A program made the translations under genes and the position numbers. The notes beneath the pieces are model-generated. The model worked only from the letters and a program-made list of their open reading frames with translations. It had not been told where the DNA came from and did no database searches. A DNA stretch of 63,815 bases, filler included, from Octopus bimaculoides (lineage: Eukaryota), in assembly GCF_001194135.2 (NCBI RefSeq). It is 6 parts of 6 records of this genome, joined end to end, with 100 filler letters (N's around TTAATTAATTAA, not from the genome) between each part and the next. Parts side by side here need not be neighbours in the genome. Positions count along the whole stretch, not along the records: positions 32,244 to 43,954 come from NC_068982.1; 5 more parts are not named here. The stretch is one strand, 5' to 3'. Shown in pieces: positions 1 to 63,815 of the stretch (the stretch's first letter is position 1; each line of letters starts with the position of its first letter).

Positions 1-25695: not shown

Positions 25696-26246
25696 GCGCT
25701 ATATCTTTTGGATATGATCTTTTATTAATGGGAGCCTATCGAGCCAATATGATCACGAGGTTCATCAATACCCTTCTTCCGTACACTGATTATGGCAACT
25801 TTGCAGTTGTTACCTATGCCCATTGTCCTACAAGCTACGATGTTCCATTCACATCATTGTTAAATAAATCGGAAGCAGATATAAGCCATAGTATCAAATT
25901 AAATGTTCCTGGATTGGCAGATGTTGTGCACCAGATTGGAAACGAACTATACAAAGAAAGTAATATCAACAAAAGTAAAACTGCTGTTTTATTTATTGAT
26001 CCATTGGTATCAGTTATAAAACCTGATGTAGTTAGTGAAACTAAAAAACTTAAACAGAATGGGGCAAAAGTATTTCTAATAAGCGTCGGACGTAAAGAAT
26101 GGCGAAACATACAACTTGTGCGCTCTTTGAGCAGTCAACCGTATCATAGGTACATTTACAATGCACCAAATTACAACCGATTAGTACAGAGAGCTGAATA
26201 TCGACCTTTCCAATACAGAAAAATGTGTAAAAGCAATAGGTTATAG
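25696..26246 (+). CDS. vWA gene last exon: degenerate vWA-like domain lacking MIDAS, with stop codon
   Basis: Acceptor tttcag at 25695, phase 1 in frame with the linker exon. AISFGYDLLL...FAVVTY...KTAVLFID...AKVFLISVG...YIYNAPNYNRL follows a vWA-like beta/alpha pattern. TAG at 26244-26246. Confidence 0.85.
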
Positions 26247-26829
26247 TCTTATTTCGTAACGACTGCAGGATCAGTCAAGAGAACTTCTTCCATTTACTTT
26301 ATTTTAGTAAATTATTGCTTATGTAAATATACAATTTATATTTAAAACATGATTTCTTCATCGGCACCTGCACCTACATCTTCGTAAACATTTTTGTCAT
26401 CATTCATTCTTCTTATATTCCTTTTTATGACATTGTCTGACGAGTATTGCAGAGAAACTAACTTCTTTCAGGAAATGTATTAATTCTAATTAACTGAAAT
26501 GAATAATTTTCGGTTGTTCTTCACGAGGACACCTAATCTGTTGCTGGCAGCAGTTCTTTTCCAAGTCTTTTCGAGCCATAATGTAAAAATATATACGAAT
26601 TTTGCTTCATTATGAAAGATAGGTAAGTTATCTGCAATCTGAGTTCGCAACATGTATAAACGTCGATTTTGATACAAACAACGCATAGTCTCATTTGTCA
26701 TCCATTATAAATATCTGTACTTATATCTATGTAAGAAATTTTTATATATATTGAAATAAATTCTATATTTATTATTACATAATACATTCTTGTCTCAGAG
26801 TTTATTATTAATCTTCCTTCTTTTGACAC

Positions 26830-28620
26830 TCACTCAACACTGATACATCCCTAACTCTTTACAGCAACTTGCTTAACTCCCTAAAAGTAACCTTGACTGA
26901 CACACAGACACTCCCAAGCACATTTGATCTCTTTTTCATTTCCAAACCCATTGCCTACAAGTCCATAACTGTCTCTTCACCTATGGAGTGGTCTGGTCAC
27001 TGTCTTACCACGACTACACAACCACATACATGACAAGGCCTTCCCTATGAATCCTCTAATATTTCAAGTTATGCAGAACTCTCAGTTTTATGCAATCTCT
27101 GACAGCACATGTGCTACATTTTTGAGCTATTAAGCCTTTGACTAAAACAAGCCTTTGACAGAAAGTACCGTCTCAGACATGTCTCTCCACTTCACACACA
27201 GCAAAAACTACATGCCCTATATCCCTTGAATGGTTTATTCATAATTCATATTAAAGACAAACGTCCGGAGAAATTCACGCACTCATCAAAAGTGAATGGT
27301 GTTTACCCAAGATCGTAACTCTTGCAAAATCAGTTTCCGAATCGTAAAAGATACCACTGTATATCACGCAGTCTTTCAGCTCCCCTATCTCCCAAATTGC
27401 AAGTGATCCTCCTGATTCCTTGTCAAAAGTATTACAATTAAATTTTCAGTTTGCTCTTTCCTTTCCACTTCTCTACTACAACGGTTTTGTGAATAGTACT
27501 CCTGTACGTAAAGCATCTATCTTCGCTATCGCTTTGCAACCAGCTCCACACTACCTACACGGTGAATATTTTCGAAATTACCCACTTCCATCTAACCAGA
27601 TTTATTACTTTGAATACATTCATGCTAAGCGCATTCAATACTTTGAATACATACGTACCATGCGCAAAAGTACCTCCGATTACTTCAGATCATTAAGGTT
27701 ACTGACCTGATCTTAAATTCCCACCTCTCAGCAAGCATATGACTCGATGTTTGGAAACACATTACAGTGCGTCTCATACCCCAAAGAGAAACCCATCTGA
27801 TCCCTACCAATTATCGTTCTGTCGTGCTCACTCCCAGTATCTCAAGAGTAATGGAGATACCTATAAAGAAATTCATACTTCAATATATTGATTTTCTCTG
27901 CTTCTGCCTGTCTGTCTGTTTGTCTGACTCTGTATCTGTTTGTCTGTCTGTCTTTCACTCTCTTTCTCTCTCATGACCACCATAAAACTCCTTTATGTCA
28001 TTCATGAATGGATTCTCACTCTAAGAAATTTGCTAGAGGCAATGTTCTCGGCATCAAGAAAGTTTTCGACAGCATCTGATATGCAAAACTTATAAAAGCT
28101 ACCAGTCTGTGAGCTACCCTCTTCTCTTATCTCTTGGGTCAGTAGTTTCCTATTGCGGAGCCTTTTCTGATAGAGTGCTCTCTATCTCTGATGTACACCA
28201 GAGTTCAGTTCTGTCCTTCACACTCTTCCTTCTTTATATCAATGATATTCTTGCTGTTCCAGCCAAAAATGCCCACACTTACGCACGTGTTACCGTCTCT
28301 CTACTTAAGCGTCATTCATATTAAACCTAGACACCACTTACCAAACCTAAACAGAGACCTCGAAAGCCTCCTCCTGTAGAGTTATGATAGTTTTGTGTCT
28401 TTCGAGGATAGCTCACATCAAGAAAAAATAATCACGCCTCACATTCTTAGACAGCAGTCACACGTATCTAAAGTAATATAGATCAGTCCAAATGCTAGGC
28501 CGCACTATCACTTACGCTCTGCCATGACAGGCGCACTTCCTTAACGTAACAAGCAAAATTGGCCTTTTATTTCAGAGGCAGAAAATACTTTATTCCCTAA
28601 CAATTACTGACCCACTGAAA
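26830..28620 (+). mobile_element. CR1/Jockey-like LINE relic (RT domain)
   Basis: PTNYRSVVLTPSISRVME (about 27810-27860), a KVFDSI-like motif at about 28058, HQSSVLSFTLFLLYINDI (PQGSVL-like) at about 28195-28250, YADD position decayed to YARV. Confidence 0.7.
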
Positions 28621-29229
28621 AATTCAAGGTAAGATCGCATAGTTACTAGAAAGCGAGTCGTACAAAGAGTAAAAATTCTCTTTAATATATAACTATTCAT
28701 TTATATTTACTTTTTTTTTTTTTGTATTTTAATATAATCAATATATCGGAGCCCCAAAACTACCGGGTTCGACTTCGCCTTTCATTTTTCCGAGGTCGCT
28801 AACATAAATCATCAGTCAAGTGGTATTATCGACTACATTCTTCGATGTGTCAGAGTTCTATATCTTCAATGTACTTATACATATTTGCAGTTTGATTAAT
28901 GAATTATGTCCATTTTTTACATATGTATATATATACCTCTGTGTGTGTGTATGTGTGTGTGTGTGTGTTTGTGTGTGTGTGTATCTATGATTGTGCCCCA
29001 CCACCACACTTGACAACCGGTGTTGATGTGCTTACGTGTCAATAACTTAGCGGGTTGGCTAAAGAGACCGCTACAATAAGTGCCAAGCTTGAAATAATAA
29101 GTACTAGGGTCGATCCGTTCGACTAAAAATTCTCCAAGCCTGTGCTCCAGCATGGCCGCAATATAATGACTGAAGCAGGTAAAAGCTAAAAGATAAAAGT
29201 GAAGTCAGTCTAGATTGGGAACATGACTT

Positions 29230-30300
29230 CTTTGCTTCTACGACTTCTTTGTTTCTGCTTTGTATTCACGATTCGGTCGATATGCAGAATATTCTTGCTC
29301 ATTGCGATCTGATGGTCTACTCGTGGTTTCTGACGATTCCTAGATTTTTATTTTGATTGGCAAGAGAGAACTGAATCCAGATTCATACAAGTTATGTTAT
29401 GACAAATGAAGACACAAAATCTTGGAAATATATCCAGTGTTGGAAATCAAAACCTCTCCAAAGTTTTACTTTGAAATTGCAATTTAAGAGCTTGACTTTT
29501 TGCAAGTAAATAAGGTCTTTCTTCAGTTCATCATTATCTGACATTTTCTCCAAATAGTAGATATATGGCTTCATAATAAATTTTTCTGAAATCTCCAGGT
29601 TGTCAGCAGTAAAAATCCGTCAAACAGTTTTGGCATCATTTCCAAATAAGTCATATACTTTGTAGGAGTTATAGATCCAGCAGCGTCAATTGGCCACGAG
29701 TACGGGATCCTTCCGGCAACGGGAACAAAGCAACGAGCAGGAGCCTCTCTCTTTCAATTCTTCGATACCAAACAGATAAATTTTCTTTGAAGCTATTTAA
29801 CTTTCTAAAGCCTTTAATTTATCCTTTTTCTTTAAAGAGGTATAACCAGGGCATTAATATGAGAGAAAATATCAGCCACGTAAACCAATATTTAGGTGAA
29901 TTCCTGTGATTTCAATTACACAGCTCAATTATAGTCACACCTTTCCAGAAAAAACACCTTAATTTCTCCCTGTAGTTCAAATGGTCGACCTAGAAGTTTT
30001 CTTTGTGACAACCAATGAAATTTAGTGTGGAAAAAAAAAAAAACTGAATGCTCACTTCCCAAATCTTAAAATGTTTTAAAGATGCAATCGTTGAAATCAT
30101 ACTTTATGGTGCATCTGGTAATCTTCACACACGTATCAAATCTTTAAATTTTGATAGAATGTTTATGATGCCAAAAGTCTGAAATCCCATTTTCATCAGT
30201 GCAGATAAAGCGGATTGATTTCAAGCATTTCACATGCTCTTTCCGTGTGCTCTGTAAGTGCACACAGAATTTATAACTTCGATATCTAAATTACGTTTGT
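29230..30300 (-). pseudogene. hAT (Charlie/Buster-like) transposase relic
   Basis: Minus-strand fragments FICTD, HTKFHWLSQRKLLGRPFELQGEIKVF (HTEVRWLSRG-like), YVADIFSHINAL (YLADIF-like), ENLSVWYRRIERE, DNDELKKDLI, IKIKSRN. Confidence 0.8.
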
Positions 30301-30605
30301 ACTTATTCTCAGATTTTCACAAAAGAAGAATGTTTCCTTTATAACATTGTATTAGGGTATTAGGATACTTTAATAACATGTCAACTACTGATGAGTTAAC
30401 TATTTGTGGATTCAAAAAATTGAATAGAATTTTAAGAGTATTAGCTCGATTTCTGAAATGAATTGATCCACATACATACATACATACATACATACATGTA
30501 TATATACATATATATATATATATNNNNNNNNNNNNNNNNNNNNNNNNNNNNNNNNNNNNNNNNNNNNNNNNNNNNNNNNNNNNNNNNNNNNNNNATACGC
30601 ACACA

Positions 30606-31450
30606 CAGGGTCGATGGGTAAATTGTCGCCATTCTATATTTTTAATTTAGGGCATGTGCACTGTTTGTTTTCGATTTTGTTGACTACACATTATGGTAGG
30701 GTCAGCAAACAGTACCATGAAACAATTCACTTTGTGAGAAATTTGGAAATGACATACTGTACTGCCTGGCAGTCGCACCGGGAATTCCAATACAAACAGA
30801 TGAACACAGAACAACCGTTGGCTTGCCGTGTTCCCAAAACATGTACTGAGAGTGATAAAAAACAAACATCCAGCAACATCATGATGTTTGAAGCGATCAC
30901 TAGTAATGGCGACGTTATACTTCCATTCATCTTCCCACACGGCCTCACACTCAATACGGAGGCCTACATCAAGTGCCTGGAAGAGGTAGTGCTATCCTGG
31001 GTTAAGAGAGCGGCTGCTGGAAGACCCTATGTCTGGCAACGAGACTCTGCACCATGTCACACAAGCAGGAGAACACAGTCATGGCTGTCAGACAATTTTA
31101 CCCTTAACACCTGGCTACTTAACTCCCCAGACTGTAAGCCCCTTGATTGAGCAGGGGCCTCTCTCTTTCAATTCTTCGATACCAAACAGTTGAGCGAGAG
31201 ACCAACAAATCTCTTTGTAACACCAAAGATGAATTGAAGGCAAGGATTATGGCAGCATTTACCAACTTAAACAAGGAGACCGTCCTGAAGAGTTGCAGGA
31301 GATTCCGAGGTCGTCTGAATGACGTGGTTGAAGCCAATGGCGATTTTTTTGAATAAATTTACTCTTTAGTATTTCAAGATATTTTTATGCAATTTTAGTA
31401 AATGTATTCATTTGTGCGTAATTCAGACGACAATATATTCACAGCACCCC
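30606..31450 (+). mobile_element. DD37D (maT-type) transposon, second defective copy
   Basis: TIR CAGGGTCGATGGGTAAATTGTCGCC at 30606; right end gacgacaatatattcacagcacccc. ORF fragments GRPYVWQRDSAPCHTSRRTQSWLSD and NKETVLKSCRRFRGRLNDVVEANG, homologous to 9489-10396. Confidence 0.88.
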
Positions 31451-31567
31451 NNNNNNNNNNNNNNNNNNNNNNNNNNNNNNNNNNNNNNNNNNNNNNNNNN
31501 NNNNNNNNNNNNNNNNNNNNNNNNNNNNNNNNNNNNNNNNNNNNNNNNACACACACACACACACACA

Positions 31568-31613
<46 letters not shown>

Positions 31614-31634
31614 TGTATATACGTATATATGCAT

Positions 31635-31930
31635 ATAAATATGATGGACTCTCCCGTCGTTAGACGACGTATGAGAGTTCGACAACCACACAGATGATTT
31701 GTTTATAATAGTGAAATGTTTGTGTAGACATAAGCTCACTCCCTCCATCAGATCGACATCACCTGTACAGGTGCAATGGGTGTCACATGTTAGATATCGA
31801 AATGATCGCAGAGCAACGTGAAATAAAGTGCTTTGCTCATGAACACAACGCAACGACTGGTTTGGGAATCAAACCCACGATCTCGCTATCATGAGTGCTA
31901 CAGCTTAACCACAAAGTCATGCGCCTTCAC
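31635..31930 (-). mobile_element. SINE family D (tRNA head with a CORE-like block)
   Basis: Minus strand: gtgaaggcgcatgactttgtggttaag...gggtttgattccc...gtgttcatgagcaaagcactttatttcacgttgctc. Confidence 0.7.
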
Positions 31931-31950
31931 ATGCCTCTCTCTCTCACTCA

Positions 31951-32006
<56 letters not shown>

Positions 32007-32243
32007 ATAGAAAAGATAAGACAACAAAAGAAACAAAGAGACCTCGATAATGTAAATAGAGGAATTTATCTGTAAATAATATGTGACAATTATTTGGTAG
32101 CCATAATAAAACTCCGAATTTATGTACATATATATACGACGCTNNNNNNNNNNNNNNNNNNNNNNNNNNNNNNNNNNNNNNNNNNNNTTAATTAATTAAN
32201 NNNNNNNNNNNNNNNNNNNNNNNNNNNNNNNNNNNNNNNNNNN

Positions 32244-32574
32244 TGAGATGCACCATTTTGAGCGTGGCCGTTGCCAGTACCGCCTGACTGGCTCCTGTAG
32301 GATTTTCGAGCGAGATCGTTGCCAGTGCCCCTGGACTGGCTTGTGCGGGTGGCACATAAAAGACACCATTTCGAGCGTGGCCGTTTTCGTGCGGGTGACA
32401 CGTAAAAGCACCCACTACACTCTCTGAGTGGTTGGCGTTAGGAAGGGCATCCAGCTGTAGAAACTCTGCCAAATCAGACTGGAGCCTGGTGTTGCCATCC
32501 GGTTTCACCAGTCCTCAGTCAAATCGTCCAACCCATGCTAGCATGGAAAGCGGACGTTAAACGATGATGATGAT
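32244..32574 (+). mobile_element. SINE family C (RTE-type 3' tail, (GAT)n end)
   Basis: gtggttggcgttaggaagggcatccagctgtagaaac...ccaacccatgctagcatggaaagcggacgttaaacgatgatgat. Homologous to the 3' end of the RTE LINE at about 39520-39680. Confidence 0.88.
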
Positions 32575-32699
32575 ATATATATATAAGGTACAGCTATTTT
32601 GGGGACCATCTTCCTTGTTTTTGCTGTTTAGATGTTCTCATTAATTTAGGTTTATTCTGAACTTTTTCTCATTATGTTGTCCAATTCTTCGTCTTCTAG

Positions 32700-32865
32700 A
32701 TGACTACGGAATACTGTCGACAAATGCTACGGGTTGTTGTGGCCCAAATCTGCCAACATCTAGGATGGCATTCTACCAATTCCACTCCACTTGAAGTTCT
32801 TACTGATGTGACAGAGCGATATATTCTTGATGTTAGTAAACTAACTCACCAGTATGCTGAACAGT
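32700..32865 (+). CDS. TAF3: TAF3 coding exon 1 (histone-fold / bromodomain-associated domain, N-terminal part)
   Basis: MTTEYCRQMLRVVVAQICQHLGW...LEVLTDVTERYI resembles the TAF3 N-terminus (vertebrate MCESYSRSLLRVSVAQICQALGW). The ATG directly follows the acceptor ttcttcgtcttctag. Donor gtaagt, phase 1. Confidence 0.9.
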
Positions 32866-33244
32866 GTAAGTTTTTATTTTTTGTTGTTTGTTTTGTTATT
32901 CTGGAGGAATATTTTTTGAATATTTGTTGAGTTGATGGTGATTAAATATCAAATGTATGAAACTAGAACAAAATGAAGCATGTTTTTTTCAAGTTATGAT
33001 CTGATCTCCATTTATACAATATACACTCATTAACATGTAAACAGAACACATGTGACAGATTATTCGGATCAAGAAAACTCTGCAAGTGTTCATAGGTTTT
33101 TAAAGAAGATTGTCTAAAATTCATATATGACATACATTTATAATATGAGTAAATAAGGGAGCTTCTATTTAGTTGCTTCACATGCTAGAAACCACAGCCA
33201 AATCTCCCTCACCTCATATCTTCCAGTCTTAAAATGAGAAAGGA

Positions 33245-33545
33245 ACATAATTTGATGTCCGTTGTCCATGCTGGCATGGGTTGAACATTTTGACTGGGCT
33301 GGCACGCTGGAAGGCTGCACCAGGATACAGTCTGATTTGGCGTGATTTTCTATGGCTGGATGCCCTTCCTAACACCAACCACTCCAAGAGTGTAATGGGT
33401 GCTTTTACGTGCCACTGGCACAGCACCAGTATCTATCTGGACTGTGATTTTGCTCAGCTTGATGGGTCTTCTTCTCAAGCACGACATAATGCCAGAGGTC
33501 TTGGTCATTGCCTCCGTGCGGCCCAACACTCGAAAGACGTACAAT
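33245..33545 (-). mobile_element. SINE family C, older copy in a TAF3 intron
   Basis: Reverse complement of the family C tail (gtccgttgtccatgctggcatgggttgaac...ggatgcccttcctaacaccaaccactcc). Confidence 0.8.
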
Positions 33546-35045
33546 AATGTAGTCTTAGACATATATGCTTTAAACAAAGATGAGATGATCAGGGCTTGAA
33601 TACTTTTATTCATTGGTCTGCTTAACAGAAGCTGGGGGATAAAGAACCAACATTTATAATAAGATGTGATATACATTTATTGCAGATTTTCTCTGTAATA
33701 GTTTTTGATTGAATTATTGCCTATAATAATTGGTTAGAAACTATCTCTGGAATATGTTCAAATGTTTCTGAACATGATGTGGATGTATATTAAGTTTGTT
33801 CATAAGGTGAAAGGAGAGCAAGATATCTTTATTTTTAAGAGTGCTGCATGAAATTTTATTCAAGAACTGCTGGAGTTGAAAGGGGGGGGCATGAATTAAG
33901 TGAGCCTAAAGAATATAACAAAGATTGAAGTATTAAATATTGTTAGTAACCCAAACCTGAACTCAATAGCATAGAAATGGCCACAATTAATATTTTCAAA
34001 AGTAATATATTGGAATTCAATGTTAGACTGGTGAAATCCCATTATAATAAACATCAATACAAAGATGAGAAAGAAAAAGGGAGGGAGAGAAAGAGAGACA
34101 AAAAATTTAGGGAGAGTTGATGATGTTTTATTAAAGGTAGCAGTGGGAATAATAATAAGAGAGAGAACGAGTGGGTATGTCAGAGAGAAAGGGACTGAAT
34201 ACTGAACGAACATACTGAACACTGATGATAATGGGGTGATAGTAATAGTATGAGCTGTGGTTGTGATAGAGGCAGAGGTGGTGGTGGTGGTAGCCGAGGC
34301 ATTCAGGGATGACAGTGAGAGTAAGTGATGTGAAAGACAGTGGTAATGGTGGTGTACAAAGTGGTAATGGTACTGTACAAAGTTTATTTATATTTACAGT
34401 GATGCAGCAATTTTTATTATTTAAATCTTGTAATCCTTTACAAAACTTAATGTTTACATTATTTTACAACCCGGTGACAAGTAATCACTGATGTTAGTGT
34501 GTGTTCATTAAAAAGATTTGTCCCATCCTGCTATGATGATATTTAAGTTGATGACATTGTTAGTGAGTCTGATGATAATGAAGCTGAGGCAAACAATGAT
34601 GAGTCTGACGTGTTGACAAGGCTGAGGTTGAAAACGTCAAATATGAGGGGAAAAAATCCTGTATATATGCAGACATGACTGTTTGCTTCCTGGCAACATG
34701 GTTTCAGGTTCAATCCCACTGCATGGCATCTTGAGTAATTCTTTTCTATTATAACCCTGAACCAACCAAAGCCTTGTGAATGAATGTGCTAGATAGAAAG
34801 TGAAAGAAGCTCATCAAATGTGTGTATGTATATATATACTACATAAGTAATATTTTTATAAACAAGTTACAGAGTTCGGTCAGTTGTTTATATTTAAAAA
34901 TTGTCACTTCAAATCGGAGAATAAATATCATTATGATATATGTAATATACAGTTATATATATAACAATCAATAATATGTATGAAGAAAATCATATCTTTA
35001 TTTTAAATCACACCTTAAGAATCTAACAATTGTTTCAATTGCATT

Positions 35046-35090
<45 letters not shown>

Positions 35091-36129
35091 CATCATCATC
35101 ATTGTTTAATGTCCACCTTCCATGCTAGCATTATGTATATTCATATGTACATATATAAATATACACATAATATTATTATGTCAATACATTATCAAGGTAA
35201 TCCAAATTGGTGAAATTCTAACTGAAGATCTGAAAAAATTTTAGTTGTTAAAAATCGCTAACAAAAAAACACCAAATTTAACTTTAGATATTCATTAGTT
35301 ATAGATATTCATTACGTAGAATTATTTTCTGTAGTTTTTTTTCTTTAGTTATCTATTAAGCATAACGTAGAATTCTTGTCTGCAATTTTTGTTCTTTAGA
35401 TATCCAGTGACATCATCAATTTTAATGGATAAATATACCCATTTTCTATGTTAGGATTTTTTTTATGTAGATTTCAAATTGTCAAAAAAATATGGAATTA
35501 GTATGATATTTTTTATATCTTATTTTTATAAACTAAATTAGCTATTCAATGACATTGTTCTTAGTTGAATGAATGAATGTCTAAAGTTAAATTTGGTTTG
35601 TTGGTTTTTAACAGCTAAAATTTTTTCTGATGTTCAGTTAGAATTTAACCAATTTGGGTTACCTTGATGATGTTGTGTTGACATAAATTTTCATACATAT
35701 TACTATTAACTTTGATAATATTATGTATGTATATGTGTGTGTGTGTGTGAATATATATATGTATGTATATGTTAATGCAATTGAAACAATTGTTGGATTC
35801 TTAAGGTGTGATCTAAAATAAAGATATGATTTTCTTTGTACATGTTATTCATAGTTGTTAATACTCTGAATTTTTTTAAATTCTGCATAAGAATTGTTGA
35901 ATTTATCTGTCATACATGAGGATTTACATGAGATTTGTATTGTACATACATTTATCGGTATCTTCTTGGAAATTTAACCTTATTCTTTTATACTGAGTGC
36001 TTAGTTTATATCTGCCAGGATTTTTTTAACCCCTTTTTTTCTTTTATATAGATATGTTTGTGTGTGTGTGTGTGTGTGTACATATATGTATGTATATGTG
36101 TGTGTTTGTATCTCTTTGTCTTGAAATAG

Positions 36130-36320
36130 CTTTATGGTTGTAAAGGAGCACCACTGTCATAGAAGCAGTGTTGTTCACGTCCAGTCTTCTGGTGATGGCA
36201 AAATATTACCTTGCTTGGAAACAGGTGAAGGTTGGCAACAGGAAGGGGATCCAGCCATAGAAAATCTTCTTCAGTGAATTCTTTTTGACCTATGCTGGCA
36301 TGAAAAGCAATGATAATAAC
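36130..36320 (+). mobile_element. SINE family C-related tail in a TAF3 intron
   Basis: ggttggcaacaggaaggggatccagccatagaaaatc...ctatgctggcatgaaaagcaatgataataac. Confidence 0.65.
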
Positions 36321-36434
36321 AAAGATATTTTTGTGTGTGTATGTGTGTGTGTGTGTGTGTGTGCATGTGCGCACGTGCGTGTGGGCATGTGTGTTAAGAA
36401 CTGATTGATGGATTTCTAAATATTACTATTTCAG

Positions 36435-36677
36435 ATGGACGCACAAAAGTGAATTTGAATGATTTAGGTTTGGCCTTCCGTACAATGGACATTAGTATAA
36501 GTGAATTAGAAGACTACATCAAACATGTTGATGCTTTTCCATTTGAGAAAGAATTAGTGGTGTTTCCAAAGCCCAAAAAAACCAAGTTAGGATTTCCTAA
36601 CCCAAAGAGCCGTGAAATTTACCATCGAGAAGAACATATTCCTCATTACTTGCCTTATATGTTTCCTGGTATGGAAG
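36435..36677 (+). CDS. TAF3: TAF3 coding exon 2
   Basis: YGRTKVNLNDLGLAFRTMDISISELEDYIKHV...EEHIPHYLPYMFP completes the histone fold and the HIPxYLP motif. ag/gt boundaries, phase 1 to phase 1. Confidence 0.9.
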
Positions 36678-37441
36678 GTAAGAGACTTTTTATAAAGTTG
36701 TTTGCTATTCTCTTATTTAGATTCTTTTTAAATATCTCTTTTACAAGTTTTACATTCAGTTTTACATACAAGCATTTTTGGAATGATTTAAAATTTGAAT
36801 TATTGAAAATTGTTAAGGCATGTGTTTCTTTATAAGTTGATGCCTTTTCTGCTGTTGTCCATTCAAGATTTGAACCCAAAACCTTATAATTGTGGGCCCA
36901 ATACTCTAACCACTAGACCTCATGTTTTTATAACTGGACAGATTTTTACATAAAGCTGCTTGTGCAAATGAAAGTGATGTGTATGTTTTGGAATCAAGGT
37001 TTCCTTCTTCCTTTGATATACACCTCTTGTAGCAGCAGGAATTTTATCCTTTCACAATTTTAAATTGCAAAGAAAACTATGGACCTGTTTAGAATTGAAG
37101 GGAATTTCTGCTATATGCTGTTTGTAGTAGTTGGATTGGTAGTGCAGAACACAATGGCATTAGAGTCTTGCTTTCATCATCATCAACTTTAAAAACATGT
37201 AGAAGCACCATCATATAAGACAGTTGGATTGTAACCATTCTATAGACATGTCCAACCAATGCCAGCCTACCATGATGGTGCTTCTACATGTTTTTATATT
37301 TCTAATGATGTTTAGTTTTAAAATAGTTTTAAAAAGATATTTGTTCTTCATGTATTATAAATGCATCTACAACAGTAAATAAACAATCCAATTTAATGTA
37401 ATACTTCTTGTTTTTGATACAATAGCATTTCTATCTTTCAG

Positions 37442-37646
37442 ATGAAGTTGAGGCTGAAGAGGAAGTATCTCCTCCTCCATCAGAAACTCCAGCAGCTCAG
37501 GCTGGAAACACAACTCCAGTATCGCTTCCCAACTCTCAAGAAGCAAAAACTAGTGAAAGCCTTTCTGAGACAAGTCCAAACTTAAGACCTGGTGAGAAAA
37601 GGCTCCTTAACAGTCCAACAGATGGACAGGTGTATAAAAGACAAAG
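37442..37646 (+). CDS. TAF3: TAF3 coding exon 3 (acidic, Ser/Pro-rich)
   Basis: Acceptor atctttcag, donor gtaagg. Open frame DEVEAEEEVSPPP...GQVYKRQR, phase 1 to phase 2, bridging exons 2 and 4. Confidence 0.85.
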
Positions 37647-37889
37647 GTAAGGAAAAGTTACAAATATTTCTTTCACTAAAATGTTTAGGGCATTTTAAAT
37701 TCTAAACTCAATTGAATAAGCATTTTTGGTATTGTTTACTGAAATTTATGTTAGTTTTCATAAAAACGACTATTATTTCCACCTACATTCATCCAAGAAT
37801 ATCTATGTATCAAGTTTGTTTTTAAATGGCCACTTTGTGTCAGCTGCACATGTAGCAAAAGTAATTTAGTAGTGTAACATACTCAAAAT

Positions 37890-39680
37890 CTCCAATGGGA
37901 GAAGGAGAATCTGCCTACTGTGGATCCAACAGAGGAACCAGCAATTTGAATAAGCAGTAGCATGGTAGATAAAGCCATGAAGGATAGGAAAACCAGGAAA
38001 GCCCCTGGCCTATCAGGAATCACTGTTGAGATGCTTAAAATATCTGGCAGTGTGAGTTATGGTCTAATCACCCGTATAGTTAATCAAGTTATTCACAAGG
38101 GAGTCATACCCCATGACTGGTGAAGCAGCTACAAAGGTATGCCTTAGACAAAAATAATTACAGAGGTATCAAATTATTAGATCAGGCAGTGAAAGTTATG
38201 GAGAGGGTCATAGCCCAACTAATTAGGAAGAGAACTTAGTCTAGATGAGATGCAATTTGGTTTTGTGCCAAGGAGAAGCACCACTGATGCTATATTTCTA
38301 GTAAGGAAGTTGCAGGAGAAGTACCGAGCCAAAAATAAACCCCTGTACTTGGCTTTTGTTGACATGGAGAAAACCTTCAACAAGGTCTCCTGCTCCCTTA
38401 TCTGGTGGTCAATGTGGAAAGTAGGGATAGATGAGAGCTGTACAAGCCATGTACAGGAATGCTATCAATAAGGTGAAGGTTGGCAATGAATTCAGAATAC
38501 AGATAGGGGTTCACCAAGGGTCAGTCCTTAGCTCCCTCTTGTCCATCATAGTCCTCTAGGCAATAACAAAGGAATTTAAGTCAGGCTGCTCTTGGGAGCT
38601 CCTCTATGCTGAATCACTACCAGAACTAGAGAAGAAATTTCAGGTGTGGAAGCAAAGTCTAGAAGTTAATTTAGCAAAAACCAAAACCTTTAGTGAGTGG
38701 GAAAGCAGACAAATCACAAATTCCTTCTCAATATGCAGAAAAGGCATAGGCAGAAATTCTATAAGATGTACCCAATACAAGCTATGGACACATAAGAAGT
38801 GCAGCAATATCAGAGGAAGGTTAACAAGGAAAATAACAGATGCACAGGTACAATTAACACTGGAAATATACAGAAAATAAACTCCATCAAATACCAGGTG
38901 GGTTACCTAGAAGTAGTTGATAGCTTCTGTCGTCTAGGTGACCAAGTCAGCTGTTGAGATCAATGTTCCGAGACTGTAGCTGCTAGAATAAGAATAGGCT
39001 GGGTAAAGTTCAGAGAGCTCCTACCTCTGTTGGTAACTAAGAGCCTTTCCTTCAGAGTAGAAGGAAGATTGTATGATGCCTATATGTGAACAGCCATGCT
39101 ACATGGCTGTGACTGCTGAGAACATGTGTGGAAATAAAGCAAGCATGATTCGTTGGATGTGCAATTTCAGTGTGCATCTATGACAGAATGTAAGCATCTT
39201 GAGAGAAAAACTGGACATAAGAGGCATCAGATGTGATGTGCAAGAGACAACTGTGCTGGTTTGGTCATGTGATACATATGAACGAGGACAGCTGTATAGA
39301 GAAGTGCTGGCCTTTAACTGTGGAGGGAACCTGTAGAAAAAGTAGACCCAGGTAAACATGGGACAAGGTGGTGAAACATGATCTTTGAACATTGAGCCTC
39401 ACAGAGGCAATGACAAGTGACCAAAACCTTTGGCAACATGCTGTGCTTAAGAAGACTTGTCAAGCCAAGTGAAATTGTAATTGTGGCCAATACCAGTGTC
39501 ATGTAACAGGCATGTGAAAGACACCCCTTACATTCTTGGAGTGGTTGGCATTAGGAAGGGCATCTAGCCATAGAAACCATACCAGATTAGACTGGATTTT
39601 GGTGCAGCTCTCTGGCTTACCTGTTCCAGTCAAACCATCTAACCCATGCCTGCATGGAAAACAGATACCAAATGATAATG
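37890..39680 (+). mobile_element. RTE-clade LINE, 5'-truncated, in a TAF3 intron
   Basis: KAPGLSGITVEMLK, QFGFVPRRSTTDAIFLVRKLQEKYRAKNKPLYLAFVDMEK, GVHQGSVLSSLL, RIGWVKFRELLPLL. Ends in the family C tail. Confidence 0.9.
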
Positions 39681-39812
39681 TGTGTGTGTGTGTGTGTGAT
39701 AGAGGAATAGTGTTATAAAGTTGTATAAATATTTTGTGTTGAGTAAAGATTCTGAATGCATTTACTTACCAGTGGAGTTGAGAATATATTTGAAATTATT
39801 TTTTCTTTATAG

Positions 39813-41577
39813 GTTGACCAATAATAATTTGCCTGAAGAAGCTGGACATTCGCAGTATGAAATGACTGGTGTGAAGATGTTGCCTTCTGGTTTATTGTCT
39901 CCTATGAAGAACGAAGGAAAGCTTCCTGATGCTTCTCTTCCACAGATCTTTACACCTGTTGAGAAAAAGAAGGAACCTGTTGTTAAAGAAATTCCAAAGA
40001 AAATTGTGGCCGGAGTGACAGGTGATGGTTCAAAATTAGAAGATAAAGAAAACATTACAGTGAAAAAGACCAACAGTAATCAAAAGGATCCTGGAAAAGT
40101 CAATCCTACAAAAACACCTGCGAAATCTATCAGTAAAAATAGTTCTAATCTTCCTCCGAATAAAACAGTGAAAAAAAATTCAATTGCTAAAGGAAAAATC
40201 ACTAAAATAACAAAGAAATCAGCTAATAGAACTGTGGTAGCAGCCAAATCATTAAAAGGAAAAGTAATGAATAAAAACTCTGTGAAGAATGTATCTAATA
40301 AAAGCTCAGCAAAGAATGTTTCTAATAAAAACTCATCTAAAACTGATGGTGCACCACCTGGAAGTCCAGGAAGTTGCTTGAAAGAGCTTTTGCTTCATCC
40401 AAAAGCAGAAAAGAGTAAAACAACAAAAGTTGATAAGAAGCTTCCTTATTCTTCATCCCCTTCTATTAAGGCTGGTGGTACTCCTGTTAAAGTACCAAGT
40501 AATTTATTAATGCCTGCCAATGCAATGGCAATGTCTAAGAACTTGCATTCGCTTCCAGAAGATGATAGTTCAACAGATGAATCACCAGAGCCACGTCTTA
40601 TTATTGCCGAGTCAGATCCAAAACCCAAAGAGAAAGGTGACTCAAAGTGGGGAAAATCTGCCAAGTACGATAGTATTCAAGGTGGTGGTAAGAAAGGAGA
40701 GCAATCAGCTCAGGACAAAAGTAAAGCTGGTACAACAAGCACTGGGCCTAAAGAAAAGAAAACTGCAGCACAAAAGAAAAAGAAGGAACCAGTCAAGAGA
40801 AGTACATCAGAAAGTATTGATGCTTGCATCAACACAGTGGTGCGCAACTATAGTGCTGCAGCCACCCGAGAGAGAAAACAAAGGGAGCTTGATGCAATAC
40901 CCAAAACAGATGCAGATGCATTGGTTGCTGCTGCGACTGCTGCCGTTGTGTCTGCAGCTGCAGCAGCCACAGCATCTTCAGCGGCTCTTAACTCAACTGC
41001 TGTTTCTAAACCTTGCGTTAAATCTGAAAACCTAGAAGTAGTTAAGAAAGGAGACAAAAAGCCACAAAAGAAGAAGAAAAATGTGACAAAGGAAAAAGTA
41101 AAGAAATTGAAAGCAAAAACTGTTGATGAACTAAATGACAAAGAAAATGCTGAAGTGCCTGATAAACTCAAGGAGAAACTGCAACAAAATGTACAACACC
41201 AGAACTCACCTGGTCCTGACAGGACTCCACTCGCTTGTCCTGATAGATATGCTTCAGAAGCCTGGAAAATCTATGATTTTGATGGCAGTCCACCTGTGTC
41301 ACGTTGCTGTTCATCACCAACTCAAGGTACCTCTTCCCTTAGTGTATCACCTTCTCCTAAGCAGATGTCACCTACAGTTATGGATTCACTCACTTTGCTT
41401 TCAACAGCTGCAACAAGTGCAGCAAATGCAGCCATGGGAATGCTTCCTTCAACTCCATTTATGCCTACAGATTCGAGTAATATGTCAATGCAAGATACTG
41501 ACCTTTCACAGCTTAAAATGAAAATTGGGCTCAAGAAAGGTGGCAAAGGGAAAATAAAATCGAAGCTGAAATCAAAG
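39813..41577 (+). CDS. TAF3: TAF3 coding exon 4 (long Lys/Ser-rich disordered region)
   Basis: Part of ORF 39721-41601. Acceptor ttttctttatag at 39812, donor gtaagt at 41578. EMTGVKMLPSGLLSPMKNEGKLPD resembles the invertebrate TAF3 SGFLSPAREGKLP motif. Confidence 0.85.
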
Positions 41578-43129
41578 GTAAGTCAGATTAGAAGAGAATA
41601 AATAAAATTAAAAAGCCAAAAAAGATTATTCTAATTCAGGAAAGAGAAAATTAATTCTTTCACAAATCACTAAACTGAGACTTAACTCTGTTTTCTATGT
41701 AATTTTAAGAAAATATGAGACAAATCTTTCCCTGGATAAGATGCCAGTCTATTGCAGTTAACTTTTTCACAAGATAAGTAAAACTCAGCATTCCAAGCTA
41801 ACAAAGCACTGGTTAATTTTGCAATGCTACTGGTAATTACAGTGCAATGTCATTCTGCTCTAGTTCTCTTATGTTTATCAGCTGTGTGTGGTCATAAGTC
41901 TCTTCACTATTAGCACAACACATTGCTAGTGACAATACAAACGACTGGTTGTTTAGTGTGCCATGGATCTCATAATTCTTGTGGCTAATTTTTACAAGAT
42001 TTTTATTGAAGAATTATTTTATAAATTTGAACACTTTATTCCTCTGTTTGTCTACGATTTCCCTTCTTTCTCTGTTTAACCTAACACTAAATCTACTAGT
42101 ATAGAAGGGAGGTCAATTTCATTAAATGATTAATGAATGGTATGCCCAAGGGAATCTGCATTTAGAGATATTACTGTATATAAATTCCACTTTTCAAATT
42201 AAATATCGTACTGTAATAAGAATAATAACAACTAGTGGAACCTGTGAATATTTCACGGAATTAATGGTTAACTTATTGGGTTATTTCTGGAAACTATTCA
42301 AAAATCTGAAAGTGTAGCCTGTGTTGTGTCTGTATCAAAAGATAGCTGCTCACCTGCTAATCATTGAAAAGTGAGAGAAATTGGAATATGATTGCTTAAT
42401 GCACTTTATATATACACTTTATATATTTTATGCACAATTTTATAGACTTAATACACAGCACTCCCCCTCTTCCTCTCACTCTTTGCCATACCCTCTTTTT
42501 CTCTCTCCTTTTTTTTTTTGCTTTTCGCCTTTCCCGTCAACTAATCACATGAAAGCATTACAGATGGCAAAGTAACAGAGGGGAAAAACATAGTTCAAAA
42601 ATAAAAATTACACATTTCACTCATCACTACCTCCCCCTCCCCTTCAACTAACCATGTGGAAATGTTATGAATGGGCTACATAACGGAGGAGCAAGCAGAA
42701 TTATTATAAGATATATATTGCTTTGTTGAGTAGGTTATGGAAGTACCCTTGTAGGCTTGAGATTTACTACTTGTTGGTGAGCTCCAAGACAGATCTGATC
42801 CAGGAGTTTTATGATCAAGAACATTTCAATATGATAATCTCATCTATTTTATTTTCAGGCACAGTGCATCTAGGTCCACATTATCCAATGTATCCTTCCA
42901 CTTTTAAGATTTTAGGAGGATTTGACTGTTGTTTTAGCAGGTTGAGTAATCACATAGAGACTCCTTCAATTTATCCAACCAATATCTTTATGAAACCATT
43001 GAATATTAGCTAACATGTTTTACATCCATTTTTTTCTGTTATTAAGTGTAGGGTTGTTGTGGTTTTTGATATTTGAAAATATATTTCTCTAAACTAAATT
43101 AAAGATTTTACTCAACTGTGAATTGGAAG

Positions 43130-43440
43130 TGGTTCTGAATTTTAGCTTGAGTTATGCTGAGTCTATGCTATGGGGAGGTACATTCTTTACTAAGGAGGGT
43201 CTTTGTATCTAAGAGCAACCATGCATTCTGCTGTCTGGTAAGAATGAAATCGATCTGGGTAGCAGAGTTGATTGATAAGTTATCAGGTGGCTGGCTGGCT
43301 TCTTGAAGTTGGTGTTGCAGATCAGAAGGTTATTTGTATCACGGCTTCTTGAAGTTGGTGTTGCAGATCAGAAGGTTATTTCACTAATTTCAGAGTAATC
43401 ATTCTGCCAATATCCAAAGTGCTATACTCTTTCTACCAGT
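43130..43440 (-). mobile_element. RTE LINE APE-endonuclease fragment with an internal tandem duplication
   Basis: Minus-strand NNLLICNTNFKKPASHLITYQS / TQIDFILTRQ. The ggcttcttgaagttggtgttgcagatcagaaggttattt segment occurs twice in tandem at about 43298-43382. Confidence 0.7.
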
Positions 43441-43549
43441 AACCTTGTAGTCTGTTGAGTATTCTTGCCTGTACTTTTTGTGTTACTGAAGTCATCAGCC
43501 TACCTCTGATGGTAATTTGTCACCTCTAACTTTAGTGGTTATTTTCTAG

Positions 43550-43672
43550 ATAAAAGAACACAAGAAGGAAAAGAAAGATAAAAAGAAAGACAAGGAGAAA
43601 AAGAAGAAAACAAAAGAAAGAGAAGAGAAAAAGCAAAAGGATAAAGAACGAATCAAAGAGGATAATTATCAG
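43550..43672 (+). CDS. TAF3: TAF3 coding exon 5 (KEKK-rich); no later exons, including the PHD finger, were found in the window
   Basis: Acceptor attttctag, donor gtaagt. IKEHKKEKKDKKKDKEKKKK...EDNYQ, phase 0 to phase 0, matching the KEK-rich tract typical of TAF3. Confidence 0.85.
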
Positions 43673-43714
43673 GTAAGTGATGTAATTTTATTCAGTTTTA
43701 TTAAATGACTTCAT

Positions 43715-43954
43715 TCATCATCATCATCATCATCGTTTAACGTCCGCTTTCCATGCTAGCATGGGTTGGACGATTTGACTGAGGACTGGTGAAACCGGAT
43801 GGCAACACCAGGCTCCAGTCTGATTTGGCAGAGTTTCTACAGCTGGATGCCCTTCCTAACGCCAACCACTCAGAGAGTGTAGTGGGTGCTTTTACGTGTC
43901 ACCCGCACGAAAACGGCCACGCTCGAAATGGTGTCTTTTATGTGCCACCCGCAC
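43715..43954 (-). mobile_element. SINE family C, inverted relative to the copy at 32244-32574
   Basis: 43723-43954 is the exact reverse complement of 32343-32574 (232 bp, by manual comparison). Confidence 0.9.
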
Positions 43955-44281
43955 NNNNNNNNNNNNNNNNNNNNNNNNNNNNNNNNNNNNNNNNNNNNTT
44001 AATTAATTAANNNNNNNNNNNNNNNNNNNNNNNNNNNNNNNNNNNNNNNNNNNNACCACATGGTTCCGGGTTCAGTCCCACTGCGTGGCACCTCGGGCTA
44101 GTGTCTTCTACTGTAGCCTCGGGCCGACCAAAGCCTTGTATATATGTATGTGTGTGTACGTATGAATGTATATGTGTATATATATATGTGTATATGTGTG
44201 CGCATGTGTGCATGTGTGTATATATATATATATATATATGTGTGTATGTGCGTCATTGTTTGTCCCCCCCCCCATCACATA

Positions 44282-44315
<34 letters not shown>

Positions 44316-44617
44316 GAAATATATATATATATACTCCTTTACTTGTTTCAGTCATTTGAATGGGGCCATGCTAGTGCACCGCCTTTTAGTCGAGGAAATC
44401 GACCCCAAGACCCCAAGACTTATTCTTTGTAAGCCTAGTACTAGTCGAACCGCTAAGTTACGGGGACGTAAACACACCAGCATCGGTTGTCATATATATG
44501 TATATATATATATATACACACATGCACACACACATATACACACATATATATACACATATACATTCATACGTACATACATACATACATACATACATACATA
44601 CATACGTACATACATAT

Positions 44618-44648
<31 letters not shown>

Positions 44649-45999
44649 ATTATAAGGGCAACTACTGAGTAGTGCTGCATGCTAGAAGCATTTAATATTG
44701 CTTGAAGTTGCATAAATATTGTTTATATTTATAAAATTGTATACTTTGTATTAATTTTTACCTAAATGGTTTATTACATGCAATCTACTTGATAAAATAC
44801 TATATAGATTTTAACCTTGATTATAATGATATATATATATATATATATATATAAATGTATGAATGCAAACCTGTGTCTATCTACATATACCGGTTGTAGT
44901 GCATCTGTATTCCTATTCATATATGAATGCATATGTATATGTGCAATAAACGCAATGATATTTACAGAGAAGTCTTTATTGGTGAAAATGGGTGTCCCAG
45001 TTGTATAGCAGGAAAACCAGAGATAGAAGAAAAAAGAAGGGAATGAAGGAAAAAAAAAGAGATAAAGACTGTATAAAGATTGTTATGAAGAATATGACGG
45101 AATAATAGAAAAATAGAAATAGAGTCTTACAATTAGACGTCTCCCACTCATTGCATTTATAGCTCTGAATATCCATATATAAACGTATTGGATCATTTGA
45201 CGGTCTCGATGAAATGACCGGTTGGGTTTTATTTAATATTGCATGAAGTTGCATGAATATTGTTTATATCTGTTCCATTGTGTTGAATGATTTATCTACA
45301 TTACCTCTTATTGAAACGGTCGTAACCGATTAATAAACGTGAAATTAATATCTTCGTTCTGTCATTCGTTTTACGCACACGCGCGCGCGCGCACGTACGC
45401 ACGCACGCACACACACATGTATGCATACGCGCATGCATACGCGCACATCTATCAATCTATTTATTTGTACATATCCTCCTAGAGGCCATTGTATGCTTCT
45501 CGTCCAGCACCCCGCCTCGTGTCTTTATTAATTACCACTCGGCCATGGCTGTGTTTTCCCTTTCTTGTATCCTTCCCCATAACACCCAATTCCCAGTCGT
45601 ATAATCTAATTTATCTGCTTAAAACATTTAATACCAAAACTGAAATCTCACCTCTATGAAAAAATGAAGAAAAAATAATAGAATTCTTTACGCATCAATG
45701 ACTATCACTTTCACTATCGAAATTCAAAGCTATCTCAATTAAACACTCCACCATACCCATTTATACCACACAACACAAGCCAGAATTTTAACTTCCCCAA
45801 CTCCTTTCTATTTAGATATATTTTCTAATTACTCAGCCAGACACTCGACTTCACGTATCCAATCCACTTAGCAAGTCAAGCCCATACTTTCCGCACTGAG
45901 GCTAACATTTTAAAATGATTACAAATAAAAACGAGAACCAATTCATTCCTGCAACACGTAGACAACATCATTCATTCAAGATATATTCCTTTATTCGTT

Positions 46000-46485
<486 letters not shown>

Positions 46486-46674
46486 GACAAGACGCTAACT
46501 GTTCAAGGATTCTTGCAGGAGATGAAGTTATGAGCCACTGCAAGGTATTGGATTTTCCAAAACTCACTATAAAACCCTTACTTTACAAACGTATTGGGTT
46601 GTTTCTTTTGGAGTAAACTACACATATAAATCCATCCATAATTATACACATATTAATATATTCACACACATAAG

Positions 46675-46726
<52 letters not shown>

Positions 46727-46758
46727 CATATAGATTAGATAAATAGATAGATAGATAA

Positions 46759-46797
<39 letters not shown>

Positions 46798-47301
46798 CAT
46801 AGNNNNNNNNNNNNNNNNNNNNNNNNNNNNNNNNNNNNNNNNNNNNNNNNNNNNNNNNNNNNNNNNNNNNNNNNNNNNNNNNNNNNNNNNNNNNNNNNNN
46901 NNNNNNNNNNNNNNNNNNNNNNNNNNNNNNNNNNNNNNNNNNNNNNNNNNNNNNNNNNNNNNNNNNNNNNNNNNNNNNNNNNNNNNNNNNNNNNNNNNNN
47001 NNNNNNNNNNNNNNNNNNNNNNNNNNNNNNNNNNNNNNNNNNNNNNNNNNNNNNNNNNNNNNNNNNNNNNNNNNNNNNNNNNNNNNNNNNNNNNNNNNNN
47101 NNNNNNNNNNNNNNNNNNNNNNNNNNNNNNNNNNNNNNNNNNNNNNNNNNNNNNNNNNNNNNNNNNNNNNNNNNNNNNNNNNNNNNNNNNNNNNNNNNNN
47201 NNNNNNNNNNNNNNNNNNNNNNNNNNNNNNNNNNNNNNNNNNNNNNNNNNNNNNNNNNNNNNNNNNNNNNNNNNNNNNNNNNNNNNNNNNNNNNNNNNNN
47301 N

Positions 47302-47334
<33 letters not shown>

Positions 47335-48199
47335 GTATTTGACTGGATACGGCTACTTCGAAAGATGGAAGAAGTTTGTAGAGAAACGATTTTACTTTGA
47401 GTATTGGCAAATTCAATCCCTCGCATTTTATGTTTAAAAGTTAAAAATTTAAGTGTCGTAATTATTACATCCTTGTATGTTGCTTCTATACATATTTCAA
47501 TGATTACAATGGTGAATAAATTGCTAAAGGGGATCCGCGATTAGTGATTAAGTTAAACAACATGATTATTGATACAATATAGTTGTTCTGGTGAATACAT
47601 CTTATAAATTTACAAAGAATCTACTATATTAGTTTAATTGGATATAAACCAAACCTTGTAAGTTCTTTATAAGAACAGAATAACGGTGAATATAAGCATT
47701 TCACGTAATACACGCATAATGAGTGATATGTATCCATTATATTCGTTTTAAAAAGAAAATATAAATATAGTATGTAATGAATTAAATTACTGTATTAAAT
47801 TCCTTGCAAAATTATATGAAGCGAGTATTCATTAGATCTGCTGTCGTATGTCGATAATTTAATCTGTTTAACTTAATCTGCTAACCACAGTTCACGTCTT
47901 GCAATCTTTTGTCAATTCTGTCATAGAAAATATCCCCTCAAGCAATACATGAGGATGTAATAATTATAACAGTTCAATCATAGGCATATAAATATCTGTT
48001 CTATAACATAATTGCTATTATGCATCTACTTAAATGTTATTTACATTTTTCAATGAACGGAATATTGCGTATATAAAAGAAATGATAGCAAAAACATGAC
48101 CCAAGTTAGCAAACTATATCTACAGTACATAGATATTTAGAATAAATCTACTTCCATAGTTGATACGTAAAGTACTTATCTAGGCCTAAACCAGAACTA

Positions 48200-48900
48200 G
48201 AACAGAATACGGGAGAGACTGGTTTGAGGATCAGTGTAGAGAAGGCCAAAACAATGAACGTTACAAGTGATGACTGTGATGAACCACTACCAGACGATCA
48301 ATCAGCAAAATATCGAGACGGTTGTCATTTATCTGGTTAGCGTCATAGGTAACAATGGCGATAATGAAACTGATATCAATCATAGAATTGACAAAGCTGC
48401 AACCCTATTCCAGAGAATGTGTGCTTTCTGGTTTTCCAATATCGTCAGCTTACACACAAAAATCTGGCTCTATAATAGCATAATTCAACCAACAATAGTC
48501 TATGCTAGAGAGACATGGAAGAGCATTATCAAAATTGACGGGGAGTTAGATGTGTCCCACCAAAGATGCTTAAAAAAGATTCTGAGAACATACTGGCAAA
48601 ACCACGTAACAAATGAAAGAATTCAAATGAAAGCCAACACAAAACCACTTAGTGGAATCATTACATATTCCGGCTATCAGAACAATGTCGTTCTATAACA
48701 GTTTTCAAATGGACATCCTTAGAGGGTAAAAGAAAGTTAAGAAGACCACAGCCGACAAGGCGCATAACATTCATAACCTACATGAGAGAGGCCAATATCA
48801 CAAGGCCAGATATAGAGAAAACCACAGTCAGCAGGAACCAGTGACATTATCTTGCTGCTGCCCAAGATGTTAGAAAGCATAGGAGGAATTGATACTAATA
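48200..48900 (+). mobile_element. RTE-like LINE fragment (post-RT region)
   Basis: GLRISVEKAKTM, DINHRIDKAATLFQRM, KIWLYNSIIQPTIVYARETW, QRCLKKILRTYWQNHVTNE. Confidence 0.8.
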
Positions 48901-49342
48901 TTTGGGTGATAGATTGGTGGAAATGTTAGAGTATTGAAGGAGATGCCGTGTCGTATTTGCTCTGGTTCTTTACGTTCTGAATTCAAATCCCGTCACATAT
49001 TTGGGACATCTGGTTTAACAACACAACCTGTCTTTTGGCTGCCTTTACTAGAGCCCGTTCTGTTGTAAGCATTTAGACCAGACTCCTGGTTTGAGGATAT
49101 CTTCCCAACCCATTCATCTCAGAGGTAAAAAAAAAATAACGTTCATGGGCATTGTCCTTCCCTCGTTACTAAAAGAGGAGAAGAATATTGTTGATTGACA
49201 TATTCCTTGAATGTGTACTTCAAATTATTACTATGTTTCAATAATCCTCATCAGAATCAAAGCTAGATAAAATATATTAGATACGAAACTGTAAAGAAGT
49301 CTATACAAGAAACATGTAAGGAATATCTATGGAGAGATATGT

Positions 49343-49350
49343 AGCAAAAG

Positions 49351-49431
<81 letters not shown>
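49343..49431. repeat. (ATT)n microsatellite
   Basis: Uninterrupted tandem ATT run. Confidence 0.95.
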
Positions 49432-49432
<1 letters not shown>

Positions 49433-49933
49433 TGAGACGAAAGGATTATTATTACATTAATTAAGGTATATTTAAATCCAACTGCTAATAAACGATCACT
49501 TTTATAAAACCTCAATATTCATAATATATATCTAACTAGTTAATAAACAGTATTCTCATAGAATATTATCATCTAATTATGAATACGCAAAAGCAGAAAA
49601 GAATATTTAATAGCATGAGATCAAAAGGAGGTAATTAGATCTGATATTCTCGGGAAATATATCATATAATAAAGTTCTATTCGAAAGTGGATTCTAAACA
49701 ATGAGCGGACAAAATTAGATTAAGTTAATAACTTAATGGGTGTAATCGGAATTATACATTCATGTAAGCAAAAATATAGAACTGGTTTATAATTACAGTA
49801 TAACTCCCTAAAATTTGATTATTCAGTATAGTTACTGGTTTACGATTAATGAAAATTACATACGTGCGCGCGCGCACACACACATATGCATATACATTCG
49901 TAAACAATCACTTTCAAATTTAATGGTAAAATT

Positions 49934-50311
49934 AGGCGCAGGAGTGGCTGTGTGGTAAGTAGCTTGCTTACCAACCACATGGTTCTGGGTTCAGTCCCAC
50001 TGCGTGACACCTTGGGCAAGTGTCTTCTATTATAGCCTCGGGCCGACTAAAGCCTTTTGAAAGGATTTGGTAGACGGAAACTGAAAGAAGCCCGTCGNNN
50101 NNNNNNNGTGTGTCTGTGTTTGTGTCCCCAACATCGTTTGACAACCGATGCTGGTGTGTTTACGTCCCCGTAACTTAGCGGTTCGGCGAAAGAGACCGAT
50201 AGACTAAGTACTAGGCTTCCAAAGAATAAGTCCTGGGGTCGATTTGCTCGACTAAAGTCGGTGCTGCAGCATGGCCGCAATCAAATGACTGAAACAAGTA
50301 AAAAAGTAAAG
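49934..50311 (+). mobile_element. SINE family A, best-preserved copy
   Basis: tRNA-like head (ggctgtgtggtaagtagc A-box, gggttcagtccc B-box), CORE-like gtgacaccttgggcaagtgtcttc, internal microsatellite position (10-N gap), 3' part ending gactgaaacaagtaaaa. Confidence 0.9.
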
Positions 50312-51084
50312 CAGTGTAAGGTAATGAGATCTATGTATTTAGGACAAAGGTACACACACACACACACATACGCACGCACGCACGCACGCACGCACGCAGA
50401 GACACACTCACATACACACAGTCACACACAACTTCGAGTTCTATTTTGGAAAGTAATGGACAAAGATAATCAATGATGAATGAAATACGTGGAAAGCATC
50501 AATATAAACATTCGATATTGAATTATTTGAGAAGTGTTTATCGAAATCGGTGAAGGATCCATCTAGGTTCAACAGAAACCTGTCGAGATAAGAGGTAAGT
50601 TGATAGAGTAGGCATGTTTAAAAAAAAAATTGTGACGTGATGTTATTCTCTCCGACTTCTTTGGAATAGTTCCATGGCAAAAAGAGTACGAATGGTTCTG
50701 GTGTGGTAAGAAAACACATTATTTATTTGTTAACTGCGATTGGTTTAGCTTTTTAAACATACTCGAACACAGTTCATAGGGTTCATACTTCGTAAGCTTC
50801 CATATGTACTCAGACAACAACGTTGTGTTTCTTCTCTCAGGATATAAGAATTGAATTGTGTTTTGAAGTTAGCAGTAAATCCTGTTTATGCCTTACGAGA
50901 ATAAAGTATATTTTACTAAGCATTTATACACAATGTACTTAGGAAGCAGGAATCAAAAGAGCAAACTTTGGGGTTGGTACAATTACAAAAGTTGGTGGTT
51001 AGTAATATATATTCGTTTTGATAATTTACAAGATACAATCAAGTTTAAAACTGTAATATTATAAAGTAATATTATATACGTATA

Positions 51085-51470
51085 GGAACAGGTGTGAATG
51101 TGGGATAAGAAGCTTGCTTCGCAGCCACATGGTTCTGAGTTTGGACCCACTGCATGGCACCTTGGGCAAGTGTCTTCTACTATAACCTAGGGCTATAGTA
51201 GAAGACACTTGTAAATGAATTTGGTCGACGGAAACTGAAAGAAGCTCGTCGTATATATATGTATTTATGTGTGTTTGTGTCTGTCAACCGGTGTTGGTGT
51301 GTTTACGTTCCCGTAACATTAGCGGTTCAGCAAAATAAACCGATAGAATAAGTACCAGTCTTTTAAAAAAGAAATAAGTATTGGGGTCGATTCATTCGAC
51401 TAAAAATTCTTCAAGACAGTGTCCCAGCATGGCCGCAGTCTAATGACTGAAACAAGTAAAAGATAAAAGA
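51085..51470 (+). mobile_element. SINE family A
   Basis: Same head, CORE-like block, short (TA)/(TG) centre and 3' half. Confidence 0.85.
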
Positions 51471-51654
51471 TATACATATAATATCAGTTTGTCTATCTAT
51501 CTGTCTATCTCACGACCCATACAAATACAGACACGTAGTTTATATTTTCATGAAAAACCGCAAACCAGTCAGTACATTAAAAGAGGTAGAAACGTGGAGA
51601 ATCATAAGGTTTCGTACTGTTGAAGTAGATCAAACATTATCTCTAGTCGTTGTC

Positions 51655-51695
<41 letters not shown>

Positions 51696-51847
51696 TCTGG
51701 CTCTCACTCTCTCTGGCTCTCACTCTCTCTGGCTCTCACTCTCTAGCTCTCCCTGTGTCTTTATCCACATACATGCATTTATATTTATCTATATCTCTAT
51801 ATATATCCCTTTACACACACACACACACACACACACACCCACCCACA

Positions 51848-51893
<46 letters not shown>

Positions 51894-52277
51894 AACACAC
51901 ACATAAGCACACCATTGTATGCATTTATGCATAAAACATGTGAATTTCTCTGTATACACGTATATCTGAATATATACTTATATGTACCTACATTTGTATG
52001 TTTGTGTAGATATATAAGTATATATGTGTATCTCTATGTATGTATGTGTGTACATTTGAATACGCACTCATCTCCAACCCCACATTCCAGATATTCTTTA
52101 ATATTCCACACTTCTTTCTGTGGTATATTTGAGATCTGTTCTTTCCGTCTGTTTAATTCACAGAGACACAAAGTGACAGCACGGACTGTGTTGAGTCACT
52201 GTGCACTCTCGGTGATTAAATATCTTTCTCACTTAGATGAACTGACATTGTGTTGACTAAGAACGTGTGCATCGGTC

Positions 52278-52280
52278 TAG

Positions 52281-52321
<41 letters not shown>

Positions 52322-52569
52322 GCCTGTCTACCTACCTACCTACGTACCTACCTACGTACCTACCTACCTACCTACCTACCTACCTACCTATCTATCTATC
52401 TATCTGTCTGTCTGCCTGGCTACCTGTCTGCCTGTCTAGGTACATACGTACGTACGTACCTACCTACGTACCTACGTACCTACGTACGTACGTACGTACC
52501 TCCCTACCTCCCTACCTACCTTCCTACCTACCTACCTACCTACCTACCTACCTACCTACCTACCTACCG

Positions 52570-52628
<59 letters not shown>
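52278..52628. repeat. Compound tetranucleotide microsatellite (TCTA)n/(CCTA)n/(CGTA)n/(TCTG)n
   Basis: Direct inspection. Confidence 0.95.
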
Positions 52629-52629
<1 letters not shown>

Positions 52630-53061
52630 GAAGGGGATTTAGCTGCTGTTTCTACTAAGTTCATTAACCACACTGTGTCTATGTACAAAAATGAGGAATT
52701 GAAGTGGTTCCTGCTAGCCGACCAGTCACTTCTCTAATGTTTTCTTTCTCACTTACTAAACAAAGATACAAAGTTGTCGGTTGGCTGCTAGGCGTAGTTA
52801 CCAAGTCTTCACAACATCCGTTAGAAAGTAGAAAATTCCATAAAAAGTTCTCAATACATAAGAGTCAAGAAGGTCATGGCCAGAACATCTTTAATTATAA
52901 GGATAAGGTCTGTTGGATCACGGCTGATTTGGGGTAAAACAACAACAATAATAGGTCTACGACTTTGAATTCTCCTAGCGTACTGTGTCGAAGAGATATA
53001 GGTTGGTAAATAATAAAATAACTGTTGTTGAGCTGACAATCCAGCTACGGCCATCCCATAT

Positions 53062-53791
53062 ATGGATCTTTCTGATTTGACGGGCAACACTTGTTTTCTT
53101 AACGAAACACTTTCAAACTTGGGATACTGGTAGAATGTGTCATATAAAACATCTTTTTCTCTTAGCTTTCTTAGCAAAAATTTATATATTGCAAGTTATT
53201 TCATGTTAAAGTTGTCGTATTTCTGTAATTTCAAACAATCACTGACGTCTATTCAGCTGAATACAGTTACTGCTGTTTTTATAAATAATAAATTTTTGCC
53301 GGTGTCAAGTGTGTTATTTCCTGTTTAATTATATCATTATTCCCTAGTAAGGGTTTAGGGTTTTAGGGTTAGGGTTCGGGTTTTAGAGTTAGGGTTAGGG
53401 TTTTAGGGTTAGGGTTTTAGGGTTAGGATTGGGTTTAGGGTTAGGGTTATGGTTATGAGTTATAGGGTTTTAGGGTTAGGGTTAGAGTTATGAGTGAGGT
53501 TATGGCAAAAATAAAACGGCACTAATTTTATTCAAGGGAAAAGATCCCATGACACCGTTGTTTACATTCCACGGCAGTAATTGTTTTCACCTCAATAGAC
53601 GTCAGTGATTGGTTGAAATTACCGAAATACTACAATTTTTTTTACATGAAATAACTTCGAATACAAAAAATTTTATCTGTTCTATAACACAAAATATACA
53701 AGTATACAAAGTTTGAAAGTGTTTCGGTACCAAAAACACTACATAAAACATTAATGAAAAGTGTTGCCCGTCAAATCAGAAGGATCCCCAT
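53062..53791. mobile_element. Second foldback/MITE with long TIRs and an internal TTAGGG/TTTTAGGG array
   Basis: ggatctttctgatttgacgggcaacac at the left end pairs with gtgttgcccgtcaaatcagaaggatcc at the right end. Arms are homologous to 19712-20676. Array at about 53348-53500. Confidence 0.85.
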
Positions 53792-54269
53792 TTTTTCCTA
53801 GAGGTAGTCTATTTGCTTCCTAAGCATAGTCAGTACGCAATTATATTATCATAGGCGATCTCTCCGTCTATAAAACGTAAACATGTCTGTTTTGAGGTAT
53901 ATTTGACTGCTTGTTCCATCAGGCCGAAGGACCATGTAGACGGGCAGACTATTTATATGGACGACGTAATAGAATATAAATTGGTGCCCTGTGATGTTTT
54001 ATATACGATGTTTGATTACTTCCCAGCATACATCGTGTCTACGGTTAGTTGGAGAAAGAGGTGTGGACAGAAAACAAAGTATGGTGGAGGTTTTCAGGAA
54101 TGAAGCATTTTCAAGCAGGTGTGTTGACAGGAAAGCATGAAGTGAACGTTACAGAAGCATTACAATAGATTCTTGGAATTGCAAATATGTCTTGGAGAAG
54201 GGAAGAAATAGAACAGTACTAAGCACATATACACGAAACACGCAAAGAGACAGATGCATGTATATGATA

Positions 54270-54316
<47 letters not shown>

Positions 54317-55089
54317 NNNNNNNNNNNNNNNNNNNNNNNNNNNNNNNNNNNNNNNNNNNNTTAATTAATTAANNNNNNNNNNNNNNNNNNNNNNNNNNNN
54401 NNNNNNNNNNNNNNNNAAAGAGTTGGATACATAGATTAAGTATTCTAAAATCTAATTATGCATATACATGTGTGTGTGTATGTATGTGTGTGTGCGCGCG
54501 TATGTGTGTGTTGTGTGTATGCTTGTAAGCATGTAGATATATATTCATGTCTGTCTATCTATTTGCATGCATCTATATAAGTATGCATTATTTTTTAAGT
54601 ATGTATGTATGTATGCATGTATGTGTGTATGTGTGTATGCATGTATGTATGTATGTATGTATGTATGCATGCATGCATGTATATCATTCTTCAGTTTTAT
54701 TTCAAGATTCCTTGCCAATAGAGAAAGAACCGATTTCTAACCTAGATCCAAGATTCCTTCATTGGGATTTCAACAACATCAACTGGGTATGTTTGTGCGT
54801 ATATGTGTAGATTTGTATGTTTTGTTTTATGTATGTATTCTCATGCGTATAGTTGCCTGTATAGACGTGCTCATATATACTTAAATGATAAATTTCTGGA
54901 AAGTTTTACAGATTTTTACAGTTCCAGGGAAGGCTTGGATTTGTAGTCTTTCTGTTTGTCTCTTTGTTAGTCTGTCTATTTGTCTGTCTATCTGTCTGTC
55001 TGTCTGTTTGTATGTATGTATGTATGTATATATGTATGTATTTATGTATGTATATAGTAACCTCCCACAAAAAAAAATTAACGAAGAAC

Positions 55090-55280
55090 AAACACAAGAA
55101 AAAATAGCAACGCGATGATGTGGTATTTACAAAATATTAACAGACGCTCAGGGAAGGAAAGAAAGGTAGTTTTATGTTTCGAACAAAGCTCTTCGTCAGA
55201 AACAGAAGTAGGAAAAGTTGAGAGAAAAGGAAGACAGAGGAAAAAATCGCCAACGATCCACATGTGGTTACATTTTGAAA
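55090..55280 (-). mobile_element. Penelope-like terminal-repeat fragment carrying a minimal hammerhead fold (55169-55203)
   Basis: Minus strand GTTT-CTGACGA-A-GAGC-TTT-GTTC-GAAA-C-AT-A-AAAC. The Penelope assignment is inferred from this motif; no RT sequence is visible. Confidence 0.55.
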
Positions 55281-55354
55281 TGTATGTATGTATGTATGTA
55301 TGTATGTATGTGTATGTATGTATGTATGTATGTATGTATGTATGTATGTATGTG

Positions 55355-55387
<33 letters not shown>

Positions 55388-55408
55388 GTGTGTATGTATG
55401 TATGTATG

Positions 55409-55877
55409 TGGAATGGAATGCAAGCGTTTGAAGAGGCCAGGATAACGCAAGCAAGACTCAAAAGATATTTAAGGAAGAATGTAAAGATCGAGAAGGTGAA
55501 TGACAAGGACCTTTTTGTGTGCACAGTCTGCGACAGACCATGCCTGTCTTTGGCTGGCCTCAAATCTCACCTGCGAACCCATGGAAAACAAACTTCAACC
55601 AGCTATTCTGACTATATGTCTGTGCACACGTTTGAATGTGGTGTATGCCAGAAGGCTTGCAAATCCAATGGAGGTCTTAAAAGACATGTTAGGATCCACA
55701 ATGAGCAGAACTTACTTGCAGGTATTGGCAGTGCAAATCAGAGGTGCAATCTGTGTGGGTGTTTTTTTTTTTTCAGAACATTGTCTGGTTTAAAAAGCCA
55801 CATCAGACGCCATGATGGGCTAAGGTGTAGGTACAGGAGGTGGTCAAACTCTGTATAAGGAGTAGTCAACCACCATA
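55409..55877 (+). mobile_element. LINE (RTE/RTE-X-like) 3' end encoding three tandem C2H2 zinc fingers
   Basis: FEEARITQARLKRYLRK (typical of an RTE-type ORF2 C-terminus), then CTVCDRPCLSLAGLKSHLRTH, CGVCQKACKSNGGLKRHVRIH and CNLCGC..RTLSGLKSHIRRH. Bounded by (TATG)n on both sides. Second copy at 12395-12676. Confidence 0.75.
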
Positions 55878-56184
55878 GTATGTATGTGTGTGTTTGTGTG
55901 TTTATGTATGTATGTATGTATGTATGTATGTATGTGCGCATGTGAAAAAGTTTCGGAACAGAACGATCCAACGGGATAGTTGAAGAATACAGTATATATA
56001 ATGTAAGTTTAATACTAAAAGAAAAATAAGGAATGAAAGGGTTTTACCTTTCGTGTTTCAAAGAAAAGCAAGAAAGGAACAGAGTTACGAGTGAATTAAT
56101 GTAGCATGTGGTGAAATGAGTGGTGAAGAGAAGAGTATGGAAAAATATTAATGTTTCACATCCAAGAGTTAATCAAGGGAGATA

Positions 56185-56525
56185 ATAGGTGAGTGAATTG
56201 TTGGAACTCCGTCGCTTACAACGTCGAGGGTTCCGGTTGATCCGATCAACGGAACAGCCTGCTCGTGAAATTAACGTGCAAGTGGCTGAGCACTCCACAG
56301 ACACGTGTACCCATAACGTCGTTCTCGGGGATATTCAGCGTGACACAGAGTGACAAGGCTGGCCATTTGAATTACAGGCACAACAGAAACAGGAAGTATG
56401 AGTGAGAGAAAGTTGTGGTGAAAGAGTACAGCAGGGTTCGCCACCATCCCCTACCGGAGCCTCGCGGAGCTTTTAGTGTTTTCGCTCAATAAACACTCAC
56501 AACGCCCGGTCTGGGAATCGAAAGG
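56185..56525 (-). mobile_element. SINE family D-related element, head truncated
   Basis: Minus strand starts at ttcgattcccagaccgggcgttgtgagtgtttattgagcgaaaacact (B-box plus CORE-like block). 3' hairpin gttccggttgatccgatcaacggaac at about 56232-56257. Confidence 0.7.
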
Positions 56526-57617
56526 TGAGTGAATACTTCAGATGTAAACAGGTTTTAAGTCTAGTTGAGTGTGGGTGAGCGATTGAGTAGGCGTTGATGT
56601 AGATGAGTGTGTGAGTGCGTGCTCGTGCGTGCGTTCAAACTGATGAGGGCGAGTTATATCTATGTGAGGAAAGTGTGAGAGAGTGCAGAGGTGTATTCAA
56701 TGTGTTGCAGAGGTATGTGTGTGGTATGAGTGGTGTGTAATGAATGGAAACATGGTGGTGTATAAATACAGCTGTTGTAACTGAAAAATCTTGGTGCACG
56801 AATGTGTCGATGTTATGTGTCTACAAATAGGTGCGGAATAAGGTTCCTTACTGCGTTGGGTAGTGGACGGAAGCGAAGCGAGGTGGTGTGTACAAGAGGT
56901 GAATGGGAATGAGGCGGTGTTTGTATATAACTTATAAATGCAACATCTTGCCGTGCGAGTATATGTATGCGAGAGTGTAGGCGTGCAACATGTGTATGTG
57001 TGTTTGTATGTGTGTGTGGTCGTATGTAAATAACGAAAGGCAAATCGGTTGTTTATCGTATATGGATATGGTGTTCCATAACGGAAAATAGAATATTTGC
57101 ATTGTAACTGATATGTGGGAAAATTGTGAACTAGGACAATTCTGGAAACAAAAGGGTGTAGAGAAATAGAATTTTAGTCAAGCAAGAGAAAGAGGTGGAC
57201 TACAAATGACTTGGCATTGTGAACCAGGACACCGTCCCAAAGTTGTTCGGTTCGTTAAGTCTCGGACAAGTCTCACCTGCATGCAATTAACCGGAGAGTC
57301 AGCAATTAATATAGAAAACCTTGGTTCACGATGGTATGACTGAGCTGGTCCGTGACGAGGAAGGAAATGTCTTTGGATCCTGTTAGATTGGTTGTGTTCA
57401 CAATAAAGGGAGAGATAAGGAGTTGCGAAGTCGTGCAGATTATGTAAGGGATATTAATGACCTGTAGGAACACCGTATTTCGTTATGCAACCCTAATATA
57501 CTACAAAGTATATTAAATGCTTCATAAGTCTAAACTGTGTCCTACTCTGTTAGCAGTGCTACTACATCATTTGTTAAGGTTATCTCCATAGATTTTTCTA
57601 TAGGGATTAGAGTCAGC

Positions 57618-57964
57618 ATTGATTTGTTACGACGTTTCGTATCCGAGACGCTTGATGTAAGTAACATTGAGATCGAAGATGGAAAATGGATAATGGGCAT
57701 CTATGCCGCATTTCAGGAATTTTTTCTCCTTCATCAACACCCATCCAATCCATTAACCATCCACGAATTCAATGCTAAAATACCCATTATATATGGCGTT
57801 GTGATATTATTGGATATTCTAATTTTACACTTATTAAGGTGCTGATAAAGGAGCAAAGATTCATTAAATGTCATATATGACCATTATCCATTTTTCATCT
57901 TCGATCTCATTGTTGTTGTTTACATCAAGCGTCTCGGATTCGAAACGTCTTAACAAAATTAGTG
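57618..57964. mobile_element. MITE with about 80-bp TIRs
   Basis: gatttgttacgacgtttcgtatccgagacgcttgatgtaa...gagatcgaagatggaaaatggataatgg is inverted at about 57880-57960. Confidence 0.8.
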
Positions 57965-58002
57965 TTACTATTTTTAAATCTCACAACGCGAGATATTCAG
58001 CA

Positions 58003-58291
58003 ACAGTACTTTGTAGTAAAGAGTGTTTGCCAACATAACATGGCAGTCCTGGTTTTTAGGACTAATGTTGCTGTAATTTAGCCCCTATACGACACGATCT
58101 ATTTTGAGCTGCGATATTGTTTTGAGCTGAGTGGGGGTGCTAGATTCCCTTGTTTGAAAATATAAGGACACACATCGTGTCGTATAGCCAGCTGGAGATG
58201 ATGTCTCCTGGGGCTAAATTGCAGCAACATTAGTCCTAAAGCCAAGACTGCCATGTTATGTTGGCAAACAATCTATACTACAAAATCAGTG
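58003..58291. mobile_element. MITE with about 90-110-bp TIRs
   Basis: tttgtagtaaagagtgtttgccaacataacatggcagtcc...gttgctgtaatttagcccc-tatacgacacgat is inverted at about 58172-58285. Confidence 0.85.
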
Positions 58292-58486
58292 TTGGCTCTA
58301 ATTTCTATAGAGAATCTGTAGAGATAACCTTAACAAATTACGTAAGGATTGGGTATATTTGGTGAAGAGGTGGCAAATGACGATCTCGATTCGGTGAGTC
58401 AGATGTGCTGTAGAATAATACACTGGAAAGGTACTAAAATACTATGTTCGCTGAGGGAAAAATATAGGCTGTTGATAGTGAAGTGA

Positions 58487-58705
58487 ATATGAGATTATAG
58501 AGCGAAGTTGCAGTGAATACTACGGACTCAGGTGTCTACTGCACCTCGGTGAGACAAGTGTATATGAGACTATAGGGTGAAGTTGCAGTGGATATTGCGG
58601 ACTCAGGTGTCTACTGCACCTCGGTGAGACAAGTGTATATGAGACTATAGGGTGAAGTTGCAGTGAATACTGCGGACTCAGGTGTCTACTGCACCCCGGT
58701 GACAC
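58487..58705. repeat. 75-bp tandem repeat x about 3
   Basis: Units start at 58487, 58562 and 58637 (atatgagactatagggtgaagttgcagtgaatactgcggactcaggtgtctactgcacctcggtgagacaagtgt). Confidence 0.92.
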
Positions 58706-60167
58706 AACATCGACTATTAACGGAACATATGAGGCGAAGTCGAGGAAAGAATGGCAATCGTAGACTTTGTAAAATATAGAAATGGTAATGATGAGTTGAA
58801 TATGCCTGAAAGCCAATACATATAGGGGGCTTGGTAGTTATGAAACTCAAGGGAAGGATGGGAAGCGTTCACAAGTGTTGTGAAAAGTCTGAGCTGTTTA
58901 CGGTCGAGAGAAATTGCGCCGATATAATTGCGAGATGTAAAGATTGTATAGTTGTGAGAGGGTTCGGTGAACAAGGAGATTGGGACGTAAACGTAATCAG
59001 TAAACAAGTTAGTATAGATAGGGTAGATCCTGGTTAACAATGTTATACTAGTGGCCTGTTCGTGGGTCTCACCGGAAAAGGAATTGCAGATGAAGATGAG
59101 GAAGCCTTCGGTGCTTTCAAGGAGTGTCATGATTCTGAGATTGATAGTAGTGCAACGTCTGTGAAAGTACATGATTGTAAGTAAATAGACCTTGTGCGGA
59201 TGATAAAAATAGGACTTGATGTTCATAGCCAACTTGATTTGAAAAGAAAAGAAAAACAGACAGAAGTTGAAGTGGTACAGAACGTGGTTTGCGGGAACAG
59301 TAAGAACAGGTGAGAGAATTAGGTCTCCGTATATGTACGCATGCATTTGTATGTATGTATGTATGTATGTATGTACGTATGGATGTATGCGTGTATGTAT
59401 GTATGCTTGTATGTATGTGTGTATGTATGCATGTATGTATGTTTGTATGTATGTACATGTACATATATATATATATATATATATGTATGTGTATATATAT
59501 ATATATATNNNNNNNNNNNNNNNNNNNNNNNNNNNNNNNNNNNNNNNNNNNNNNNNNNNNNNNNNNNNNNNNNNNNTATATAAGGGCGATTTTTAAGCTA
59601 GCTCCTGTGGAGGGCTCTCCATTAGGCCTTGGGCCCAACTATGGCAATTCATGCATTAAGTACGTATTAAATTTTAATAAACTTGACCAATATTTTTCAA
59701 GCAATGAACAATTTTCATCAAAACAATGATATAATATGTTGACTTGGAACTTATTGCAAAGCTGCAAGATAAACAACAGTACCACCACCATCGCAACCAT
59801 ATCCATCATACACACACTATGCAGACCTGTGACGCCACCACCATCAATACCTTTGACTTCCCCGCCTTTCCCTCCACCACCATCACTACTGGCTTTCATA
59901 TCGCTTACTCTCACCGTCATCCCTGACCGCCTCGGCTACCACCACCACCACCACCACCATCATCACCGCCATCTCCGCCACTATCACAACTACAGCTCAT
60001 ACTATTACTATCACCCCATAACCATCACAAAAAGGCTAAATGTGTGTATTCGATCAGTATGCNNNNNNNNNNNNNNNNNNNNNNNNNNNNNNNNNNNNNN
60101 NNNNNNTTAATTAATTAANNNNNNNNNNNNNNNNNNNNNNNNNNNNNNNNNNNNNNNNNNNNTATAT

Positions 60168-60208
<41 letters not shown>

Positions 60209-60270
60209 ACAGACAGCTAGATACACAGACAGCTAGATAGATGGATAGATAGAGGGATAGGTAGATGGAC

Positions 60271-60322
<52 letters not shown>

Positions 60323-60491
60323 GGATGGATGGATAGATAGATAGATAGATGGATAGATAGACAGACAGAGAGATAGTTATTGATAGATAGATACATACAT
60401 ACATATATTGACAAAAAGATAAATAGATATATTTGTACATATACATACATATTTTTGAACGTATAAACACATTGTATATAAATATTATATA

Positions 60492-60712
60492 GGAGGGGGT
60501 GCCGTTAAGTTCCTAGGTTTGGGTAAAAGAAAATACTGGCGGATCAGTTAATTATGACTTTTATTCAACATAATCCATTCCACTCAGATTCACACACTTA
60601 TTACAGCGGTCCTTCAGTTTTTCTAAGCCCTGTAAAGAAACTCAGAAGTTTGGGCCTCCAACCAGGCCTTTCGCGACACCCTTAAAGCCAGGAACCTTTC
60701 AGCACCTCCTCC
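60492..60712. mobile_element. mariner-type MITE
   Basis: TA|GGAGGGGGTGCCGTTAAGTTCCTAGGTTT ... AAAGCCAGGAACCTTTCAGCACCTCCTCC|TA: inverted termini with TA on both sides. Confidence 0.8.
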
Positions 60713-60888
60713 TATGTCTATACACACACACACACACACGCATATATATATGTACGTATATCTATATATAAGTACGTATATCTCTATGCGTATGTATGTA
60801 TGTATGTATGTGCGTGTACATGTATAACGAGATTTAACAAGGTACTCGAGTCACAATCGAAATCATATAAAAAACAACTTTTACTCAC

Positions 60889-63487
60889 CAGAGGATGGGC
60901 GATCCGAGTATCGGGTACAGAACACCCAGGCCGGGTATTTAAATGAATTATGATCACTTTCACTATTATTATTATCATTATTATTTTCATTATTGTTATT
61001 ATCATTATTATTATTTTTATTATTTTTATTATTATTGCTTATTTTGTTAATATTATTAATTATTGGCGCTTTTGTGAATTCTCTGTTTTTGTGAAGTTGT
61101 AAAGATTCTGTAGAAGTTCCGAGTCCTGTTGAAGAGGGTTCTGTAAATAATGATGATGATGTTGGTGGTGATGATGACAAAGATGATGATGATGACGACG
61201 ACGATGATGATGACGATGATGATGACGATGATGACGACAGCGACGACGAAAACGAATGAAACGATGACGATAATAAAGACAACGATGACAACGAAGACGA
61301 AGATAACAATAACGATGATGACGATGATGACGATGATGATGATGACGGTGGTGGTGGTAACGATGGAGAAGGTGTGATTTCGCAGTCATCTTTTTTAGAC
61401 TTTTCCGATAACTGAGACGCGGTTTCGAACCCGTTATAGCAAGCATAGCAATTGTCTTTGGTTTTACGGTGGATCGAACCTTGCACCTGTTTGATGGAAG
61501 CAATGAAATTGTCCTCAGATTTTCTGAAATGATTCTTGTAATTGCCATTGTTGTCGCCTTCGTTGTTGTTCTTGTTGTTCTTGCTGTGTTTCCTGTCAAA
61601 TCCTTTAAAATTTTGACCAAATTCCGGTTTAAGAATGTCTGCAATTAAAAAGTTGGTGAACCTTTTCGTGATTTCAGCGTTTGTAGTAGCCGTACTGATG
61701 TTTGTATTGGCGCCAGTGTTGCTGTGATTGTGGTGGTGGTGGTGGTGGTGGTGGTGGTGTTTGTGACGGTCAACTACTGGCGGTGGCGTTAGCAGTCGAT
61801 GGCTATTGCCGTCGCCTTTAGCCATCACGTCCTCTCCTCCGCCCGCACCTCCGCCTCCTCCGTTTACGGACCTCATCTCATCTGCGTCTCCCACAACTAA
61901 CTTACGGATGCCGACAACGTCTCTGCCGCCGCCGCCGCCGCTGCTGCTGCTGCTGCTACTACAGCTGCTACTGCTGTCGGTATTGTTGCTGCTGCTGTTG
62001 TTTTTGTTGTTGTTGTTGTTGTTGTAGTCGTCGCTGCCGCCGACGCCGATGCTGCAGTCTGTGTCGTCTGCGTCGCCGCCGTCGTCGTTGTAGTCATGTC
62101 GCTGTGATTGGCCGCTGCCGCCGCCGCCGCCGCCGCCGAGGCGGTAATTCTGCTGGCGATGACGACGAGCATGATGCTGCTGCTGATGATGATGCTGATG
62201 ATGGTTACGATGATGCGGAGGATGCGCGGAAAGAGAATGATGATGACGATGCCGTTGTTGTTGTTGTTGCTGCTGTCGTTGGACGATGGGACTTATGTGA
62301 TGAAGGAGATGACGGGGATGAGGATGGGGCGGAACATGACCGGAAGTGAGATAACTATAACGACGATGATGATGATGATTGTGAAGATGATGATGATGAT
62401 GATGATGATAGCGATGGCGATGCTGGCGGCGAAAATTATGCATAACGTTGTTATTGTTTTTGTTGTTGACAGACAACACAAGACGATGGGGTTGTCGGTG
62501 GTGGTGGTCATGGTGGCCGCTGTTGTTGTGTTGTAACGATTTTACTGTGTTTGTGGTTGTTGTTGTATCGGTGTTCATATCAGTGTTGTTGTTGGTGGTG
62601 TTGTTGTCTGTGGCACTGGTGTCCAGAGCCTTGACCTCACCACTATCACGTGCAGCAGCATTACTTTCCGTAGTCTCCTCCTCCTCCACTTGACGGCCAC
62701 ACAGACTGCGCTTGGTCACCTCCTCTTCGTCCTGTCTTTCGTTATCGTAGTCACTATTATCGACGTGATAGTCACATGGAGTGCCGCTACTACTTTTTCC
62801 TTCGAAGTCACTGTCCACCTGACAATCTTCTTTTTCTTCTTCAACACCTTCTCCTTCTCTTCTTCTTCCTTCTTCTTCGCCTTCTTCTTCTTTCCCTTCT
62901 TCTTTCCCTTGTTCTTCATCCTCACAATTCATCTTCTCACAACCGTCGAAGAAATCAGAATCGTTCGCAACCTCCATCGCCTTCTTCCCCACCGTGGGGC
63001 TCAAACGCGGGTCGGGGTCTTCGGAATACGGACTGGCACCGTAAGTCGGGTCGTCACGGTTCAGGTGAACATTAGTGTCGGAATCACAAGCGGCGAGTTG
63101 AAGCATAGCGGCGGTCTTCATGCTGTTGATGTTGATGATGCTGTGATTGTTCGGGGGTAATTCCAGGTGGATAGGTTGGTGGTGGTGGTGGTGATGGTGA
63201 TAGGTCGCCGCCAAAGGGATCAGATTGTTTTGGTAAGCAGTGAAGGAAGACGAAGAATTAGCAGAAGAAGAAGAAGAAGAAGAAGAAGAAGAAGAAGAAG
63301 GATAGGGAAAATACGGGTAGGTATAAGAATAGGTATATGAATAAGGGTACGATATATAAGATGTATAGGGGTAGTATGTGTGGTGGATATGTGCGGCGTG
63401 AGCTTTGGTGAAATAGCCACCTGCCGAAGATCGAACCAGCTTCGCTAGGCTACCGCTGCTCCTGTTTTCGTCGTCCTCATCCGGCAT
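60889..63487 (-). CDS. en: engrailed, first coding exon (866 codons + 1 nt); homeobox exon not found in the window
   Basis: EH1 motif FTNFLIADILKPEFG (about 61616-61660) and EH2 motif YPAWVFCTRYSDRPSSG (60889-60937), followed by a phase-1 donor G|GTGAGT at the intron position conserved in engrailed genes. The start codon is taken as the first ATG of the ORF. Confidence 0.9.
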
Positions 63488-63519
63488 AGTGTTTCTGAGT
63501 TGTGTGGTTGTTGTGAAAC

Positions 63520-63815
63520 AAGTGAGGTTTGGTGAGGGTGAGAGAAAGAGGGTAGGAGGAGGAGGAGGAGGAGGGGGGAGAGGGAGTCAGGGAGAAAGAG
63601 AGTGAAACTGNNNNNNNNNNGGTGAGAGAAAGAGGGTAGGAGGAGGAGGAGGAGGAGGGGGGGAGAGGGAGTCAGGGAGAAAGAGAGTGAAACTGGAGGA
63701 GGAAGAACTAGAGGGGACAGAAGAAGAGAAAGAATAGAGCGAGTGAGAGAGAGAGAGAGAGAGGATGGGGGGGGAGAAAGAGGTTTGGTGAGGGTGAGAG
63801 AAAGAGGGTAGGAGG
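63520..63815. repeat. Purine-rich (GA/GGA) low-complexity tract upstream of engrailed, with internally repeated blocks
   Basis: ggtgagagaaagagggtaggagg occurs three times. One duplication spans a 10-N gap and is probably artefactual. Confidence 0.7.

What the first reader, a model, noticed from the sequence alone, without database searches (positions are those of the whole stretch)
32343..43954. Candidate TAF3 circular RNA with an endless (rolling-circle) ORF, bracketed by a perfect inverted SINE pair
Seen: TAF3 exons 32700-32865, 36435-36677, 37442-37646, 39813-41577 and 43550-43672 total 166+243+205+1765+123 = 2502 nt = 834 codons with no stop. The first exon begins exactly at the ATG behind a splice acceptor and the last ends in phase 0. 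SINE-C copies at 32343-32574 and 43723-43954 are exact reverse complements over 232 bp, ending 125 nt before the acceptor and starting about 50 nt after the donor. Established: inverted repeats in flanking introns promote back-splicing and form ADAR substrates, and coleoid cephalopods edit RNA extensively. Inference: back-splicing 43672 to 32700 would give a circle with its own AUG and no stop, encoding concatenated histone-fold TAF3 fragments without the H3K4me3-reading PHD finger. Caveats: both SINEs run into scaffold joins, so the 100% identity may be a collapsed consensus, although their tail-side junctions are anchored in unique sequence. Any phase-0-to-phase-0 exon block gives an open circle.
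Basis: partly seen in the sequence, partly recalled or inferred. Interest (0 to 1): 0.75.

Follow-up and report, generated by a model that had tools for sequence, protein, structure and literature searches.

The report
Octopod TAF3 exons between inverted SINEs
This is an ordinary stretch of an octopus-type TAF3 gene whose first five coding exons lie between two oppositely oriented copies of a very common SINE; a circular RNA with an endless reading frame could form on paper, but nothing here shows that it does, and the features that suggested it are commonplace.

Summary
The sequence observations are correct. Five AG/GT-bounded exons sum to 2502 nt, or 834 stop-free codons. They match residues 1-825 of the 1459-residue Argonauta hians TAF3-like protein in order, at 75% identity. 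A 232-nt, 100% complementary inverted SINE pair lies 125 nt before the acceptor and 50 nt after the donor.

- The open circle follows automatically from starting at the ATG and ending on a phase-0 boundary. Exons 1-4 give one too, and 4 of the gene's 15 contiguous exon blocks do.
- The introns are full of the same SINE in both orientations. The left arm has a 220-bp partner only 650 nt away, across exon 1.
- Argonauta also has inverted SINE pairs around the same block.
- Both perfect arms run off the two ends of the piece. The other copies are 77-85% identical, so the perfect identity cannot be verified and may be an assembly effect.
- Published octopus data report few, weakly expressed circRNAs (296 across 18 tissues).

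No transcript data or second assembly was reachable. Verdict: an ordinary TAF3 gene fragment with intronic SINEs, and an untested, low-prior circRNA candidate.

The parts
32244..32574 (+). Left SINE copy in sense orientation. Its 3' (ATG)4 tail lies at 32563-32574 and its 5' part is cut by the start of the piece. Positions 32343-32574 form the left arm of the perfect inverted repeat.
32575..32699 (+). Last 125 nt of the intron before the ATG exon: an (AT)n run, AT-rich sequence, a pyrimidine tract and the AG acceptor.
   Evidence: The 'yyyyAG' just before the ATG is conserved in Argonauta and Haliotis.
32700..32865 (+). TAF3 coding exon 1, 166 nt, aa 1-55. It starts at the ATG and encodes the first part of the histone fold.
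36435..36677 (+). TAF3 coding exon 2, 243 nt, aa 56-136.
37442..37646 (+). TAF3 coding exon 3, 205 nt, aa 137-204.
39813..41577 (+). TAF3 coding exon 4, 1765 nt, aa 205-793. It encodes a long Lys/Ser/Ala-rich, low-complexity region.
43550..43672 (+). TAF3 coding exon 5, 123 nt, aa 794-834. It is Lys-rich (65% A) and ends in phase 0 before the donor gtaagt.
43711..43954 (-). Right SINE copy in antisense orientation. Its (ATG)n tail, read as CAT on the + strand, faces the exon block, and its 5' part is cut by the end of the piece. Positions 43723-43954 form the right arm of the perfect inverted repeat.
33251..33421 (-). Competing SINE copy in intron 1, 81% identical to the left arm and 650 nt from it. 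Pairing of the two would bracket exon 1 alone.
   Evidence: Duplex of -320.6 kcal/mol and 220 bp.
39511..39660 (+). Competing SINE-like sequence in intron 3, at the 3' end of a decayed LINE. It is complementary to the right arm, and pairing would bracket exons 4-5.
   Evidence: Duplex of -223.1 kcal/mol and 158 bp.
35078..35131 (-). Fragment of the SINE 3' end in intron 1.
36230..36267 (+). SINE core fragment in intron 1.

Best explanation
The piece is the 5' part of an octopod TAF3 gene (TFIID subunit 3). It holds the first five coding exons, which encode the histone-fold domain and a long disordered Lys/Ser-rich region. The PHD-finger exons lie further downstream, outside the piece.

The introns are packed with copies of one abundant SINE-like retroposon in both orientations, plus a decayed LINE and microsatellites. 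The record begins and ends inside two oppositely oriented copies of that SINE.

The 'endless ORF' is arithmetic. The block starts at the start codon and ends on a phase-0 exon boundary, so it is a multiple of three and open in frame.

The normal product is linear TAF3 mRNA. In the pre-mRNA the SINE copies can form several alternative intramolecular duplexes. Their most likely fate in a coleoid is ADAR editing and removal with the introns.

A circle of exons 1-5 is one of several possible minor by-products. It is neither demonstrated nor favoured.

Shown: gene identity, exon structure, repeat anatomy and the competing pairings. Inferred: what happens to the RNA, and the cause of the perfect identity. 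That cause is probably repeat reconstruction at the contig ends, otherwise two very young insertions.
For: Gene and exon structure:
- Gene identity and colinearity.
- The same exon structure appears in Argonauta (L001) and Haliotis (L002).

The open circle is generic:
- Exons 1-4 (2379 nt) and 1-5 (2502 nt) are both open circles.
- 5 of the 15 contiguous exon blocks are multiples of three, and 4 of those are stop-free around the circle.
- In human circRNAs the ratio of ordinary to stop-free ORFs is about 3.4, so stop-free circles are common.

The SINE pair is generic:
- The piece holds at least five copies or fragments of the SINE. The 35-kb Argonauta locus gives about 60 hits.
- Argonauta has 30 inverted pairs of at least 40 nt in 13 kb. 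One of them, 8616-8680 x 16877-16941, brackets the same exon 1-5 block.
- Competing duplexes exist: left arm x the 33240-33530 copy, -320.6 kcal/mol at 650 nt; the 39490-39680 copy x right arm, -223.1 kcal/mol.

Published and structural context:
- Octopus circRNAs are few (296) and weakly expressed, which the authors attribute to ADAR.
- ADAR and DHX9 repress back-splicing at inverted SINE duplexes.
- AUG-containing circRNAs showed no evidence of translation in human data.
- Both perfect arms run off the ends of the record.
Against: - The flanking pair is by far the most stable duplex available, -500.6 kcal/mol and 238 bp. It lies unusually close to both splice sites, at 125 and 50 nt. This is the geometry that promotes back-splicing in mammalian minigene work (general knowledge).
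- The ATG exon does appear to be an internal exon with a real acceptor, so back-splicing is mechanically possible.
- No transcript data could be consulted, so absence of the circle is not shown either.
Confidence: 0.75

Rival explanations
1. A real exonic 'AUG circRNA' of 2502 nt (TAF3 coding exons 1-5) is made by back-splicing 43672 to 32700. The inverted SINE pair brings the sites together. It is a non-coding or barely translated by-product, as reported for most AUG circRNAs.
For: - Canonical acceptor and donor.
- The acceptor just before the ATG is conserved across molluscs.
- The flanking duplex is the strongest one available and lies 125 and 50 nt from the splice sites.
- AUG circRNAs are an abundant class in mammals.
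Against: - There is no RNA evidence.
- A nearer partner for the left arm is transcribed about 10 kb earlier.
- The circle would be long and would contain a 1765-nt exon.
- Octopus has few, weakly expressed circRNAs.
- Human AUG circRNAs were reported to form independently of Alu repeats.
- The perfect identity is unverified.
Confidence: 0.12
2. One reading: the circle exists and is translated round and round from its own AUG. The product is a concatemer of the TAF3 histone-fold and disordered region without the PHD finger, and it has a function such as titrating TAF10.
For: - 834 stop-free codons and a length divisible by 3.
- In the circle, the A-rich exon 5 with two AAGAAG hexamers lies directly upstream of the AUG. 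AAGAAG is one of the IRES-like hexamers reported for human circRNAs.
- Rolling-circle translation is documented for some circRNAs.
Against: - It requires the circle to exist in the first place (see the rival above).
- The A-richness is simply lysine coding.
- The AUG context CAGAUGA has C at -3 and A at +4, a weak Kozak context (general knowledge).
- Rolling-circle products are often unstable and are degraded by the proteasome.
- There was no evidence of translation for AUG circRNAs generally.
- The open frame is a by-product of exon phases.
Confidence: 0.02
3. The perfect identity of the two arms is not a property of the genome. Both contig ends were extended or polished into a high-copy SINE, so both carry the same reconstructed subfamily sequence. 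The true copies are inverted but diverged like the others.
For: - Both copies run off the two ends of the record, and the identity ends only where the data end.
- All internal copies are 77-85% identical to the arms.
- In O. vulgaris only about 4,500 SINE insertions in the whole genome are classed as recently active, against SINEs making up 11.6% of the genome. Two such copies 11 kb apart would be rare.
Against: - The tail-side junctions are distinct and anchored in unique sequence.
- The assembly method is unknown.
- Some assemblers extend into a repeat only where reads agree, in which case the identity would be real.
- Young SINE subfamilies do exist in octopus.
Confidence: 0.5
4. The inverted pair, and the other SINE pairs, act mainly as intronic double-stranded RNA. 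They are hyper-edited by ADAR, or processed into small RNAs, with no effect on which exons are joined.
For: - Long, nearly perfect duplexes are predicted.
- Most octopus A-to-I editing lies in introns and 3'UTRs, where hairpins are frequent.
- ADAR edits inverted-SINE duplexes.
Against: - There are no RNA data for this locus.
- It needs both introns to be unspliced at the same time across 11 kb.
Confidence: 0.3

Closest known systems
TAF3 (TFIID subunit 3) orthologues of molluscs, e.g. the Argonauta hians 'transcription initiation factor TFIID subunit 3-like' protein (P0001, 1459 aa)
   Same: - N-terminal Bromo_TP/histone-fold domain.
- 75% identity, colinear over aa 1-825.
- The same exon boundaries, including a 55-aa first coding exon that starts at the ATG.
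   Different: - Only the N-terminal 57% of the protein is in the piece, so the PHD-finger exons are not seen.
- The introns are about 2-3 times longer than in Argonauta.
Inverted-repeat (IRAlu-type) driven exon circularisation in mammals
   Same: Oppositely oriented SINE copies lie in the introns on both sides of a block of internal exons, close to the splice sites.
   Different: - No back-splice junction has been observed.
- The SINE family is unrelated to Alu.
- Several competing pairs lie within and across the internal introns.
- The host lineage has high ADAR activity and few circRNAs.
AUG circRNAs (Stagsted et al. 2019, PMC6487579)
   Same: The candidate circle would begin with the exon that carries the host gene's start codon, and would hold the N-terminal ORF.
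   Different: - That class was reported as Alu-independent in biogenesis and without evidence of translation.
- Membership cannot be tested without RNA data.
circRNAs with rolling-circle or infinite ORFs (rcORF/iORF; e.g. circPFAS, circABHD12, circNFIB)
   Same: Length divisible by three, an in-frame AUG and no stop around the circle (definitions).
   Different: - Known examples are mostly a few hundred nt long, whereas this one would be 2502 nt.
- The property is common, with an ordinary-to-stop-free ORF ratio of about 3.4, and follows from exon phase.
- There is no expression or translation evidence here.
Octopod SINEs (mostly 'unclassified SINE' in the O. vulgaris repeat annotation, PMC13282606)
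   Same: - Short, non-coding and very high in copy number.
- A simple-repeat 3' tail.
- Present in both Octopus-type and Argonauta introns.
   Different: - No tRNA-like head or Rfam match was found in the part that is present.
- The 5' ends are cut off, so the family cannot be named and target-site duplications cannot be checked.

Membership tests
TAF3 / TFIID subunit 3 | N-terminal histone-fold (Bromo_TP, PF07524) domain | tested here: met
   PF07524 matches aa 4-78, E 7.5e-20, 71.2 bits against a cut-off of 24.6.
TAF3 / TFIID subunit 3 | Colinear similarity to annotated TAF3 orthologues | tested here: met
   the best hit is the Argonauta hians TAF3-like protein, 75% identity over all 834 aa. 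All 52 hits are TAF3-type proteins (PF07524; all but two also PF00628).
TAF3 / TFIID subunit 3 | C-terminal PHD finger (PF00628) | not testable with these tools
   The piece ends after coding exon 5. In Argonauta the PHD is encoded by the last exons, at about aa 1389-1459.
TAF3 / TFIID subunit 3 | Conserved exon-intron structure with orthologues | tested here: met
   the first coding exon encodes 55 aa, the second 81 aa, followed by a large exon of about 585 aa, in both Argonauta and Haliotis. A short Lys-rich exon follows it in Argonauta.
Exonic circRNA (back-spliced) | Observed back-splice junction; RNase R resistance | not testable with these tools
   No transcript data for this species could be reached. 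There is no Octopus TAF3 in the protein collection, the exon-4 ORF is not on record, and TAF3 is not named in the octopus circRNA paper's held supplements.
Exonic circRNA (back-spliced) | Block bounded by a real 3' splice site upstream and a 5' splice site downstream, i.e. internal exons | tested here: met
   ttcttcgtcttctag|ATG and CAG|gtaagt. An acceptor-like context next to the ATG is conserved in Argonauta and Haliotis. The upstream 5'UTR exon itself was not seen.
Exonic circRNA (back-spliced) | Complementary sequences in the two flanking introns | tested here: met
   232 nt at 100%.: -500.6 kcal/mol. Competing pairs are also present.
Rolling-circle / infinite-ORF circRNA | Length divisible by 3, in-frame AUG, no stop around the circle | tested here: met
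   2502 nt, 0 stops in frame 0, 20 Met codons. The same holds for exons 1-4 and for exon 2 alone.
Rolling-circle / infinite-ORF circRNA | Evidence of translation (junction peptide, footprints, concatemers) | not testable with these tools
   No proteomic or Ribo-seq data are available here.
SINE | Short, non-coding, dispersed in many copies | tested here: met
   at least 5 copies or fragments in 11.7 kb and about 60 hits in the 35-kb Argonauta locus. Alignment.
SINE | 3' simple-repeat tail, possibly shared with a partner LINE | tested here: met
   (ATG)n tails. The copy at 39511-39660 directly follows a decayed RT-coding fragment. The shared tail is an inference.
SINE | Pol III-type head (tRNA, 5S or 7SL derived) | tested here: inconclusive
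   no tRNA and no Rfam hit. However, both long copies are cut at their 5' ends by the edges of the piece.
SINE | Target-site duplications | not testable with these tools
   The 5' ends of both flanking copies lie outside the piece.

The most novel reading that the evidence does not exclude
In this octopod, the two near-identical inverted SINEs drive back-splicing of TAF3 coding exons 1-5 into a 2.5-kb circle. The circle carries the gene's own AUG directly downstream of an A-rich, IRES-like exon 5. It is translated without termination into concatenated histone-fold TAF3 units that lack the PHD finger. This would be a SINE-created, lineage-specific variant of a core TFIID subunit.
Probability: 0.02. 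Interest if true: 0.6.

Novelty: already known. Interest (0 to 1): 0.15.

Why it matters
As it stands, it matters little. It is a correctly read gene fragment of a conserved general transcription factor, lying in SINE-rich introns.

If the circle were real and translated, it would be the first described coding circRNA in a cephalopod. It would also be an example of a young SINE pair creating a truncated TFIID subunit. Finally, it would be a test case for how circRNA formation coexists with the very high ADAR activity of coleoids.

The practical lesson for the scan is twofold. 'Open circle' and 'inverted SINE pair' are both expected by default in SINE-dense coding genes. Perfect repeats at the ends of a contig should not be taken at face value.

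Tried and rejected
- **Another assembly or transcript of the same or a close species.** The protein search returned no Octopus-genus TAF3, with Argonauta best at 75%. An exact look-up of four start variants of the exon-4 ORF found nothing in the collection. The metagenome scan with exon 4 gave 416 pattern matches, none confirmed. Acanthosepion TAF3 (P0002) is not on record. I therefore did not spend a second large protein search on the junction peptide, because no linear TAF3 from this lineage is in that database.
- **TAF3 among published octopus circRNAs.** The paper reports 296 circRNAs, and TAF3 is not named in the held supplements. This is uninformative, because the supplements may not use gene names.
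- **circTAF3 in the literature.** There is a single hit, in a yak mammary circRNA survey, which I did not pursue.
- **Classifying the SINE.** ARAGORN and Rfam found no tRNA or other RNA family. The weak Rfam hits (mir-297 on TG repeats, MIR2084, sX9, isrG, SCARNA7) are all far below gathering scores and I rejected them as chance.
- **A wasted literature look-up.** A 'SINE' search in the Amphioctopus paper matched 'sinensis'.
- **Whether the arms look like the family consensus.** The 8-sequence alignment shows shared core blocks and some arm-specific states. There are too few copies to separate a young subfamily from a reconstructed consensus.
- **A processed pseudogene.** Rejected, because introns are present at positions conserved with the orthologues.

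Full report
**1. What is in the sequence**

The piece 32244-43954 has 36% G+C. It contains five exon-like blocks with canonical boundaries: 32700-32865, 36435-36677, 37442-37646, 39813-41577 and 43550-43672. Each is preceded by a pyrimidine tract and AG, and each is followed by GTAAG. Joined together they give 2502 nt, or 834 codons without a stop. The other two frames hold 38 and 89 stops.

The first block starts exactly at ATG, directly after '...ttcttcgtcttctag', and a TAG stands immediately upstream in frame. The last block ends in phase 0.

**2. The gene**

The 834-aa product has a Bromo_TP/histone-fold domain at aa 4-78 (PF07524, E 7.5e-20). Its best relative is the 1459-aa 'transcription initiation factor TFIID subunit 3-like' protein of Argonauta hians. 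The two share 75% identity, are colinear from residue 1, and the match ends exactly at ...KEDNYQ, Argonauta residue 825. All 52 significant hits are TAF3-type proteins. All carry PF07524, and all but two shorter ones also carry the PHD finger PF00628.

The Argonauta locus (L001) has the same exon layout. It continues with four more coding exons that encode the remaining 634 aa, including the PHD finger. Haliotis asinina (L002) shares the same first exons.

The piece is therefore the 5' 57% of the coding region of an octopod TAF3 gene. The species is not identified, and no Octopus-genus TAF3 is in the searchable collections.

**3. Is the ATG exon an internal exon?**

This matters because a first exon cannot be back-spliced.
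- In the window the ATG is preceded by cttctag.
- In Argonauta it is preceded by atttgtag, while the rest of the upstream sequence has diverged.
- In the gastropod Haliotis, 'tacttttcag' ends one base before the ATG.

An intron ending 0-1 nt before the start codon therefore looks old in molluscs. I take the acceptor at 32699/32700 as real, with probability about 0.8. The 5'UTR exon itself was not seen.

**4. The repeats**

The repeat finder confirms arms 32343-32574 and 43723-43954: 232 nt, 100% complementary, 11148 nt apart.

The element is a dispersed, non-coding, SINE-like retroposon.
- The left copy is in sense orientation and ends in (ATG)4 followed by (AT)n.
- The right copy is antisense, with about seven ATG units facing the exon block.
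- The different tails and flanks show two separate insertions.
- The same family occurs elsewhere in the piece. Copies lie at 33251-33421 (-, 81%), 35078-35131 (-, 85%), 36230-36267 (+, 82%) and 39511-39660 (+, 77%).
- The family gives about 60 hits in the 35-kb Argonauta locus.
- No tRNA or Rfam family matches the part that is present.

**5. How special is the perfect pair?**

An inverted pair as such is not special.
- In Argonauta, 13 kb around the orthologous exons holds 30 inverted pairs of at least 40 nt.
- One of them, 8616-8680 x 16877-16941 (65 nt, 86%), brackets the same exon 1-5 block.

The perfect identity is an outlier, but it cannot be trusted.
- The right arm is cut by the end of the piece.
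- The left copy continues another 99 nt to the start of the piece.
- Both copies therefore run off the record, and the identity stops where the data stop.
- Contigs typically break in high-copy repeats. Extension or polishing there tends to give a shared reconstructed sequence (general knowledge).
- In O. vulgaris, SINEs make up 11.6% of the genome, but only about 4,500 insertions are classed as recently active. Two such copies 11 kb apart would be rare.

I put about even odds on the identity being an assembly effect. This hardly changes the biology, because copies 80-90% alike would still pair.

**6. How special is the open circle?**

It is not special. A block that starts at the start codon and ends on a phase-0 boundary must be a multiple of three and open in frame.
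- Exons 1-4 (2379 nt) qualify as well as exons 1-5.
- Of the 15 contiguous exon blocks in the piece, 5 are multiples of three and 4 are stop-free around the circle.
- Among human circRNAs, stop-free 'rcORFs' are common, with a ratio of ordinary to stop-free ORFs of about 3.4.

**7. Would the pair drive back-splicing?**

It would, in principle.
- The duplex is the strongest one available, -500.6 kcal/mol and 238 bp.
- It sits 125 and 50 nt from the splice sites.

But the left arm has another partner.
- That partner lies only 650 nt downstream, across exon 1, and pairs at -320.6 kcal/mol over 220 bp.
- It is transcribed roughly 10 kb before the right arm.

The right arm also has a partner, in intron 3, at -223.1 kcal/mol. 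Further pairs exist within intron 1 and across exons 2-3.

Competition among such pairs decides the outcome in the mammalian IRAlu systems (general knowledge: Zhang et al. 2014, Cell). ADAR and DHX9 act against back-splicing at exactly such duplexes.

The one systematic octopus study found only 296 high-confidence circRNAs in 18 tissues, at low levels. Its authors attribute this to ADAR.

**8. Would it be translated?**

Points in favour:
- Rolling-circle translation is documented for some circRNAs.
- In the circle, the A-rich exon 5 (65% A, two AAGAAG hexamers) would lie just upstream of the AUG. AAGAAG is one of the IRES-like hexamers reported.

Points against:
- That composition is simply lysine coding.
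- The AUG context is weak.
- Rolling-circle products are often degraded.
- AUG-containing circRNAs as a class showed no evidence of translation.

**9. What could not be done**

No RNA data and no second assembly of this lineage were reachable. Existence of the circle is therefore neither shown nor excluded.

**10. Verdict**

Gene, exons, repeat anatomy and mechanical feasibility are right. The functional claim is untested, rests on generic features and has a low prior.
- Best explanation: an ordinary TAF3 gene fragment in SINE-dense introns, with contig ends inside two inverted SINE copies (confidence 0.75).
- Probability that a circle of exons 1-5 is made at a detectable level: about 0.1-0.15.
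- Probability that it is translated in rolling-circle fashion with a function: about 0.02.
- Interest: 0.15.

Noticed in passing
window 37880-39700 (+): A decayed non-LTR retrotransposon lies in intron 3. RT-like translation is spread over three frames with many stops (Pfam RVT_1, E 2.5e-5, below the cut-off). It runs straight into the SINE-like 39511-39660 and a (TG)n tail. The SINE's 3' ~150 nt may therefore be the 3' end of this LINE, a shared SINE/LINE tail.
   Followed up: partly
window 34956-35863: An approximately 900-nt foldback element lies in intron 1. It has nested inverted arms (113 nt at 89%, 102 nt at 78%, 31 nt at 90%) and a predicted RNA hairpin of -348.6 kcal/mol. It may be a MITE-like element or an inverted duplication, and it is another potential ADAR substrate.
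   Followed up: partly
window 37185-37301: A hairpin in intron 2 has 30-nt arms (93% complementary) and a 57-nt loop, at -44.6 kcal/mol. Its only Rfam match is weak (MIR2084, 31 bits against a gathering score of 100), so it is probably a small repeat rather than a miRNA.
   Followed up: partly
window 43297-43381: An exact 39-nt direct duplication with 46-nt spacing lies in intron 4.
   Followed up: no
window 40270-40335: A 27-nt in-frame tandem repeat of 2.4 copies in exon 4 encodes NKNSVKNVS / NKSSAKNVS / NKNSSK. A similar Ser/Asn/Lys stretch is present in Argonauta TAF3.
   Followed up: no
window 32244-32400: The 5' part of the left SINE has an internal direct repeat. The unit CACCATTTYGAGCGTGGCCGTT occurs at 32251 and 32364, 113 nt apart, with related GCCAGTRCCCCTGRACTGGCT-like units between them. 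Such a variable-repeat head is a likely place for an assembler to break.
   Followed up: no
window 34690-34800 (+) and 36850-36930 (-): On reading the sequence, there appear to be fragments of a second, tRNA-like SINE family, with B-box-like GGTTCAATCCCAC / GGGTTCAAATCTTG. ARAGORN reports no tRNA.
   Followed up: no
L001 16527-16660 (Argonauta hians): The orthologous Lys-rich exon 5 of Argonauta is followed by GC rather than GT (TATCAG|gctagt). This suggests a GC-AG intron or a slightly different boundary in that species.
   Followed up: no
L002 2990-3003 (Haliotis asinina) and L001 9985-10003: An acceptor-like pyrimidine tract plus AG lies 0-1 nt before the TAF3 start codon in a gastropod and two cephalopods. 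This implies an ancient 5'UTR intron abutting the ATG.
   Followed up: partly
protein collection: No TAF3 protein from any Octopus species appears among the hits, although Argonauta, cuttlefish and many other molluscs do. The source species of the piece could not be named.
   Followed up: partly
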